Below, one piece after another: positions 1-64,000 of a stretch of 64,000 nt of DNA (the first letter of the stretch is position 1; each line of letters begins with the position of its first letter). Below the pieces are notes generated by a model. The model was not told the DNA's origin, did no database searches, and saw only the letters and a program-made list of their open reading frames with translations. The DNA comes from Clostridiales bacterium (GTDB lineage: Bacteria; Bacillota; Clostridia; Oscillospirales; Oscillospiraceae). Where the stretch lies: NCBI GenBank assembly GCA_022772525.1, contig JALFAD010000046.1, forward strand, positions 56 through 64,055. The letters run 5' to 3'. Position numbers and translations under genes: made by a program.

Positions 1-24
1 GCATTTTCGGCTGCTTCCCTTGTC

Positions 25-458
25 GTCGCTCCCCGCACGGGGAGCGTGGATTGAAATGCCCTTGTATACATCATCCATGTGGAAGCCATAAGTCGCTCCC
101 CGCACGGGGAGCGTGGATTGAGATTGTTTGGCAAAGCTCGCAGAGGCCGCCGTCGATGGTCGCTCCCCGCACGGGGAGCGTGGATTGAAATATTTCACAC
201 TCTAGCATAAAACTTCTCGTTAGTCGTCGCTCCCCGCACGGGGAGCGTGGATTGAAATGACATTTTCCACATGGAACAGTTGTATACCACTCGTCGCTCC
301 CCGCACGGGGAGCGTGGATTGAAATAAAGTCAGAGCCGGCTTCCAGATCGTCAATGGCTGTCGCTCCCCGCACGGGGAGCGTGGATTGAAATTTTTTTGT
401 GTCCAGATTGGACACGATTTCCCTTGTCGCTCCCCGCACGGGGAGCGTGGATTGAAAT
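25..458 (+). CRISPR. CRISPR array, type I-C-like repeat; probably continues left of the window
   Basis: Seven 33-bp repeats GTCGCTCCCCGCACGGGGAGCGTGGATTGAAAT start at 25, 92 (ends GAGAT), 159, 226, 293, 360 and 426. The six complete spacers are unique and 33-34 bp. The internal palindrome and GAAAT end are typical of I-C repeats. Confidence 0.97.
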
Positions 459-544
459 CGATATAAAACAACTGTTTCCTCTTTTAACGGTAAGGGCGCA
501 TTTCTATACGGGTCGAGTCCCGTATGTGCGCTCTGTGAAACTGA

Positions 545-578
545 ACAGCCCGGGCACCTGAGTGTCCGGGCTGTTTTG
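545..578 (+). terminator. Intrinsic terminator downstream of the CRISPR array
   Basis: ACAGCCCGGGCAC-ctga-GTGTCCGGGCTGT hairpin followed by a T-run. Confidence 0.6.
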
Positions 579-599
579 CGTCACTTCGTTCCGAGCAAG

Positions 600-1319
600 G
601 GGCTGGTCTCGCCTGCCGGCTCGTGAAGTGCAACGCTTACAAAAAGCAGGGTTTTTCTGTTGTAACGCTGATACAGTACCTATTCTGCCTGGCCTTCCGC
701 AACCGCAGTATGTTTCTGGATATGCAGTTGGAAAAAGCACCGGAATTCCGGAAGGACACGGTATACCATCTGAAAAACTCCACACATATTGACTGGAAAC
801 GTATTACCGCTCTGCTTGCCTCCAGGATTATCGGCGACACCATTGCGCCGCTTACTTCCGAGAATCGCCGGAAGCAGGAATCCGGGTGAATTATGTGCTG
901 TTCGACAGCTGGTTTTCCTCCCCCAAAGTGATCCGTTCCATGAAAGCACTGGGGCTGGATGTGGTTGCCATGGTGAAAAAGAGCAGCAAGATCCATTACC
1001 GTTTTCAGGGGCAGATGTGTTCGTGCAAGGATATCTGTTTCTGGCAGTGGGCATCCGGGAGGACAGGGATCTGCGCTCAGCCGGGCCGCTGTTCTGCCTG
1101 GCAGCGGATGAAATGGCGGATATCTCCTTTGCTGCCGCCTTTAAAAAATGCATCTTTTTCTCCAAAAACTGCTGGAGGGATTTATTACCCGGAAAGAGGA
1201 AATCTGCGCGCTGGTCACGGATTTCCTTGGGGGGTTGCCTGCTGACATGAAGCGTTTCCTCGTTTTTGAGGGCTTAATGGGTACTCCTGCCCCTAAAATG
1301 GGGTGCGAAGTTTGAGTTA
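600..1319 (+). pseudogene. Internally deleted IS4-like DDE transposase remnant
   Basis: Collinear fragments in different frames: CNAYKKQG..FRKDTVY..HIDWKR (623-889), YVLFDSWFSSPK..VVAMVKKS (886-1030) and LFCLAADEMADISF (~1090-1140). GTGCGAAGTTTGAGTTA near 1303-1319 may be the element end. Confidence 0.75.
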
Positions 1320-1329
1320 TATAATTTTA

Positions 1330-2277
1330 TCAAGAAAGAGTATTACACAGCGTTGCCGCAATCTCCACGATGTGCTCAGCACTCAGACCGAACTGCTTCA
1401 GCAACGCGCCGGCGGGGCCGGAGTGGCCAAACTCGTCGTTGACGCCGATACGGCGCACGGGCGTGGGCAGCTTCTCGCTGAGCAGGCTGCAAACCGCCTC
1501 GCCCAAACCGCCGATGATAGAGTGCTCCTCGCAGGTGATGATCTTGCCGCACTTGCCTGCCGCAGCCAGTACCAGTTCCTCGTCCAGAGGCTTGATGGTA
1601 GCCATATTGACGACCATGGCGCTGATGCCCCTGGCAGCCAGCTCCTCCGCCGCCGCGACAGCTTCATAGACCAGCAGGCCGTTGGCGATGATAGCAACGT
1701 CCGTGCCGTCCCGCAGAACCTCTCCCTTGCCGATCTGGAAGTTGAAGCCTTCCTCATGAACAACAGGCACTGCGGCCCGGCCAAAGCGCATATACACAGG
1801 GCCTTCATACTCGTAAGCGGCCTTGACCATAGCCTCAGCCTCCACCGTGTCCGCAGGGCTCATGACCACCATACCGGGAATGGAGCGCATCAGGGCAAAG
1901 TCCTCGCAACACTGATGGCTGGCCCCGTCCTCACCCACGGAGATGCCGCCGTGGGTGGCACCGATCTTCACGTTCAGGTGGGGGTAGCCGATGGAGTTGC
2001 GTACCTGCTCAAAGGCACGGCCCGCCGCGAACATGGCAAAGGAGGAAGCGAATGGCACCAGCCCGGTGGTAGCCAGGCCCGCCGCCACACACATCATATC
2101 CGCCTCCGCAATGCCGCAGTCAAAGTGACGGTCAGGGAAAGCCTTCTTGAAAACACCGGTCTTGGTAGCGCCCGCCAGATCGGCATCCAGCACAACCAGA
2201 TTTTCATGCTCCGCGCCAAGCTCCACCAGAGCCTTGCCGTAGCCCTCCCGGGTCGCGATTTTCTTTACGTCTGCCAT
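1330..2277 (-). CDS. Transketolase, C-terminal subunit
   Basis: DADLAGAT, GIAEADM, GEDGASHQ and EEHSIIGGLG motifs. Confidence 0.95.
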   Translation of the reverse strand: MADVKKIATREGYGKALVELGAEHENLVVLDADLAGATKTGVFKKAFPDRHFDCGIAEADMMCVAAGLATTGLVPFASSFAMFAAGRAFEQVRNSIGYPHLNVKIGATHGGISVGEDGASHQCCEDFALMRSIPGMVVMSPADTVEAEAMVKAAYEYEGPVYMRFGRAAVPVVHEEGFNFQIGKGEVLRDGTDVAIIANGLLVYEAVAAAEELAARGISAMVVNMATIKPLDEELVLAAAGKCGKIITCEEHSIIGGLGEAVCSLLSEKLPTPVRRIGVNDEFGHSGPAGALLKQFGLSAEHIVEIAATLCNTLS

Positions 2278-2278
2278 A

Positions 2279-3133
2279 TTACCTGCCCTCCAGTTCCGCC
2301 AGAATCGCCTTCAGTTCGCCGATGGCCTGCTCATGCTCGGCATCGTTAGGTGCCTTGCCGTGCCAGCCCGCGTTGTTCTCCATAAAGGACACGCCCTTGC
2401 CCTTGATGGTCTTCATCACAATGGCGGTGGGCTGTCCCTTGGTTGCCCGAGCGGTGTTCAGAGCGGCCTCGATCTGGTCAAAGTCGTGTCCGTCGATGGT
2501 GAGGGCCTTGAAGCCGAAAGCCTCCAGCTTGTCCACGATGGGATAGGGGCTCATCACGTCGGCAACATCGCCGTCGATCTGCAGTCCGTTGTTGTCAATA
2601 ATGACGCACAGGTTGTCCAGCTTGTAGTGGGAAGCGAACATACAGGCTTCCCAGACCTGACCCTCCTGAATCTCGCCGTCGCCCAGCAGAGTATATACCC
2701 TGGCAGACTTGCCCTGATGCTTCAGGCCCAGCGCCATACCGGCGGCGCAGGAGATGCCCTGACCCAGAGAACCGGTGGACATATCCACGCCGGGAACGCT
2801 GTTCATATTGGGGTGGCCCTGAAGATAAGAGTCAATATGGCGCAGGGTGAGCAGATCCTCCACAGGGAAAAAGCCCCGGTACGCCAGCGCGGCGTACAGG
2901 CCGGGAGCAGTGTGGCCCTTACTCAGAACAAAACGGTCCCGGTTCTCCCATCTTGGGTTTTTGGGGTCGATGTTCAGTTCCTTAAAGTACAGGTAGGTAA
3001 ACATTTCCGTCGCGGACAGGCTGCCGCCGGGATGGCCGGCCTTGGCGCTGTGGGTGGAATCGATGATGCCCATGCGAACTTTGCAGGCAGTGATCTGCAG
3101 CTGCTTTTTCTCATTCGGAGTCAAAACAATCAC
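2279..3133 (-). CDS. Transketolase, N-terminal TPP-binding subunit
   Basis: GHPGGSLS, DRFVLSKGH, STGSLGQG and GDGE...EG motifs. Confidence 0.95.
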   Translation of the reverse strand: MIVLTPNEKKQLQITACKVRMGIIDSTHSAKAGHPGGSLSATEMFTYLYFKELNIDPKNPRWENRDRFVLSKGHTAPGLYAALAYRGFFPVEDLLTLRHIDSYLQGHPNMNSVPGVDMSTGSLGQGISCAAGMALGLKHQGKSARVYTLLGDGEIQEGQVWEACMFASHYKLDNLCVIIDNNGLQIDGDVADVMSPYPIVDKLEAFGFKALTIDGHDFDQIEAALNTARATKGQPTAIVMKTIKGKGVSFMENNAGWHGKAPNDAEHEQAIGELKAILAELEGR

Positions 3134-3384
3134 ATCCTATATCCTAAGTAATCTTTCTTCCTTCATACGGCAGGAAGGAACCCCAAACATCGCCGCACCG
3201 CTCCTTCGCTTCCGTGAATTCTGCCGATAATAGTTTACCACCGAACACGCAAATGGTCAACCGATTCCATTTTTTACCTCTTTTTTTCAGCGCTTTGTAC
3301 AGTTCCTGCCGTGCCGGCAGCCATTTCCTTCGGAAATACAGACGATTCCGTTCTTTCCGCAGACTGCCCGGTATCCGCCCGCCG

Positions 3385-4554
3385 TCACCATTGGCGGCAG
3401 AAGGTGTGATTTCCTATTGTGCCCCAGACGTTGTCATTGGTAACGTAGGTGCCGAAAAACACCACATCCTCGTCCGTCACATAGGGGCCATACTGCGCCC
3501 GGCGGATGGCCTCATACTGCACATGGGTGGGCTTGGCGGCGTAAATCTGACTGATCGCCTTGAACTGATCCGGCGCATAGAGCACATCATGGACAGTATT
3601 GGGAAAATTATCCGCCGCCACCCGGTTAAGCACCACCTCGGCAATGGCCTGCTGACCCTCAAACGGCTCGCTCTGGGCCTCCGCCCAGATGAGCTTCGCC
3701 AGAAGGTTCGTGTCCTCATCGCTCAAGGTCAGATCTGGATACCGCGGTTCTTCGGCAGGGGCAGTTCCCTCATAGCGGAAGGGCGTCTCCGGCATCTGGG
3801 CCGGGTCGTAGATCCAGGTGCCTTGATAGCCGCACAGAATATCTCCCTCCCGGAAGCCCTCGGCGAAGGATTTCTGCAGATTCCACAGGTCGTAATTCTT
3901 CCGGTTTGGGTCGTTGACCGTTATTTTCCCCGCTTCGTTGATTCCGGTGAGCACGATGAAGTGCTGCCCGGTGGTGAATACGGACTTTGGCCCCATCAGG
4001 GCAATGACCACCTTTCCGTCGTGCAGGGCCTGTCGGGCGATATGGAAATTCTCCGCCCGCTCCCAGGGAAGCTGAAGCTCGTCGGAAATATATTCCAGCG
4101 TCTGTATCTGGTTCCCGGTATAATCGGAGAACCATTCCGCCAGCGTATCCGGGCGGTATTCATAGCCGGTCAGGTAGGTGGCAACCATGGCGGCACTGGT
4201 AACACCGCTGCCGTATTCCGCGAAGGAGCCGGTGCCGTAGCGGATGTCCGGGTAGTCTGTCTCGTAATAGTTGGGGACGGAGTCATAGTGCGTCCGCTCC
4301 GGTTCCTCCGGCACCGTTTCCGGCACCGTTTCCGGCGGCAGGGTCTGCGTAGGCTCTGTGGTTCCCTCCGTCGGGGGTTCCGTGGTTTCCTCCGGCTCCA
4401 GCGGCGCATAGTACACCGTCTCCGTCGGCAGATTGACCGTCCGGCGCGTCTCCAGCGTAAACGCATCCCGAAATGCCGGCAGGAAGCCGGATACCACGCC
4501 GCACAATGCGCCGATGGCCGCCAATAAAAGAATGATTTTCTTTGTTCTGTTCAC
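3385..4554 (-). CDS. Exported C39-like peptidase domain fused to an SleB/Hydrolase_2 cell-wall hydrolase domain
   Basis: N-terminal hydrophobic segment, E/T/P-rich linker, HFIVL..DPN, and C-terminal LIWAEAQSE..VVLNRV..QF..IGNHTF. GTG start follows AAGGAG. Confidence 0.8.
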   Translation of the reverse strand: MNRTKKIILLLAAIGALCGVVSGFLPAFRDAFTLETRRTVNLPTETVYYAPLEPEETTEPPTEGTTEPTQTLPPETVPETVPEEPERTHYDSVPNYYETDYPDIRYGTGSFAEYGSGVTSAAMVATYLTGYEYRPDTLAEWFSDYTGNQIQTLEYISDELQLPWERAENFHIARQALHDGKVVIALMGPKSVFTTGQHFIVLTGINEAGKITVNDPNRKNYDLWNLQKSFAEGFREGDILCGYQGTWIYDPAQMPETPFRYEGTAPAEEPRYPDLTLSDEDTNLLAKLIWAEAQSEPFEGQQAIAEVVLNRVAADNFPNTVHDVLYAPDQFKAISQIYAAKPTHVQYEAIRRAQYGPYVTDEDVVFFGTYVTNDNVWGTIGNHTFCRQW

Positions 4555-4583
4555 AAGGGGCTCCTTTTCCAAGGGGAGGTGTG

Positions 4584-5681
4584 TTATCCTTCCAGCTCGT
4601 CGCGGACGAACTGCAGCAGATCCCGGATATGCAGCTGCTGAGGGCAGATTTCTTCACATTTTCCGCAGCGCAGGCAGTCGTCCGGCTTTCCGCCGCCCAT
4701 CGGGGCGTTGTCCGCAGCGCCGGTGCGCCGTTTGTCATTCAGGCGGGCGAACAGGTCTGGAATGGGAATTTCCATGGGGCAGACCTCGGTGCAGTAGCTG
4801 CAGCCGGTGCAGGGAATCAGGCCCTGTCCCCGCAGGATTCCGCGCACCCGAGCAGCCGCCGCCTGCTCCTGGGTCGAGAGCGGCTGGAAGTTGCGCATAA
4901 ACGCCGTATTTTCCCGCACCTGCTCCAATGTGCTCATGCCGGAGAGCACCGTGCGGATTCCGGGAAAGCCCGCCGCGTACCGGATGGCGTAGCTTGCGTT
5001 GGAGCCGCCGCCCAAGTCGTCAAAAATCCGCTGGGCCTGGGGCGGCAGGTTCACCAGAGAGCCGCCCTTTACCGGCTCCATGACGAACACCGGTTTCCCG
5101 TGGTTCCGGCAGACCTCATAACAATCGAAGGAGCGCACCTTTGGGTCGTCATAATCCAGGTAATTGAACTGAAGCTGCACCACTTCGATCTGGGGATACT
5201 CCGTCAGAACCCGATCCAGCACCTGTGGGCTGTCGTGAAAGGAGATGCCAAAATGGCGTATCTTCCCTTCCGCCTTCAATTCCAGCGCCGTCTCATAGGC
5301 CCGGCAGCGCCTGTATTTTTCAAACCGCTCCCCGCTCTGGGCGTGCATCAGGTAGAAATCAAAATAGTTTACCCCGCAGGCTTCCAGCTGCTGCCGGAAC
5401 AGGGGGCGGATATCCTCCTGCTTCTCAAAAAAATAGTGGGTCAGCTTGTTGGTCAGAACGTAGCGCTCCCTTGGATACCGGGCGGTCAGGCAGGTTTTCA
5501 GTGCCTTCTCGCTCTGCCCGCCAAGGTAGCCGTGGGCCGTGTCAAAATAGTTGAAGCCGGCCGCCAGAAAGGCATCCACCATCTGCGTGGTCTGACGGAT
5601 ATCCACCTGCTCACCGGTCATGGGCAAGCGCATAAAGCCAAACCCGAGTTGCTTCTGAATTTCCGGAAATACCGCTTCCAT
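4584..5681 (-). CDS. Aldo/keto reductase with C-terminal 4Fe-4S dicluster
   Basis: LGFGFMRLP, YFDTAHGY, GISFH, CTGCSYC and CLRCGKCEEICPQ motifs. Confidence 0.92.
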   Translation of the reverse strand: MEAVFPEIQKQLGFGFMRLPMTGEQVDIRQTTQMVDAFLAAGFNYFDTAHGYLGGQSEKALKTCLTARYPRERYVLTNKLTHYFFEKQEDIRPLFRQQLEACGVNYFDFYLMHAQSGERFEKYRRCRAYETALELKAEGKIRHFGISFHDSPQVLDRVLTEYPQIEVVQLQFNYLDYDDPKVRSFDCYEVCRNHGKPVFVMEPVKGGSLVNLPPQAQRIFDDLGGGSNASYAIRYAAGFPGIRTVLSGMSTLEQVRENTAFMRNFQPLSTQEQAAAARVRGILRGQGLIPCTGCSYCTEVCPMEIPIPDLFARLNDKRRTGAADNAPMGGGKPDDCLRCGKCEEICPQQLHIRDLLQFVRDELEG

Positions 5682-5737
5682 ATCCACGTCTCCTTTTCAT
5701 TTTGCTGCGGGGATGGCCTCAGTTCAGATAATTGTTC

Positions 5738-5810
5738 GCGGCGAGTCGCCGCGGACAATGCGTGCACAGCGTTGCATACTCGTTACACCATTGGGTATAG
5801 CTCGGTATCG
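5738..5810 (+). repeat. Dispersed repeat family A, copy 1
   Basis: GCGGCGAGTCGCCGCGGACAATGCG...CGTTACACCATTGGGTATAGCTCGGTATCG. Related copies lie at 8491-8585(-), 25098-25167(+) and 25408-25480(-). Confidence 0.8.
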
Positions 5811-5864
5811 GCGGTACTCGATAATGTAGTATATTTCCCTTTCGCTAACTAAGCGACGACCACT

Positions 5865-5961
5865 GTAGGGCGGGCTGCCCTCAGCCCGCCGCTCCGCTGT
5901 AAGGCGGAAACAGCACGAATTCCGCTTACGCGGACGGCGGCTTGAGGGCAAGCCGCCCTAC
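5865..5961. repeat. GTAG-type REP doublet (REPIN-like)
   Basis: GTAGGGCGGGCTGCCCTCAGCCCGCCG with inverted partner CGGCGGCTTGAGGGCAAGCCGCCCTAC. The same arms occur at 16291-16365. Confidence 0.85.
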
Positions 5962-6152
5962 GGAGAGTGTTCGTTAACTATGTTCTTCTTTACCGCATCC
6001 ATTGGCTTAAATTATACCAGAGCGCCGACGGAACGTCAACCGTTCCGCCCGCTTCCGTTCCCCCATTATTTTTACGACAACTCTTCTTCTCTTTCGTACA
6101 ATGGCAGGGAAGCCAACCCGGCTTTCAAAAAAACACACAGGAGGTTATTTTG

Positions 6153-7340
6153 ATGCAGATTCAAACAAAAATCGGCGTTGACCTGAACCGTCCCGGCATT
6201 CAGGCGGTTCCGGCCATGCAGCACGACGGGCAGACCCGGGCGGTGGAGATTTCCCTGCAGTGCGATGGGGAAGCCTGGCAGCCGCCGGAGGGCGTCACTG
6301 CCGCCATCGGCTACGAAAAACCCGACCGCACCCGGGGCCTTTACGACAAGCTCTCCGACGGCAGCGCCGCCGTCACGGTCAGCGGCAGCACGGCAACTGT
6401 CATCCTTGCCCGGCAGATGCTCAGCGTGCCCGGCACCGTCCGGGCCTGCCTGGTATTTCTGGACGAAAACCTGAACCAGCTTTCCACCTTTCCTTTCCAG
6501 ATTCAGGTGCAGGTCAACCCGGCGGTGGACGCGCCAGAGTCGGAAGACTACTGCCGTCTGCAGTGGCTGGAGGACAAGCTGGCGGAATATCTGGCGCTGG
6601 CGAAGGACAGCGGGGAATTTACCGGCCCCACCGGCCCCGGGCCAGTGCTTCTGGGGCAGGAGGTCGCTTTTCAGGTCAGTCAGGATTTCCGGCACATTCC
6701 CACAGGCATCTGGAGTGAAACTCTGCCCTCCTGCTCCCCGAAGGAATATGTGTGGAGCCGCACCACGGCCCACTACGATTCCGGGGATGTCATTACCTAC
6801 AGCGTCAGCCGCAACGGCGCCGACGGTTCCGGCGCGGTGTCCACCGTATGCGGCGTTGCCCCGGACGATGAAGGGAATGTGCCCCTCACCGCCGAGGATG
6901 TGGGGGCGCTGTCCTGCGTCGGCGGCACTGTGCAGGGCCAGCTGGACATGGGCGGGCAGAAGCTCACCGGCCTGCCCACGCCCACGGACGACGCCGACGC
7001 TGCCGGGAAGGGCTATGTGGATACGCAGGCCGCCGCTGCCGTGACCGCCGCCAAACAGTCCGTGAAAACCAAATTTGTATCCTTCCTCCTCGGCAGCGCC
7101 AAATGGGTAGGTGACAGTGCGCCCTACACCCTGTTTATCCCTGTTTCCAATCTCACGGATGAAATGCTGACCCGGGCCTACCCCCTGTACACCGGCACCG
7201 ACATCGACAAGGATCTGGCAGTAAAGGAGGCCAGCGCCGCCGTCAGCTTCGCCAAGCGCACAGGCGGCGGCATCACCTTCACCTGTCTGGAGGAGAAGCC
7301 CGCCGCCGATATCCCCGTGACGGTGGAGGTGTATGTGTAA
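6153..7340 (+). CDS. Phage baseplate-upper (BppU-like)/tail-fibre-like protein, isolated gene
   Basis: AGGAGG RBS. N-terminal AMQHDGQTRAVEISL..YEKPD..G is BppU-like. It also has a short GPT stretch, tail-fibre-like VSTVCG..GNVPLTAEDVGAL, and P..DADAAGKGYVD. Confidence 0.7.
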   Translation: MQIQTKIGVDLNRPGIQAVPAMQHDGQTRAVEISLQCDGEAWQPPEGVTAAIGYEKPDRTRGLYDKLSDGSAAVTVSGSTATVILARQMLSVPGTVRACLVFLDENLNQLSTFPFQIQVQVNPAVDAPESEDYCRLQWLEDKLAEYLALAKDSGEFTGPTGPGPVLLGQEVAFQVSQDFRHIPTGIWSETLPSCSPKEYVWSRTTAHYDSGDVITYSVSRNGADGSGAVSTVCGVAPDDEGNVPLTAEDVGALSCVGGTVQGQLDMGGQKLTGLPTPTDDADAAGKGYVDTQAAAAVTAAKQSVKTKFVSFLLGSAKWVGDSAPYTLFIPVSNLTDEMLTRAYPLYTGTDIDKDLAVKEASAAVSFAKRTGGGITFTCLEEKPAADIPVTVEVYV

Positions 7341-7452
7341 GCGCCGATATATTTTCGGCATATGTCAATAATTTTGCTTGCCATTTTGCTGTTTCTCTGG
7401 TAAAATATAGACATCATTCGGGGAGTTCCCCGTGTTAAAGGAGGATACCATT

Positions 7453-7995
7453 ATGGCAAATAAATATGCTGGAACCCAAACCGAGAAGAATCTGGAAGCT
7501 GCTTTTGCCGGCGAATCCGGAGCCAGAAACAAGTACACCTATTTCGCTTCCAAGGCCAAGAAAGACGGCTTTGAGCAGATTGCCGCTCTGTTCCTGAAGA
7601 CCGCCGACAACGAGAAGGAACACGCAAAAATGTGGTACAAGGAGCTGCACGACGGCATCGGCTCCACCGCTGAGAACCTGCTGGCAGCCGCCGAGGGTGA
7701 GAACTACGAGTGGACGGATATGTACGCCGGCTTTGCCAAGACCGCCGAGGAAGAGGGCTTCCCGGAGCTGGCCGCCAAGTTCCGTCTGGTCGCCGCCATC
7801 GAAAAGCACCACGAGGAGCGTTACCGCGCCCTGCTGAAAAATGTGGAGACCGCTCAGGTCTTTGAAAAGAGCGAGGTCAAGGTCTGGGAGTGCCGCAACT
7901 GCGGTCACATCGTCGTGGGCACCAAGGCCCCCGAAATCTGCCCCACCTGCAACCATCCCCAGAGCTACTTTGAGGTTCACGCTGAGAACTACTAA
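7453..7995 (+). CDS. rbr: Rubrerythrin
   Basis: [20 protein letters not shown] and C-terminal CRNCGH..CPTCNHP. Confidence 0.95.
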
Positions 7996-8056
7996 TCAAA
8001 CGCAGAAGCGCCGCGGCTCATGCCGCGGCGCTGTTACGCTGAATACGGAAATTCCC

Positions 8057-8084
8057 TTGACTTCTTCATCCTGTGTGGTATAAT
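8057..8084 (+). promoter_or_regulatory. SigA-type promoter for a putative antisense sRNA
   Basis: TTGACT-N16-TATAAT with an extended -10 TG. Confidence 0.7.
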
Positions 8085-8089
8085 GAACA

Positions 8090-8186
8090 TGAAAAGAGCA
8101 CTGCCGATAAGCGGTCAGCTCTTGTGGGTGATTTCTACAATATCATAGAAACCGTCACTTGGCCGAGTGGCGGTTTCTGCTTTTTA
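8090..8186 (+). ncRNA. Putative antisense sRNA (~95 nt)
   Basis: Lies between the promoter above and the terminator AGAAACCGTCACT-tggccg-AGTGGCGGTTTCT-gcttttt. Overlaps the 3' end of the small ORF on the opposite strand. Confidence 0.55.
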
Positions 8187-8238
8187 CACAAATTGTAATG
8201 GTAAATCTACCAATATGTACAGTCAGTGTAATGGGCAT
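8155..8238 (-). CDS. 27-aa peptide MPITLTVHIGRFTITICVKSRNRHSAK, candidate type I toxin
   Basis: Strong RBS AAAGGAGGTGA and its own promoter. Hydrophobic N-terminal part with a basic tail. Confidence 0.65.
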   Translation of the reverse strand: MPITLTVHIGRFTITICVKSRNRHSAK

Positions 8239-8380
8239 ATGCTTCACCTCCTTTCGGAGATGCAGCTGACCGCCTATCCGCGGTGCGTCGCGCAGCGAAT
8301 CAGAATTTTCTGATTGCTTGGCAATCACACCGCTATCCACTATGGCAATGCTCTTCCCAGCCCCATATGGGGATGCAAAT

Positions 8381-8409
8381 ATTCTATTAAGAAGAAAGAA
8401 AAAAGTCAA
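8381..8409 (-). promoter_or_regulatory. SigA-type promoter for the small-peptide mRNA
   Basis: TTGACT-N17-TAGAAT on the minus strand. Confidence 0.7.
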
Positions 8410-8490
8410 TTGTAGGCTTAGCCTTATGATACGAAACAACAGGCCGCCCCGAACGGGACGGCCTGTCTGCTATTATTGGGGAAATGTAAA

Positions 8491-8585
8491 GATACCGGGC
8501 GGTACCCAATGGTGCAACGATCACCGACCAGGTTCGTAACGTATCAGTCGGCCGTCTTACGGCCCGCATTGGCTGTCGGCCCTGC
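8491..8585 (-). repeat. Dispersed repeat family A, copy 2
   Basis: Minus strand reads GCAGGGCCGACAGCCAATGCG...CGTTGCACCATTGGGTACCGCCCGGTATC. Confidence 0.7.
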
Positions 8586-8589
8586 CGAA

Positions 8590-9588
8590 TCAAACCATGG
8601 CGGCGGTAATAATGGCCATCTTGTAGACCTCGTCAGCGTTGCAGCCACGGGACAGGTCATTGATGGGAGCAGCCAGACCCTGCAGGATGGGGCCGTAGGC
8701 CTCGAAGCCGCCCAGACGCTGAGCGATCTTGTAGCCGATGTTGCCGGCCTCGATGGTGGGGAAGATGAAGGTGTTGGCATGACCAGCAACGGGAGAGCCG
8801 GGGAACTTCAGCTGACCAACCTCGGGAGCCACAGCGGCGTCAAACTGCATCTCGCCGTCAATTTTCAGCTCGGGGTCCATCTCCTTGGCGATGGCGGTGG
8901 CGTCGTGGCTCAGCTTCACAGTGCCGCCCTTGCCGGAGCCGTTGGTGGAGAAGCTCAGCATGGCGACCTTGGGGTCGATGCCAAAGACCTTGGCGGTCTT
9001 AGCGCTCTCGATGGCCACCTCAGCCAGCTTCTGGGCGGCGGACAGGGTCACGTTGCCGTCCTTGTCCACGCTGTCCTCATAGCTGATGTTGATGGCGCAG
9101 TCGCCCATAGCCAGCTTCTCCTCGCCGCGAACCAGAATGAAGCAGGAGGACACCAGATGGGAACCCTTCTTGGTCTTGACGATCTGCAGAGCGGGTCGGA
9201 CGGTATCGGCGGTGGAGTAGGTAGCGCCGCCCAGCAGGGAGTCGGCGTAGCCCATCTTCACCAGCATGGTGCCGAAGTAGTTACCCTTGGACAGGGCCTT
9301 GCGGCACTCGTCAGGGGTCATCTTGCCCTTGCGCAGCTCCACCATCTTGTCAACCATGGCGTCCATCTCGGGGTAGGTCAGGGGATCAATAATCTCCACA
9401 CCGTCGATGTTGAAGCCGCCCTTGGCGGCGTTGGCCTTGACCTCGTCCACATTGCCGATGAGAATGGGGGTCAGGAAGCCGCCCTTGACCAGGCGGTCGG
9501 TGGCTTCCAGAATACGGGCATCGTGGCCCTCGGTAAACACGATCTTGCGGGGATTCGCCTTCAGAGTTTCGATCATAGCATTGAACAT
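8590..9588 (-). CDS. pta: Phosphate acetyltransferase
   Basis: KIVFTEG, TADTVRPALQI, DGEMQFDAA, AGNIGYK and PINDLSRG motifs. Confidence 0.95.
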   Translation of the reverse strand: MFNAMIETLKANPRKIVFTEGHDARILEATDRLVKGGFLTPILIGNVDEVKANAAKGGFNIDGVEIIDPLTYPEMDAMVDKMVELRKGKMTPDECRKALSKGNYFGTMLVKMGYADSLLGGATYSTADTVRPALQIVKTKKGSHLVSSCFILVRGEEKLAMGDCAINISYEDSVDKDGNVTLSAAQKLAEVAIESAKTAKVFGIDPKVAMLSFSTNGSGKGGTVKLSHDATAIAKEMDPELKIDGEMQFDAAVAPEVGQLKFPGSPVAGHANTFIFPTIEAGNIGYKIAQRLGGFEAYGPILQGLAAPINDLSRGCNADEVYKMAIITAAMV

Positions 9589-9872
9589 GGGAATCATTCC
9601 TCCAATTATCGGGCATATGCCCGTTTTTTTACAGGTTAATTATAGCTCAGTTTCCCACCGCGCGCAACCCTTTTTTGCGGGACCGACGCAAATTTTGTAA
9701 GCCCGCCCGGAAGGATGGGAGACCATGTCCGCAAGGATTCTTATTGGGTTATAACCGTCATAACTTTTGTTTATTTTGATGAAAAAGTTTTCCGTATGGC
9801 TGTTTTTCCCCTTGCATTTTGTGCGAATTTTCTGTATAATAGGGATAAACTATGGAATGGAGGAGATTGGGC

Positions 9873-10613
9873 TTGGGCGAAGTGTTGGCTGTGCTGTCCG
9901 GCAAGGGCGGAACCGGGAAAACCTCCGTCTGCGCAGGGCTGGCCTCCGCTCTGGCAGAAGCCGGGAAGAAGGTCCTGTGCGTGGACTGTGACGTGGGTCT
10001 GCGGAACCTGGATATCTCCCTGGGCCTGTCAGAGGGCGCCGCCCTGTCCTTTCTGGATGTCGCCAGCGGCAATTATCCTCTGAGCGACGCCGCCCGGCAC
10101 CCTGTGTACTCCAGTCTGTCTTTTCTCACCGCGCCCATGAACTGTCCTGTGGAGAAAATCGAAACGGAGCCCTTCCGCGCCATGCTCCGGCAGGCCCGGC
10201 GGGAATTTGACTTCATTTTGCTGGATGCCCCCGCCGGTGTGGATGCCGGCTTCCGGCTGGTCTGCGCCGCCGCGGACCGGTTTCTGCTGGTGACTGGCTT
10301 CGGCCCCGCTTCCGTGCGGGACGCTGCCCGGGTGGGAGACCTTCTGGAGCTGCAGGGCAAAAAGGATGTGCGGCTCATTGTCAACCGGGTGGACCGGGAA
10401 ATGCTCAGCACTGTGCGCACCACCGTTGATGACGTGATGGATAACGCGGGTCTGCCTCTGGCGGGCATCGTCCCGGAGGACCCCTGCGTGACGCTGGCGG
10501 CATCGTTTGGAAAGCCCCTGTTACAGTATTCCCCCCGCTGCCCCGCCGCGAAGGCCTGCCGCCGGATTGCCCGGCGGATTCAGGGCTTCCATGAGCCGAT
10601 TACCTTACGATAA
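9873..10613 (+). CDS. minD: MinD-family septum site-determining ATPase
   Basis: SGKGGTGKT, DCDVGLRNLD and DAPAG motifs. TTG start follows GGAGGAG. Confidence 0.85.
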   Translation: MGEVLAVLSGKGGTGKTSVCAGLASALAEAGKKVLCVDCDVGLRNLDISLGLSEGAALSFLDVASGNYPLSDAARHPVYSSLSFLTAPMNCPVEKIETEPFRAMLRQARREFDFILLDAPAGVDAGFRLVCAAADRFLLVTGFGPASVRDAARVGDLLELQGKKDVRLIVNRVDREMLSTVRTTVDDVMDNAGLPLAGIVPEDPCVTLAASFGKPLLQYSPRCPAAKACRRIARRIQGFHEPITLR

Positions 10614-10649
10614 CGCAATGCTTTGACATATAAAGAAGGAGTGACAGCT

Positions 10650-11063
10650 GTGAACATCGCATTTCTGGCTCACGACAAGAAGAAGGAACTGATGGTGCAG
10701 TTCTGCACCGCCTACAAGAGCGTGCTGATGAAGCACAACCTCTTCGCTACCGCTACCACCGGCAGACTGATCGCCGACAACACCGGCCTGCCCATTACGC
10801 TGTTGCTGTCCCACAAGCAGGGCGGTCACCAGCAGATCAACGCCCGGATTGCCTACAACGAGATTGATCTGGTGCTGCTGTTCACCGACCCCAACACCAC
10901 CGACCCTTGGGACGACAGTCAGATGATCGAGACCATCCGGCACTGCGACAAGCAGAACGTGCCCATCGCCACCAATCTGGCCTCCGCCGAAATGCTCATC
11001 ATGGGCCTGCAGCGGGGCGATTTGGATTGGCGGGAAATGCTGCACAGCAAAAACAGATTCTAA
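10650..11063 (+). CDS. mgsA: Methylglyoxal synthase
   Basis: IAFLAHDKKK, ATATTG and PIATNLASAE motifs. Confidence 0.9.
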   Translation: MNIAFLAHDKKKELMVQFCTAYKSVLMKHNLFATATTGRLIADNTGLPITLLLSHKQGGHQQINARIAYNEIDLVLLFTDPNTTDPWDDSQMIETIRHCDKQNVPIATNLASAEMLIMGLQRGDLDWREMLHSKNRF

Positions 11064-11065
11064 AA

Positions 11066-11158
11066 AGATACGGAGATACGAGATACAAGATACAAGATAT
11101 GCCTGTTCCGGAGCGCATCTCCTATCTTGTATCTTGTATCTTCTATCTTGTATCTTAT
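11066..11158. repeat. Inverted arrays of heptamer AGATACA
   Basis: (AGATAC[GA])n followed by (TATCTTG)n. The same family occurs at 48068-48152. Confidence 0.85.
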
Positions 11159-11183
11159 TTTTTATTGTTGAGAGGTAACAATT

Positions 11184-12539
11184 ATGGAAATCATCAAGCC
11201 CCGGACGCTGTCCGGCTTTATGGAGCTGCTGCCCGGCAAGCAGATCCGCTTTGAAAAAATGATGGAAATTCTGCGTACCACCTACGCCTCCTACGGCTTT
11301 GCCCCGCTGGACACCCCCGTCATCGAGGATGCCCAGATCCTTTTGGCAAAGGGCGGCGGCGAGACGGAAAAGCAGATCTACCGCTTCACCAAGGGCGACA
11401 GCGATCTGGCCCTGCGGTTCGATCTGACGGTGCCGCTGGCAAAATATGTGGCGCTGCACTATAACGAGCTGGCTTTTCCCTTCCGGCGGTTCCAGATCAG
11501 CAAGGTCTACCGGGGCGAGCGGGCCCAGCGGGGCCGGTTCCGGGAGTTCTATCAGGCGGACATTGACATCATCGGCGACGGCAAGCTGGATATTCTCAAC
11601 GAAGCGGAGATTCCCGCCATCATCTACAAGGTTTTCCGGGGTTTCGGCCTGAGCCGGTTCCAGATTCGGGTCAACAACCGCAAGATTCTGAGCGGCTTCT
11701 ACGCCATGCTGGGCCTGTCCGAGAAAAGCGGCGACATCATGCGCACCGTGGACAAGCTGGACAAGATCGGCGCGGACAAGGTCAAGGTCATTCTGCTGGA
11801 GGACTGCGGCCTGACCGATGCGCAGGCGGACGAGATTCTCAAGTTCATCGCCATCACCGGCACCAATGCCGAAGTCCTCGCCGCGCTGGAGGGCTACGCC
11901 GGGAAGAATGAAATGTTCGATCAGGGTCTGAGCGAACTGAAGGCCGTCACCGCCAATCTGACTGCTTTCGGTGTTCCCGAAGCCAACTTTGCCGTTGACC
12001 TGACCATCGCCCGGGGTCTCGACTACTACACCGGCACCGTTTACGAAACCACCCTGCTTGACCACCCGGAAATCGGCTCTGTCTGCTCCGGCGGCCGCTA
12101 CGACAATCTGGCGGGCTACTACATCGACAAGCCTCTGCCCGGCGTGGGCATTTCCATCGGCCTGACCCGTCTTTTCTACGTTCTGGACGAGCAGGGCCTG
12201 CTGAACCCCGCCCTGCCCAGCGCTCCCGCCGACGTGCTGGTACTGCCCATGACGGGCGACCCTGCCGCCGCCATCGCCGTGGCGGAAACCATCCGCTCCG
12301 CCGGCCTGCGGGTGCAGCTGTACGGCGAGCAGAAGAAATTCAAGCAGAAAATGGCCTACGCCAACAAGCTGGAGGTGCCCTTTGCCGTGCTTCTGGGCGA
12401 GGACGAAATTGCCGAGGGCGTCTGTTCTGTGAAGAATATGCAGACCGGCGAGCAGGTAAAGCTGACCCCTGCCGAGGCAGCTTCCTACATCAAGAGCGCG
12501 CTGGCGGAAACCGACTGCAGCTTGATTCTGGAGAAGTAA
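11184..12539 (+). CDS. hisS: Histidine--tRNA ligase
   Basis: LRFDLTVP, YRGERAQRGRFREFYQ, RGLDYYTG and GGRYD motifs. Confidence 0.97.
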   Translation: MEIIKPRTLSGFMELLPGKQIRFEKMMEILRTTYASYGFAPLDTPVIEDAQILLAKGGGETEKQIYRFTKGDSDLALRFDLTVPLAKYVALHYNELAFPFRRFQISKVYRGERAQRGRFREFYQADIDIIGDGKLDILNEAEIPAIIYKVFRGFGLSRFQIRVNNRKILSGFYAMLGLSEKSGDIMRTVDKLDKIGADKVKVILLEDCGLTDAQADEILKFIAITGTNAEVLAALEGYAGKNEMFDQGLSELKAVTANLTAFGVPEANFAVDLTIARGLDYYTGTVYETTLLDHPEIGSVCSGGRYDNLAGYYIDKPLPGVGISIGLTRLFYVLDEQGLLNPALPSAPADVLVLPMTGDPAAAIAVAETIRSAGLRVQLYGEQKKFKQKMAYANKLEVPFAVLLGEDEIAEGVCSVKNMQTGEQVKLTPAEAASYIKSALAETDCSLILEK

Positions 12540-12964
12540 AGGCCCCCGCAGTCCGCCGATACAGCCGATGCGGACACCGGAGGCTCGGAAAACGCAGGTT
12601 CTTGGTACGCTGAAGGAGCTGTCTCACCGCATTCGTGAGACAGCCCCTTTTTATCATTCGAGTCCCAAAAACAAAAATAATCCGAACCCTTCTCCCACTG
12701 AGATAAGGTTCGGATTATCTTGCCTTGGTACGAGTGTTCTTATAGGGCTTTTCGAAAAAGTGTGCCGCACCAACACATTTTGTAATCGGACAGATTCCAA
12801 TTTGATCCACATCCCTATGGGATGCGTCTCAAATCGGAGGGACTCTCCCACGGGCTAAAAACAGTCCGCCGGACTGTTTTTACAGCAGCTTACGCTGCCG
12901 CCGCCCTTTCGAGTCCTGCCCGGAATATCAAAAAACCAGATACCCGAACGGGTATCTGGTTTTT

Positions 12965-13040
12965 TGGTACGCCGGAAGGGACTCGAACCCCCAACCCTCG
13001 GAACCGGAATCCGATGCTCTATCCATTGAGCCACCGGCGC
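12965..13040 (-). tRNA. tRNA-Arg(CCG)
   Basis: GCGCCGGTGGCTCAATGGATAGAGCA TCGGA-TTCCGGT-TCCGA GGGTTGGGGGTTCGAGTCCCTTCCGGCGTACCA, 76 nt with encoded CCA. Confidence 0.95.
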
Positions 13041-13214
13041 ATTTTTTAAATTCCCGATTATTATAGCAGGATTTCCCGGATTTGTAAAGAGGAAAACCAA
13101 AATTTTTTCTGCCGCCCCCCGGGAGAGTTTTGGGGAAAGTGGTTGTTTTTCCTGTTTTCCTGTGGTATAATTCAAGAAATTCAGAGGATGATCCCCTTAC
13201 AAGGAGGAACTTTT

Positions 13215-13802
13215 ATGTCTACGCCTCAGAGCTTCCGCTCCGCGTTCAACGGCTTCAACCGGGAGGACGTGGTGCATTACCTGGAATATCTCAACACCAA
13301 ACACAACAACCAGATCAATCAGCTCACCGCTGAGAACGAATCCCTTCGCCAGCAGGTGGATGCTTTGCCGGACGCGGAAAGCCAGCGGCTTCTCGTGGCC
13401 TCGCTGGAAGAAAAATGCGCCGAGCTGACTCGGCAGCTGGACACGGCGCAGACCCGGTGCGCGGAACTGGAACAACAGCTGGAACAGGCTACCGCAAAAG
13501 AACAGCCTGCGGAAGCTCCGGCACCGGCCCTATCCCCCAGCGCCAGCGATGAGCTGGAAGCCTACCGCCGGGCGGAACGCATTGAACGGGAGGCGAAGGA
13601 ACGGGCGGAGCTGGTCTATTTTCAGGCCACCAACGTGCTGACGGAGGCCTCCGCTAAGGTCGACGGCATTTCCTCCGACATCACGGAAATGGCAGACAAG
13701 GTCATGACCCAGCTGACCCAGCTTCAGGTTGCCGTCAGCTCCAGCAAGCAGGCCCTGCAGGACGCCTCGTCCATTATGGGCGCTATCCGACCCAATCAAT
13801 AA
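13215..13802 (+). CDS. DivIVA-like coiled-coil protein
   Basis: N-terminal FRSAFNGFNREDVVHYL followed by a long coiled coil. AGGAGG RBS. Confidence 0.7.
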   Translation: MSTPQSFRSAFNGFNREDVVHYLEYLNTKHNNQINQLTAENESLRQQVDALPDAESQRLLVASLEEKCAELTRQLDTAQTRCAELEQQLEQATAKEQPAEAPAPALSPSASDELEAYRRAERIEREAKERAELVYFQATNVLTEASAKVDGISSDITEMADKVMTQLTQLQVAVSSSKQALQDASSIMGAIRPNQ

Positions 13803-13853
13803 TCTTTGGAGCGCGTACTGTCCGTATGCGCTCTTTTTCCGGAGTGACTTCTG

Positions 13854-14846
13854 ATGAAACTGGGAAAGCCCGACTATTATGACCGCTTCCGCTGCCTTGC
13901 AGGAAACTGCCCTGACAGCTGCTGCAAGGAGTGGGAGGTAGAGGTAGATACCGATTCCGCCGCCTTTTACCGGAAGCTTCCCGGCGCGCTGGGGGACGAT
14001 CTGCGCCATGTCCTCCGTTGCGAAGATGGCAAGACCTATATCACCATCGCCGACAGGCGCTGTCCCATGTGGCGGCAGGACGGGCTGTGTCGGATTCAGG
14101 CAGAGCTGGGGGAATACGCCCTGTGCAAAACCTGCCAGGAGTTTCCCCGTCTGACCCACGATTACGGCGATTTTGTGGAGCTGGGGCTGGAACTGAGCTG
14201 TCCGGAAGCCGCCCGGCTGATTCTGAGCGGCGCCGCTGCCTTCGTCACGGAGGAAGTCCCCGGGGACGGAGAGGCAGAATACGATGCGGAAGCTATGGAG
14301 ATTCTGAAAACCACGCGGCAGCAGGCGCTGGCTCTTCTGGACGATTCTGATCGTCCCGTAGGGCAGGCGCTGGCGCTGCTTCTGCTCTATGGCTGTCAGG
14401 CCCAAGGGGCGCTGGACGGTGGGGAAGCGGCTCCCTTTGACCCGGATGCCGCGCTGGAAACTGCCGCAGAGCTTGCCCAACCGGGGAATGCCGCCGAAAT
14501 TCTCCCCTTTTTCCGGTCCCTCGAAATTCTAACGGACAGGTGGGAAACCTGCTTACGCACCCCGGCACCATCGGACTGGGACAGCCGCACACCGGCGCTG
14601 GCCCGGTACTTTGTGGGCCGCTACTGGCTTCAGGCGGTGTCGGACTACGACCTGTACAGCCGGGTAAAGTTTATGGTTATTTCCTGTCTGCTGCTGCGGC
14701 AATTGGGTGGGGATTTTGTAGAAACCGCCCAGCTCTTCTCCAAGGAAATCGAAAACAACGCGGACAATGTGGATGCTCTGCTGGACGCTGCCTACGAGCA
14801 CCCGGCTTTTACCGATGTCAGGCTGCTGGGAATGCTGCTGGAATAG
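13854..14846 (+). CDS. FliB-family (flagellin lysine-N-methylase-like) protein
   Basis: PDYYDRFRCLAGNCPDSCC..W, CPMW..GLC, CQEFPR and LSCPEAARL motifs. Confidence 0.85.
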   Translation: MKLGKPDYYDRFRCLAGNCPDSCCKEWEVEVDTDSAAFYRKLPGALGDDLRHVLRCEDGKTYITIADRRCPMWRQDGLCRIQAELGEYALCKTCQEFPRLTHDYGDFVELGLELSCPEAARLILSGAAAFVTEEVPGDGEAEYDAEAMEILKTTRQQALALLDDSDRPVGQALALLLLYGCQAQGALDGGEAAPFDPDAALETAAELAQPGNAAEILPFFRSLEILTDRWETCLRTPAPSDWDSRTPALARYFVGRYWLQAVSDYDLYSRVKFMVISCLLLRQLGGDFVETAQLFSKEIENNADNVDALLDAAYEHPAFTDVRLLGMLLE

Positions 14847-15058
14847 CCCCTGCACGTCCGGATATCAGGAGTGCCCGGCATCGAGTCGCCGGGCTGTCCC
14901 ATTTGATTTTTCGAATCTCCAACGGCAAAAGACCAGATGCCCAAATAGGCATCTGGTCTTTTGTGTTTAAGCAACATTTAAGATGCTGTTTCGTTACCGG
15001 GCGATAAACCTCGGAAAAGGGAAAGGCCCGGAGCGCATTGGCTCCAGGCCCTGCCTGG

Positions 15059-15134
15059 TGGTGACCCGCCGGAGATTCGAACTCCGGACCCACTGCTTAA
15101 AAGGCAGTTGCTCTGCCGACTGAGCTAGCGGATC
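15059..15134 (-). tRNA. tRNA-Lys(TTT)
   Basis: GATCCGCTAGCTCAGTCGGCAGAGCA ACTGC-CTTTTAA-GCAGT GGGTCCGGAGTTCGAATCTCCGGCGGGTCACCA. Confidence 0.95.
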
Positions 15135-15139
15135 ATATT

Positions 15140-15214
15140 TGGCTGGGATGGCCGGATTCGAACCGACGAATGTCAGAGTCAAAGTCTGATGCCTTACCGC
15201 TTGGCGACATCCCA
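15140..15214 (-). tRNA. tRNA-Gln(TTG)
   Basis: TGGGATGTCGCCAAGCGGTAAGGCA TCAGA-CTTTGAC-TCTGA CATTCGTCGGTTCGAATCCGGCCATCCCAGCCA. Confidence 0.95.
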
Positions 15215-15345
15215 ATGTTGGAGCGTCATCCTTTGAACGGACACACGGGGGATTATATCATGAACAAAGAAAATTTGCAATCCTTTTTTTCTGGAAGATG
15301 GTATTTTTTCGGGAGAGGAAGTATTTCCCCTCCCGAAATTGGAAA

Positions 15346-16266
15346 TCACAGCCCGCAGTAAGCCACGGCGGTCCGGGCAGCCAGCTTGGCGTTGTTGTAC
15401 ACCAGCTGAATGTTGGAAGCCAAGCTGTCGCCGCCGGTCAGCTCCGCCACCCGGGCCAGCAGGAAGGGTGTGGTCTTCTTGCCGTGGATGCCCTGCGCGT
15501 TACACTCGGCAATGGCCTGGTCAATGGCGGCATTGATGGTGGTGAGCGGCATGGCGTATTCCTCGGGGATGGGGTTGGTCACCAGCATACCGCCCTTCAG
15601 GCCCATGTCGTGGCTGGCCTTGAAGGCGGCAGCCAGCTCCTCGGGGCTGTCCATGCGGTAGTCCACGCCGAAGCCAGACTGGCGGGTGTAGAAGGCGGGC
15701 AGCTCCTCGGTGCCGTAGCCAATGACAGGCACGCCCTTGGTTTCCAGATACTCCAGCGTCAGGCCCAAGTCCAGAATGGACTTGGCGCCCGCGCAGACCA
15801 CCATAACAGGGGTCTGGGCCAGCTCCTCCAGATCGGCGGAGATGTCCATGGTGGTCTCGGCACCCCGATGCACACCGCCGATGCCGCCGGTGGCGAAGAT
15901 TTTGATGCCCGCCATGTGGGCGATCATCATGGTGGTGGTGACGGTGGTAGCGCCGTCCTCACCCCGGGCGCACAGGACGGCGATATCCCGGCGGGAAGCC
16001 TTAGCAATGGCCTGCCCCTTCTTGCCGAAGTACTCGATTTCCTCGGCAGTCAGACCGGCCTTCAGGCGGCCGCCGATGATGGCGATGGTGGCGGGCACCG
16101 CACCGTTTTCCCGGATGATCTTCTCCACATTCAGAGCGGTTTCCACATTCTGAGGGTAGGGCATACCGTGGGAGATAATGGTGGATTCCAGCGCCACAAC
16201 GGGCTTGCCGGCAGCAATTGCAGCGGCGACCTCGGGATTTACATCCAGATATTTGTTCATGTTCAT
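15346..16266 (-). CDS. psuG: Pseudouridine-5'-phosphate glycosidase
   Basis: VALESTIISHGMPYP, FATGGIGGVHRG, DISADL and TPFLL motifs. Confidence 0.95.
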   Translation of the reverse strand: MNMNKYLDVNPEVAAAIAAGKPVVALESTIISHGMPYPQNVETALNVEKIIRENGAVPATIAIIGGRLKAGLTAEEIEYFGKKGQAIAKASRRDIAVLCARGEDGATTVTTTMMIAHMAGIKIFATGGIGGVHRGAETTMDISADLEELAQTPVMVVCAGAKSILDLGLTLEYLETKGVPVIGYGTEELPAFYTRQSGFGVDYRMDSPEELAAAFKASHDMGLKGGMLVTNPIPEEYAMPLTTINAAIDQAIAECNAQGIHGKKTTPFLLARVAELTGGDSLASNIQLVYNNAKLAARTAVAYCGL

Positions 16267-16290
16267 AAGTGTCATTCCTTTTCTGTTTTT

Positions 16291-16365
16291 GTAGGGCGGG
16301 CTGCCCTCAGCCCGCCGCTGAGAACGGTGGAAGCTTTGCGGCGGCTTGAGGGCAAGCCGCCCTAC
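16291..16365. repeat. GTAG-type REP doublet between the kinase gene and psuG
   Basis: Arms match those at 5865-5961 with a different spacer. Confidence 0.85.
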
Positions 16366-16368
16366 ATA

Positions 16369-17448
16369 TTACATGGTCATTTTCTTTTTCAGGGCCAAGG
16401 CAGACATCTGGGGATTGATGGTCTCCGGGGATTCCATGGCGATGGAGCCGGCGGCAAGCCCCGCCTTGGCGGTGGTTTCCAGATCGCTGCCTTCCAGATA
16501 AGCCCACACCAGCGCTGCCATGAACGCATCGCCGCAGCCGGTGGTGTTGACCATGTGCCCGGGAATATTGGCCAGCCACAGCTTCTGCTTCCCCATGGCG
16601 GCGTACACGCCGTCCGCGCCAAGAGAAATGAACATCCGGTGCACGCCCATGGCGCTCAGCGCGTCGGCAGCTTTTTCTACGTCCTCCCTGCTTTTGATCT
16701 TCACCCCGGACAGCAGCTCTGCTTCCAGCCGGTTGGGCTTCAGCGTGTGGATGCGGTGCAGGATGGGGCGGAGCTTCTCCGCCTTGGCAGTGGAAACGGG
16801 GTCAACAAACAGGGGAACGGTGACATTTTCCGCCAGATATTGCAGAGCCTCGGCGGGAATATTGGTGTCTGCCACGATGACCTGGGCGTTTTGCAGGAGG
16901 GGCAGGTTTGATGCCAGATAGGCCGGGGTGATTTTGTCGCAAATGGACATATCCGACACCGCCAGCGCCATTTCCCCTGCCGGGTCTGCCAGATACAGGT
17001 AGGTTGAGGTGGTGCCGCCAGGGATCCGCAGGGCGTGGCTCAGATCGATGCCCAGCTCCGAGCAGGAGGCTGCCACCTGCTGCCCGTGGAGATCGTCGCC
17101 GTAGGCTGTCAGCAGCCGGACGTCCAGCCCCAGCAGGCTCATGTTGTGCGCAATGTTCCGGCCCACGCCGCCCATACTGACGCTGACCTGACCGGGATTG
17201 GAATCCGCCGCCACCAGCGGAGCGAAGGAACGCCCGCCGATGTCCACGTTGACGCCGCCCACCACTACGGCGTAACTGCCGCTGCGCAGGACGTAACCTT
17301 TTCCGGCGATGCAGCCTTTTTTCATCAGATTGGAAATGTGAACTGCCGCGGAGGACCGGGTGATGCCCAGCTTGTCCGCGATTTCCTGCTGGGAAATCAT
17401 GGGATCGGCTTCAATGAGCTGCAAAACCTGCCGCTCGCGTTGTGTCAT
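16369..17448 (-). CDS. wHTH-PfkB kinase fusion, probable pseudouridine kinase
   Basis: N-terminal HTH (ISQQEIADKLGITRSSAAVHISNL), GGVGRNIA and NTTGCGDAF. Lies upstream of psuG. Confidence 0.88.
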   Translation of the reverse strand: MTQRERQVLQLIEADPMISQQEIADKLGITRSSAAVHISNLMKKGCIAGKGYVLRSGSYAVVVGGVNVDIGGRSFAPLVAADSNPGQVSVSMGGVGRNIAHNMSLLGLDVRLLTAYGDDLHGQQVAASCSELGIDLSHALRIPGGTTSTYLYLADPAGEMALAVSDMSICDKITPAYLASNLPLLQNAQVIVADTNIPAEALQYLAENVTVPLFVDPVSTAKAEKLRPILHRIHTLKPNRLEAELLSGVKIKSREDVEKAADALSAMGVHRMFISLGADGVYAAMGKQKLWLANIPGHMVNTTGCGDAFMAALVWAYLEGSDLETTAKAGLAAGSIAMESPETINPQMSALALKKKMTM

Positions 17449-17464
17449 GGGCGCTCCCTCCTTT

Positions 17465-17508
17465 ATTAAGCATAAGCTTATTATATAAGCTTATGCTTAA
17501 TTCGTCAA
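17465..17508 (-). promoter_or_regulatory. SigA promoter overlapped by a perfect 17-3-17 palindrome
   Basis: TTGACG-N17-TATAAT on the minus strand. Palindrome ATTAAGCATAAGCTTAT-tat-ATAAGCTTATGCTTAAT spans 17465-17501. Confidence 0.8.
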
Positions 17509-17520
17509 GAGATTTTTTGA

Positions 17521-17640
17521 GTGAAGAGTTAGGAGTGAGGAGTTAAGAGTGACGAGATGAAAGCGAAGAGTGAAGATAACTGGGTTTCGTTTCAGATTCA
17601 TCGCCGAAGGCGATATCATCACTCCGCACTCCGCACTTTA
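17521..17640. repeat. Degenerate heptamer (GAGTGAG-like) arrays in inverted orientation
   Basis: gtgaagagttaggagtgaggagttaagagtga ... actccgcactccgcact. Confidence 0.6.
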
Positions 17641-18564
17641 TTGCGGCAACCCTGTAGCCCCCGTAACCAATATGCCCAGATTTGCCTTGTAAATGTCGTC
17701 GAATTGACTTAAGGGCAGGGGGCTTTCCCCGATTCCCGACTCGATGGTGAAGCCGGGCCGCCGCCAATCCTGAATAAACCAGTCCTTGTATCCGGCGAAG
17801 CTGGATTCATAGGGGGTGTCCTCCAGCGCGTAGCCGCTGAGCCGGGCGAATTCCTCCGCCAGAGCTCTCGCGCCGGGCACCACGTAGTCCCCGAACTGCC
17901 AGTAAATCACTTCCCCCTGCGTGTGGAAGGCAACGACCAGCGCGGGGTCAACTTCCTCCGTGTAGCGGGCCATGGCGATGGATTCCCGCTGGTTCAGCGG
18001 AGCACGGCCCACATAATCTCTCGGGCCGGGTTTGGTATACCCTTGGGAAAACTTGATCTCCCGTGCCCGCAGCCATCCGGCGGGATATTGCAGATTCAGG
18101 TCAACCCCCAACAGATTGGCCTTCCAGCCCTCGGGGAAAGGAATAGCGGGGTAATTGTCTGCCAGCGTTTGGGCGGTGGTGTATTCCAGCGTCCCCGGCT
18201 CGATGGTTCCGGTGACCAAATCTACGCCGTCCGGATTTACCATGGGCACAGTGTAAATGGTGGCAGCCTTCAGAATGTTCTGGGCAGGCACGCCGAAAAT
18301 CTTTCCGTCATTTTCCGCCGCCAGAGCCAGCTCCTCCAGAAATTTCAGCAGCACAGGAGTGGTAATCCACTCATTCGCGTGGTGGGCAGCGGAATAGAGC
18401 ACTTTCCGTTCCCCCTGCCCGATGGTCAAAGAGAGGACGGGCCTGCCAAAGGCGGTGGTCGTCAGACTTTCGGAGCGAAATGCGGGATACCGCCGCAGCA
18501 GCTGCCCAATGGTCTGCTCGCAGAGTTCAGCCGTCATGGGTACGTCGGTCTGCACGATAGCCAA
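17638..18564 (-). CDS. M14 zinc peptidase (gamma-D-glutamyl-meso-DAP peptidase-like)
   Basis: HHANEW, PMVNPDG, GVDLN, FHTQG, GYKDWF and FTIE motifs. TTG start follows GGAGGTG. Confidence 0.88.
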   Translation of the reverse strand: MAIVQTDVPMTAELCEQTIGQLLRRYPAFRSESLTTTAFGRPVLSLTIGQGERKVLYSAAHHANEWITTPVLLKFLEELALAAENDGKIFGVPAQNILKAATIYTVPMVNPDGVDLVTGTIEPGTLEYTTAQTLADNYPAIPFPEGWKANLLGVDLNLQYPAGWLRAREIKFSQGYTKPGPRDYVGRAPLNQRESIAMARYTEEVDPALVVAFHTQGEVIYWQFGDYVVPGARALAEEFARLSGYALEDTPYESSFAGYKDWFIQDWRRPGFTIESGIGESPLPLSQFDDIYKANLGILVTGATGLPQ

Positions 18565-19573
18565 AATATCACCTCCCGCTAGAATATGCAGGAGACATCC
18601 AAAAGGTGTTGACCGGTTTGTCATGCCAAGGAAGAAAGATTCCGGCTGGCGGAGTCCGGCGCAGAATGCCCAAATCCGTAGAAATTTGTCAGAAAACGTT
18701 TTCGTTGCATCTTTTGTGAATGATATCGCCCCGCAGCATTCAGCGGATACGCTCCTGACCCGCCGCACAGGCGCAGCGTCGGCACTGGCCTGCAATTCGG
18801 TGTTCCACAGGTGATGACCGCAGCGCCGGAGACATCCGTGAACAATCCGCTATCGGGAAAACCAGTCTCAAATTCCATACCTTGGCGGCGAAGAATATGG
18901 CAACGCACAGTTCAATCCCGAAAAGGCAGCATAATACATAATGTACAGAACAAATTAAAGCCCGGTCTTATGAATAATCACAAGTCTCTGCACACTTCAT
19001 GGCCCTGCGCTATGAAAAACCATGCTGGTATCCGCACGCCGCCTTTGTGTGGGAAAGAAGCTGATTACACCAAAATATAGCTGCATCCTTCCGGATGCCC
19101 TTCTGTTCTGCCGGCAAAAAAGGTGTTTTTGCGTTTTTGCACCGCAATTGTCGGAAAATAGCGGCATGAAACAATCGGCGGGTGCTGGGCTATTTTGACG
19201 CTGAGGCCGTGCGGATATCCAGGCGCAGACGTTTTTTGACGGTGCCTGAGATTGCAGGAAAAAGAACGGAGTCGTTTTCGGGAAGGGCGTTTTTTCATCG
19301 CCGTGAGCCACAAACTACCAGCCATTTGGAGCTTTCCGCCGTAACAGGGCGGTAAAATAATGGATTATTTTGGGAATTCGCCGTCATATTGCACAACAGC
19401 AAGGTTGGAAAATGCACAGAATCCACAAATCGTCGAGATATGCGCAAATTTTTCTTGACTTTGAAAACGATTAAGTTTAACATATAGGCATGGAAGGGGT
19501 CAACGAAAACGTAAATTGTGAAATTTGCGTAGGATCCCGGATAATACGGACATAATTGCAAGGAGGAAAAAAC

Positions 19574-20935
19574 ATGAAAAAACTGATGGCTATGCTGCTG
19601 GCTCTTACCATGGTTCTGAGTCTGGCTGCCTGCGGCGGCTCTACCGCCGCTCCCGCTACTGAGGCCCCCAAGACGGAGGCTCCCGCCGCGACTGAAGCGC
19701 CTGCCGCCACCGAGGCTCCCGCCGAGGAAGAAGGCAAGGTCTTCAACATCTACGCTTGGAACGAAGAGTTCAAGGGCTTCTTCGAGAAGTACTACACCGT
19801 TCCCGATGGCATCACCGTTAACTGGATCATCAACCCCTCTGACGGCGGCGTTTATCAGGACAAGCTGGACGAGGCTCTGCTGAATCAGGAAAATGCCCCC
19901 GCTGACGAGAAGATCGATATGTTCCTGGCTGAGGCTGACTACATCCTGAAGTACACCGATTCCGAGTTCACCCAGGACATTCAGGCTCTGGGCGTCACCG
20001 ATTTCTCCAACACCTATGAGTACACTGTGCAGGCCGCTTCCGACGCCAACGGCGTTGTCAAGGGTGTCTCCTTCCAGTGCTGCCCCTCCGCTCTGATCTA
20101 TCGCCGCTCCATCGCCAAGGACGTCCTGGGCACCGATGATCCCGCTGAGGTTCAGGCCAAGCTGGACAGCTGGGACAAGTTCAACGCTGTCGCCGCTGAC
20201 GCCAAGGCTAAGGGTTACTACATGACCGCCTCCGAGTCCGAGACCTTCCGTGTGTTCTCCGACAACGGCACCTCCGCTCTGGTTGACGACTCCGGCAAGC
20301 TGACTCTGAACGACTCCATCAAGGCATGGCAGGCTCAGGCTAAGGACTTCTCCGACAAGGGCTACACCCTGACCACCGGCATCTGGGACGACGAGTGCAC
20401 CGCTCAGATGTTCAAGGACGGCAAGACCATGTGCTACTTCGGACCTGCCTGGTACTTCAACTTCTCCATGGGCAACGCTCAGGATCCTGAGAAGGGCTGC
20501 CCCGGCGACTGGGCGATCTGCCAGGGACCTCAGGCTCACTTCTGGGGCGGCACTTGGCTGCTGGCTGCTACCGGCTCCGACAACCCCACCATGCTGGCTG
20601 ACATCATGGACACCTTCATCAACGATGAGGAAGTCTGCGAGAACCTGATCAAGAACGAGTCTCAGTTCACCAACAACCAGGCTGTCAACGCCAAGTTCGC
20701 TGCTGACCCCAACTACGGCAACGCCTTCCTGGGCGGCCAGAACGACGTGGCTGTCTTCGTTGACCTGGCTAAGAACATCAAGTTCGAGAATAAGACCATC
20801 TACGACCAGCTGCTGTGCGAAGGCCTGCAGACCTACTGGAGAGAGTACTGCGACGGTGCTGTCACCGAGGAAGAGGCCATGGCCAACTACTACAAGTACA
20901 TCAACGAAAAGTACCCCGAGATCGTTACTCCTTGA
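19574..20935 (+). CDS. Carbohydrate ABC transporter substrate-binding lipoprotein
   Basis: Lipobox LAAC, ATEAP-repeat linker and WGGTW motif. Followed by two permeases. Confidence 0.9.
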   Translation: MKKLMAMLLALTMVLSLAACGGSTAAPATEAPKTEAPAATEAPAATEAPAEEEGKVFNIYAWNEEFKGFFEKYYTVPDGITVNWIINPSDGGVYQDKLDEALLNQENAPADEKIDMFLAEADYILKYTDSEFTQDIQALGVTDFSNTYEYTVQAASDANGVVKGVSFQCCPSALIYRRSIAKDVLGTDDPAEVQAKLDSWDKFNAVAADAKAKGYYMTASESETFRVFSDNGTSALVDDSGKLTLNDSIKAWQAQAKDFSDKGYTLTTGIWDDECTAQMFKDGKTMCYFGPAWYFNFSMGNAQDPEKGCPGDWAICQGPQAHFWGGTWLLAATGSDNPTMLADIMDTFINDEEVCENLIKNESQFTNNQAVNAKFAADPNYGNAFLGGQNDVAVFVDLAKNIKFENKTIYDQLLCEGLQTYWREYCDGAVTEEEAMANYYKYINEKYPEIVTP

Positions 20936-21075
20936 TGGCTTGCGGAATCTGACATAGTGCAACCTGTGGGGCAAGGCGAGAGCCTTGCCCCATTTTCAAT
21001 CACAGCTTGCCTTGGCTTCAGAACGTGTGCGCACACGGTTTGAATCGAAGACAAGAAAGCAAGGAGGATGTTTCT

Positions 21076-22017
21076 ATGAATCAACTGCGTGAAAAAGCGC
21101 CCACAAAGCGAAAAGGCATCAGCTATGCCAAGTGGGGCTACCTGTTCATCGCGCCCTTTTTCATCACCTATGCCATATTCAACCTCTACCCTCTGTTTCT
21201 GACCATTTACAACAGTTTCTTTGAGAACTACCGCTCCGGTCTGAAGCAGGTCGGCCCCAACTTCGTAGGTCTGGCCAACTACATTAAGCTCTTTACGCCC
21301 GATGCCAACGGTGTTATCGACATTCTGAAGTACGCCGGAAACACCATCGTGCTCTGGCTGGGCGGCGCGATTCCGCAGATCGTCATAGCCTTGCTGCTTG
21401 CCATCTTCTTCACCAGCTACCGGCTGAAGATCAAGGGTCAGCAATTCTTCAAGACGGTTATTTACATGCCCAACCTGATTATGGCTTCCGCCTTCTCCAT
21501 GCTGTTCTTCACCCTGTTTTCCAACGTCGGCCCGGTGAATCAGCTGCTGACCCAGATGGGCGTGATTGATGAAGCCATTGACTTCTTCTCCATTAAAGTA
21601 ACGGTTCGGGGCCTGATCTGCCTGATGAATTTCCTGCTCTGGTTCGGCAATACCACTATTCTGCTGATGGCAGGCATCATGGGCATCGACCAGAATATGT
21701 TTGAGGCCGCCAACATCGACGGCGCAACTGCTACCCAGACCTTCTTCAAGGTTACCCTGCCTCTGCTGACGCCGATTCTGGTTTACACTGTCATTACCGC
21801 GCTGATCGGCGGCCTGCAGATGTTCGATGTGCCTCAGGTGCTGACCAACGGCGGCGGCACGCCTAACCGAACCTCCATGACCCTGATCATGTACCTGAAC
21901 AGCTATCTGAAGACCAGCAAGAACTACGGTATGGCCGGCGCAATCTCCGTGATCATCTTCATCATCACGGGTCTGCTGAGCATTCTGGTTTACCGTTCCC
22001 TGACCAAAAAGGACTAA
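21076..22017 (+). CDS. Carbohydrate ABC transporter permease
   Basis: FVGLANY and the EAA loop (FEAANIDGA); multiple TM segments. Confidence 0.93.
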   Translation: MNQLREKAPTKRKGISYAKWGYLFIAPFFITYAIFNLYPLFLTIYNSFFENYRSGLKQVGPNFVGLANYIKLFTPDANGVIDILKYAGNTIVLWLGGAIPQIVIALLLAIFFTSYRLKIKGQQFFKTVIYMPNLIMASAFSMLFFTLFSNVGPVNQLLTQMGVIDEAIDFFSIKVTVRGLICLMNFLLWFGNTTILLMAGIMGIDQNMFEAANIDGATATQTFFKVTLPLLTPILVYTVITALIGGLQMFDVPQVLTNGGGTPNRTSMTLIMYLNSYLKTSKNYGMAGAISVIIFIITGLLSILVYRSLTKKD

Positions 22018-22029
22018 GGAGGGAAGAAC

Positions 22030-22899
22030 ATGAACGAACTTTCCAATGAAAACCTGAAAGCGAAACGTCGGCTGAAGGCCAGCCGTTTTGTGGTGTACCT
22101 GATTCTGATTTTCTTGTCTGTGCTGTGTCTGTTCTCCTTCTATATGCTGTTTGTCAACGCCAGCCGCTCCAACGCGGATCTGCAGGGCGGCTTCCGGCTC
22201 CTGCCCAGCAATTACTTCTTCAAGAATCTGAAGAACGCCTGGACAGACGCGTCCATCAACATCCCAAGAGGTATGCTGAACAGCTTCATCATCGCCGCCT
22301 CCACCGCCGTGCTGTCCACCTACTTCTCCGCCCTGACGGCCTACGGCATCCACGCCTATGACTTCAAGCTCAAGAAGGTAGCCTTTACCTTCATTATGGC
22401 GGTCATGGTCATCCCCACTCAGGTTTCCGCCGTGGGCTTCTACCAGATGTGCGTGAAGCTGCACTGGACCAACAGCTACATTCCCCTGATTCTTCCCGGC
22501 ATCGCCGCCCCTGTGGTGTTCTTCTACATGAAGCAGTACATGGAAAGCGTCCTGCCCATGGAAATCATCGATGCCGCCCGGGTGGACGGCTCCGGTGAGT
22601 TCCGTACCTTCAATACCATCATTCTGCCCATGCTGAAGCCTGCACTGGCAGTTCAGCTGATCTTCAACTTCGTCCAGTCCTGGAACAACTACTTCATGCC
22701 TGCTCTGCTGCTGGACAAGGCGGAGATGAAGACCGTGCCTCTGATGATCGCCCAGCTGCGCAGCGCGGACTACTCCAAGTTCGATATGGGCAAGGTGTAC
22801 ATGTTCATCCTGCTGGCAATTCTGCCTGTCGTGGTCGTTTACATCCTGCTGAGCAAATCCATCATCAAAGGTGTTACTGCCGGTTCCGTCAAGGGCTGA
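22030..22899 (+). CDS. Carbohydrate ABC transporter permease
   Basis: EIIDAARVDG, SWNNY and C-terminal GSVKG. Confidence 0.93.
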   Translation: MNELSNENLKAKRRLKASRFVVYLILIFLSVLCLFSFYMLFVNASRSNADLQGGFRLLPSNYFFKNLKNAWTDASINIPRGMLNSFIIAASTAVLSTYFSALTAYGIHAYDFKLKKVAFTFIMAVMVIPTQVSAVGFYQMCVKLHWTNSYIPLILPGIAAPVVFFYMKQYMESVLPMEIIDAARVDGSGEFRTFNTIILPMLKPALAVQLIFNFVQSWNNYFMPALLLDKAEMKTVPLMIAQLRSADYSKFDMGKVYMFILLAILPVVVVYILLSKSIIKGVTAGSVKG

Positions 22900-23084
22900 G
22901 CCACCGCAAGCCATACCGCGTCCCGCAACCTGCGGGACGCGGTTTTCCGCTTGCCCACAAGGGCAGAACCAAAGCTTTACACTGGGAAAAATTCAGGATA
23001 AACCCGTATTTCCGGGGAAATGTCAACGGAATAGGCGACTATGCGGTTAGAACAATTTTGTGACAGAATTTTGAAATGTTTTTG

Positions 23085-23113
23085 TTGACTTTTACCGAGA
23101 AACGTACTACAAT
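23085..23113 (+). promoter_or_regulatory. SigA-type promoter of cstA
   Basis: TTGACT-N17-TACAAT. Confidence 0.65.
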
Positions 23114-23215
23114 GTCTCTGTACAGCGAGGATGCGCCAACGTCCTTGCTCTGCGTTTGGAAATGCGCCCCGGGGCTGCGGAGCTCCGCGACGCCATACTG
23201 TAAGGAGGGTAATTT

Positions 23216-24667
23216 ATGATTAGTTTCTTCGTATGTCTGGCTATTCTCATCGCTGGATACTTCATCTATGGCGGATTCGTATCCAAGACCTTCGGTCCTG
23301 ACGACCGTGAGACGCCGGCAGTCACCATGGAGGACGGCGTTGACTACGTCGTTATGCCCAGCTGGCGTATTTTCCTGATCCAGCTGCTGAACATTGCAGG
23401 CCTTGGCCCCATCTGGGGTGCTGTGGGCGGCGCAATGTGGGGCCCCAGCGTGTTCCTGTGGATCACCTTCGGTACCATCTTCGCCGGCGGTGTTCATGAC
23501 TTCGCTTCCGGCTTCATGTCCATGCGTCACCAGGGCCTCAGCGTTCCTGAGCTGACCGGTATGTACATGGGCAACGTCATGAAGCAGGTTATGCGTGTGT
23601 TCTCCACCGTGCTGCTGTTCATGGTCGGCGTTGTGTTCGCTGTCGGCCCCGCTGGCCTGCTGAGCTACCTGTGCGGCCAGGGCGGTTCCACCGGCATCCT
23701 CACCAACAAGTACTTCTGGCTGACCATCGTGTTCGCCTACTTCTTCATCGCCACCTTCCTGTCTGTCGATAAGATCATCGGCAAGCTGTATCCCCTGTTT
23801 GGCATCTGCCTGATCGTCATGGCCATCGGCGTGGGCCTCGGCACCATCGTGAAGGGCTATACGATTCCCGAGATCTTCCCCCTGCGCAATATGCATCCCG
23901 CCGGAACCTCCATGTTCCCCGCCATGTTCATCTCCGTGGCCTGCGGCGCCTGCTCCGGCTTCCACTCCACTCAGTCCCCCATCATGGCCCGCTGCTGCAA
24001 GAGTGAGAAGCAGTCCCACATGGTCTTCTACGGCGCAATGGTCTGCGAAGGCATCATCGCTCTGGTTTGGGCTGCTGCCTCCTGCGCTCTGTTCCCCATC
24101 GAGGGCGGCCTGATGACCGGCCTGAAGGAAGCTATGTCCGTTGGTCAGGCTGGCTGCGTTTACAACATCTGCGCCACCACCATGGGCGGCTTCGGCGCCA
24201 TCCTGGCGATGCTGGGCGTTATCGCCTGCCCCATCTCCTCCGGTGATACCGCGTTCCGCAGCGCTCGTCTGACCGTCGCTGATGCCCTGCATCTGGATCA
24301 GAAGAGCTACAAGAACCGTCTGATCCTGACTGTCCCCCTGCTGGCTCTGGGCGTTCTGGTCTCTCAGCTGGACTACACCTCCATCTGGAACTACTTCGCT
24401 TCCACCAACCAGATTCTGGCTGCCATCGTTCTGTGGACCGCTGCCATGTACCTGCGTCATGAGGGCAAGAACGCTTACGTCTGCGCCCTGCCCGCTGCGT
24501 TCATGACCGCCGTTACCGTGTCCTTCGTGTTCAACAGTAAGCTGTATCTGGGCGGCATCTCCTTCTTCCCGCCCATCTCCAAGTTCCTGGGCGTCGGCAT
24601 CGCTGTCGTGCTGCTGGTTCTGTTCATCCTGAAGGCCCCCAAGGGCGAGAAGACCGCTAAGGCGTAA
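23216..24667 (+). CDS. cstA: Carbon starvation CstA-family transporter
   Basis: DGVDYV, NIAGLGPI, GGVHD, ACGACSGFHSTQ and SSGDTAFRS motifs. Confidence 0.92.
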   Translation: MISFFVCLAILIAGYFIYGGFVSKTFGPDDRETPAVTMEDGVDYVVMPSWRIFLIQLLNIAGLGPIWGAVGGAMWGPSVFLWITFGTIFAGGVHDFASGFMSMRHQGLSVPELTGMYMGNVMKQVMRVFSTVLLFMVGVVFAVGPAGLLSYLCGQGGSTGILTNKYFWLTIVFAYFFIATFLSVDKIIGKLYPLFGICLIVMAIGVGLGTIVKGYTIPEIFPLRNMHPAGTSMFPAMFISVACGACSGFHSTQSPIMARCCKSEKQSHMVFYGAMVCEGIIALVWAAASCALFPIEGGLMTGLKEAMSVGQAGCVYNICATTMGGFGAILAMLGVIACPISSGDTAFRSARLTVADALHLDQKSYKNRLILTVPLLALGVLVSQLDYTSIWNYFASTNQILAAIVLWTAAMYLRHEGKNAYVCALPAAFMTAVTVSFVFNSKLYLGGISFFPPISKFLGVGIAVVLLVLFILKAPKGEKTAKA

Positions 24668-24692
24668 TTTTCCAAAAGAAAGGAACATTCCT

Positions 24693-25052
24693 ATGTATAT
24701 CCCACCGAAAGCCCTGTCCGAAAAAACCCTGCCCCCGGAGGTTCTCCGGCCCGATAGGGTGTGCTGTACCCATTATGAGGACTTCGGTCTGGGCGATAAG
24801 GCGCTGTATGTAGGTATGTACGGCTTCAGCCGGGTTGGCTACATCCCTTTTTCCGCGATCACCCGGGTGTTTAAACGCCTTGGCGTGACCAAGGGATTCT
24901 TCGAGAAGGGGAAAATTTATGGCACGCTGTGCTATCTGGTGATTTGCTTTGATGGCAAACAGAAGGTATGCCGGTTTACCCACGAAGAGAATTTGGACGC
25001 CCTGCTGGATGCCATTCGGGAACACACCAGTATTCCCGTTGGAAAGCCTTAA
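24693..25052 (+). CDS. Hypothetical protein
   Basis: AAGGA RBS and a 119-aa ORF. A terminator hairpin follows at ~25067-25093. Confidence 0.65.
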   Translation: MYIPPKALSEKTLPPEVLRPDRVCCTHYEDFGLGDKALYVGMYGFSRVGYIPFSAITRVFKRLGVTKGFFEKGKIYGTLCYLVICFDGKQKVCRFTHEENLDALLDAIREHTSIPVGKP

Positions 25053-25097
25053 ACTTCCATAGCCCAAGCGCCCGCCGCAAGGCGGGCGCTTTTGTCT

Positions 25098-25480
25098 GCA
25101 GGGCGGACTGCCAATGCGTGCCCGGTTGGTGTATATTCGTTACACCATAGGGTATAGCTCGGTATCGTTCTCTGGTGAGATAAATTGTTCTATAGTTGCC
25201 AATTGACAATTGACAGTTGACAATTAAGGAGTCCCTGCGGGACAATTAAAAAATGTCATAAATGGCAGGTTTCTTTGGGAAAAACACGCGTATTTCGTGT
25301 TTGTACTCTATTTCATTCATCCCGAAGGGATACCCACAATTGTCAATTGTTCATTATCATTTGTCAATTAAATTCTTCTTCAGCGAAAGAAGATGGCACG
25401 CGGGTGGCGATACCGAGCACGCCCAATAGCGTAACAATGACACACACCTTGCGTGCGCATTGTCCGCGGCGACTCGCCGC
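25098..25480. repeat. Composite repeat: two inverted family-A copies enclosing inverted AATTGAC heptamer arrays
   Basis: Family A at 25098-25167(+) and 25408-25480(-). (AATTGAC)n at ~25195-25226 and its complement at ~25338-25370. Confidence 0.75.
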
Positions 25481-25573
25481 CGACTTAATATTCTTTTAAG
25501 AATTCTTCCTCTTTCTTCTTAAGAACTTTGATGTTATAATAGGGCCAGAATAGAGAAAGAGGGGCGAGGGGCC

Positions 25574-26272
25574 GTGTATAATGTTCTCATTTGTGACGAT
25601 CAGCCGGATATTGTCAACGCGCTGAAAATTTACCTGACGCCGGAGGGCTACAATTTGTTCGAGGCTTTCACCGGGCAGGAGGCGCTGGATATCGTGCGCC
25701 AAAACGACATCCACCTGATTCTGCTGGACGTGATGATGCCGGTGATGGACGGGATTACGGCAACCTCCAAAATCCGGGAGTTTTCCAACGCCCCCATTAT
25801 CCTGCTCACCGCCAAATCCGAAATCGAGGACAAGGTGCTGGGCCTGAACGTGGGCGCGGACGACTACATCACCAAGCCCTTCGTACCGGTGGAGGTGCTG
25901 GCCCGGGTGCGCTCCCAACTGCGTCGGTATGACCGTCTGGGCAGCAAACCGGAAACCGTGGACGGCAACCTGACCGTCGGCGGTGTGACACTGGACGACC
26001 GCACCAAGTCCGTCATGGTGGATGGGGAAACCGTGTCCCTGACCCCCACGGAATACGCCATTCTGCACCTGCTTATGGCAAACCCCGGCAAGGTGTTCTC
26101 CACCAAGGTGCTCTATGAGTCCGTCTGGCAGGAGACGGCCCTGGGCAGCGAGGGCGCGGTGGCGGTGCACATCCGGCACCTGCGGGAAAAAATCGAAATC
26201 AACCCCTCAGAGCCCCGGTATTTGAAGGTGGTCTGGGGACAGGGCTACAAGATGGAGAGTGACCGGAAATGA
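25574..26272 (+). CDS. OmpR-family response regulator
   Basis: LICDD, LLDVMMP, GADDYITKPF, VHIRHLREK and VWGQGYK motifs. Confidence 0.95.
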   Translation: MYNVLICDDQPDIVNALKIYLTPEGYNLFEAFTGQEALDIVRQNDIHLILLDVMMPVMDGITATSKIREFSNAPIILLTAKSEIEDKVLGLNVGADDYITKPFVPVEVLARVRSQLRRYDRLGSKPETVDGNLTVGGVTLDDRTKSVMVDGETVSLTPTEYAILHLLMANPGKVFSTKVLYESVWQETALGSEGAVAVHIRHLREKIEINPSEPRYLKVVWGQGYKMESDRK

Positions 26273-29016
26273 AAAACCATATTGTCTTTAAATTTATCGC
26301 CATCGCCCTGTGTGCCCTGTGCCTGCTGGGGGCAGTGGGCGGCGCGGCCTGCATCATCGGCCTGTCGGAGATGGACCTGTACAACAAGACCGTGGACGAG
26401 TACCGGAGCGGGCTGGAACGGGACAATGCCAGAAATTACGCCAGCGAATTGGCCATGAACTATGCCAGCAAAATTCTGGGGGGCTGCCCCGAGGACATGT
26501 TCCGTGCCTATTACGGCGACGTAGACTGGTTCGTCCGCAATTACCCCAACCACGCCTACACCATCACCGACGCCGAGGGCAAGGTGCTCAGTTCTTACAA
26601 TATGGACGCGGCGTTGAATCAGGGCTGGCTGACCTATGGGTTCCCCGTCAGCGGGAATTACCTGTATCTGGTAGACAGCAAACCGACGGCGCAGCAGTCA
26701 GACGAAGATGTCTTTCCCCATACTGTGGAACCGGGAGAACCCTTCCTTTATGACGCCATACAACCCATGGGCAGCACCGTATACGGAATCAGCACGGGGA
26801 GTTCCACCAGCCGTTACAACTTCAGCACCGACATCAGCATTGGATTTGTGTTCAAGGATGAATCCGGCAGGGTTGTATTCCGAGGCTTCGAACCCTGCAT
26901 TGATATCGAAAACAATCAGCCGAACTATTTCTGCTGCATCGATTCAGACGGGGCCATCATTTATGAAATTTCTGATATCGATCCCGTTGGCCGTTTGACC
27001 ACCGATGAAAACGGCTATCTTGTCTTTACCGGCAACCTCCCGGAGCCGGAGGAAACTGTCCCGGAGACCACAGTGGAAACCGTCCCCGAAACCACCGTGG
27101 TGGAGGCTGTCCCGGAGGAGCCTGTTCCCACCGGCGAAAACGGCAACCCCATGGAAACGGCAGCTCAGGAAGCAGCCTATGTGGAAGAAACCGGCGCACC
27201 CTCCAACGCCTCCGCTGTTCCCGGGGAAACGGAAGCGAACGAGACTGTAGAAGAACCCGCAGCCAGCGAGGAAACCGCCGCCCCGGAGACCACGGCGCAC
27301 ACCGTCCCTCCCTCCACCGCTCCTGTGGAGACGGTGCCGGATATCGCGGTAACGGAGCCTGTCATGGTGGGCGACAAGCCCCTGAGTAGCTACCAGATCA
27401 ACGGAATTGCTTACTATGACAGCACAACCGGTGAGGAAGTGGAAGCAAAGTATGTCTACGTCACCATGCCGGAGATGACCGTGACGCTGTACATCGGCGA
27501 CAACGACCGGGATGCCGCCGGGTGGAATCTGGTGAAGGCTGTTCGCGATTCCCGGCAGATTCTGCTGCCCCTGGTGGGCATCTGCCTGCTGCTGATGGCG
27601 GTGACGGCAGTGTACCTGTGCACCGCCGCGGGCCGGAAGCCCGGTATCCCCGAGGTACAGGCTGGTGGGCTGAACCGAATTCCGCTGGATGTGTATCTGG
27701 TGGGCGGCGGCTGTCTGATCGCGGGCTGTATCGCCGGCGGGGCGGCCCTGACGCAATACCTCCTGTCCAGCGATGTGCTCACTGCCTGCTGTGTTGGTAT
27801 TGCGCTGTGTTATCTGGGCTGTCTGGTGTTTGTGGGCTTCTGCTACGCCTTCGTGGCCCAGCTCAAAACCCCCGGCGGCTTCTGGTGGCGCAACACCCTG
27901 TGCGGCTGGTGCCTGCGGCTGTGCGTCCGGTTCGCCGTGTGGCTGGAGGGTATTCTCAGTACCAGAGCCTTCCCCTGGCTGGTTCGGATGGCGAAAAAGC
28001 TGTGGGGACGCCTCTGCGATATGGCCCGTTGGCTGGAAAAGCGGGTGAACCGGTTCATTTCCTACCTGCCGCTGGTGTGGCAGTGGCTGCTGGCAGGCGC
28101 GGTGTGCGTTCTGCTGGTGTATGCCAGTGACGGAGAACTGTGGACCCTGATTCTGTGGGTCGCGCTTATCTGCTACGGCGCTTACTGCTTCGGCAAGCTC
28201 ATGGACAGCGCCAGCCGCATGAGTAAGGGCGACCTGAACATCAAAGTTGACGAAAAACACATGGTGGGCGCCTTCGCCCAGTTTGCCGAGAGTCTCAACA
28301 ATCTGGCAAACGTCACCATAGACGCCGCCCGGAGGCAACTGAAATCCGAGCGGATGAAGACGGAGCTGATTACCAACGTGTCCCACGACATCAAGACCCC
28401 CCTGACCTCCATCATCAACTATGTGGACCTGCTGCAAAAGGCCCAGACGGAGGAGGAACGGGCAGAGTATCTGGAGGTGCTGGACCGGCAGTCGCAAAGG
28501 CTGAAAAAGCTCATTGACGACCTGATGGACATGAGCAAGGCCAGCACCGGCAACATGACCGTGGACATCACCCGGGTGGACGCGGTGGAGGCTGTGAATC
28601 AGGCCCTGGGCGAGTTTGCCGACAAGCTGGACCGGGCCATGCTCAGCCCGGTGTTCCGGCACGACGACGCTTCCGTGCCCATGATGGCGGACGGGCGGCT
28701 GGTCTGGCGGGTGCTGAGTAACCTGCTGGGCAACGCGGTGAAGTACGCCATGCCCGGAACCCGGCTGTACATCGATCTGTCCCAGATGGGCGGGAAGGTG
28801 CTTCTGTCGGTGAAGAACATCTCCCGGGAGGAGCTGAACATCGGCGCGGACGAGCTGATGGAGCGGTTTGTCCGGGGCGACGGCTCCCGGAACACCGAGG
28901 GCAGCGGCTTAGGGCTGAACATCGCCAAAAGCCTGATGGAGCTGCAAAAGGGAGAACTCCAGCTGCTGGTGGACGGCGACCTGTTCAAGGTTACCCTGAT
29001 TTTCCCCGGAATCTGA
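26269..29016 (+). CDS. Membrane sensor histidine kinase with a large extracytoplasmic region
   Basis: H-box NVSHDIKTPLT, N-box NAVKY, G-box GSGLGL and a HAMP-like segment. Confidence 0.92.
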   Translation: MKNHIVFKFIAIALCALCLLGAVGGAACIIGLSEMDLYNKTVDEYRSGLERDNARNYASELAMNYASKILGGCPEDMFRAYYGDVDWFVRNYPNHAYTITDAEGKVLSSYNMDAALNQGWLTYGFPVSGNYLYLVDSKPTAQQSDEDVFPHTVEPGEPFLYDAIQPMGSTVYGISTGSSTSRYNFSTDISIGFVFKDESGRVVFRGFEPCIDIENNQPNYFCCIDSDGAIIYEISDIDPVGRLTTDENGYLVFTGNLPEPEETVPETTVETVPETTVVEAVPEEPVPTGENGNPMETAAQEAAYVEETGAPSNASAVPGETEANETVEEPAASEETAAPETTAHTVPPSTAPVETVPDIAVTEPVMVGDKPLSSYQINGIAYYDSTTGEEVEAKYVYVTMPEMTVTLYIGDNDRDAAGWNLVKAVRDSRQILLPLVGICLLLMAVTAVYLCTAAGRKPGIPEVQAGGLNRIPLDVYLVGGGCLIAGCIAGGAALTQYLLSSDVLTACCVGIALCYLGCLVFVGFCYAFVAQLKTPGGFWWRNTLCGWCLRLCVRFAVWLEGILSTRAFPWLVRMAKKLWGRLCDMARWLEKRVNRFISYLPLVWQWLLAGAVCVLLVYASDGELWTLILWVALICYGAYCFGKLMDSASRMSKGDLNIKVDEKHMVGAFAQFAESLNNLANVTIDAARRQLKSERMKTELITNVSHDIKTPLTSIINYVDLLQKAQTEEERAEYLEVLDRQSQRLKKLIDDLMDMSKASTGNMTVDITRVDAVEAVNQALGEFADKLDRAMLSPVFRHDDASVPMMADGRLVWRVLSNLLGNAVKYAMPGTRLYIDLSQMGGKVLLSVKNISREELNIGADELMERFVRGDGSRNTEGSGLGLNIAKSLMELQKGELQLLVDGDLFKVTLIFPGI

Positions 29017-29106
29017 TGAATTTGCCCCCGGAACGGTACCGTTCCGGGGGTTTCGATTGCTATTTTCGGAAAACGCGATATAATAAGGGAAAAAGGAGGA
29101 AGTAAA

Positions 29107-29901
29107 ATGCTCATTGTATTATCCCAATTTTTGAAAAGCACCCTGTTTAAAAACTTAAGCGCCGCTGTGGTGATTCTGGTCATCGGCGTGCTGATTATCC
29201 GGGTTCTCATGCGGCTCATTGAAGCGTCCCTGAATAAATCCCGGCTGGAAAAGGCGGCCCACAGTCTGATTCTGTCTCTTTCCAAAGCGGCAATGTACAT
29301 TCTGCTGTTCCTGATCGCCGCTTCAACCCTGGGGATCGATGTGTCCAGTATTGTGGCGCTGGCCAGCGTGCTGACCCTGGCTCTTTCCCTGTCCCTGCAA
29401 AATATGGTGTCGAATATCATCGGCGGCTTCACCATTCTGTACACCCACCCCTTCCACTCCGGCGACTATGTGGAAATCGCGGGGCAGGCGGGCACCGTCC
29501 GGGAGATTAACATGACCTACACGGTGCTGGCAACGCCGGATAACCGGGTTGTGTCCATTCCCAACAGCGCGGTGGTAGCGGCGCAGATCGTCAACTACAC
29601 CAGCGCCGACAGCCGCCGGGTGGAAATCGATGTGTCCGCCTCCTACAATGCCCCCACCCAGAAGGTACTGGACGCGCTGGTGCAGGCGGGCACGGTGGAC
29701 AATGTGCTGCTGGAGCCGGCCCCCGCCGCGGTCATCACCGGCTACGGCGACAGCGCCATCAGCTACAATCTGCGTATCTGGGTGAAGCCTGCGGATTATT
29801 GGGATGTCTATTTTCTGGTGATGCAGCGCATCAAGGACATTTTCGACCAGCAGGGCATTGAAATGACCTATCCCCACCTGAATGTCCACCTCGACAAGTA
29901 G
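29107..29901 (+). CDS. MscS-family mechanosensitive channel
   Basis: Three TM segments, PFHSGDYVEI, IPNS..I.NY and YPHLNVH. Confidence 0.92.
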   Translation: MLIVLSQFLKSTLFKNLSAAVVILVIGVLIIRVLMRLIEASLNKSRLEKAAHSLILSLSKAAMYILLFLIAASTLGIDVSSIVALASVLTLALSLSLQNMVSNIIGGFTILYTHPFHSGDYVEIAGQAGTVREINMTYTVLATPDNRVVSIPNSAVVAAQIVNYTSADSRRVEIDVSASYNAPTQKVLDALVQAGTVDNVLLEPAPAAVITGYGDSAISYNLRIWVKPADYWDVYFLVMQRIKDIFDQQGIEMTYPHLNVHLDK

Positions 29902-29921
29902 CGGCCCGGCGGATACTGTCG

Positions 29922-30173
29922 CTACAGGACTGCCAGCAGTGCCAGAATGCCGATGCCCGGCAGGCCCAAAATTCCAGCGGTGAGCACAGTGACGGCGTTG
30001 ATGGGGAAGAAAATCCCCGTGAAGCCGGCGATGCTGTTCAGCAGCCACAGGCAAAGAAAGCCGCAGGCGGAGTGGATCAGCAGCTTAAAGATAAACTTCA
30101 TAGGCAGCAGCAGAAGCCGCACCGCCACCAGCGCCAGCAGGGCGGGAATCAGCAATGTCACAAATTGTTCCAT
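29922..30173 (-). CDS. bofA: Pro-sigmaK processing inhibitor BofA-family protein
   Basis: Small hydrophobic protein with PINAVTVLTAGILGLPG. GGAGG RBS. Confidence 0.8.
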   Translation of the reverse strand: MEQFVTLLIPALLALVAVRLLLLPMKFIFKLLIHSACGFLCLWLLNSIAGFTGIFFPINAVTVLTAGILGLPGIGILALLAVL

Positions 30174-30451
30174 AATTTACCTCCGTATGATTTCCGCAAT
30201 TCGGCATATACTGCTCCCGGACAGCAAGGGAAGCACCAATGCAGCCGTGACGACGGATGGGTGTTACATTGTCTGTCAAGTGTATCGCCGCAGGGCCAGC
30301 GGTGTGATGCGAGAGCGGGAGAGCAGGGAACGGCTCTCCCGTGTACATTTAAAATATAAAATGCGGTGCGCAGAATTTTGTATTTCATTATTATGCCATG
30401 GTGGAACCAAAATAAAACGGGAACGAAGGGGGGATGTCCCTCTGTTCCCGC

Positions 30452-31252
30452 TTATTTTTTCTGCTTGCAGGCGTACAGGTAGGCCTGCTTGTAATCTCCC
30501 AGCTCCCGGTAACAGGTTTCCAGCCGGGGAATGACCTTCTCAGGGAAGGCGTCCTCCGCCTGCCGGAGACACTGGACGGCGTCCTGGTAGGCTCCCTCGG
30601 ACAGGAATACCTCCCCGCGGAGCAGCATCCACTGCGGTGTGTCCCGGTGCTGCATGGCTTCCAGCAGATGGGCGCCCCGGCGGGTGTCTCCATCACGGAT
30701 GGCTTCCGCCCCGCGAAGCATCAGCTCCTCGTCCAGACTGGACAGCTGAGCGCACAGCCGCTCACTGCCGCCCAGCCGTCCCAACAGCAGAATGCGCTGC
30801 CGGTTCAGGGCTTCGGCGCAGTAGACACCCCGGGTATCCGTATGTTCCAGCAGCTCCCGGGCGTACCGCTCCCGGTGCTCGCTGATGGCCTGCTCCGCCA
30901 GTGCCAGCCGGATCAGAACCATCAGCAGCGCTTTTTCCCGGTCATAGACCGGGTCCGGCCCACAATAGCCCCCCAGTGTCTCCAGCGCCTGCGCATACTG
31001 CCCGGTATCGTAGAATCGCCGTGCGGATTCCATGACTTCCTGATTGGCAGAAGCAACCGCCTGTTCATCCAAGAAGAAGCTTACAGGCTTTTCCAGCCGG
31101 TCGGCAAGGTAGCGCAGGGTTTTCATGGAGGGCTGAGCAGCCCCGTTTTCAATGCGGGAGAGCATATTGCGGGTGATTTCCCCGCCGCACAGCGCCCGCT
31201 GGCTTAAGTGCGCTTCCAGCCGTGCCTGCCGCAGCTTTTCCCCCAGCGGCAT
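30452..31252 (-). CDS. XRE HTH regulator with TPR-like C-terminus
   Basis: LGEKLRQAR..SQRALCG..MLSRIENG..PS, followed by helical repeats. Confidence 0.85.
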   Translation of the reverse strand: MPLGEKLRQARLEAHLSQRALCGGEITRNMLSRIENGAAQPSMKTLRYLADRLEKPVSFFLDEQAVASANQEVMESARRFYDTGQYAQALETLGGYCGPDPVYDREKALLMVLIRLALAEQAISEHRERYARELLEHTDTRGVYCAEALNRQRILLLGRLGGSERLCAQLSSLDEELMLRGAEAIRDGDTRRGAHLLEAMQHRDTPQWMLLRGEVFLSEGAYQDAVQCLRQAEDAFPEKVIPRLETCYRELGDYKQAYLYACKQKK

Positions 31253-31388
31253 GAACACCCCTCCTTTGCGGTAACGAATCGTTTTCTATACTGTACCATA
31301 TCCGGCGTCAATTTTCCAGAGTAACAAAAAATTCATTTGCTATTTTCGCCGCTTTGGTTTATAACTGTAGGTAGAACTTCAAGAGGCA

Positions 31389-32399
31389 ATGGAGATTGTT
31401 ATGGATATTCAAAACACGAAGGAAATACAGGCCTGCGCCCTTCGGCGGCTGACGGACGCTCCTCAGGCGAAGCGTGTCGCCGCTGTTTACGCCGGGGTGA
31501 CGCTGGGGCTGTCCGCGTTGGTGACGCTGCTGGGGCTGCTGCTGGACGGGATGATGTCTCAGGCAACGGGCCTGAGCGGTATGGGACGGCGGACGTTCCT
31601 GTCCTCGGCGCAGACGATGCTGCCGTGGGTGGTGACGCTTGTTACCATGTGCGTGGAGCTGGGCTATCAGGCCGCCATGCTGCGCGTTTGCCGGGGCCAG
31701 TATGTGTCGCCCCAGACGCTTCGGCTGGGCTTTGACCGGTTTTGGGTGCTGCTGCGCTGCATTCTGCTGGAGGGATTGATACTCTTTGGTATTATCTTTG
31801 GCAGCATTTACCTAGCAACCATGATTTTTATGATGACGCCTCTTTCCCGTCAAGTAATGGAGGTGCTCACACCCATCATGGAGAATGTGACCCTGCTGAG
31901 TCCGGAAATGGTGCTGGATGACGCGCTGTACGCCCAGCTCATGCAGGCGATGATTCCGGCCTTTGTGCTGTGCGCCATCGTTATCGCGGCGGCTGCCATT
32001 CCGGTTCTGTTCCGTCTGCGGATGTCGCGCTTCGTTCTCATCGACAAGCCCGGCATCGGCGCGCTGGGCGCCCTGCGGGAGAGCCGGAAGATGATGAAGG
32101 GCAACTGTATGAAGCTTTTTAAGCTGGATGTGCGCCTGTGGTGGTACTATGGTGCGGAAATCCTCGCAAGTTTTTTGTGCTACGGCGACGTGCTGCTGCC
32201 AATGGTCGGCATCCGCCTGCCCATCCGTGATACCGTGAGCTATTATCTGTTTTTCGTCCTGTATCTGGCGGCCCAGTTCGCGGTGTATTACTTCCTGCGA
32301 AATCCGGCGGAAGTCTCCTACGCCATTGCCTACGATGCCATCCGCCCCAAGGAGCCGAAAACCGAAGGCGTGGTGCTGGGGAGCATCTTCCAACAATAA
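31389..32399 (+). CDS. DUF975-like integral membrane protein
   Basis: Multiple TM segments and ALRESRKMMKGN..LF.LD. Confidence 0.75.
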   Translation: MEIVMDIQNTKEIQACALRRLTDAPQAKRVAAVYAGVTLGLSALVTLLGLLLDGMMSQATGLSGMGRRTFLSSAQTMLPWVVTLVTMCVELGYQAAMLRVCRGQYVSPQTLRLGFDRFWVLLRCILLEGLILFGIIFGSIYLATMIFMMTPLSRQVMEVLTPIMENVTLLSPEMVLDDALYAQLMQAMIPAFVLCAIVIAAAAIPVLFRLRMSRFVLIDKPGIGALGALRESRKMMKGNCMKLFKLDVRLWWYYGAEILASFLCYGDVLLPMVGIRLPIRDTVSYYLFFVLYLAAQFAVYYFLRNPAEVSYAIAYDAIRPKEPKTEGVVLGSIFQQ

Positions 32400-32456
32400 A
32401 AAAACAGCTGTCGCTGCAAACCGGTGCGAACACCGGTCTGGGGCGACAGCTGTTTT

Positions 32457-34457
32457 TTATTGTCTGGCCTTTGCCAGATAGTTAAAGTAATCCAGATTCT
32501 GAACCTGCCGGGAGTAGTCGATTTTATTGCGCACGATGGACTTGACCCGGGCGATATAGTCCTCGTCAACGTCGGCTCCCTCTGCCGGGGTAAAGGTTCC
32601 GTTCTGGGCATCGAACTGTCCTTTGTCAGTCTTCCAACTGAAGTCCGGCCAGAGCACCAGCGGGCTCTCCCCGGAAAACACGTCCCGTCCCACCAGCAGC
32701 CGGGAATCGTACGCTACGCCGAACAGATTGGATAGAGTGGGCAGGATATCCAGACTGTACACCGGCTCGTCCACGACAATATTTTTCCCTTCCAGACAGC
32801 CGCTCCAGAGAATCAGGGTGTTGTGGTCCCGGATGAATTTATCGTAGCTGTCCACGCCGTACAGCTCCGCCAGATAGTCGGAGGTATTGCGCCACGCGCC
32901 GCTGCGTTCCAAACCATAGGGATAGTGATCCGTGGCAATGACGATCACGGTGTCGTCGGCGATTCCCGCTTCCTCCAGCTGCCGCACCAGCGACTCCATG
33001 GCGTATTCCAGCTCCTGCTGGGAGGCGTAGTAGCACTTCACCGCCTCGCAGTGATCCATGTCCGCCACCACGTCATAATTTTTCCTCGCCATGGCGTTTT
33101 CCTTCAGGGAGTACATACAGTGCCCGCTGACCGTCATGTAGTAGATGCTGAAGGGCTGGTGGTCGATGTACTGGGGCACCGTCACGTCGATCATTTCCAG
33201 ATCGCTTTCCGGGAAAACCCCGGTGATTCCTTCCAATCCACCGTAGCGTGCCAAAAACCGGTCATAGCCCAAATGGGTGTGGGTCTTGTCCCGGTCATAG
33301 AAGTCCTTGTTGTGGTTGTGGTAGGCCGCGCTGTAATAGTTCTGGGCCTGAAGCTGGTGCCCCATGGTCAGAAACAGGTCCTGCTGGGTTGCTTCCTTCA
33401 TGCACATTCCGGCAGTGGTCGGCACCAGCCCCACCAGATTGGAAAATTCTCCCGTGGTGGTGCTGGCTCCCCAGGCAGGCTGGTAGTAATCCCGGAACTG
33501 GATGCCCTGGGTGGCAAGCCGGTACAGCGTTGGGGTGCGCTCGGGGTCGATCACCTCGGAGGTAAAGGCCTCGGCGGTAATCAGAATTAGGTTTTTCCCC
33601 TGAAACAGCCCGGTGTACTCGTTTTTCATGGTGGGTGTCACCGTGCTGACATAGCGATGAACCGCCGCGACGCTGGCATTTCCCTCGGTCTGGGCCAGTG
33701 CGTCAAAGTCAAAGTCCATCACGTTAGGCGCATAGGCCACCGGCGGTTCTTCCGCCCCCTGTTCAGGCGCTTCGGTAACTTCCGTTGGGGGCGGCGCCAC
33801 CGGTGCGAATTCCACTTTCGTGTTTTGCGCCACGGCGCTGTGCGTCCGCTCCAGAATGGTTCCCACGTGAAGGCCGAAGCAGCGGACCGCGCTGTCGAAA
33901 TCGTAAGAAACGTTCATTCGCTCCGCATCGGTTCCGACGCCCTTCACGATACCGAAGCTCAAAAGATATGCGGCAATTACCCCGGCCAGCAGAAATCCTC
34001 GTGTCCGCCAGCGGGTCTGGCAGGGCGCCGCCAGCAGCGCGTACAGCAGCACAGGCAGAAAAAACACCAGAATCCGCCAGAAGCCCTGAACAATCAGGTT
34101 CAGAACGATCCCGGTGAAATCCGTCGCAACTCCCTGCGCGCCGCCCAGCAGCGTGTTGACAGGCATAAAGCACATATAGGCATCATTGACAAAATACTCG
34201 ACGATATAAAACACCGTCAGCAGCGCCATCAGCCCTGTGCTGACCCACTTGCCCCAGCATTTTTCGCCGATAAAGCTAAAAATCAGCCCAATCACGCCGC
34301 CGAAGCCCAGTGCAAATGCCAGCACAGCGGCGAACCGTCCGGCGGCAAAGGTTTTTGTGGTCCATAGGTGCAGCAGGCTCTCACAATAGAGCACCGTCAC
34401 CACCGCAAACAGCCATGCCGGAATGGGTTGCTTCCCCAGTTTTTCTTTCCAGTGCAT
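32457..34457 (-). CDS. LTA synthase/sulfatase-family membrane protein
   Basis: Five N-terminal TM segments, NLILITAEAF, TTTGEF, TVSGH, TDHYPY and DILPT. Confidence 0.88.
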   Translation of the reverse strand: MHWKEKLGKQPIPAWLFAVVTVLYCESLLHLWTTKTFAAGRFAAVLAFALGFGGVIGLIFSFIGEKCWGKWVSTGLMALLTVFYIVEYFVNDAYMCFMPVNTLLGGAQGVATDFTGIVLNLIVQGFWRILVFFLPVLLYALLAAPCQTRWRTRGFLLAGVIAAYLLSFGIVKGVGTDAERMNVSYDFDSAVRCFGLHVGTILERTHSAVAQNTKVEFAPVAPPPTEVTEAPEQGAEEPPVAYAPNVMDFDFDALAQTEGNASVAAVHRYVSTVTPTMKNEYTGLFQGKNLILITAEAFTSEVIDPERTPTLYRLATQGIQFRDYYQPAWGASTTTGEFSNLVGLVPTTAGMCMKEATQQDLFLTMGHQLQAQNYYSAAYHNHNKDFYDRDKTHTHLGYDRFLARYGGLEGITGVFPESDLEMIDVTVPQYIDHQPFSIYYMTVSGHCMYSLKENAMARKNYDVVADMDHCEAVKCYYASQQELEYAMESLVRQLEEAGIADDTVIVIATDHYPYGLERSGAWRNTSDYLAELYGVDSYDKFIRDHNTLILWSGCLEGKNIVVDEPVYSLDILPTLSNLFGVAYDSRLLVGRDVFSGESPLVLWPDFSWKTDKGQFDAQNGTFTPAEGADVDEDYIARVKSIVRNKIDYSRQVQNLDYFNYLAKARQ

Positions 34458-34469
34458 TTCCCGGTCTCC

Positions 34470-35687
34470 TTACGTGGTCTCCTGTCCGCCGTCCTGTGCC
34501 TTGGGCTTCCGGCGGCGATAGTTGGGGCGGCGGCGGGAGGGTTTCTTCCCGGGGCGCTCCTGAGTCTGCGTTTCCTGTTTCTGTTTTGGCCCGTCCTGCC
34601 GCTGCTCCGGCTTCGGCTCCTTCGGGGTCTCGTTCTGCGGTCTGCGGCGGCGGCGACCCTCTTTCTGCTCCGGCTGCTCCTGCGCCGGCGCTTCCTCCTC
34701 CGTCACCACGGACTCGGTGCTGTAGCGGAAGCGGATGGGTTCCAGAACCAATTCCTGTTCCGGCTCCTCCTTGCGCACCCGCTTTCCGCTGCCGGAAATG
34801 GGGGCCAGGTCCGCCGGAATGGGCGGGTCGTTTTTCTTGGCCTTGCCGCTGCGAAGCACGGCAATATCGGCGTTGGCGAACACGCTCACCGTCTCCGGAC
34901 TGTCCTCCATGCGCACCTTCACCCGCTGGCGCAGAAGGTCGAGCTCCACCACGGTGCCCCGGCCCTCGGGGGTATCCACAAAGGAATCCAGTCTGGGGCT
35001 GGTGCGGATCAGGTCCTCATAGGCATCCTGCTCGTACTTGAGACAGCACATCAGTCTGCCGCAGGTGCCCGAAATTTTCGTGGGATTCAGGGACAGGTTC
35101 TGGGTTTTTGCCATTTTAATAGAAACCGGCTGAAAATCATCCAGGAAGCTGGCACAGCAGAAGGGCCGGCCGCAGATGCCCAGGCCTCCCACCATTTTTG
35201 CCTTGTCCCGGACGCCGATCTGCCGCAGCTCAATGCGGGTATGGAACACGGATGCCAGATTTTTCACCAGCTCCCGGAAGTCCACTCGTTCATCGGCGGT
35301 GAAATAGAACAGAATCTTGCTGCCATCGAAGGCAACCTCAGCGGAAACCAGCTGCATATCCAGCCCATGCTCCGCAATTTTTTCCATGCAGATATCGTAG
35401 GCCTTTTTTTCCTTGACCCGGTTGTCCGCCGTGATGCGTTCATCCTGCGCTGTGGCCCTGCGCAGAACCTTGCGCAGCGGGGCCACCACGTCCTTCTGGG
35501 CGATCCGGTGATTGCCCCCGGCACAGGTGCCGTATTCCGCGCCCCGGGCTGTGTCGATAATCACATGATCCCCGGTCTGATAGCTTTTCCCATCCGGGTC
35601 AAAATAGTAAATTTTCTGGCCGGGGCGGAACTGGATGTCCACGACCTCCACCGCCTGCTCCGGCAAATTATTCAGTTCCTGTTCCAT
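34470..35687 (-). CDS. ricT: PSP1/RicT (YaaT) family protein
   Basis: FTADERVDFRELVK, GICGRPFCC and SGTCGRLMCCLKYE motifs. Confidence 0.92.
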   Translation of the reverse strand: MEQELNNLPEQAVEVVDIQFRPGQKIYYFDPDGKSYQTGDHVIIDTARGAEYGTCAGGNHRIAQKDVVAPLRKVLRRATAQDERITADNRVKEKKAYDICMEKIAEHGLDMQLVSAEVAFDGSKILFYFTADERVDFRELVKNLASVFHTRIELRQIGVRDKAKMVGGLGICGRPFCCASFLDDFQPVSIKMAKTQNLSLNPTKISGTCGRLMCCLKYEQDAYEDLIRTSPRLDSFVDTPEGRGTVVELDLLRQRVKVRMEDSPETVSVFANADIAVLRSGKAKKNDPPIPADLAPISGSGKRVRKEEPEQELVLEPIRFRYSTESVVTEEEAPAQEQPEQKEGRRRRRPQNETPKEPKPEQRQDGPKQKQETQTQERPGKKPSRRRPNYRRRKPKAQDGGQETT

Positions 35688-35732
35688 AGGTTCTCCTTTA
35701 TCGTCAATTGACAATCGTCAATGTTCCTTTCC

Positions 35733-36686
35733 TTATCTCAGTTCCCAGCACAGCCAGCCGCAAACGGCTGCCGGGGAAACGTTGCTCATTGTGTAATCCA
35801 GCGCCTTTTTCAGGGTGGTGACTCCGCTGTACAGCTCCGCCGCGGTTCTTCTCTGGGCCAGTTCCCGGGAAAGGGCGGATACCGCCTCGCCGCCGCTGCG
35901 GCGCATCAGTGCGCCTTCCAAAAGCGACAGCCACTGCTGCAGCGTCTCCGTCAGAGTCTCCCGCTTCCACTTTTCCATAGGCACTAAGGTTTGGGTCAGC
36001 AGCAGCGCGTCCCGTCCGGCAAAGGCTTCCACGAACTGCTCCGTCTGGGGTGAAACCTGCGCTCCTTGTGTCAGCAGCGTCCGGGCCTGTCCCAAAAGTG
36101 CGCCGCTTCGCGTCACCGCCGTCTCAATGTCCTCCGGGTCTGCTTTAGGAAAATCCACGCGGAGCTGCTTTCGCAAAATATCCGGCGGCAGAGCCTGCAT
36201 TTTCAGTTCGGTACACCGGGAGCGCACCGTAGGCAGCAGCTTATCCGGGTTGTCCGCCAGCAGCAGGAACACGCCGTAGGCCGGCGGCTCCTCCAGCACC
36301 TTCAGAAGGGCGTTCTGGCCCGGCAGCCCCATGTCCTGCGCCCGGGGGAATTGGTAAATTTTGTGATCAGACTCATTGGGCTGGATAAACATATCCGCCC
36401 TCGCCTGCCGGATCAGCTCCACCGGCACGGTTTTTTTCTCTGGGTCATCCACGATGATATAATCCGGGTGATTGCCGTCCAGCACCTTCCGGCAGGGGGT
36501 GCAGACCCCGCAGGGCTTGTCACGGCCCTGACAGAGGATCGCCGCCGCCAGCAGACGTGCCAGCGTACGCTTCCCGGAGCCTTCGGGGCCGGAAATCAGA
36601 TAACAGTGGGAGATATGGCCCTTGGCAAGGCTTTCCGTCAGGTTTTCTTTCAATCTCTCGTTGCCCAAAAGCGCGTCAAAGCCCAT
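35733..36686 (-). CDS. holB: DNA polymerase III subunit delta'
   Basis: GPEGSGK, PCGVCTPC, NHPD, NALLKVLEEPP and PTVRSRC. Upstream of ricT. Confidence 0.9.
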   Translation of the reverse strand: MGFDALLGNERLKENLTESLAKGHISHCYLISGPEGSGKRTLARLLAAAILCQGRDKPCGVCTPCRKVLDGNHPDYIIVDDPEKKTVPVELIRQARADMFIQPNESDHKIYQFPRAQDMGLPGQNALLKVLEEPPAYGVFLLLADNPDKLLPTVRSRCTELKMQALPPDILRKQLRVDFPKADPEDIETAVTRSGALLGQARTLLTQGAQVSPQTEQFVEAFAGRDALLLTQTLVPMEKWKRETLTETLQQWLSLLEGALMRRSGGEAVSALSRELAQRRTAAELYSGVTTLKKALDYTMSNVSPAAVCGWLCWELR

Positions 36687-36796
36687 ATCCCCACCTCCTT
36701 ATTAATGTATCATATCATAGTCAGCATAAAAAGTAAAATAATTTCAAAATATGCTGATTGGGTTTACTCGGCAATATTGTGCTTTAGCGAATTAAT

Positions 36797-36868
36797 GTAG
36801 GGGCGGCCATTGGCCGCCCGCCCTCATTCGAATCGGTTGTGTTGCGGGCGCCCAATGGGCGCCCCTAC
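36797..36868. repeat. GTAG-type REP doublet, second subfamily
   Basis: GTAGGGGCGGCCATTGGCCGCCCG ... CGGGCGCCCAATGGGCGCCCCTAC. Confidence 0.8.
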
Positions 36869-36910
36869 AGGTTGGTTTGCGATATTCTTCTTTAGTTGAC
36901 AATTGTCAAT

Positions 36911-38524
36911 TCAGCTCCAGAGGTCGGACAGCATGGGAATGACCTGCTTTTTCCGGCTCATGATCCGGGGAAGGAAGGCAGTGTTGTCCTTCGGCACCAC
37001 GTTGAAAGCCTGCCGGATGGATTCGTCGTCGCCCACATAGAGAATCTGGGTGCCCTCCAGCATCACGTCCGTAGCCATCAGCAGCATCAGGTCGAAGCCC
37101 TTCTCCTCCTTATGCTGCCGCATTCTCTCAAGAATTTCGTCCTTCCGGTTCAGCACGCCTGCAGAGTCCACACAGGTCAGCTGTGCCACGGCGAGGGAGT
37201 GCCCCGCCACATGGAATTCCTTATAGTCGGTGAACAGCATTTCCTCCACGCTCTTGTGATCCACGGTGTTGGAGAACAGAATCTTGCCCAGCTCGTCCAG
37301 AGATACGTTGGCAATCCGCGCCATCCGCTCTGCCGTGCGGATATCCCGCTGGGTGCAGGTGGGGGACTTGAACATGAGGGTATCCGACAAAATTGCCGCC
37401 GCCATCATGCCCGCCAGCCCCGCCGAGGGCATCAGGCCCCGATCCTGAAACATGCTGGCAATAATGGTATTGGTGGAGCCAACCGGCTCGTTGCGCACAT
37501 AAATGGGATTGTTGGTCTGCACATCCGCCAGCCGGTGGTGGTCGATGATTTCCAAGATTTCCGCCTGATCAAGGCCCAGCACGGACTGGGACGCCTCGTT
37601 ATGGTCAACCAGCACCACCCGTTTTCTCCGGGGCCGCAGCAGATGGTACCGTGTCAGAATGCCCACCACTTTTTCTTTGCCGTCCAGAATGGGGTAGCTG
37701 GGGTGTCGGTACTTGAGCACCACCTCACGGACATCGTCCACCCGGTCGTTTAAATGGAAGCAGATCATGCCCTTGGTATTACAGATTCTTCCCACAGGCG
37801 TGGACTGGAACAGCAGACGGGTAGCCCGGTAGGCATCAAAAGGTGTCGTAATGATGCAGGTCTCCGTTGGAAAGTCCCTCAGCTCCGGCGGCAGAGCCGC
37901 CTGACACAACACCAGACAGCTGACATTCATTTCCAGCGCCCGGCGGATCATATCCGGCTGGTGTCCGCACAGGACAATGGATTCCTTCTTCTGAAACAGC
38001 AGGTTTTCCTGATCCTGGGGCAGGGCGATGACCACCTCGCCGGTGATGGTGTCCGTATTTTCTCCGGCCTCGTTGAGGATTTTTCCTTCCAGCACGGACA
38101 GGAGGTTAAACAGGGGCACCTCCTCCAGCATACCGGAGGTAATGCCGGACATATTGTAGCTGGCAATATCCGTCCGGGACAGGATGCCGTAGAGGGTGCC
38201 GTCCTCGTTTGCCACGGGCACGGAGGCGATGGCCGGATAGGAGGCGAACTCGTCCCAGGCAAGGCTCACGGAAACGCCGGTGCTCAAGATGGGCGGGGTG
38301 TCAAAATCCAGATCCCGTACCTGATTGTAAAGGTTCGTGATCCGGTTTGGCGCCTGAAAGCCGAAGCGGTCCAGCACGGACTGGGTCTCCTCAGAAATCT
38401 GGCCCAGGCAGGCAGGCTCATACTCCCGATCCCCGCAGGCGTTGCGCAGCGCGGCGTAGGCAATGGCTGCCACAATGGAATCGGTATCGGGGTTGCGGTG
38501 TCCGGTGACGTAAATGGGATCCAT
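36911..38524 (-). CDS. ppaC: Mn-dependent inorganic pyrophosphatase with CBS/DRTGG insert
   Basis: GHRNPDTDS, VDHNE, IDHHR and SRKKQ motifs. Confidence 0.92.
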   Translation of the reverse strand: MDPIYVTGHRNPDTDSIVAAIAYAALRNACGDREYEPACLGQISEETQSVLDRFGFQAPNRITNLYNQVRDLDFDTPPILSTGVSVSLAWDEFASYPAIASVPVANEDGTLYGILSRTDIASYNMSGITSGMLEEVPLFNLLSVLEGKILNEAGENTDTITGEVVIALPQDQENLLFQKKESIVLCGHQPDMIRRALEMNVSCLVLCQAALPPELRDFPTETCIITTPFDAYRATRLLFQSTPVGRICNTKGMICFHLNDRVDDVREVVLKYRHPSYPILDGKEKVVGILTRYHLLRPRRKRVVLVDHNEASQSVLGLDQAEILEIIDHHRLADVQTNNPIYVRNEPVGSTNTIIASMFQDRGLMPSAGLAGMMAAAILSDTLMFKSPTCTQRDIRTAERMARIANVSLDELGKILFSNTVDHKSVEEMLFTDYKEFHVAGHSLAVAQLTCVDSAGVLNRKDEILERMRQHKEEKGFDLMLLMATDVMLEGTQILYVGDDESIRQAFNVVPKDNTAFLPRIMSRKKQVIPMLSDLWS

Positions 38525-38548
38525 AAAAGCACCTCCGGCGTTTTTTTA

Positions 38549-38780
38549 AAATGACGAATGCAAAATGCAAAATGCACCACAAAATGGAATTTGGCAGGGA
38601 TGCCAAAGGTTCCCCTTGAGGGGAGCTGCTGAAGCTGTGCGAAGCTGAGGGGTGCACCCCTCCGACCTCGCTTACGCTCGGTCACCTCCCCTAAAAGGGG
38701 AGGCCTTAAAGCGGTAAATTATATTTTTTCGCGAAGCGAACACCGTCATTCTGCATTCATCATTTTGCATTTTGCATTTG
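38549..38780. repeat. Family-B palindromic element flanked by inverted AATGCAA heptamer arrays
   Basis: (AATGCAA)n, then GGTTCCCCTTGAGGGGAGC..CCTCCCCTAAAAGGGGAGG (~38608-38706), then (TTTGCAT)n. Confidence 0.75.
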
Positions 38781-39770
38781 GGTTACTTCACCCGCTAAGT
38801 TTTTCTGGAAAAGATCGGAAATCTCTTCCTGCGACATTCCCTGCCCGATGGCCCACATGAGCTTGGTCATGGCAGCCTCGGAGGTCATGTCCCGGCCCTG
38901 AATGACCCCCAGCTCCAGCAGCTTGCTGCCCACCTGATAAACCTCCAGATTGGCGCTGTCGTACAGGCACTGGGTGGTGACCACCACGCTGATCCCGTCC
39001 TCTACCGCCCGGCGGATGCCCCGCAGTCCACGGTGGAGCACGTTGACGCCGCCGAGGCCGAAGGCCTCAATGACGATGCCTCGATAGCCCATGGCTGCCA
39101 GCATCTCAAAGACCGCCGGGTTCAGGCCGGGGGTCAGCTTCAGCAGGAACACATCGCGGCTGATTTCCGGGCGCAGGGCGGGTTCTCCCCGGGAAACCGG
39201 CAGCACACGGGAATCCACCACAAGTCCCCGGTTACTGACCTGAGCCGCGTAGCGGGCATTGACGCTTTCAAAGGCGGAAAAGCCGGAGGCCCGAACCTTC
39301 ACCGCCCGGCAGCCCAGCATGACCTTCCGGTCAAAGGCCAGAAACACGCCGGGATGGCCCGATGCCGCCATGGCAAAAGCGGTGCGCAGATTGTCCGGCC
39401 CATCGGAGAGCATATCCGTCAGCGGCAGCTGGGAGCCGGTGAACACCACGGGCAGGTCAATATTCGGCAGCATGAACGTCACGGCGGAAGCGGTGTAGGC
39501 CATGGTATCCGTTCCGTGGGACACCACGATGCCGTCATAGCCGCTCCGTTCCTGAAAAATCCGCCGGGCAATGAGCTGCCACTCCTCCGGGCGGATGTTG
39601 GAGGAATCCAGGCACATCACATCGTCCACGATGATGTCATAGTAGGTACGCAGCTGGTTTATCTCCCGCTCCATAACTTCTGAGCGGTGCGGCTCCAAGC
39701 CGTCCCCGCCGGGCAGGGAGGCGATGGTGCCGCCGGTAGTCAGAAGCAAAATTTTCTTTTTGGGAAGCAT
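38760..39770 (-). CDS. ansA: L-asparaginase, type I
   Basis: TTGGTIAS, HGTDTMAYTA and TGSQ motifs. Confidence 0.92.
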   Translation of the reverse strand: MLPKKKILLLTTGGTIASLPGGDGLEPHRSEVMEREINQLRTYYDIIVDDVMCLDSSNIRPEEWQLIARRIFQERSGYDGIVVSHGTDTMAYTASAVTFMLPNIDLPVVFTGSQLPLTDMLSDGPDNLRTAFAMAASGHPGVFLAFDRKVMLGCRAVKVRASGFSAFESVNARYAAQVSNRGLVVDSRVLPVSRGEPALRPEISRDVFLLKLTPGLNPAVFEMLAAMGYRGIVIEAFGLGGVNVLHRGLRGIRRAVEDGISVVVTTQCLYDSANLEVYQVGSKLLELGVIQGRDMTSEAAMTKLMWAIGQGMSQEEISDLFQKNLAGEVTQMQNAK

Positions 39771-39874
39771 GATGAGCCTCCTTTGCTCTTTATCTTTGTA
39801 TTATAGCCCAATGAAGCGGAAATAGCAAGAAAAATCCCGGGAAAGGAAAATGGGAAGCGGCAAAAACCGCTTCC

Positions 39875-41188
39875 CTATTTCTTGTCTTCTTCCTCTTTCA
39901 TGGTCGTCCGCTCGTCGATTCGGGTCAGGGCATACTCCATGCCGCTCTTGCAGGAGTCCGTCACCTTATCGAGGAAATTGCCGTTGTAGGCCTGCAGCGC
40001 CGTGCCGATACGAACCACCCGGCGGTCATTATTGCCCACGCACTCATTTTCCCGGATGGTATAAATGGGGTGCAGGGTGTAGTCCGTCACCTTGGTGGTG
40101 CCAGCGTTGGCGTCCTTGGTAATCTCAAGGTCGAGAATCACGGAATAGTTGGTAGCGCCCCGGTCGGCTTCGCCGAAGAAGTCGCCCAGAGAATAGGCGA
40201 CCAGCGTACCCGCGCTCTTGTCAAATTCAATGGGCTGCAACGTGTGGGGGTGGGTGCCGATGATCACATCCACGCCGTTCTTTTGCAGCAGGGATACCAA
40301 CTGGGTCTGGGTTTTGCTGATGTCGTCGTTATACTCGCTGCCCCAGTGGAGCAGGGCAATGGTCAGGTCCGGCTTTTCCTCCTCCATGGACTTGAGAATG
40401 GAGGTAATTCGGGTTTTATCGATTTCCTTATACAAAGTGGTATAGTCGGTATAGAGGATGTTCACCAGATCCTCATTACCGGCTGGCATACCCCGCCCGC
40501 CAAGGCCCTTGGTGAAAGCCACGAAGCCCACCTTCACGCCCTGAATCTCCGTCATGGTGTAGCCCTTGGACTGCTTGAATTCCTCGGAGGAGGCAAAGGC
40601 ACCCACCGGCTCGATGCCCGCGGCACGAATGGCCCGGAGCGTTGCCGTCAGGCCGTTGAGGCCGTTGTTGATGGCACAGGAGTTGGCCATTTGCAGCAAA
40701 TCCACGCCGCAGCCCCGCAGGGCCTCCAGCAGCTCCGCCGGAGCGGAGGTCGTCTCAGAACCATAGGGCGCGCCGCAGATATTGCCCTCGAAATTCATCA
40801 CCGTCAGATCGGCGTCCGACAGGATTGCAGCCACATCCTTGAAAACAGGACTGAAGTCGTAGCTGTTCACCGCCATACCGGCGTTGACCACGCTGTCGGT
40901 GACATTCAGGTCTCCGGCGGCCTTAATGTGGATGGTGGTGATGGGGCTTTTCTGAATGGGTGTGGTCTCCCGGGTTTCCTCGGTGGCAGGTACGGTCTGC
41001 TGGACAGACGGGCTATCCTCTCCGCCGGCGTTTTTGGTGAGCTTATAGATACCAAAGCCACAGGCTGCCAGCAGCACCACCACCAGCATCAGTGTCAGCC
41101 GCATCCGAAGCACCTGCGCCTGACGGCGCTTGCGCTGGGCCTCCCGCTTCTGGCGGCGCTTTTCCATTCCATCGTCCTGCTGCGGCAT
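39875..41188 (-). CDS. CapA-family metallophosphoesterase-fold protein
   Basis: AAGD, NFEG, LHWGSEY, GTHPH and YSLGDF; N-terminal membrane anchor. Confidence 0.88.
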   Translation of the reverse strand: MPQQDDGMEKRRQKREAQRKRRQAQVLRMRLTLMLVVVLLAACGFGIYKLTKNAGGEDSPSVQQTVPATEETRETTPIQKSPITTIHIKAAGDLNVTDSVVNAGMAVNSYDFSPVFKDVAAILSDADLTVMNFEGNICGAPYGSETTSAPAELLEALRGCGVDLLQMANSCAINNGLNGLTATLRAIRAAGIEPVGAFASSEEFKQSKGYTMTEIQGVKVGFVAFTKGLGGRGMPAGNEDLVNILYTDYTTLYKEIDKTRITSILKSMEEEKPDLTIALLHWGSEYNDDISKTQTQLVSLLQKNGVDVIIGTHPHTLQPIEFDKSAGTLVAYSLGDFFGEADRGATNYSVILDLEITKDANAGTTKVTDYTLHPIYTIRENECVGNNDRRVVRIGTALQAYNGNFLDKVTDSCKSGMEYALTRIDERTTMKEEEDKK

Positions 41189-41271
41189 GGTAATCCCTCC
41201 CTTTGTGCATGCGGTCACGCCGCAGTTATCCGCTTCTTTCGATTAACAGATAAATTGAATTTGGCGTATCA

Positions 41272-41416
41272 AAGCCTTCCCCTTTGGGGAAGGTGCCCCC
41301 GCAGGGGGCGGAAGACGGCGGTACTGCTTTCAATGCACAGCAGAGGTTCGGCGAAAAGGTGTTTGCCTCTTCCGACCTCGCTTACGCTCGGCCACCTTCC
41401 CTAGAGGGGAAGGCAT
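41272..41416. repeat. Family-B palindromic element
   Basis: GCCTTCCCCTTTGGGGAAGG ... CCGACCTCGCTTACGCTCGGCCACCTTCCCTAGAGGGGAAGGC. Confidence 0.8.
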
Positions 41417-41487
41417 TGGCCCGCCAAATTACAATTTACCTATACAATGATTGTTATTATACCTTATTTCCCATCACAAAACAAGGG

Positions 41488-42402
41488 CTAGAAATTGAAC
41501 GTTGTTTGAACATGCCGTTCCCGGAAGTATTCCCGCGTCTGCTCTGCGTTTCGGACGATTTCCGCCTTCAGGGACTGCAAATCCGGGAATTTTCGCTCCG
41601 TGCGCAGGAAACGGTAGAATTCCAGCGTGATTTCCCTGCCGTACAGGTCGCCTTCATAGTCCAGAATCCAGGGCTCCACTGTCACATCCTGTCCGTTTAC
41701 CGTAGGCCGCGTGCCCACGTTCGTCACAGCAGGATAGACCTTTCCGTCAATGACGCACTGACAGGCATACACGCCGAATTTCGGTACCGCCAGTGACTGC
41801 GGCAGATGCAGATTGGCGGTGGGAATTCCCAGTGTGCTGCCCAAATGCCGTCCGTGGATTACCTGTCCGGTGAGAATGTGGGGGTGGCCCAGAAATTTCA
41901 CTGCCGTGGTCATTTCTCCGTTTTCAATCAGCGCCCGGATATGGGTGCTGGAAATGCGAATGCCATCCAGCGTCTGCTCCGGCACCACGGCCCAGGGAAT
42001 GCTCTCCGCCCGGCAGTAAATAGCCAGCAGTCCCGCGTTGCCCGCGCCCCCGGCGCCGAAGCGAAAATCCGCGCCGCAGACAAAGCCCGCCGCGTCGTAA
42101 TCCCGGCGCAGCAGCTCCAGAAAGTCCTTCCAGTTGGTATCCCGCATTTTTCGGTCAAATGGCAGCGTCACCACGCTGTCCACACCGTAACGCTGCCGCA
42201 GCAGCCGCTCCCGGTCCTCCGGGGTGTTGAGAAGGCGGGGCGTCTGCCCCATCACCAGCGTGTCCGGATGGGCGGAAAAGGTCACCACACCACTGTTCCT
42301 TCTGCCTTCCCGGGCAACCTCCCGGCAGGTCTCGAGCAGAGCTGCGTGGCCTATATGTACGCCGTCAAAAAAGCCCAGCGCATAAATCATCTTGTTCTTC
42401 AT
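41488..42402 (-). CDS. ribF: Bifunctional riboflavin kinase/FAD synthetase
   Basis: GFFDGVHIGH, ISST, GIPTAN and NVGTRPT motifs. Confidence 0.95.
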   Translation of the reverse strand: MKNKMIYALGFFDGVHIGHAALLETCREVAREGRRNSGVVTFSAHPDTLVMGQTPRLLNTPEDRERLLRQRYGVDSVVTLPFDRKMRDTNWKDFLELLRRDYDAAGFVCGADFRFGAGGAGNAGLLAIYCRAESIPWAVVPEQTLDGIRISSTHIRALIENGEMTTAVKFLGHPHILTGQVIHGRHLGSTLGIPTANLHLPQSLAVPKFGVYACQCVIDGKVYPAVTNVGTRPTVNGQDVTVEPWILDYEGDLYGREITLEFYRFLRTERKFPDLQSLKAEIVRNAEQTREYFRERHVQTTFNF

Positions 42403-42428
42403 ACTTTTCAAGTCCGTTTAACAGAATG

Positions 42429-42575
42429 TGCCTTCCCCTTTGGGGAAGGTGGCACGGCGAAGCCGTGACGGATGAGGCGCAGAAACCGCCAAAACATATC
42501 TCAGGTCTTCGGCGAATCCGTAATGCTTCCACCCCAGTGTGCGCTACTTCCACACCCTCCCCGGAGGGGAAGGCA
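42429..42575. repeat. Family-B palindromic element between truB and ribF
   Basis: TGCCTTCCCCTTTGGGGAAGG ... CCCTCCCCGGAGGGGAAGGCA. Confidence 0.8.
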
Positions 42576-42577
42576 TT

Positions 42578-43438
42578 TTATACTGCAAAGAAACTTTTGA
42601 TCGTCGTCATTACCCCGTTCTCCACCTTCGCCAGCATGAGAAATTCTCCCGACTGGCTGTAGGCCCGGAACGTGCCCTCCGGCAGCTTCACCGAAAAAGC
42701 GTTGCCGTTGCGGCAGCGGATCTCCTGATTGGCGGTGAGGGTCACAGCGGGGTAATTGCGGAACATGGTGTCCACACTCCGCAGATATTTAGCGGCTTGG
42801 GTGGTGTCAAGCAATTCCTGTAGGGGAACCGCCTCATCGATGGTATACTCTCCCGCCGACACCCGGCGCAGGGATTCCATGCAGCCACCGCAGCCCAATT
42901 CCTCGCCGATGTCCTTGCACAGCGTGCGGATATAGGTGCCTTTTGAGCACCGCACACGCAGTCTCAGCGTATTTACACCCCGTTCCAGCAGGGTCAGCTC
43001 GTGGATGGTAATGGGCCGGGGCTGCCGTTCCACGGTTTTTCCCTTCCGTGCCAGATCGCACAGCTTCTGCCCGTTCACCTTCAGGGCCGAGTACATGGGC
43101 GGAACCTGCATAATTTCGCCCCGGAAGGCTGCCAGCGCCGCTTCAATCTGTTCGTCTGTGACAGACACAGGCGTCTCAGTCAGTACGGCGCCGGTAATGT
43201 CCTCGGTGTCGGTGGTCAGCCCTAACCGAAGAACCGTTTCATAGGTTTTTTCCGCGTGTTCAAAGAATTCCACGCCTCTGGTGGCCCTGCCCACAAATAT
43301 CGGCAACACGCCGGTAGCCATGGGGTCGAGCGTGCCGCCGTGACCGATACGCCGGGTGTGAAACACCCGCCGCAGCCGGGCGGTCACATCCTGACTGGTC
43401 CAGTTCTGAGGCTTGTCTACAATTACAATTCCGTCCAT
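42578..43438 (-). CDS. truB: tRNA pseudouridine(55) synthase
   Basis: GHGGTLDP, PPMYSA and CSKGTYIR motifs. Confidence 0.97.
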   Translation of the reverse strand: MDGIVIVDKPQNWTSQDVTARLRRVFHTRRIGHGGTLDPMATGVLPIFVGRATRGVEFFEHAEKTYETVLRLGLTTDTEDITGAVLTETPVSVTDEQIEAALAAFRGEIMQVPPMYSALKVNGQKLCDLARKGKTVERQPRPITIHELTLLERGVNTLRLRVRCSKGTYIRTLCKDIGEELGCGGCMESLRRVSAGEYTIDEAVPLQELLDTTQAAKYLRSVDTMFRNYPAVTLTANQEIRCRNGNAFSVKLPEGTFRAYSQSGEFLMLAKVENGVMTTIKSFFAV

Positions 43439-43439
43439 G

Positions 43440-44390
43440 TTATTTCAATTCCAGCATGGCCTTTTCCACGGCCTCTGCCGCTTCCCCGAGGGGCATCTTC
43501 AGGCTGGCGCCTGCCGCGCCCTTATGTCCGCCGCCGCCGAATTTCTCGGTGACTTTGGCAGCGTCATAGCCGGGCACTGCCCGGACGGAAATCTTAGTGT
43601 CGCCGTCTGCGGTCTCCCGCAGCGTCGCCGCAACGCACACCCCCGCCACGGTACGGGGGAAAGACGAAATGTTGTCCATATCGTCCGGGGTCACGCCCAA
43701 TTCTTCCTCCACCGCTCGGGGGATGGCACAAATCGCCATTTTTCCCACTGCCAGCAGCTTCATATGCTCCACAATCCACCCCTGCATTTTCAGCTTGCCC
43801 AGCGTATTCGTCTCGAACAGCTCCTGATTCAGCTCGTAAATGCGGGCTCCAGCCTGGGCGCATACCGCGGCAGTCTCAAAGGTGTGGGCAGTGGTATTGG
43901 AGTAGCGGAAGCAGCCGGTGTCCGTGGAGGTTCCCACGTATACCGCTTCCGCAATGCCCTGGTCGGCCTGCACGCCCATCAGGCTCAGCACGTCCCAGAT
44001 CAGCTCCGCGCAGGAGGCGCTGTGAGGGTCGACCAATTCGGCATCGGTAAAAGACGTGGCGCTTCCGTGGTGGTCGATGCGCAGGGCGATTTTTCCCAGC
44101 AGGGGCTGGAACGCTTCCGGCAGCATGGAAGGAGAGGCCACATCGGTGCTGACGATGGTTTCATTCCCTTCCGGCGCGGATTTTGTCAGGCCCTCATGAA
44201 GCCACCGGAACCGCTGGGAAACCTCTTTATTTTCCAGTACAAAGGCGGTTTTCCCCAGCTGCCGCAGTCCCAGGCACAGGGCGGTGGAAGAACCGGTGGT
44301 GTCGCCGTCGGGGCGGCGGTGGGACAAAATCAGGTAGTTGTCGTGCTCCAGCAGGAACCGGGCCGTCTCACTCCGGGTCAGACGTTTCAT
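43440..44390 (-). CDS. DHH/DHHA1 phosphoesterase (NrnA-like)
   Basis: HRRPDGD, IDHH, TDTG and GGGGH motifs. Confidence 0.9.
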   Translation of the reverse strand: MKRLTRSETARFLLEHDNYLILSHRRPDGDTTGSSTALCLGLRQLGKTAFVLENKEVSQRFRWLHEGLTKSAPEGNETIVSTDVASPSMLPEAFQPLLGKIALRIDHHGSATSFTDAELVDPHSASCAELIWDVLSLMGVQADQGIAEAVYVGTSTDTGCFRYSNTTAHTFETAAVCAQAGARIYELNQELFETNTLGKLKMQGWIVEHMKLLAVGKMAICAIPRAVEEELGVTPDDMDNISSFPRTVAGVCVAATLRETADGDTKISVRAVPGYDAAKVTEKFGGGGHKGAAGASLKMPLGEAAEAVEKAMLELK

Positions 44391-44736
44391 CGTGCTTCAC
44401 CCCCAGAGAATTGATCAGCTCCAGCATCTTTGCGCCGTAGGTGATGGAGTCATCCTCCTCCCAGACGATTTCCGGTGCGTAGCGCAGCCGCAGATTGCTG
44501 CCCAGCTGGCGGCGCAGATAACCGGCGGCGGATTTTAACCCAGCCATGGCCTCCTTGGCCTTCTCATTCTGAAGGAAGCTGACATACACTTTGGTATAGC
44601 GCAGATCGGGGGTAGTCTCCACCCGGGTGATGGAGATCATCACGTCCTGCACCCGGGGATCCTTCACCGTCCGCAAAAGAGCCGACAGCTCCTTCTGGAT
44701 TTCTTCGTTAATCAGCAATATTCGATTGGATGCCAT
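44368..44736 (-). CDS. rbfA: Ribosome-binding factor A
   Basis: VKDPRV and LRLRYAPE..DDSI; follows infB. Confidence 0.95.
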   Translation of the reverse strand: MASNRILLINEEIQKELSALLRTVKDPRVQDVMISITRVETTPDLRYTKVYVSFLQNEKAKEAMAGLKSAAGYLRRQLGSNLRLRYAPEIVWEEDDSITYGAKMLELINSLGVKHDETSDPE

Positions 44737-44761
44737 GTTACATCCTCCTAAACACGTTAAC

Positions 44762-44886
44762 TCGGCTCCCCTTTCAGGGGAGCTGGCAAAAATCTTTGAT
44801 TTTTGACTGAGGGGTTTCCCGAGTCTGGGACTGGATAACCCCTCCGGCTCGGCGCAGCCGAGCCACCTTCCCTGCAAGGGGAGGCA
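44762..44886. repeat. Family-B palindromic element between infB and rbfA
   Basis: GGCTCCCCTTTCAGGGGAGC..GACTGAGGGG ... CCACCTTCCCTGCAAGGGGAGGC. Confidence 0.8.
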
Positions 44887-44924
44887 AGTTTTGCCGCGCC
44901 GCGGGGGCGGCGCGGCAGAAAACC

Positions 44925-47306
44925 TTATCTCTTGACTTCCTGCATGGTGAAGCACTCGAAGATATCGCCCTCGCGGATATCGTTGTACTTCGCCACGGTC
45001 ATGCCGCACTCAAAACCGGCGCTGACTTCCTTGGCAGCGTCCTTGAACCGCTGCAAAGAGCCAACCTCGCCCTCGTGGACGACGATGTTGTCCCGGAGCA
45101 CCCGCACCTGAGCATCCCTCGTGACCTTGCCGTCCTTGACCATGCAGCCGGCAACGGTGCCGATGGCGGAGACCTTGTAGGTCATGCGCACCTCGGCGTG
45201 GCCGATGACCACTTCCTCGTACTTGGGGGCCAGCATACCCTTCATGGCGGCCTCGATCTCGTCCACGGCATCGTAAATGACCCGGTAGAACCGCATATCC
45301 ACGTTGGCCCGGTGGCCGGAGGCCTGAGCGGCGGCATCAGGACGGACGTTGAAGCCAACGATGATGGCGCCGGAGGTGGAGGCCAGCAGGATATCGCTTT
45401 CGTTGATGGCGCCCACGCCCGCGTGGATGACCCGGACACGGACTTCCTCGTTGCTCAGCTTCTCCAGAGACGCCTTGACGGCCTCGGCGGAGCCCTGCAC
45501 GTCTGCCTTGACGATCAGGGGCAGCTCCTTCATTTCGCCCTCCTGCATCTTGGCGAACAGGTTGTCGAGAGTGACCTTCTGCATGAGCTTGGCGGCGGCA
45601 TCCTTCTGGGCCTGGCGGCGCTGCTCCACCAGTTCCCGGGCCATGCGCTCATCGATAACGGCGTTGAACTCGTCGCCGGGAGTGGGCACGTCAGCAAGGC
45701 CGGTGATCTCCACAGGCACGGAAGGACCGGCGGTCTTGACGGTGCGGCCCTTGTCGTTGGTCATGACACGGACACGGCCCACTGCGGTGCCGGCGATAAC
45801 GATATCGCCCTGCTTCAGGGTGCCGTTCTGCACCAGCAGTGTCGCCACGGGGCCCCGCGCCTTGTCCAGCCGGGCCTCGATCACAACGCCCTTGGCGCGG
45901 CGGTTGGGGTTGGCCTTCAGCTCCTGCACCTCGGCAGTCAGCAGAATCATTTCCAGCAGCTCGTCCAGGCCCTGACCGGTCTTGGCGGAAATGGGCACGA
46001 TGATGGTATCGCCGCCCCATTCTTCGGGCACCAGGTCATACTTGGTCAGCTGCTCCTTGATTTTGTCGGGGTTGGCGGTGGGCTTATCCATCTTGTTGAT
46101 GGCAACGATGATGGGAACCTGCGCCGCTTTGGCGTGGTTGATGGATTCCACGGTCTGGGGCATGATGCCGTCGTCGGCGGCAACCACCAGAACGGCAATG
46201 TCGGTGGACTTTGCGCCACGGGCACGCATGGAGGTGAAGGCCGCGTGACCGGGGGTATCCAGGAAGGTGATCATCTTGCCGTTTACATCGACAGTATATG
46301 CGCCAATGTGCTGGGTGATACCACCGGCCTCGCCCGCAGTCACAGAGGTTTTGCGGATGGCGTCCAGCGTGGAGGTCTTGCCGTGGTCGACATGGCCCAT
46401 GACCACAACCACAGGGGCCCGGGTCTCCAGCTCCTCGGCGGTATCCACATGGTCGTCAATGATCTTTTCCTCAATGGTGACGGTGACTTCCTTTTCCACC
46501 TTGCAGCCCATTTCGGTGGCGACAAACTCGGCGGTGTCGAAGTCGATGGTCTGGTTGATACCGGCCATAACGCCGTTCTTCATCAGGCACTTGATGACCT
46601 CGCCGGCGGTCTTCTTCATCCGGGAAGCCAGTTCGCCAACGGTGATTTCATCGGGAATCTTCACGGTGACGGGCGCCTTGCGGGCCACCTCCATCTGAAG
46701 GCGGCGCATCTTCTCCTGCTCCTCGTTGCGGCTCTTGTTGCCCCGGAAGTTACCCTTCTGCTGCTTGTTTGGCTGCTTGCCCTTGCCGCCGCCGATACGC
46801 TGCTTACCGCCCTGATAGTTCTGAACCCGCTCGGAGACCAGATTATCCACGTCGGCAAAGCGGTTGGCGTTGACCTGCACGGCGGAGGTATCCACCACAC
46901 GGCGCTCCCGCTTGCGTTCCGGCTCCTTGGGCTTGTCGGCCTTGGGGGCCGCCTGCTGCTGGGCAGCGGGGGCGGACTGGGGCTTTGGCGCATTCTGAGG
47001 ACGGGCATTATTCTGGGTCTTGGACTGCTGGGCTGCAGGTTTCGCGTCCTTGTGGGGTTCGGGCTTATTCTCTGCCTTGGGTTCCGCCTTGGGAGCGGTG
47101 GGCTTCACCGCGAAGATCTGCTCCATGGAGCTGATCTGATGGGTCTGGGTCATGTAGTCGAATACCACATTCAGCTCCTCGTCCGTCATGACCTGGGTAT
47201 AGGACTTGGGCTTCTCGCCGAACTTTCCGACAATCTCCGAAATCTCCTTGGGAGCAACGCCGAAATCTGCGGCGACCTCCTTCACACGATACTTCACAAA
47301 ACTCAT
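44925..47306 (-). CDS. infB: Translation initiation factor IF-2
   Basis: [21 protein letters not shown] and NKMD motifs. Confidence 0.98.
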
Positions 47307-47372
47307 TCTATAAAAGCACCTCCATAGTTGGATACGCGAGTGGTATGGAATCAAGTCAAACGACTTGAATAT

Positions 47373-47783
47373 TTACTTCTTCCCTTTTCTCAAATTCCGC
47401 TGATGGGCTTTTGCTTCCGCCTGCCGCTTTTTGGCCTTGGCGGCTTTGGCGGTGAGCACCTCCAGCACCTGAGGTTCTGCCTTGGGCAGGGCCTTGACCA
47501 GCGCCAGAGCCAGCTGCACATCGGTGATGGCGGCAATGGCAAGACTGGTTCTGCCCACAGCCATTCCCATCTCATCCTTGGTGGCATCCACGCGGACGCA
47601 CTGCTGCTCCGTGCCCGCGGCGAAGGACTTTGCCTGCCGCCAGGTGTGTTCGGAGGCATCCGACGCCACCAGAATCACGTAGGCCTTCCCTGTTCTGGCA
47701 ATGGCGCCTACAGGCTCCTCGCCCAGCTCCGCCATGCCGCCCTTCCGGGCAAGGGAGAGGTAGTTCAGCGCCTTATTCTCCAC
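47373..47783 (-). CDS. L7Ae/YlxQ-family RNA-binding protein
   Basis: LSLARKGG..GEE and LVASDAS. GTG start follows GGAGG; position fits the nusA operon. Confidence 0.85.
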   Translation of the reverse strand: MENKALNYLSLARKGGMAELGEEPVGAIARTGKAYVILVASDASEHTWRQAKSFAAGTEQQCVRVDATKDEMGMAVGRTSLAIAAITDVQLALALVKALPKAEPQVLEVLTAKAAKAKKRQAEAKAHQRNLRKGKK

Positions 47784-48045
47784 GGCCCGCCTCCATTTCC
47801 TTCTCCAGCCGGGCGTAAACATCCTCGGGGATGGTCACTTCCAGGCTGCGATCCAGCGCCTTGGAGCGCAGCGCCTTTTTCAGGCACTCCGGGTTGGGGC
47901 ACAGGTAGGCTCCCCGTCCGTTCATCTTTCCGCCGAAGTCCAGGCAGACGTTACCCTCGGGGGTACGAACCACCCGAATGAGCTCCCGCTTGGCCTTCCG
48001 CTCCCGGCAGCCCATACACTGCCGCTGGGGGATTTTCTTCTGCAT
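47773..48045 (-). CDS. ylxR: YlxR (RnpM) family protein
   Basis: PQRQCMGC, LIRVV and GRGAYLC motifs. Confidence 0.93.
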   Translation of the reverse strand: MQKKIPQRQCMGCRERKAKRELIRVVRTPEGNVCLDFGGKMNGRGAYLCPNPECLKKALRSKALDRSLEVTIPEDVYARLEKEMEAGRGE

Positions 48046-48067
48046 TTGGACTACCCCTCCTTTGTAT

Positions 48068-48152
48068 AGATACGAGATACAAGATAGAAGATACAAGATA
48101 TTTGATACAAAGAGACCGCCGTTCTCTATCTTGTATCTGGTATCTAATATCT
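48068..48152. repeat. Inverted AGATACA heptamer arrays between nusA and ylxR
   Basis: Same family as 11066-11158. Confidence 0.8.
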
Positions 48153-48159
48153 AAACGAA

Positions 48160-49335
48160 TTACGCTTCCCCGCTGGTTTCTTCCGCAGCGGTTTCCGCTT
48201 CCTCAGGCTCCTCGGCGGGTTCTGCGGGTTCAGCCTGAGAGGCGGGCTTGATGTCGATTTTATAGCCGGTGAGGCGGGCTGCCAGACGGGCGTTCTGGCC
48301 CTCCTTGCCGATGGCAAGGGACAGCTGGTCATCGGGCACGATAACACGGCAGGCCTTCTGGCCGGGGATCAGGCTGACAGAAATCACGTCGGCAGGACTG
48401 AGGGCGCTGCGGACATACTCGCAGGGGTCCTCGCTCCACACCACGATATCGATTTTCTCGCCGCCCAGCTCTTCCACTACGGCGCCCACACGTCCGCCCC
48501 GGGGGCCGACACAGGCGCCCACGGGATCTACGCCCTCCATGGTGGCGCGAACCGCCATCTTGGAGCGGGAACCGGCTTCCCGGGCGATGTTGCGCACTTC
48601 CACCTGACCGTCGGCGATTTCGGGGGTCTCCAGCTCGAACAGGCGGCGCACCAGATTGGGATGGGTGCGGGACACCTGGATCAGCGGGCCGCGGCCCATC
48701 TTATGGACTTCCAGCACGTAGACGCGAATCAGGTCGCCTTCCTTGTGCTTCTCGCCGGGAATCTGCTCGGAAGCCCGGAGGATCGCATCGGATGTCTCAT
48801 TGCCCTGGCCGATGCGGATGAACATATCTCCGGTATTGGGGTCGATCCGCAGCACGGTGCCGGTGAGCAGCTCCTGTGCCTTGGAAGAATAGGACTCGTA
48901 CATGACGCCCCGCTCGGCTTCCCGGATGCCCTGAATCACCACCTGCTTGGCGGTCTGGGCAGCGATGCGTCCGAATTTCTGAATGTCAACCGGGATGGCA
49001 ACGGTGTCACCCACGTTCACGTTGGGGTTAATCCGCCGGGCGGCGTCAATATGGATTTCCAGCGCCAGATCCGTCAGCTCGTCAACGACGGTCTTGATCT
49101 GGAACATACTCAGGCCTTCTTCGCTGAGGTTCACCACCACATTCTCGGCGGGAACGTCCCGGTGATCCTCCCGGTCCTTGCGGTAGGCGTTGGTCAGCGC
49201 CTGCTTCAGACGCTCCACCATATAGTCCACGGGAATGCCCTTGACCTTCTCCAGCTCCCGCAGGGAAGCGAAGATTTCCGCGCCAATGTCTACCTTGGGC
49301 GCTTCGGCCTGCTTCTTGGCTGTCTTTCTTGCCAT
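48160..49335 (-). CDS. nusA: Transcription factor NusA
   Basis: FGRIAAQTAKQV, AREAGSRSK and AIGKEGQNARLA motifs. Confidence 0.97.
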   Translation of the reverse strand: MARKTAKKQAEAPKVDIGAEIFASLRELEKVKGIPVDYMVERLKQALTNAYRKDREDHRDVPAENVVVNLSEEGLSMFQIKTVVDELTDLALEIHIDAARRINPNVNVGDTVAIPVDIQKFGRIAAQTAKQVVIQGIREAERGVMYESYSSKAQELLTGTVLRIDPNTGDMFIRIGQGNETSDAILRASEQIPGEKHKEGDLIRVYVLEVHKMGRGPLIQVSRTHPNLVRRLFELETPEIADGQVEVRNIAREAGSRSKMAVRATMEGVDPVGACVGPRGGRVGAVVEELGGEKIDIVVWSEDPCEYVRSALSPADVISVSLIPGQKACRVIVPDDQLSLAIGKEGQNARLAARLTGYKIDIKPASQAEPAEPAEEPEEAETAAEETSGEA

Positions 49336-49347
49336 GTTCGTGCCTCC

Positions 49348-49800
49348 TTAGAATTCCACGCGAAGCCGCACCTGGGCGACCTCGGATTTTTCAAACGTAA
49401 TGGTTTCTTTTCCCGCCTCCACGGTGAGTTTTCCCTGATCGTAAGCTTTCAGTACGCAGGGAATTTCCTTCAGTCCGTTTCTGGGGCGGTAAAGCTTCAC
49501 GGTAATGGGACTGCCCAGGAACCGCTGGAAATCACCGGGGCGTTTCAGCACCCGCTCCAATCCGGCGGAGCAGACCTCGAAGTGATAGGACCCGGGGATG
49601 GGGTCTTTTTCGTCGAGAATCGGGTCAACGGCCCGGGACACGGCCTCGCAGTCGTCGATATTCACGCCGCCCTCCTTGTCAAGGTACAGCCGCAGGAAAT
49701 AGTCGCTGCCCTCCCGGACATACTCCACGTCCCACAGCTCGCACCCATGGGCCTCCACAATGGGGCGGGCGAATTCCGCCACCAGTTCTGTCACCTTCAT
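49348..49800 (-). CDS. rimP: Ribosome maturation factor RimP
   Basis: DDCEAVSR and EVCSAGLER; first gene of the nusA operon. Confidence 0.95.
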   Translation of the reverse strand: MKVTELVAEFARPIVEAHGCELWDVEYVREGSDYFLRLYLDKEGGVNIDDCEAVSRAVDPILDEKDPIPGSYHFEVCSAGLERVLKRPGDFQRFLGSPITVKLYRPRNGLKEIPCVLKAYDQGKLTVEAGKETITFEKSEVAQVRLRVEF

Positions 49801-50018
49801 TGGCTTTTCCTCCTTAAGGCTAAGAAGAAAGAGAGGCGCTTGCGCCTCTCTTTGCCTACATTCTACCGTTTAACGAGGATATTATACCACCGGATTCCCC
49901 GTTTTGCAAGGGGTTTCCTGCAAAAAATGGGCCAATATTTTTCCCATATTCGACGGATTATCGTGAAAAACTTCCAAATGCGGAAAACGAACGGCGAAAT
50001 TCGCCGTCCATTCCCATA

Positions 50019-51974
50019 TTATTCCGCCAAGTTGGGGAGCGTTCCGCTCTTTTTCGCGGCGGCAAGCTGCATGACGAACACCAGCGCTACCATCGCCACG
50101 CCGATGACATCGGTGGTCACGCCGGGGAAAATCAGCATCAGGCCGCCCACACAGCAGACAAAACGCTCATACCAGGGCATATCGGTTTTGAGATATCCCT
50201 CCAGAGAGGCGGACACCGCGAAGATGCCCACAAAGGAGGTGAGGCTGATGGTAATGACGCCCACGATGTTGGTGTCCACAAACAGCATGGCAGGATTCAG
50301 GGCGAATACGTAGGGCACGATAAAGGCGGCAACCGCCAGCTTGGTAGCGGTAATGGCGGTTTTCATGGGGTTGCCCTGGGCAATGGCCGCGCCGGCATAG
50401 GCCGCCAGCGCCACGGGAGGCGTCAGGTCGGCCACAATGCCGAAGTAGAACACGAAGAAGTGGGCCGCGATGGCGGGTACGCCCATCCGGATGAGGATGG
50501 GGGCGCAGGTAGCCGCCATGATGCAGTAGGTAGCGGTGGTGGGCACGCCCATGCCCAGCACAATGCAGCAGATCATGGTCAGGAACAGCGCGATGAGCAC
50601 CTGATTGCCCGCCAGCGTGACGATGCCGTTGATCAGCATATTGGCAAGGCCGGTCATGGTGATGGTTCCGGCAATGACGCCGGCGATGCCGCAGGCGGCG
50701 GCAACGGTGATGGTACCCTGACCGCCGGCGGCAAGGGCCTCCAGCAGGCGCTTGGGGGTCATGCGGGTGTTCTTATCGAACAGGGACACGAAGATGGCAG
50801 CCACAATGGCGATGGCGGCAGCGTACTGAATGCTTCTGGTGCTGGTGCTGACAAGATAAACCAGCAGAACCAGCGGCAGCAGCAGATAGACCTTTTTCAG
50901 CAGGGGCCGCAGACGGGGCAGTTCCTCCCGGCTCAGGCCCCGCAGGCCCAGCTTCTTGGCCTCCAGATGCACCGCCACGAAAATACCGGCAAAGTACAGC
51001 ACTGCGGGCAGAATGGCCTTCAGAGCAATCTGCCCGTAGGGGAGCTGCACATAGTCCGCCATCAGGAAGGCAGCCGCGCCCATGATTGGGGGCATGATCT
51101 GACCGCCGGTGGAAGCGGAAGCCTCAGTAGCGGCGGCAAACTCGGAGTCGTAGCCGGTTTTCTTCATCAGCGGAATGGTGACGGAACCGGAGCCGACGGT
51201 ATTCGCCACGGAAGAACCGGACACCATGCCGAGCAAGGCGCTGGCAACGACAGCCACCTTGGCGGGGCCGCCGGACAGGCCGCCCAGAATGGAGTTGGCT
51301 ACATTGATGAAGAAGTCCGCGATACCGCTGCGCTCCAGAAACGCGCCGAAGATGATGAACACCACTATAAATTTGGAGCACACGTTGATGGGGGTAGAGA
51401 GAATGCCCTCCTTGCTGTAGAACAGGTAGCGTACAATATAGTTGAGCTTGCCCCACAGGGTGGGATTGGACAGGCCCGCGATCAGGGCGTAGGCCAGAAA
51501 GCACCCCGCCACGATCAGGATAGGCAGGCCCACGCTCCGGCGGCAGACCTCCGCCAGCGCCAGAATGCCCACGATGCCGATGACAATCTGATAGGGCGCG
51601 AACCGGGTGCCCTGCTGGATGATGGTCACGGCGTTGAAGGAGAAATACAGAAACGCCGCCGTGCCCAGCACCATGGCGAGGATATCATACCAGGGAATGT
51701 GGTTGACCTTCTGGTGGGATTTTTTCGCCGGAAACACCAGAAAGCCCAAAAATACAATCCATGCCACGAAGGTGGTCAGCCGCAGCTCCTCCAGCCAGCT
51801 GGCAAACAGGGTCACATACAGGCAGAACAGGGAAAACGCCGCCAGCACGCAGTTGACCGCGATGCGGGGCTTGCCCTCCCAGACCCGGACGTTGGACTCC
51901 TGGTCATATTTTTTCATGACCGCTTCCAGGTCCATAGGCGCTTCCGGCTTGTTTTTTTTCTTGAACAATGCCAT
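50019..51974 (-). CDS. TRAP transporter fused (4TM/12TM) permease
   Basis: GGPAKVAV, SGSSVAN, GGQIMPPIMGAAAF and TPPVA motifs. Confidence 0.93.
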   Translation of the reverse strand: MALFKKKNKPEAPMDLEAVMKKYDQESNVRVWEGKPRIAVNCVLAAFSLFCLYVTLFASWLEELRLTTFVAWIVFLGFLVFPAKKSHQKVNHIPWYDILAMVLGTAAFLYFSFNAVTIIQQGTRFAPYQIVIGIVGILALAEVCRRSVGLPILIVAGCFLAYALIAGLSNPTLWGKLNYIVRYLFYSKEGILSTPINVCSKFIVVFIIFGAFLERSGIADFFINVANSILGGLSGGPAKVAVVASALLGMVSGSSVANTVGSGSVTIPLMKKTGYDSEFAAATEASASTGGQIMPPIMGAAAFLMADYVQLPYGQIALKAILPAVLYFAGIFVAVHLEAKKLGLRGLSREELPRLRPLLKKVYLLLPLVLLVYLVSTSTRSIQYAAAIAIVAAIFVSLFDKNTRMTPKRLLEALAAGGQGTITVAAACGIAGVIAGTITMTGLANMLINGIVTLAGNQVLIALFLTMICCIVLGMGVPTTATYCIMAATCAPILIRMGVPAIAAHFFVFYFGIVADLTPPVALAAYAGAAIAQGNPMKTAITATKLAVAAFIVPYVFALNPAMLFVDTNIVGVITISLTSFVGIFAVSASLEGYLKTDMPWYERFVCCVGGLMLIFPGVTTDVIGVAMVALVFVMQLAAAKKSGTLPNLAE

Positions 51975-52165
51975 ATTTCAATCTCCTTCCCAATTTTTCA
52001 GACGCAGGCTGCCGTACCGCGCCGCACAATATAATATAGGGTACAGGGCTGGGGAAAAGCTCCCGAAAAAGTGCGGGGACTTTTCCTCCACCCTGCAAAT
52101 TTGCGAATTGGCTGCGGCGAAACGCTCGCCGCAGCCATTCTGTGGTTCATCTTGAAGCGCCGTGA

Positions 52166-53131
52166 TTACTTGGTCTCCACGGTCACGCCCTTCTCGGCGT
52201 AGTACTTGGCTGCGCCGGCGTGGAAGGGAGCGGACATACCGGAGGTTGCGTTCTCCACGCTCAGCTCCTTGCCCTTGCCGTTCTCGGCGGCGATGGCATC
52301 CACATTGTCGAAGATGGCCTTGGTCAGGTTGTACACATCGTCGTCACTGGCGGAGGCGGAAACAATCAGGGTGGCCTTCACGGTGACGGTGGTCACATCC
52401 GTATCCTGACCGTTGTAGGTGCCTGCGGGGATGCTGTAGGCAGTGTAGAAGGGGCAGTCCGCCATGAGCTTGTCGGCAACCGCGCCGTCAATGGGCACGA
52501 GATACGCGTCGTTGGTGGTGCACAGCTCGGTGATGGCGGCGGTGGGAGCGCCGGCCACGATGAAAGCGGCGTCGATCTTGCCGTCCTTCAGAGCGTCGGT
52601 GGAGTCAGCGAAGCTCTGGTACTGGGGCTTGATGTCGTCCTCGGTCAGGCCGGCGGCGGTGAGCACGTCCACAGCGTTAAAGTAAACGCCGGAGTTGGGG
52701 GCGCCGATAGAGACGCTCTTGCCGGCCAGATCGGCAACGGACTTTATGGAGGGGTCCATGGTGATGAGCTGAACCGCCTCGGCGTACAGGCCGCCCACCA
52801 CCCGGAAGGAGTCGATGGCGCCGGTGCTCTCGAAGGAGCGGGTGCCTGCCCAGGCGTAAGCCATAACATCGGACTGCACGGTGCCCAGCTGGTAGTCACC
52901 GTCAGCGATGGATTCAATATTCGCCTTGGAACCGTCGGTGGAAACCACGGTTACATCGATGCCCGCCTTGTTCTTGATGTACTGGCCGAGTACACCGCCG
53001 AAGGCGTAGTAGGTGCCGGCAGTGCCGCCGGTTCCCATGGTCATCTTGGTCGCGGCTTTGGTTCCGCCGCAGGCTGTCAGAAGAGTCACTGCCATGATAG
53101 CTGTCAGAACGATGGAGAGAGTCTTCTTCAT
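52166..53131 (-). CDS. TAXI-family TRAP solute-binding lipoprotein
   Basis: Lipobox LTAC, TGGTAGTYY, GSKAN and PFHAGA motifs. Confidence 0.93.
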   Translation of the reverse strand: MKKTLSIVLTAIMAVTLLTACGGTKAATKMTMGTGGTAGTYYAFGGVLGQYIKNKAGIDVTVVSTDGSKANIESIADGDYQLGTVQSDVMAYAWAGTRSFESTGAIDSFRVVGGLYAEAVQLITMDPSIKSVADLAGKSVSIGAPNSGVYFNAVDVLTAAGLTEDDIKPQYQSFADSTDALKDGKIDAAFIVAGAPTAAITELCTTNDAYLVPIDGAVADKLMADCPFYTAYSIPAGTYNGQDTDVTTVTVKATLIVSASASDDDVYNLTKAIFDNVDAIAAENGKGKELSVENATSGMSAPFHAGAAKYYAEKGVTVETK

Positions 53132-53494
53132 ATTGTTTTTACCTCCTTGTATTCTCCGTTTTGCGGAGTGGGTGATAGCTGCATTATATCATAGATTTGC
53201 ATTTTTGCAAGTTCAAAATTGCATAGTATATCCGTCATCCCCCATTATATCCCGCAAATTAACGGTTTCTGTGCGATTTTTGATGGCTGATTATGCAAAA
53301 ATTCAAGTCAGCATTCGCCATAAGCCGTCACCGTTTGTGCAACATCGCCATCCAGTTCATACTTTTTGGCTTTTATTTACAGCATTCCTCCAAAATGTTC
53401 CTGCACGGCGGAAAAGCGTATTCTGTCGGTGGATAATCGCACAAAAGTACCCCTGCTGACCAGCGTTTTTGCCGTCAGCAGGGGCGCAGAAACC

Positions 53495-53917
53495 TTATTT
53501 TTGTTTCATCAGGCGCTGAATCAGGGCCTTGTCCACCTGGTGGTACACTTTGCCGTCCCAGCGAAGGTTGGGGCCTTTTCCGCACAGGCGCATACAGCCC
53601 GTTCGCTTCACCGTCACGTCCTTGGGCGCAATTTTTTCGGCGTAATCCGCCAGAAACGCGGCTTTGCCGCAGTTCGGCCCGGCGCACAGCTCCATGCAGT
53701 GTCCCCCGGACAGCCGCGCTCTGGGAATCCGCCGGATCAGCGCCAGCACCAGCGGCTCCCGAATCCCATAAAATTCCGCAATTTTTGCCGGGGCCTCCGC
53801 CGGAATGCAGCCGTTTTCCTTCTGAATCTCCTTCAGCAGGGCAATCAGGGCGTTCTGATCTCCCGGCGCGCCCTGACGGCGATAGTATTCCAGCGCTTCC
53901 TTCAAATTCCATTCCAT
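53495..53917 (-). CDS. NuoE/HndA-like thioredoxin-fold 2Fe-2S protein, stand-alone
   Basis: LIALLKEIQ..G.IP, then CAGPNC and GCMRLCGKGPN. GGAGG RBS. Confidence 0.75.
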   Translation of the reverse strand: MEWNLKEALEYYRRQGAPGDQNALIALLKEIQKENGCIPAEAPAKIAEFYGIREPLVLALIRRIPRARLSGGHCMELCAGPNCGKAAFLADYAEKIAPKDVTVKRTGCMRLCGKGPNLRWDGKVYHQVDKALIQRLMKQK

Positions 53918-54082
53918 ATTGTTTCCTCCATTGGCAGAACACGCCCCGGCAGGATCTGCCGGGGCGCTCAACAGATTTATTATAGCACGGTATTTCACGT
54001 CAGTCAATGATAATTCCCCTTCAGAGCTGATTTTCTCCCATTTGCATGGATAATACAACACTTTTTTAGGAAGGTTTCCATC

Positions 54083-54111
54083 TTGTATTTTAAAAACAAC
54101 GGTGTTATTAT
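54083..54111 (+). promoter_or_regulatory. SigA-type extended -10 promoter
   Basis: TTGTAT-N17-TATTAT preceded by TGn. Confidence 0.6.
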
Positions 54112-54117
54112 ATAGCT

Positions 54118-54385
54118 ACAAAGAGGTGATACCAATGATCTAGTTCACCCCAGATTCCCATGAAAAACGGAATCGAAAGACGGATCTCACCTTTTCTTCC
54201 GATAACATAAATTTCTAGGAAACCATACTATAGGAATTGAGACGGAAGCAATTCAAAAAATGAACCACCGAGATCGCGTCTTAATCTGCAGAAAGCGAGG
54301 TTACCCAATGATTGACCCCTACTGTTCCATGAAATAACCCTCGGCAGCTATCGAGAATCGAAGCTGACCGAGGGTTATTTCTTTT
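54118..54385 (+). ncRNA. Putative ~270-nt structured RNA or mini-ORF transcript of unknown class
   Basis: Bounded by a promoter and the terminator GAAATAACCCTCGG..CCGAGGGTTATTTC-TTTT. Contains two related hairpins with CCAATGAT loops and no conventional ORF. Confidence 0.55.
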
Positions 54386-54460
54386 GCGGCGGGCGGCAAG
54401 GCCGCCAGCTAATGCGTGCGCAAGCCAATTGTAATCGGAAAACCATTGGGCGTTCATTAT

Positions 54461-54515
54461 GGTATGATTGCCACTGGCAATCATTGGTATTTCAGATTCG
54501 CTGCGCGGAGCACCA
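54461..54515 (+). repeat. Small repeat family C
   Basis: GGTATGATTGCCACTGGCAATCA..GATTCGCTGCGCG..GCACC. A related copy lies at ~8282-8331(-). Confidence 0.7.
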
Positions 54516-54581
54516 CGCTCGGTTTCGTTCCCTTGCAAAAGCAGGGAACGTTCTTTTTTTGTCAAGTGATAAATTTTCCCC

Positions 54582-54612
54582 TTGACTCTCCCCTAACGTC
54601 ATAGTGTACAAT
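54582..54612 (+). promoter_or_regulatory. MerR-type promoter with 19-bp spacer
   Basis: TTGACT-N19-TACAAT with a TGAC..GTCA dyad. Confidence 0.75.
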
Positions 54613-54634
54613 GCTTTTGACAGGAGGAGATGCC

Positions 54635-54836
54635 ATGTTAACCGTAAAACAGCTGGCGCGAAAATGCGGTGTGAGTGTGCGCACGCTCCACCACTATGAC
54701 GCCATCGGGCTGCTCAGGCCCGCCAAGACCACCGAAGCCGGCTACCGGCTGTATGACGGAAAACATCGACGCCGCAGGGGGCGACGGAACCGGGGCCTTT
54801 GCCCGGGAGGCCATTGCATTTTATTGCAGCAAATAA
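54635..54836 (+). pseudogene. MerR/TipA(Mta)-like regulator, internally deleted
   Basis: [21 protein letters not shown]...AGYRLYD is joined out of frame to a TipAS-like C-terminus, [25 protein letters not shown]. Confidence 0.8.
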
Positions 54837-55026
54837 GCGCGCACCCGCCGGGTAAAGGCGGGTGCTTTCTGTTGTCATTTTTTATAAAGCAGCTGCCATT
54901 GCCTGCCAAAATTTGTATATCGTAGGCCAAAATCCGAGCCCCGTCCGTCAATTTCTATTTCACCCTTGAGAAATCGTGTTGTGTGAAGTATAATGCAAAC
55001 ATTATACAGTAAAGGAAGATTTTCTT

Positions 55027-56133
55027 ATGGACAAATGGAAGAAATTTCTCGCCCGCAAGGATGTGGTCTTCACCCTCCAGCGCTATGGCATTGACGCCCT
55101 CGGCGCTATGGCTCAGGGCCTGTTCTGCACCCTGCTGGTAGGCACCATTCTCAACACCATCGGCAAGCAGTTGGGCATCGCCTTTTTGCAGAACGCCATC
55201 GTCACCATCGGCTCCGGTGAGGGCGCGGTGAAGTACACCATCGGTGGTCTGTGCTCCGCCATGGTCGGCCCCGGTATCGCCGTGGCCATCGGCTTTGCCC
55301 TGCACTGCCCGTCGCTGGTGCTGTTCTCCCTGATCCCCGTGGGCTTCGCCGCCAACGCCATGGGCGGTGCGGGCGGCCCCCTGTCCGTGTACTTCGTGGC
55401 CATCGTGGCTGCCGAGTGCGGCAAGCTGGTATCCAAGGAGACGAAAATCGACATTCTGGTGACTCCCATCGTCACGGTGCTGGTGGGCATTCTGGTTGCC
55501 GATGTGGTAGCAGCCCCCATCGGCGCGGCAGCTTCCGCCGTGGGCACCTTCGTCCGCTGGGCAACGGTTTTGCAGCCCTTCTGGATGGGCATTCTGGTGT
55601 CCGTTGTCATCGGCGTAGCCCTGACCCTGCCCATTTCCTCCGCCGCCATCTGCGCGGCCCTGAGCCTGACGGGCCTTGCCGGCGGCGCGGCTGTTGCCGG
55701 CTGCTGTGCCCAGATGGTTGGCTTCGCCGTCATGAGCTTCAAGGAAAACCGCTGGGGCGGTCTTGTGGCGCAGGGCGTGGGCACCAGCATGCTGCAAATG
55801 CCCAACATTGTAAAGAACCCAAAAATCTGGATTCCCCCCACGCTGGCTTCCGCCATTACCGGGCCTTTGGCTACCTGCCTGTTCAAGCTGGAAATGAACG
55901 GTGCCGCCGTGTCCTCCGGCATGGGCACCTGCGGCTTTGTGGGCCAGATTGGCGTGTACACCGGCTGGTTGGGTGACATTGCTTCCGGAGCCAAGGCTGC
56001 CATCACCGGCATGGACTGGGCCGGACTGGTGCTCATCTGCTTCGTGCTGCCCGCGGTGCTCAGCTGGGTATTCTGTGAGATTCTGCGCAAAAAAGGCTGG
56101 ATCAAAGAAAACGACCTCAAGCTGGATCTTTGA
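55027..56133 (+). CDS. PTS EIIC-like (PTS_EIIC_2) membrane protein
   Basis: ALGAMAQGLF, LTLPISSAA, GTSMLQ and SGMG motifs. Confidence 0.82.
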   Translation: MDKWKKFLARKDVVFTLQRYGIDALGAMAQGLFCTLLVGTILNTIGKQLGIAFLQNAIVTIGSGEGAVKYTIGGLCSAMVGPGIAVAIGFALHCPSLVLFSLIPVGFAANAMGGAGGPLSVYFVAIVAAECGKLVSKETKIDILVTPIVTVLVGILVADVVAAPIGAAASAVGTFVRWATVLQPFWMGILVSVVIGVALTLPISSAAICAALSLTGLAGGAAVAGCCAQMVGFAVMSFKENRWGGLVAQGVGTSMLQMPNIVKNPKIWIPPTLASAITGPLATCLFKLEMNGAAVSSGMGTCGFVGQIGVYTGWLGDIASGAKAAITGMDWAGLVLICFVLPAVLSWVFCEILRKKGWIKENDLKLDL

Positions 56134-56178
56134 TTTACAGAGTATAAACGGGAGGGGCATCGCCCCTCCCGTTTTCCG

Positions 56179-56607
56179 TTATCTTCCGAAGATCCTTGTC
56201 ACATTTGATAAAGACTTGGTGACTGCCGCCAGGTCCTCAATCGCCTTGTTCAGTGCGTCAAAGTCGATGCTGTTCAGCTTTTCCATGGTGGCTTCCAGAC
56301 TTTGCTGGCCGGTGGTCACCAGGCCCTCCACGCCGCTGACCATGCCCTGCAGATCCACCTGCGACAGCTGATACGAGGTATGCTCCAGATAATCCAGCAC
56401 TGTACTGACCTGATTGACCGCGTTCTGCGTCTGTCCCAGAATGGCATTGATCTGGGGCATCAGCTTCAATACCGCCACTGTCAGCACCACCATACACACC
56501 GCGCACACCAGCACCAGCGCGGTACGGGCATACCCCGACCAGGTCTGAAGCCGGTTATTTTTTTCGATTTTCCGCAACAGCTCCAGGGTTTCCTTATTTT
56601 CTTCCAT
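56179..56607 (-). CDS. Hypothetical membrane-anchored helical protein
   Basis: One TM segment followed by amphipathic helices. Confidence 0.65.
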   Translation of the reverse strand: MEENKETLELLRKIEKNNRLQTWSGYARTALVLVCAVCMVVLTVAVLKLMPQINAILGQTQNAVNQVSTVLDYLEHTSYQLSQVDLQGMVSGVEGLVTTGQQSLEATMEKLNSIDFDALNKAIEDLAAVTKSLSNVTRIFGR

Positions 56608-56783
56608 GTACCCAGCAACCTTTCTGATTTCCGATTTGGCGGGCTTTTCCCGGCCCGTTATGTTCATCTTATCATACCCCGCTTTGGGACGCAATCTAAA
56701 TTCTTCCAGGAATTGACAATTGTCTGCCAATCATGTATATTGATGCCATGTTGTTTCGGCTGTTTTCATAAGGAGGAGATTTT

Positions 56784-58166
56784 TTGGAAACCATTACGCA
56801 AGTCAACGGAATTCTCAACGCCTTTATCTGGGGTATTCCCGCCATGGTGTGCATCATCGGCGTGGGTCTGTACTTAAGTTTTAAGACCGGCTTCATTCAG
56901 ATCCGCAAGTTCCCCTACGCCCTGCGCTGCACCATCGGGCGGATGTTCAAAAAGAAAGAAGCCAGCGACGGCGCCATTACCCCCTTTCAGGCAGTGTGCA
57001 CCGCCCTTGCCGCCACCGTGGGCACCGGCAACATCGCGGGTGTGGCGGGCGCTATCGCCATCGGCGGTCCCGGCGCGGTATTTTGGATGTGGATTTCCGC
57101 CCTGCTTGGTATGTGCACCAAGTTCTTCGAGGTGACGCTGGCGGTTCATTTTCGGGAGCGCAACGACCGGGGGGAACTGGTGGGCGGCCCCATGTACTAC
57201 ATCAAAAACGGTCTGGGCAAAAAATGGATGATTCTTGCCTACGCCTACGCCTTCTTCGGCGTGTGCGCCGTGTTCGGCACCGGCAACGCCACCCAGGTCA
57301 ACACCATCACCGCCGCCATCAACGCCGCACTAATGAATTTTAGTATATTGTCCGAAGCCCAGCTGCCCACCTGCAATCTGGTTATCGGCATCACAATTTG
57401 CCTGATCGTGGGTCTGATTCTCATTGGAGGAATCAAGCGTATCGGGCGGGTCAGCGAAAGATTAGTGCCTTTGATGGCCCTGCTGTACGTTATCCTTGCG
57501 CTGGGCATCATTGTTATCCATGTTGACTCGATTCCAGCCGTGTTTGCCGCCATTTTTGAGGGTGCCTTTAAGCCCTCTGCCGTCACCGGCGGCATCGTGG
57601 GCAGCTTCTTCCTGAGTATGAAGAAGGGCGTGTCCCGGGGCATTTTCTCCAACGAGGCCGGCCTTGGCACCGGCTCCATCGCCCACGCCTGCGCCGACAC
57701 CCGGGAGCCCATCCAGCAGGGTATGTTCGGCATCTTTGAGGTGTTCATGGACACCATCGTCATCTGCACCATGACGGCCCTGGTGATCCTCCTCAGCGGC
57801 GTGAGCGTGCCTTACGGTCAGGCCGCTGGCGCGGAGCTGACCATCTCCGGCTTCACCGCCGTCTACGGTAGCTGGGTGTCCATCTTCACAGCCGTTGCCA
57901 TGTGCTGCTTTGCCTTCTCCACTATCATCGGCTGGGGACTGTACGGTGCCCGGTGCGCGGAGTTCCTGTTCGGCAGCAAGATCATTTTGCCCTTCAACAT
58001 CGCCTACGCCCTCATCGCCATTGTGGGCGCGACGGTGAATCTGGGCCTTGTGTGGGACATGTCCGACACCTTCAACGGCTTCATGATTGTGCCCAACCTG
58101 ATTGCCGTATTTCTGCTGGCGCCTACCGTGTTTAAAATGCTGAAGGAGCATTTTCAGGCCAAATAA
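56784..58166 (+). CDS. Alanine/glycine:cation symporter (AgcS family)
   Basis: ALAATVGTGNI, GGPGAVFWMW, GGPMYY and FSNEAG motifs. TTG start follows AGGAGG. Confidence 0.93.
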   Translation: METITQVNGILNAFIWGIPAMVCIIGVGLYLSFKTGFIQIRKFPYALRCTIGRMFKKKEASDGAITPFQAVCTALAATVGTGNIAGVAGAIAIGGPGAVFWMWISALLGMCTKFFEVTLAVHFRERNDRGELVGGPMYYIKNGLGKKWMILAYAYAFFGVCAVFGTGNATQVNTITAAINAALMNFSILSEAQLPTCNLVIGITICLIVGLILIGGIKRIGRVSERLVPLMALLYVILALGIIVIHVDSIPAVFAAIFEGAFKPSAVTGGIVGSFFLSMKKGVSRGIFSNEAGLGTGSIAHACADTREPIQQGMFGIFEVFMDTIVICTMTALVILLSGVSVPYGQAAGAELTISGFTAVYGSWVSIFTAVAMCCFAFSTIIGWGLYGARCAEFLFGSKIILPFNIAYALIAIVGATVNLGLVWDMSDTFNGFMIVPNLIAVFLLAPTVFKMLKEHFQAK

Positions 58167-58204
58167 GAAGAACCTGCCCGGGAAGTAAACTTCCCGGGCA
58201 TTTT

Positions 58205-58378
58205 TTACCGGCAGAGCTTTGCCACAATTTCGTGCATCTCTTCCTCAGAGCTGGCATGGTGTGCCCGGTCAATCAGGGCCTGCTTCTCCTCCTCCGTCAG
58301 ATTGGAGTAAGCGTTGAAGGCCGGGGGGTTCATGGCCAACGCCATGCCGAAGCCGATGGGAATGTTGTAATAGTCCAT
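58205..58378 (-). CDS. Small hypothetical protein (57 aa)
   Basis: AAGGAGG RBS; MDYYNIPIGFGMALAMN..; directly downstream of spoIVB. Confidence 0.7.
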   Translation of the reverse strand: MDYYNIPIGFGMALAMNPPAFNAYSNLTEEEKQALIDRAHHASSEEEMHEIVAKLCR

Positions 58379-58391
58379 AATCGTTTCCTCC

Positions 58392-59357
58392 TTAAGCCGC
58401 AGCGTCCAGCATATTCTGAATATAGATTCCATACCCCGCCGTAGGGTCGTTGACAAGGACGTGGGTCACCGCGCCAATGAGCTGCCCGTCCTGCAAAATG
58501 GGGCTTCCCGACATACCCTGTACAATCCCGCCGGTAGCGCTCAGAAGGTCAGGGTCTGTCACCTTCAGCAGAAAATTCCGGCAGTCTGCCCGGGTTTGTG
58601 GATAGATTTTCAAAATTTCCACAGAATACTCCTGCGCTTGCCCGCTGCCGATCTGGGCCCGGATTGCCGCCGGGCCGGTGTGAATCTGGGAATACTCCGC
58701 CACCGGCAGCGCTTCTCCCTTCCAGCCCCGGGGATTGATACCGAAAACGCCCTGCGCCGTGTTGCGCAGCAGCGGGGCAATAGGCTCGATGGAACGGGCC
58801 GCTCCCTTTAATTGCCCGGGGTCACCGCTTTTTCCCTTTTTGACTTCCATGACGGAGGCCTCATAAGCGCTGCCCCGGGTCATGTTCAGCAGCCCGTCGC
58901 TGCCGCAGACCCCGTGTCCCAGCGCGCCGAACACGCCGGTGTCCGGGTCAAAATAGGTCACCGTTCCGATGCCAGCGATGCCCTGCCGCAGATAGACCCC
59001 CATTCTGGGTCCGTCCTTGGTTTGGGTGGGTGTCAGCGTCAGCTGCCGCTGCTTTCCGCTTCGGCTGACGGTCAGATTCAGTTCGTTTTCGCCAGAGTCC
59101 AGCGCGGCCCGGACATCCTCGGCGCAGGCGATGGGTGTACCATTGATTTTCACGATTTGGTCGCCGATTTTCAGCCCGGCGGTTTTGGCGGCGCCGCCAA
59201 GTACATCATCGTAGGCCGCCACCGTCACCGTATCATTATATAGCTGCAAGCCGATAACCTGTCCCACCGGCACCAGACGCTCCGCTGCCAGCGCCCGTAC
59301 AGGCAGCAGCGTCAGCATTGCCAGAAAAACCGACAGGCGCAAAAAATGCCGTTTCAT
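58392..59357 (-). CDS. spoIVB: SpoIVB peptidase (S55) with PDZ domain
   Basis: AGIGTVT, FGALGHG, GGIVQGMSGSPI and GAVTHV motifs. Confidence 0.92.
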   Translation of the reverse strand: MKRHFLRLSVFLAMLTLLPVRALAAERLVPVGQVIGLQLYNDTVTVAAYDDVLGGAAKTAGLKIGDQIVKINGTPIACAEDVRAALDSGENELNLTVSRSGKQRQLTLTPTQTKDGPRMGVYLRQGIAGIGTVTYFDPDTGVFGALGHGVCGSDGLLNMTRGSAYEASVMEVKKGKSGDPGQLKGAARSIEPIAPLLRNTAQGVFGINPRGWKGEALPVAEYSQIHTGPAAIRAQIGSGQAQEYSVEILKIYPQTRADCRNFLLKVTDPDLLSATGGIVQGMSGSPILQDGQLIGAVTHVLVNDPTAGYGIYIQNMLDAAA

Positions 59358-59501
59358 TTTTCTCCCTCCTTTTTCTGCCCGGTCTTAATATGACCCGCAC
59401 ACCGGAATGTAACCGCTGAAAAAGTCGAAAAATCAGGAATGGACTGGCTTTTCTGGCAAAAAATGCCGCAATTGTGACTTCGTCACCCTTGCGGCCGATT
59501 T

Positions 59502-59554
59502 ACCTATTGACAATGTAGGTTGGTGGTGCTATATTACCCATGGAATTACTAGGT
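59502..59554 (+). promoter_or_regulatory. iscS promoter with two ACCyA-N9-TAGGT boxes (putative Rrf2 operators)
   Basis: TTGACA(59507)-N17-TATATT. Dyads at 59502-59520 and 59536-59554. Confidence 0.7.
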
Positions 59555-59577
59555 AAATACCTTGGAGGAATACAACT

Positions 59578-60765
59578 ATGCAAGTTTACGCGGATAACGC
59601 GGCAACCACCGCCATGAGTCAGGTTGCCATCAACGCCATGCTGCCCTACTTTGACAAGATCTACGGCAATCCCTCTTCCCTGCACTCCGTCGGTCAACGG
59701 GCCAAGGAAGCGCTGGATGCCGCCCGTGCCACCGTAGCCCAGTGCCTTGGCTGTGAGCCGAGAGAAATCATCTTCACCTCCGGCGGCAGCGAGGCCGACA
59801 ATCAGGCCATCATCTCCGCCGCCCGGTTCGGCGCGAAGAAGGGCAAAAAGCACATCATTTCCACCGCCTTTGAGCACCACGCCGTGCTGCACACCCTTGC
59901 GAAGCTGGAAAAAGAGGGCTTCGAGGTCACCTATCTGGATGTACACAACAATCACAACGTGTCCGCCCAGCAAGTGAAGGACGCCATCCGGCCCGACACC
60001 TGCCTAGTCACCACCATGTACGCCAACAACGAGATCGGCTCCGTGCTGCCCATTGCCGAAATCGGCGCCATCTGCAAGGAGGCCGGTGTCATCTTCCACA
60101 CCGATGCCGTTCAGGCCGTTGGTCACCTGCACATCAACGTGAAGGAACAGAACATCGATATGCTGAGCCTGTCCGCCCACAAGTTCCACGGCCCCAAGGG
60201 CGTGGGTGCGCTGTATGTCCGCAAGGGCATTCCGCTGGTGAACATCATCGAGGGTGGCGCGCAGGAGCGGGGCAAGCGGGCCGGCACGGAAAACCTGCCC
60301 GGCATCTGCGGCATGGCCGCTGCTATGAAGGACGCCTGCGACCACATTGACGAGAATATGCCGAAGGTGGCCGCCATGCGGGACCGGCTCATTGAGGGCC
60401 TGTCCAAAATTCCCCACAGCGCCGTCAACGGCGACCTTGTCCACCGTCTGCCCGGCAACGTCAGCTTCTGCTTCGAGGGCATCGAGGGCGAGAGCCTGCT
60501 GCTTCTGCTGGACGCCAACGGCGTGTGCGCCTCCTCCGGCTCCGCCTGCACCTCCGGCTCTTTGGACCCCAGCCATGTGCTGCTGGCTATCGGCCGGGTT
60601 CACGACGTGGCCCACGGCTCCCTGCGGCTTTCCCTGTGCGAGTACAACACAGAAGAAGAAGTGGATCACATTCTGAAGGTGGTGCCCGAGGTGGTGCAGT
60701 ATCTGCGGAACATGAGCCCCGTGTGGCGTGACCTGCAGACCGGCAAGCGGCAGTATATTCTGTAA
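59578..60765 (+). CDS. iscS: Cysteine desulfurase
   Basis: DNAATT, GNPSS, SAHKFHGPKG and SSGSAC motifs. Confidence 0.96.
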   Translation: MQVYADNAATTAMSQVAINAMLPYFDKIYGNPSSLHSVGQRAKEALDAARATVAQCLGCEPREIIFTSGGSEADNQAIISAARFGAKKGKKHIISTAFEHHAVLHTLAKLEKEGFEVTYLDVHNNHNVSAQQVKDAIRPDTCLVTTMYANNEIGSVLPIAEIGAICKEAGVIFHTDAVQAVGHLHINVKEQNIDMLSLSAHKFHGPKGVGALYVRKGIPLVNIIEGGAQERGKRAGTENLPGICGMAAAMKDACDHIDENMPKVAAMRDRLIEGLSKIPHSAVNGDLVHRLPGNVSFCFEGIEGESLLLLLDANGVCASSGSACTSGSLDPSHVLLAIGRVHDVAHGSLRLSLCEYNTEEEVDHILKVVPEVVQYLRNMSPVWRDLQTGKRQYIL

Positions 60766-60771
60766 TACCCA

Positions 60772-60880
60772 TGGCTCCCCCTTTGGGGGAGCTGTCAGCG
60801 AAGCTGACTGAGGGGGTTCGCTTTTGGATCAGGACACCCCTTCCGCCCCTGCGGGGCACCTTCCCCAAAGGGGAAGGCAA
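60772..60880. repeat. Family-B palindromic element between iscS and iscU
   Basis: GGCTCCCCCTTTGGGGGAGC..GACTGAGGGG ... GGGGCACCTTCCCCAAAGGGGAAGGC. Confidence 0.8.
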
Positions 60881-60915
60881 GATTGATTCTATTTTACGAC
60901 AGGAGATTGAATATT

Positions 60916-61359
60916 ATGGCACTGTACAGCGAAAAAGTTATGGATCACTTCATGCACCCCCGGAACGTTGGCACCATCGACGACGCCGACGGCGTGGGTG
61001 AGGTCGGCAACGCCAAGTGCGGCGACATCATGAAGATTTACCTGAAAATTGAAAACGACATCATCGAGGACGTGAAATTCGAGACCTTCGGCTGCGGCTC
61101 CGCCATCGCGTCAAGCTCCATGGCTACCGAAATGATCAAGGGCAAGTCCATCCACGAAGCTCTGGAACTGACCAACAAGGCTGTTGCCGAGGCGCTGGAC
61201 GGTCTGCCCGCCCACAAGATGCACTGCTCCGTGCTGGCGGAGGAGGCCATCAAGAACGCCCTGAAGGACTACTTCGACAAGAATAACATTCCCTACGACC
61301 ATAAAATGTACGAGGAAATGGATCATGAGCAGCTCCACAATCAGGTGCACGGCGAGTAA
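60916..61359 (+). CDS. iscU: Fe-S scaffold protein IscU/NifU
   Basis: PRNVG, CGD, GCGSAIAS and KMHCS motifs. Confidence 0.95.
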   Translation: MALYSEKVMDHFMHPRNVGTIDDADGVGEVGNAKCGDIMKIYLKIENDIIEDVKFETFGCGSAIASSSMATEMIKGKSIHEALELTNKAVAEALDGLPAHKMHCSVLAEEAIKNALKDYFDKNNIPYDHKMYEEMDHEQLHNQVHGE

Positions 61360-61364
61360 AGGCT

Positions 61365-61778
61365 ATGATCGTATCCACCAAAGGACGCTATGCCCTGCGG
61401 GTGATGGTACATTTTGCCCAGCGGGGCGGGGAGGAATACATTCCCCTGAAGGAGATTGCCGAATCTGAAGGCATCTCCCAGAAATATCTGGAATCCATTA
61501 TGACCACGCTCTCCAAGGCGGGTTTTGTGGACGCGGTGCACGGCAAGGGCGGCGGCTACCGTCTGAACCGGAAGCCGGAGGAATACACCATCGGCAGCAT
61601 CCTCAAACTCACCGAGGGCGGCCTTGCCGCCGTGTCCTGCACCAGTCAGGGCGCTGCCGCCTGCTCGCGCACCCAGTGCTGCGAGGCCAAGCCCATGTGG
61701 GATCGCTTAGACAAGATGATCGACGATTTCTTTGAGGAGATTACCCTCGCCGATCTGATAAAGGACGGAAAAGCATAA
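61365..61778 (+). CDS. Rrf2-family regulator (IscR-like)
   Basis: STKGRYAL, GKGGGYRL and a Cys cluster C-x6-C-x4-CC. Confidence 0.92.
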   Translation: MIVSTKGRYALRVMVHFAQRGGEEYIPLKEIAESEGISQKYLESIMTTLSKAGFVDAVHGKGGGYRLNRKPEEYTIGSILKLTEGGLAAVSCTSQGAAACSRTQCCEAKPMWDRLDKMIDDFFEEITLADLIKDGKA

Positions 61779-61983
61779 TAATAATCCCGGTTGAGAGCGT
61801 TCAACCGGGATTTTTGCATTAAGGCAGCACCGCATAATAGGGCAAGGAGATTCGGCGAGAGAATTTGGCGCAAGCGAAAGTATGAAAAATGCGGAAATAC
61901 TGGATGTATTTCCCATTTTTCATACTGCACGATTGGGGCAAAAGATCCGCCGAAGCCCGCAGTTCCCATTGTGCGGTGTTGCC

Positions 61984-63033
61984 TTAATTCTCTTTTCTGT
62001 TTTCCACTTCCTCCGCCACGTTCAGCGAACGCATGACGCTGTACTTATCATAGCGGGTGTCGCCGGTTTCGGACAGGAACACCAGACGGACCTCCGGATC
62101 ATCGAAGGTGACCTGACTGACCTTGCTGCTGACGCTGCCGGCATCCACGTTGTTCAGATAAATGCGGCACCGTTCATCGGGCAGCTGGAAAGCGGGGTCA
62201 TCCACGCCGAAGGAAACCACGAATTTGCTGGAAGCGCAGGCTTCCACGATCTTCTTAGCGGCGGACTGAAGGGCCTCCGTCTTGTCGCCGCTAAAAATGT
62301 ACTGCTCCGAAACGGGGAACCGGAAATTGTCCAGCAGCACCTCGTCAAAGCCCATTTCCTTTAATTCCAGCACCACGGAGGAAATCCATGTGATGGTGGT
62401 GGCGTTGGTGGGGTCCAGCCAGTACATACCGCCCTCATCCATCCACAGGCCGGCGCGGCTGAGCATATACAGGCCGCTTGAAACATGGTTTTCGCCGAAG
62501 GTGCGGTCCCGGAAGGCGCTGATGCGGGCAATTTTATAAAAGCCCTTTTTGTTGATGCGATCCAGCAGCTGGGAAACGCCCTGAATGTTGGTGCTCTGGG
62601 AGGTGATGGCCTCGCTGAGCTTGGAATTATAGAAGAACGTGCCGAAAGGGCCCTTCATGTCCACCATGATGGGGGTGCTGCTGGGCAGTCGCTCCACCTG
62701 AAGCATCACATTGTCCAGGTCCTCCTTATACATATCGCTGGTGATGTAATAGCCGGACAGCTGGGTCATTTCCTTGGCGGTGTCGATGGCATCGGCGCCC
62801 TCGTTGTAGAAGATGGACACCTCTACATTGTTCTTTGCCGGTGCGGCCTCTACGCCGGAAATCTCGTAGGAGGACTGGTTAAAATCCAGCTTCGCGCCGC
62901 TGCTGGTGTAGACCACGTACCGCTGAAGCCACACGACCCAGCACAGCCAGGCCACCAGAAAAACCAGCAAAAAAATCAACGCGGCAATGCCCACCCGGCG
63001 CAGAATCCGCCGGTGGCGATAGGGTATACTCAT
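61984..63033 (-). CDS. Membrane-anchored putative glycoside hydrolase (DUF4015-like)
   Basis: N-terminal TM, IARISAFRD, WLDP and GFDEVLLDNFRFP. Confidence 0.7.
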   Translation of the reverse strand: MSIPYRHRRILRRVGIAALIFLLVFLVAWLCWVVWLQRYVVYTSSGAKLDFNQSSYEISGVEAAPAKNNVEVSIFYNEGADAIDTAKEMTQLSGYYITSDMYKEDLDNVMLQVERLPSSTPIMVDMKGPFGTFFYNSKLSEAITSQSTNIQGVSQLLDRINKKGFYKIARISAFRDRTFGENHVSSGLYMLSRAGLWMDEGGMYWLDPTNATTITWISSVVLELKEMGFDEVLLDNFRFPVSEQYIFSGDKTEALQSAAKKIVEACASSKFVVSFGVDDPAFQLPDERCRIYLNNVDAGSVSSKVSQVTFDDPEVRLVFLSETGDTRYDKYSVMRSLNVAEEVENRKEN

Positions 63034-63971
63034 AGGGAACCTCCTTTTTTCGCCGTGACGCAGCGCCACTCCTCTTTGGAGCGGATGGCGGTCACGGTCA
63101 GCCCCGACGCTTCCAGCGCGTCCGTCACGTCCGCCAGACGGCTGTCCAGAATGCCGGAGCAGATCAGAACCGTCCGCTCTGTCATGAAGTCCGGCAGCAC
63201 GGGGGACAGGCCGATAATGACATCTGCCACAATATTCACCAGCAGCAAATCATATGTCTGTTCCGCCAGACGGCGCATCAGGGCTTTGTCCTCGGTAACG
63301 TTGCCGGTCAGAGCGGTGAAGGCGGGGGCAGAAAAGCCGTTGTAGTCGGCATTCTCCCGGGCGATATCCTCGGCCTTTGGATCAATGTCCACGCCCACAG
63401 CGCATTCCGCCCCCAGCCGCAGAGCGGTGATGGACAGAATACCGCTGCCGCTGCCCAAGTCGAGACAGCGAAAGCCGGGGCGCACCGTTTCCTCCATGAC
63501 CTCCATGACCATCTGGGTAGAGGGGTGGGCGCCGGTGCCGAAGGTCAGGCCGGGGTCGAGAATGATTTTCTTCCGATCGGTCTGCGTGTCCTCCAGCCAG
63601 TAGGGCAGCACCACCAGCGATCTCCCCACTGGCTGCGGCGGATAGCTGTCCTTCCAGCTTTCCTCCCAGTCGGTGTCCGGCAGGATGGATACCTGCATGG
63701 TCAGTCCCAAATCGGAGACGGTGTCCTTCAGGCGGGCCATCCCCGCTTCATCGGTATCCTCCAGGTATAGCTTCACCCGGGACAGGCCCTCCAGCTTCTG
63801 CTGGAAATCCTCGTCAATATAGTCCCAGTATGCCCGGTTTTCCTCCAAAAAGGTTTCAAATTCTTCCTGATCCTCGATGACCAGATCAGAAAAGCCCCGG
63901 GCCGTCAGCTGCGCCGCCACGGTATCCACCGTATCCGCCGCGGTGTTCACGATAATTTCCAGCCACGCCAT
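63030..63971 (-). CDS. prmA: Ribosomal protein L11 methyltransferase
   Basis: DPGLTFGTGAHPST, LDLGSGSGIL, DIDP and SGI motifs. Confidence 0.95.
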   Translation of the reverse strand: MAWLEIIVNTAADTVDTVAAQLTARGFSDLVIEDQEEFETFLEENRAYWDYIDEDFQQKLEGLSRVKLYLEDTDEAGMARLKDTVSDLGLTMQVSILPDTDWEESWKDSYPPQPVGRSLVVLPYWLEDTQTDRKKIILDPGLTFGTGAHPSTQMVMEVMEETVRPGFRCLDLGSGSGILSITALRLGAECAVGVDIDPKAEDIARENADYNGFSAPAFTALTGNVTEDKALMRRLAEQTYDLLLVNIVADVIIGLSPVLPDFMTERTVLICSGILDSRLADVTDALEASGLTVTAIRSKEEWRCVTAKKGGSL

Positions 63972-64000
63972 AGTCTCTCTCCTTAAGTTTCGTTTCTCTA

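Follow-up and report, generated by a model that had tools for sequence, protein, structure and literature searches.

What is the short unit at 54083–54386 of the window (the whole stretch of 64,000 nt from a Clostridiales bacterium that was analysed), a regulatory RNA or a very small gene? A sequence-only reading had taken it for a stand-alone transcript of about 270 nt that contains the same module twice, each time a hairpin carrying a Shine-Dalgarno (SD) site and an AUG, and had proposed a sponge, a decoy or a translation-coupled regulatory RNA. All the features it had listed, namely the promoter, the stems, the octamers, the mini-ORFs, five GGA motifs and the terminator, lie where it had placed them (Table 1).

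Table 1. Features of the unit; positions are those of the window
Feature	Position	Strand	Details
Promoter, sigma-A-type	54083–54111	+	−35 TTGTAT (54083–54088), 17-nt spacer, extended −10 TG-T-TATTAT (TG and TATTAT 54103–54111)
Primary transcript, predicted	54118–54386	+	About 269 nt, deduced from promoter and terminator
Shine-Dalgarno site 1 (SD1)	54120–54132	+	−16.1 kcal/mol duplex with the 3′ end of 16S rRNA from a same-genus genome
Module-1 stem	54125–54129 / 54145–54149	+	GGTGA / TCACC, read from sequence
Octamer repeat CCAATGAT	54132–54139 and 54305–54312	+	Read from sequence
Sharp left end of RNA contigs	54133	+	Adapter joined directly at 54133 in X4, X5 and X14; X7 contig starts there
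Segment between both CCAATGAT repeats	54133–54305	+	173 nt; closed circle in the assembly of one RNA run
ORF1, start–stop minigene	54135–54143	+	M-I-stop (MI*); 2–3 codons in the family, e.g. MYR, MI, MY, MYT, MYK
Spacer hairpin	54153–54174	+	GATTCC/GGAATC with A-rich loop; two-sided changes in 3 of 6 pairs, 87.5% of cells paired (20 close homologues)
Folded spacer domain	54178–54282	+	Helix CTTCCG/CGGAAG and competing or pseudoknot helix GAATTG/CAATTC
Shine-Dalgarno site 2 (SD2)	54290–54303	+	AGAAAGCGAGGT; duplex of −15.6 kcal/mol
Module-2 stem	54299–54303 / 54313–54317	+	GGTTA / TGACC, read from sequence
ORF2, nonapeptide	54308–54337	+	MIDPYCSMK (MIDPYCSMK*); stop codon within the 5′ arm of the terminator
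Intrinsic terminator	54331–54386	+	Long hairpin and U tract; perfect 14-bp arm pair 54331–54344 / 54368–54381

The + strand promoter of the unit was read by eye and is not in the promoter-scan listing; an equal promoter spacing is found upstream of homologues, and transcription would start near 54118. None of 200 shuffled sequences folds as well as the 274-nt unit (z −6.5), a difference to which the terminator contributes much. The octamer CCAATGAT by itself is not rare, with three matches in the window against 2.7 expected, so the repeat alone is weak evidence. What goes beyond chance is the conservation across genomes and the discrete transcript in RNA-type runs.

The unit sits between a divergent NuoE-like gene (53495–53923) and a short repeat followed by a truncated MerR-type gene. 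The repeat is a palindromic intergenic element right behind the terminator (54389–54530) with five matches in the genome at ≤14% mismatch; its high depth in sequencing run X19 comes from other loci. The MerR-type gene (54635–54835), which has the HTH part only (Pfam MerR) and a promoter-like site with a long spacer ahead of it, looks internally deleted. On the minus strand, a divergent sigma-70-like promoter (TTGGTA-17-TATAAT, 54135–54107) overlaps the −10 box of the unit and module 1. A similar arrangement can be read in several homologues, and it may be a by-product of the symmetric −10 box.

Of 61 related genomes, 29 matched a 341-nt query, which in most cases aligned as two blocks whose distance varied. 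A covariance model of the 3′ block, built from 60 sequences, matched 34 of 40 same-genus genomes with one to five matches each, weak ones and ones on the opposite strand of a terminator included; two same-genus genomes that are ≥99% complete gave no match to this model. Across the order, 19 of 151 genomes had a match to the model, spread over 10 of 26 families; the class gave 13 of 151 (11 of these outside the order) and the phylum 2 of 151, both Clostridia, counts that are lower bounds wherever more than 40 genomes were searched, as 26 candidates per genome were scored. The exact 3′ pattern matched 4 of 301 genomes of the taxonomic family. In species genomes, a pattern scan returned at least 123 loci under the names Faecousia, Oscillospiraceae, Acutalibacteraceae, Limivicinus and other gut Clostridia, and two records with other names are probably mis-binned contigs. 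Close homologues were found in records named Faecousia, and the host genus is probably Faecousia (Oscillospiraceae).

The members share a layout of promoter, SD1, an AUG with one or two further codons and a stop, spacer, SD2, an ORF of 9–10 codons and a long terminator that holds the stop codon in its 5′ arm, with a spacer of ~36 to 616 nt between the blocks. A second, minimal copy lies in the same genome (G000 C58:20259-20390; L037:1455-1600) and consists of MY-stop, ~20 nt, SD2, MEPTFEKE and the terminator, with ~47 nt between the two start codons. It has near-identical counterparts at the same site in L014, L023, L027 and L046. In the long-spacer members L019, L022, L024, L053, L087 and L113, a small hairpin (TCCCGCT..GGGA) lies shortly before SD2, often after CACATAAGAG. 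Three members have tRNA genes nearby (L070:1980-2394, L051:2307-2380, L021:2408-2491) and one a Gut-1 RNA.

The earlier statement that the unit belongs to no recognised RNA family agrees with our searches. Rfam 15 at the gathering score returned three tRNAs only in the whole window, the region of the unit gave only sub-threshold hairpin matches at E≤10, and the matches at 20 homologous loci, three tRNAs and a Gut-1 RNA, lay beyond the limits of the unit. In the literature covered, which excluded subscription journals, no description of the family was found, and the peptide and motif strings occurred in no paper. The motif has no match in the supplement tables consulted of Fremin and Bhatt 2021 (PMC8040213) or in the main text of the STRUCT preprint (10.1101/2024.10.03.616574). 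The family to which the unit belongs is real, conserved and expressed, a set of micro-genes in gut Clostridia that apparently has not been described before.

The conserved core of this family is the second mini-ORF, with the peptide consensus MLD[ITN]K[SN][ES]QK (MLDIKSEQK) over 9–10 codons. An independent metagenome set was chosen on SD2 and a start codon only, the stop codon not being used, and comprised 122 loci (114 distinct, 5 truncated, 109 scored). In this set ORF2 stops after 7–9 codons in 109 of 109 cases, 101 of them at nine, by way of TGA (50), TAA (46) and TAG (13), while the other two frames are open in 1 and 31 of the 109; a terminator arm follows 98 of the 101 nine-codon ORFs. 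The first set of 156 blocks ends in TAA (78), TGA (68) or TAG (10) and never in TGG, though the pattern permitted it, and has an in-frame ATG in 152, three being frameshifted and one without ATG; the members are kin, so these counts overstate independence. ATG is replaced by GTG in 4 of 166.

Constraint at the amino-acid level is also visible. Among 130 distinct strings, Leu2 is coded by all six Leu codons and position 3 is only Asp or Glu. On a spanning tree of 125 distinct strings, ORF2 has a dN/dS ratio of 0.45, with 17 synonymous versus 6 replacement changes at Leu2; the same tree gives 2.05 for frame +1 and 0.73 for frame +2, the latter likewise below 1, and the pairwise ratio for ORF2 is 0.50. 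The last ORF2 codons overlap the terminator stem and are independently constrained. MLDIKSEQK is identical in four genomes of other orders with unrelated spacers. Synonymous positions are strongly conserved too, with TTA in 88 of 99 Leu2 codons versus 1.9% of the Leu codons in this genome, and therefore the RNA sequence matters as well. Around its start, ORF2 folds less than its synonymous recodings do (mean rank 0.66). Subfamily peptides differ (MLDIKSEQK, MIEPKNSEK, MEPTFEKE), and that of the window copy departs from the consensus at 5 of 9 positions. The idea of mini-ORFs within a structured RNA holds as far as a link to translation is concerned, but because ORF2 is a conserved core with a coding signature, micro-gene is a more fitting name for the unit than non-coding RNA.

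In L112, L115 (two copies), L054 and L200, ORF2 is frameshifted, without ATG or has lost its stop (the last in L200, a model hit); these are either decayed copies or assembly errors. The seryl-tRNA synthetase of this genome (G000 C71:29153-30484; L162) starts with MLDIK behind an SD2-like SD. A decoy or relic of the serS start was rejected, as, of 30 serS genes from the genus, 1 has an SD of that form and only five residues are shared, a likeness that is probably coincidence. Mimicry of a host protein stretch was rejected likewise, with a profile of 104 peptides giving no match above typical family scores in 2,942 ORFs, and so was a single protein read through three in-frame TAGs, since the frame runs into a TGA after 42 codons and the spacers of homologues vary in both their length and their sequence.

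The first mini-ORF is a start–stop frame throughout the family. Its stop falls within four codons in 92 of 95 members, where the two alternative frames reach 33 and 1; in the independent set it does so in 63 of 67. ORF1 was found in 126 members with 600 nt of upstream sequence and was not detected in 21 (L049, L076 and L115 were inspected). Because ORF1 can be missing and the spacer can shrink to ~36 nt, ORF2 and the terminator form the invariant part. Both SDs pair at about −16 kcal/mol with a 16S 3′ end from the same genus, where genes of this genome picked for an SD core have a median of −11.6 and a 5th percentile of −16.3. SD2 is near-invariant in 60 aligned members, a set itself selected with the SD2 motif. 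Many ORF1s of the family contain AGA/AGG codons; the rare-codon pair is absent from the window copy. In L156, at least five SD-CC(G/A)-start-short ORF-stop modules stand in tandem within 300 nt upstream of the 3′ block, and L100 and L070 have two such modules each. No extra inner module occurs in 92 of 95 members, and the three pattern matches include doubtful ones.

The two matching hairpins fared less well than the two SD-AUG sites they were thought to present. Pairing probability exceeds 0.5 for the module-1 hairpin in 28 and for the module-2 hairpin in 12 of 95 full-length members, and across 20 close homologues, in which covariation was to be expected of them, neither has a two-sided change at ~70% pairing. 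The modules within one locus are no more alike than those of different loci (4.92 versus 4.87 nt). Module 1 is somewhat more folded than its shuffles (mean rank 0.36), which suggests that its hairpin is only a tendency in the family. The pair of matching hairpins is a feature of the window copy and is not conserved. In the same 20 homologues, two-sided changes occur in the spacer helices and in the terminator (6 of 14 pairs, 99.6% of cells paired), with a covariation score reached by 0 of 500 shuffles, a control that ignores relatedness for a structure drawn from those same sequences. The spacer fold has z < −2 in 58 of 93 members, and the domain at 54178–54282 varies in both length and sequence across the family.

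Five GGA motifs between the modules had pointed to a protein sponge, and a CsrA/RsmA-type sponge would also fit the variable length and the paralogues that are typical of such RNAs. The spacers of 95 members hold 359 GGAs, compared to 310 ± 8 in dinucleotide shuffles. However, all five GGAs of the window copy lie in predicted stems with conserved UCC/UUCC, four of them paired at P ≥ 0.99 and the fifth half paired, and 28 of the 95 members have two or fewer. CsrA (PF02599) was not found in 5 of 5 carrier genomes, three of them ≥97% complete, by a search whose control was positive in 3 of 14 reference genomes. For CsrA, the sponge is largely refuted, and it is the least credible of the readings considered here.

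Parts of the stretch occur in 22 runs, of which eight were examined, all as contigs. In the RNA-type runs, contigs span 54132/54133 to ~54330–54350, with depths of 10^3–10^4 confined to the unit, contig depth being a poor measure of expression. In X7, X15, X4, X5 and X14, coverage from the locus is limited to the unit and begins at 54132–54133, the promoter excluded. X2 and X3 have low or strain-derived flank cover with a peak over the unit (12,049 in X2), and the DNA-like run X19 is flat at 43x. X4 and X5 had been flagged as probably DNA; the confinement of their coverage to the unit argues that these contigs derive from RNA. The proposal of a stand-alone transcript of ~270 nt is supported. 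The contig end at 54133, seen in four studies, precedes AUG1 by 2 nt and follows the predicted start by 15 nt. Its simplest and likely reading is a processed 5′ end, the alternative being loss of 5′ bases in library making.

One run adds a further form. X15, the sole BGISEQ run among the RNA-type runs, contains a single 203-nt contig made of a 173-nt cycle and 30 overlapping letters without mismatches, at a mean depth of 13,822 and with the locus flank absent. Its joint leads from 54304 to 54132, with eight ambiguous letters. The joint is not listed in the six other RNA-type runs or in the DNA-like run, so that one of seven RNA-type runs has it, and the X3 and X5 contigs pass linearly through the second CCAATGAT repeat. 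A 5′ end that carries an 8-nt repeat classically invites template switching by reverse transcriptase, and assemblers clip short flanks. Switching from the 54133 end to the second repeat, together with clipped flanks, would yield the same X15 contig, and the circle is possibly a reverse-transcription artefact. CC stands ahead of the ORF2 start in 60 of 166 members, and the repeat is not maintained in the family. Ligation by RtcB was rejected, as an RtcB gene was not found in 6 of 6 same-genus genomes.

The surroundings of the unit are not conserved. Downstream neighbours belong to many unrelated families (Pfam scan of 96 of 104 called downstream ORFs; upstream ORFs entered the clustering), and 29 of 69 Pfam-confirmed ones are convergent, often starting directly behind the terminator. 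Clustering of all ORFs at 142 loci revealed no recurring partner, with the largest neighbour cluster at 11 of 142 loci. Because the neighbours are varied, often convergent and in no group of more than 11 loci, the unit is not a leader and is without a linked partner. Several other origins and roles were rejected. As for a phage element, the 2 and 7 matches of the pattern to viral contigs include a single true locus, and this lies at the end of its contig. An excised DNA form would leave a joined motif, which has 0 matches in metagenome contigs versus at least 122 for the genomic motif, these being DNA assemblies that are uninformative on RNA circles. A stand-in for missing tmRNA or the hibernation factor HPF is at odds with the presence of both in carriers (HPF in 3 of 3 carriers; tmRNA over the cut-off in 2 of 3 carriers, and not over it in the carrier G000 or the non-carrier G183). 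YacP/Rae1, a family of ribosome-associated nucleases, has no discriminating value, being present in 5 of 5 genomes whether or not they carry the unit.

The unit is conserved across Clostridia, carries a coding signature in both frames, is independent of its neighbours and gives a discrete transcript. We favour, with a probability of about one half, an abundant micro-mRNA for a conserved polar nonapeptide, in which the start–stop uORF and the folded spacer likely set processing and stability. In this free-standing, multi-copy unit, the core would be the strong ribosome-binding site, the frame of 9–10 codons and the terminator. Ribosomes would load on the 5′ start–stop frame and, together with the folded spacer, set the processing and lifetime of the RNA, with the end 2 nt before AUG1 presumably removing SD1 from the processed form. 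Ribosomes would load separately on the open SD2 and release the peptide, which is hydrophilic, nine residues long and predicted to have an intracellular partner that is itself conserved. A peptide of nine residues with no signal or neighbouring receptor is expected to be degraded fast.

The main rival keeps the ribosomes and discards the peptide. Loading on near-maximal SD-AUG-short-ORF modules would itself be the function of a decoy or parking RNA and the free peptide a by-product, whether 30S/70S ribosomes, initiator tRNA or release factors are titrated or the nascent peptide holds the ribosome at the ORF2 stop. We regard this as possible, yet less probable than a micro-mRNA. It accords with two SDs among the strongest of the genome, with the tandem modules of L156, L100 and L070, with one to five matches per genome and great unit-confined contig depth, and with synonymous conservation and a length that is kept better than the residues. 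However, a plain decoy needs no amino-acid-level constraint on ORF2, nearly all members do without an extra inner module, and the carriers already own HPF and, for the most part, tmRNA. A bolder version, which we hold only tentatively, is a ribosome-parking RNA of gut Clostridia in which such modules and the nonapeptide frame hold ribosomes and the RNA, cut at C^CAAUG, sometimes becomes a 173-nt circle with its own SD and a reusable start–stop frame.

The circle could instead be the stable working form of a precursor that is cut at C^CAAUG in both modules and closed, so that SD2 precedes ORF1. The X15 cycle, the coincidence of its joint with the sharp contig end of four other studies and the circular bacterial sRNA DucS (PMC10504365) speak for it. 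The confinement to the one BGISEQ run, the linear contigs of X3 and X5, a repeat suited to template switching that the family does not maintain and the RtcB searches make it unlikely. An RNA toxin or toxin mRNA, either a CreT-like mini-ORF toxin or a type I toxin-antitoxin message with a processed structured leader, is more improbable still. The window copy has parts like those of CreT, i.e. a strong SD, an AUG in a hairpin loop and a mini-ORF (PMC10097628 and PMC8501985), and AGA/AGG codons, a scattered multi-copy distribution and 5′ processing would fit. Yet no Cas gene or CRISPR family was found among the 96 downstream neighbours scanned, the window copy has no rare-codon pair, its RNA is abundant rather than silenced, and ORF2 is a hydrophilic frame of nine residues with little room for an antitoxin gene behind the terminator.

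Under the micro-mRNA reading as under its main rival, the unit belongs to a gene family without annotation that is spread across many families of uncultured gut Clostridia. Its members are below the size that gene callers detect, and Rfam lacks them, yet their RNA is apparently among the very abundant RNAs of the host. If the peptide is the product, this is one of the smallest conserved stand-alone genes, and the polar orphan that it encodes differs from the ultrasmall signalling peptides known so far; should its role be the loading of ribosomes, it would be an RNA-based way to store or titrate them. Natural variants (no ORF1, five ORF1 modules, spacers of 36 to 600 nt, non-carriers) and the 120-nt minimal copy in the same genome make both readings directly testable.

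Among known systems, the vmlR, cplR and lmo0919 leaders, short-uORF attenuators of Bacillota resistance genes, share with the family a uORF of 2–3 codons that has a strong SD and opens a structured leader. However, those attenuators control read-through into a co-oriented gene, whereas the genes downstream of the family are unrelated and often convergent (29 of the 69 Pfam-confirmed ones). CsrB, RsmY and RsmZ are likewise multi-copy, variable-length, stand-alone RNAs with GGA triplets, but here conservation centres on an ORF, the GGAs are paired within stems and the five carriers searched gave no CsrA match. Type I toxin-antitoxin systems are marked by a small hydrophobic membrane toxin, in contrast to a polar peptide of nine residues.

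The leaderless communication peptides (LCP/SIP) of Firmicutes come closest in scale, with an ultrasmall ORF of 8–10 codons behind an RBS, the whole of it mature peptide and no signal sequence (PMC10518010). As described there, LCPs are strongly hydrophobic peptides whose genes adjoin that of a RopB/RRNPP receptor, whereas the family peptide is charged and polar, has no conserved neighbour or adjacent RopB/RRNPP gene (142 loci; Pfam on 96 downstream neighbours) and, unlike LCP genes, sits behind a start–stop ORF and a long folded spacer. CreT shares a strong SD, an AUG and a few codons next to a hairpin, one that is only partly conserved here, and demonstrates that the function of a conserved mini-ORF can lie in the RNA and not in a peptide (PMC8501985 and PMC10097628). 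It is tied to cas loci and repressed by CreA, in contrast to a unit with two ORFs and abundant RNA for which no cas neighbour or creA linkage was found (96 downstream neighbours scanned, 142 loci clustered). DucS of Bacillus altitudinis, which is both circular and linear, is likewise a stand-alone Bacillota sRNA of similar size (PMC10504365); its permuted reads would have a counterpart here if the X15 cycle is real. In DucS the terminator end is joined to the start site or to 26–35 nt downstream of it, as proven with RNase R (PMC10504365), whereas the X15 joint falls within an internal 8-nt repeat and is known from one assembled contig. The family thus resembles LCPs in size only, CreT in its parts but not in its context, DucS only if the circle is real, and the uORF attenuators at its 5′ end.
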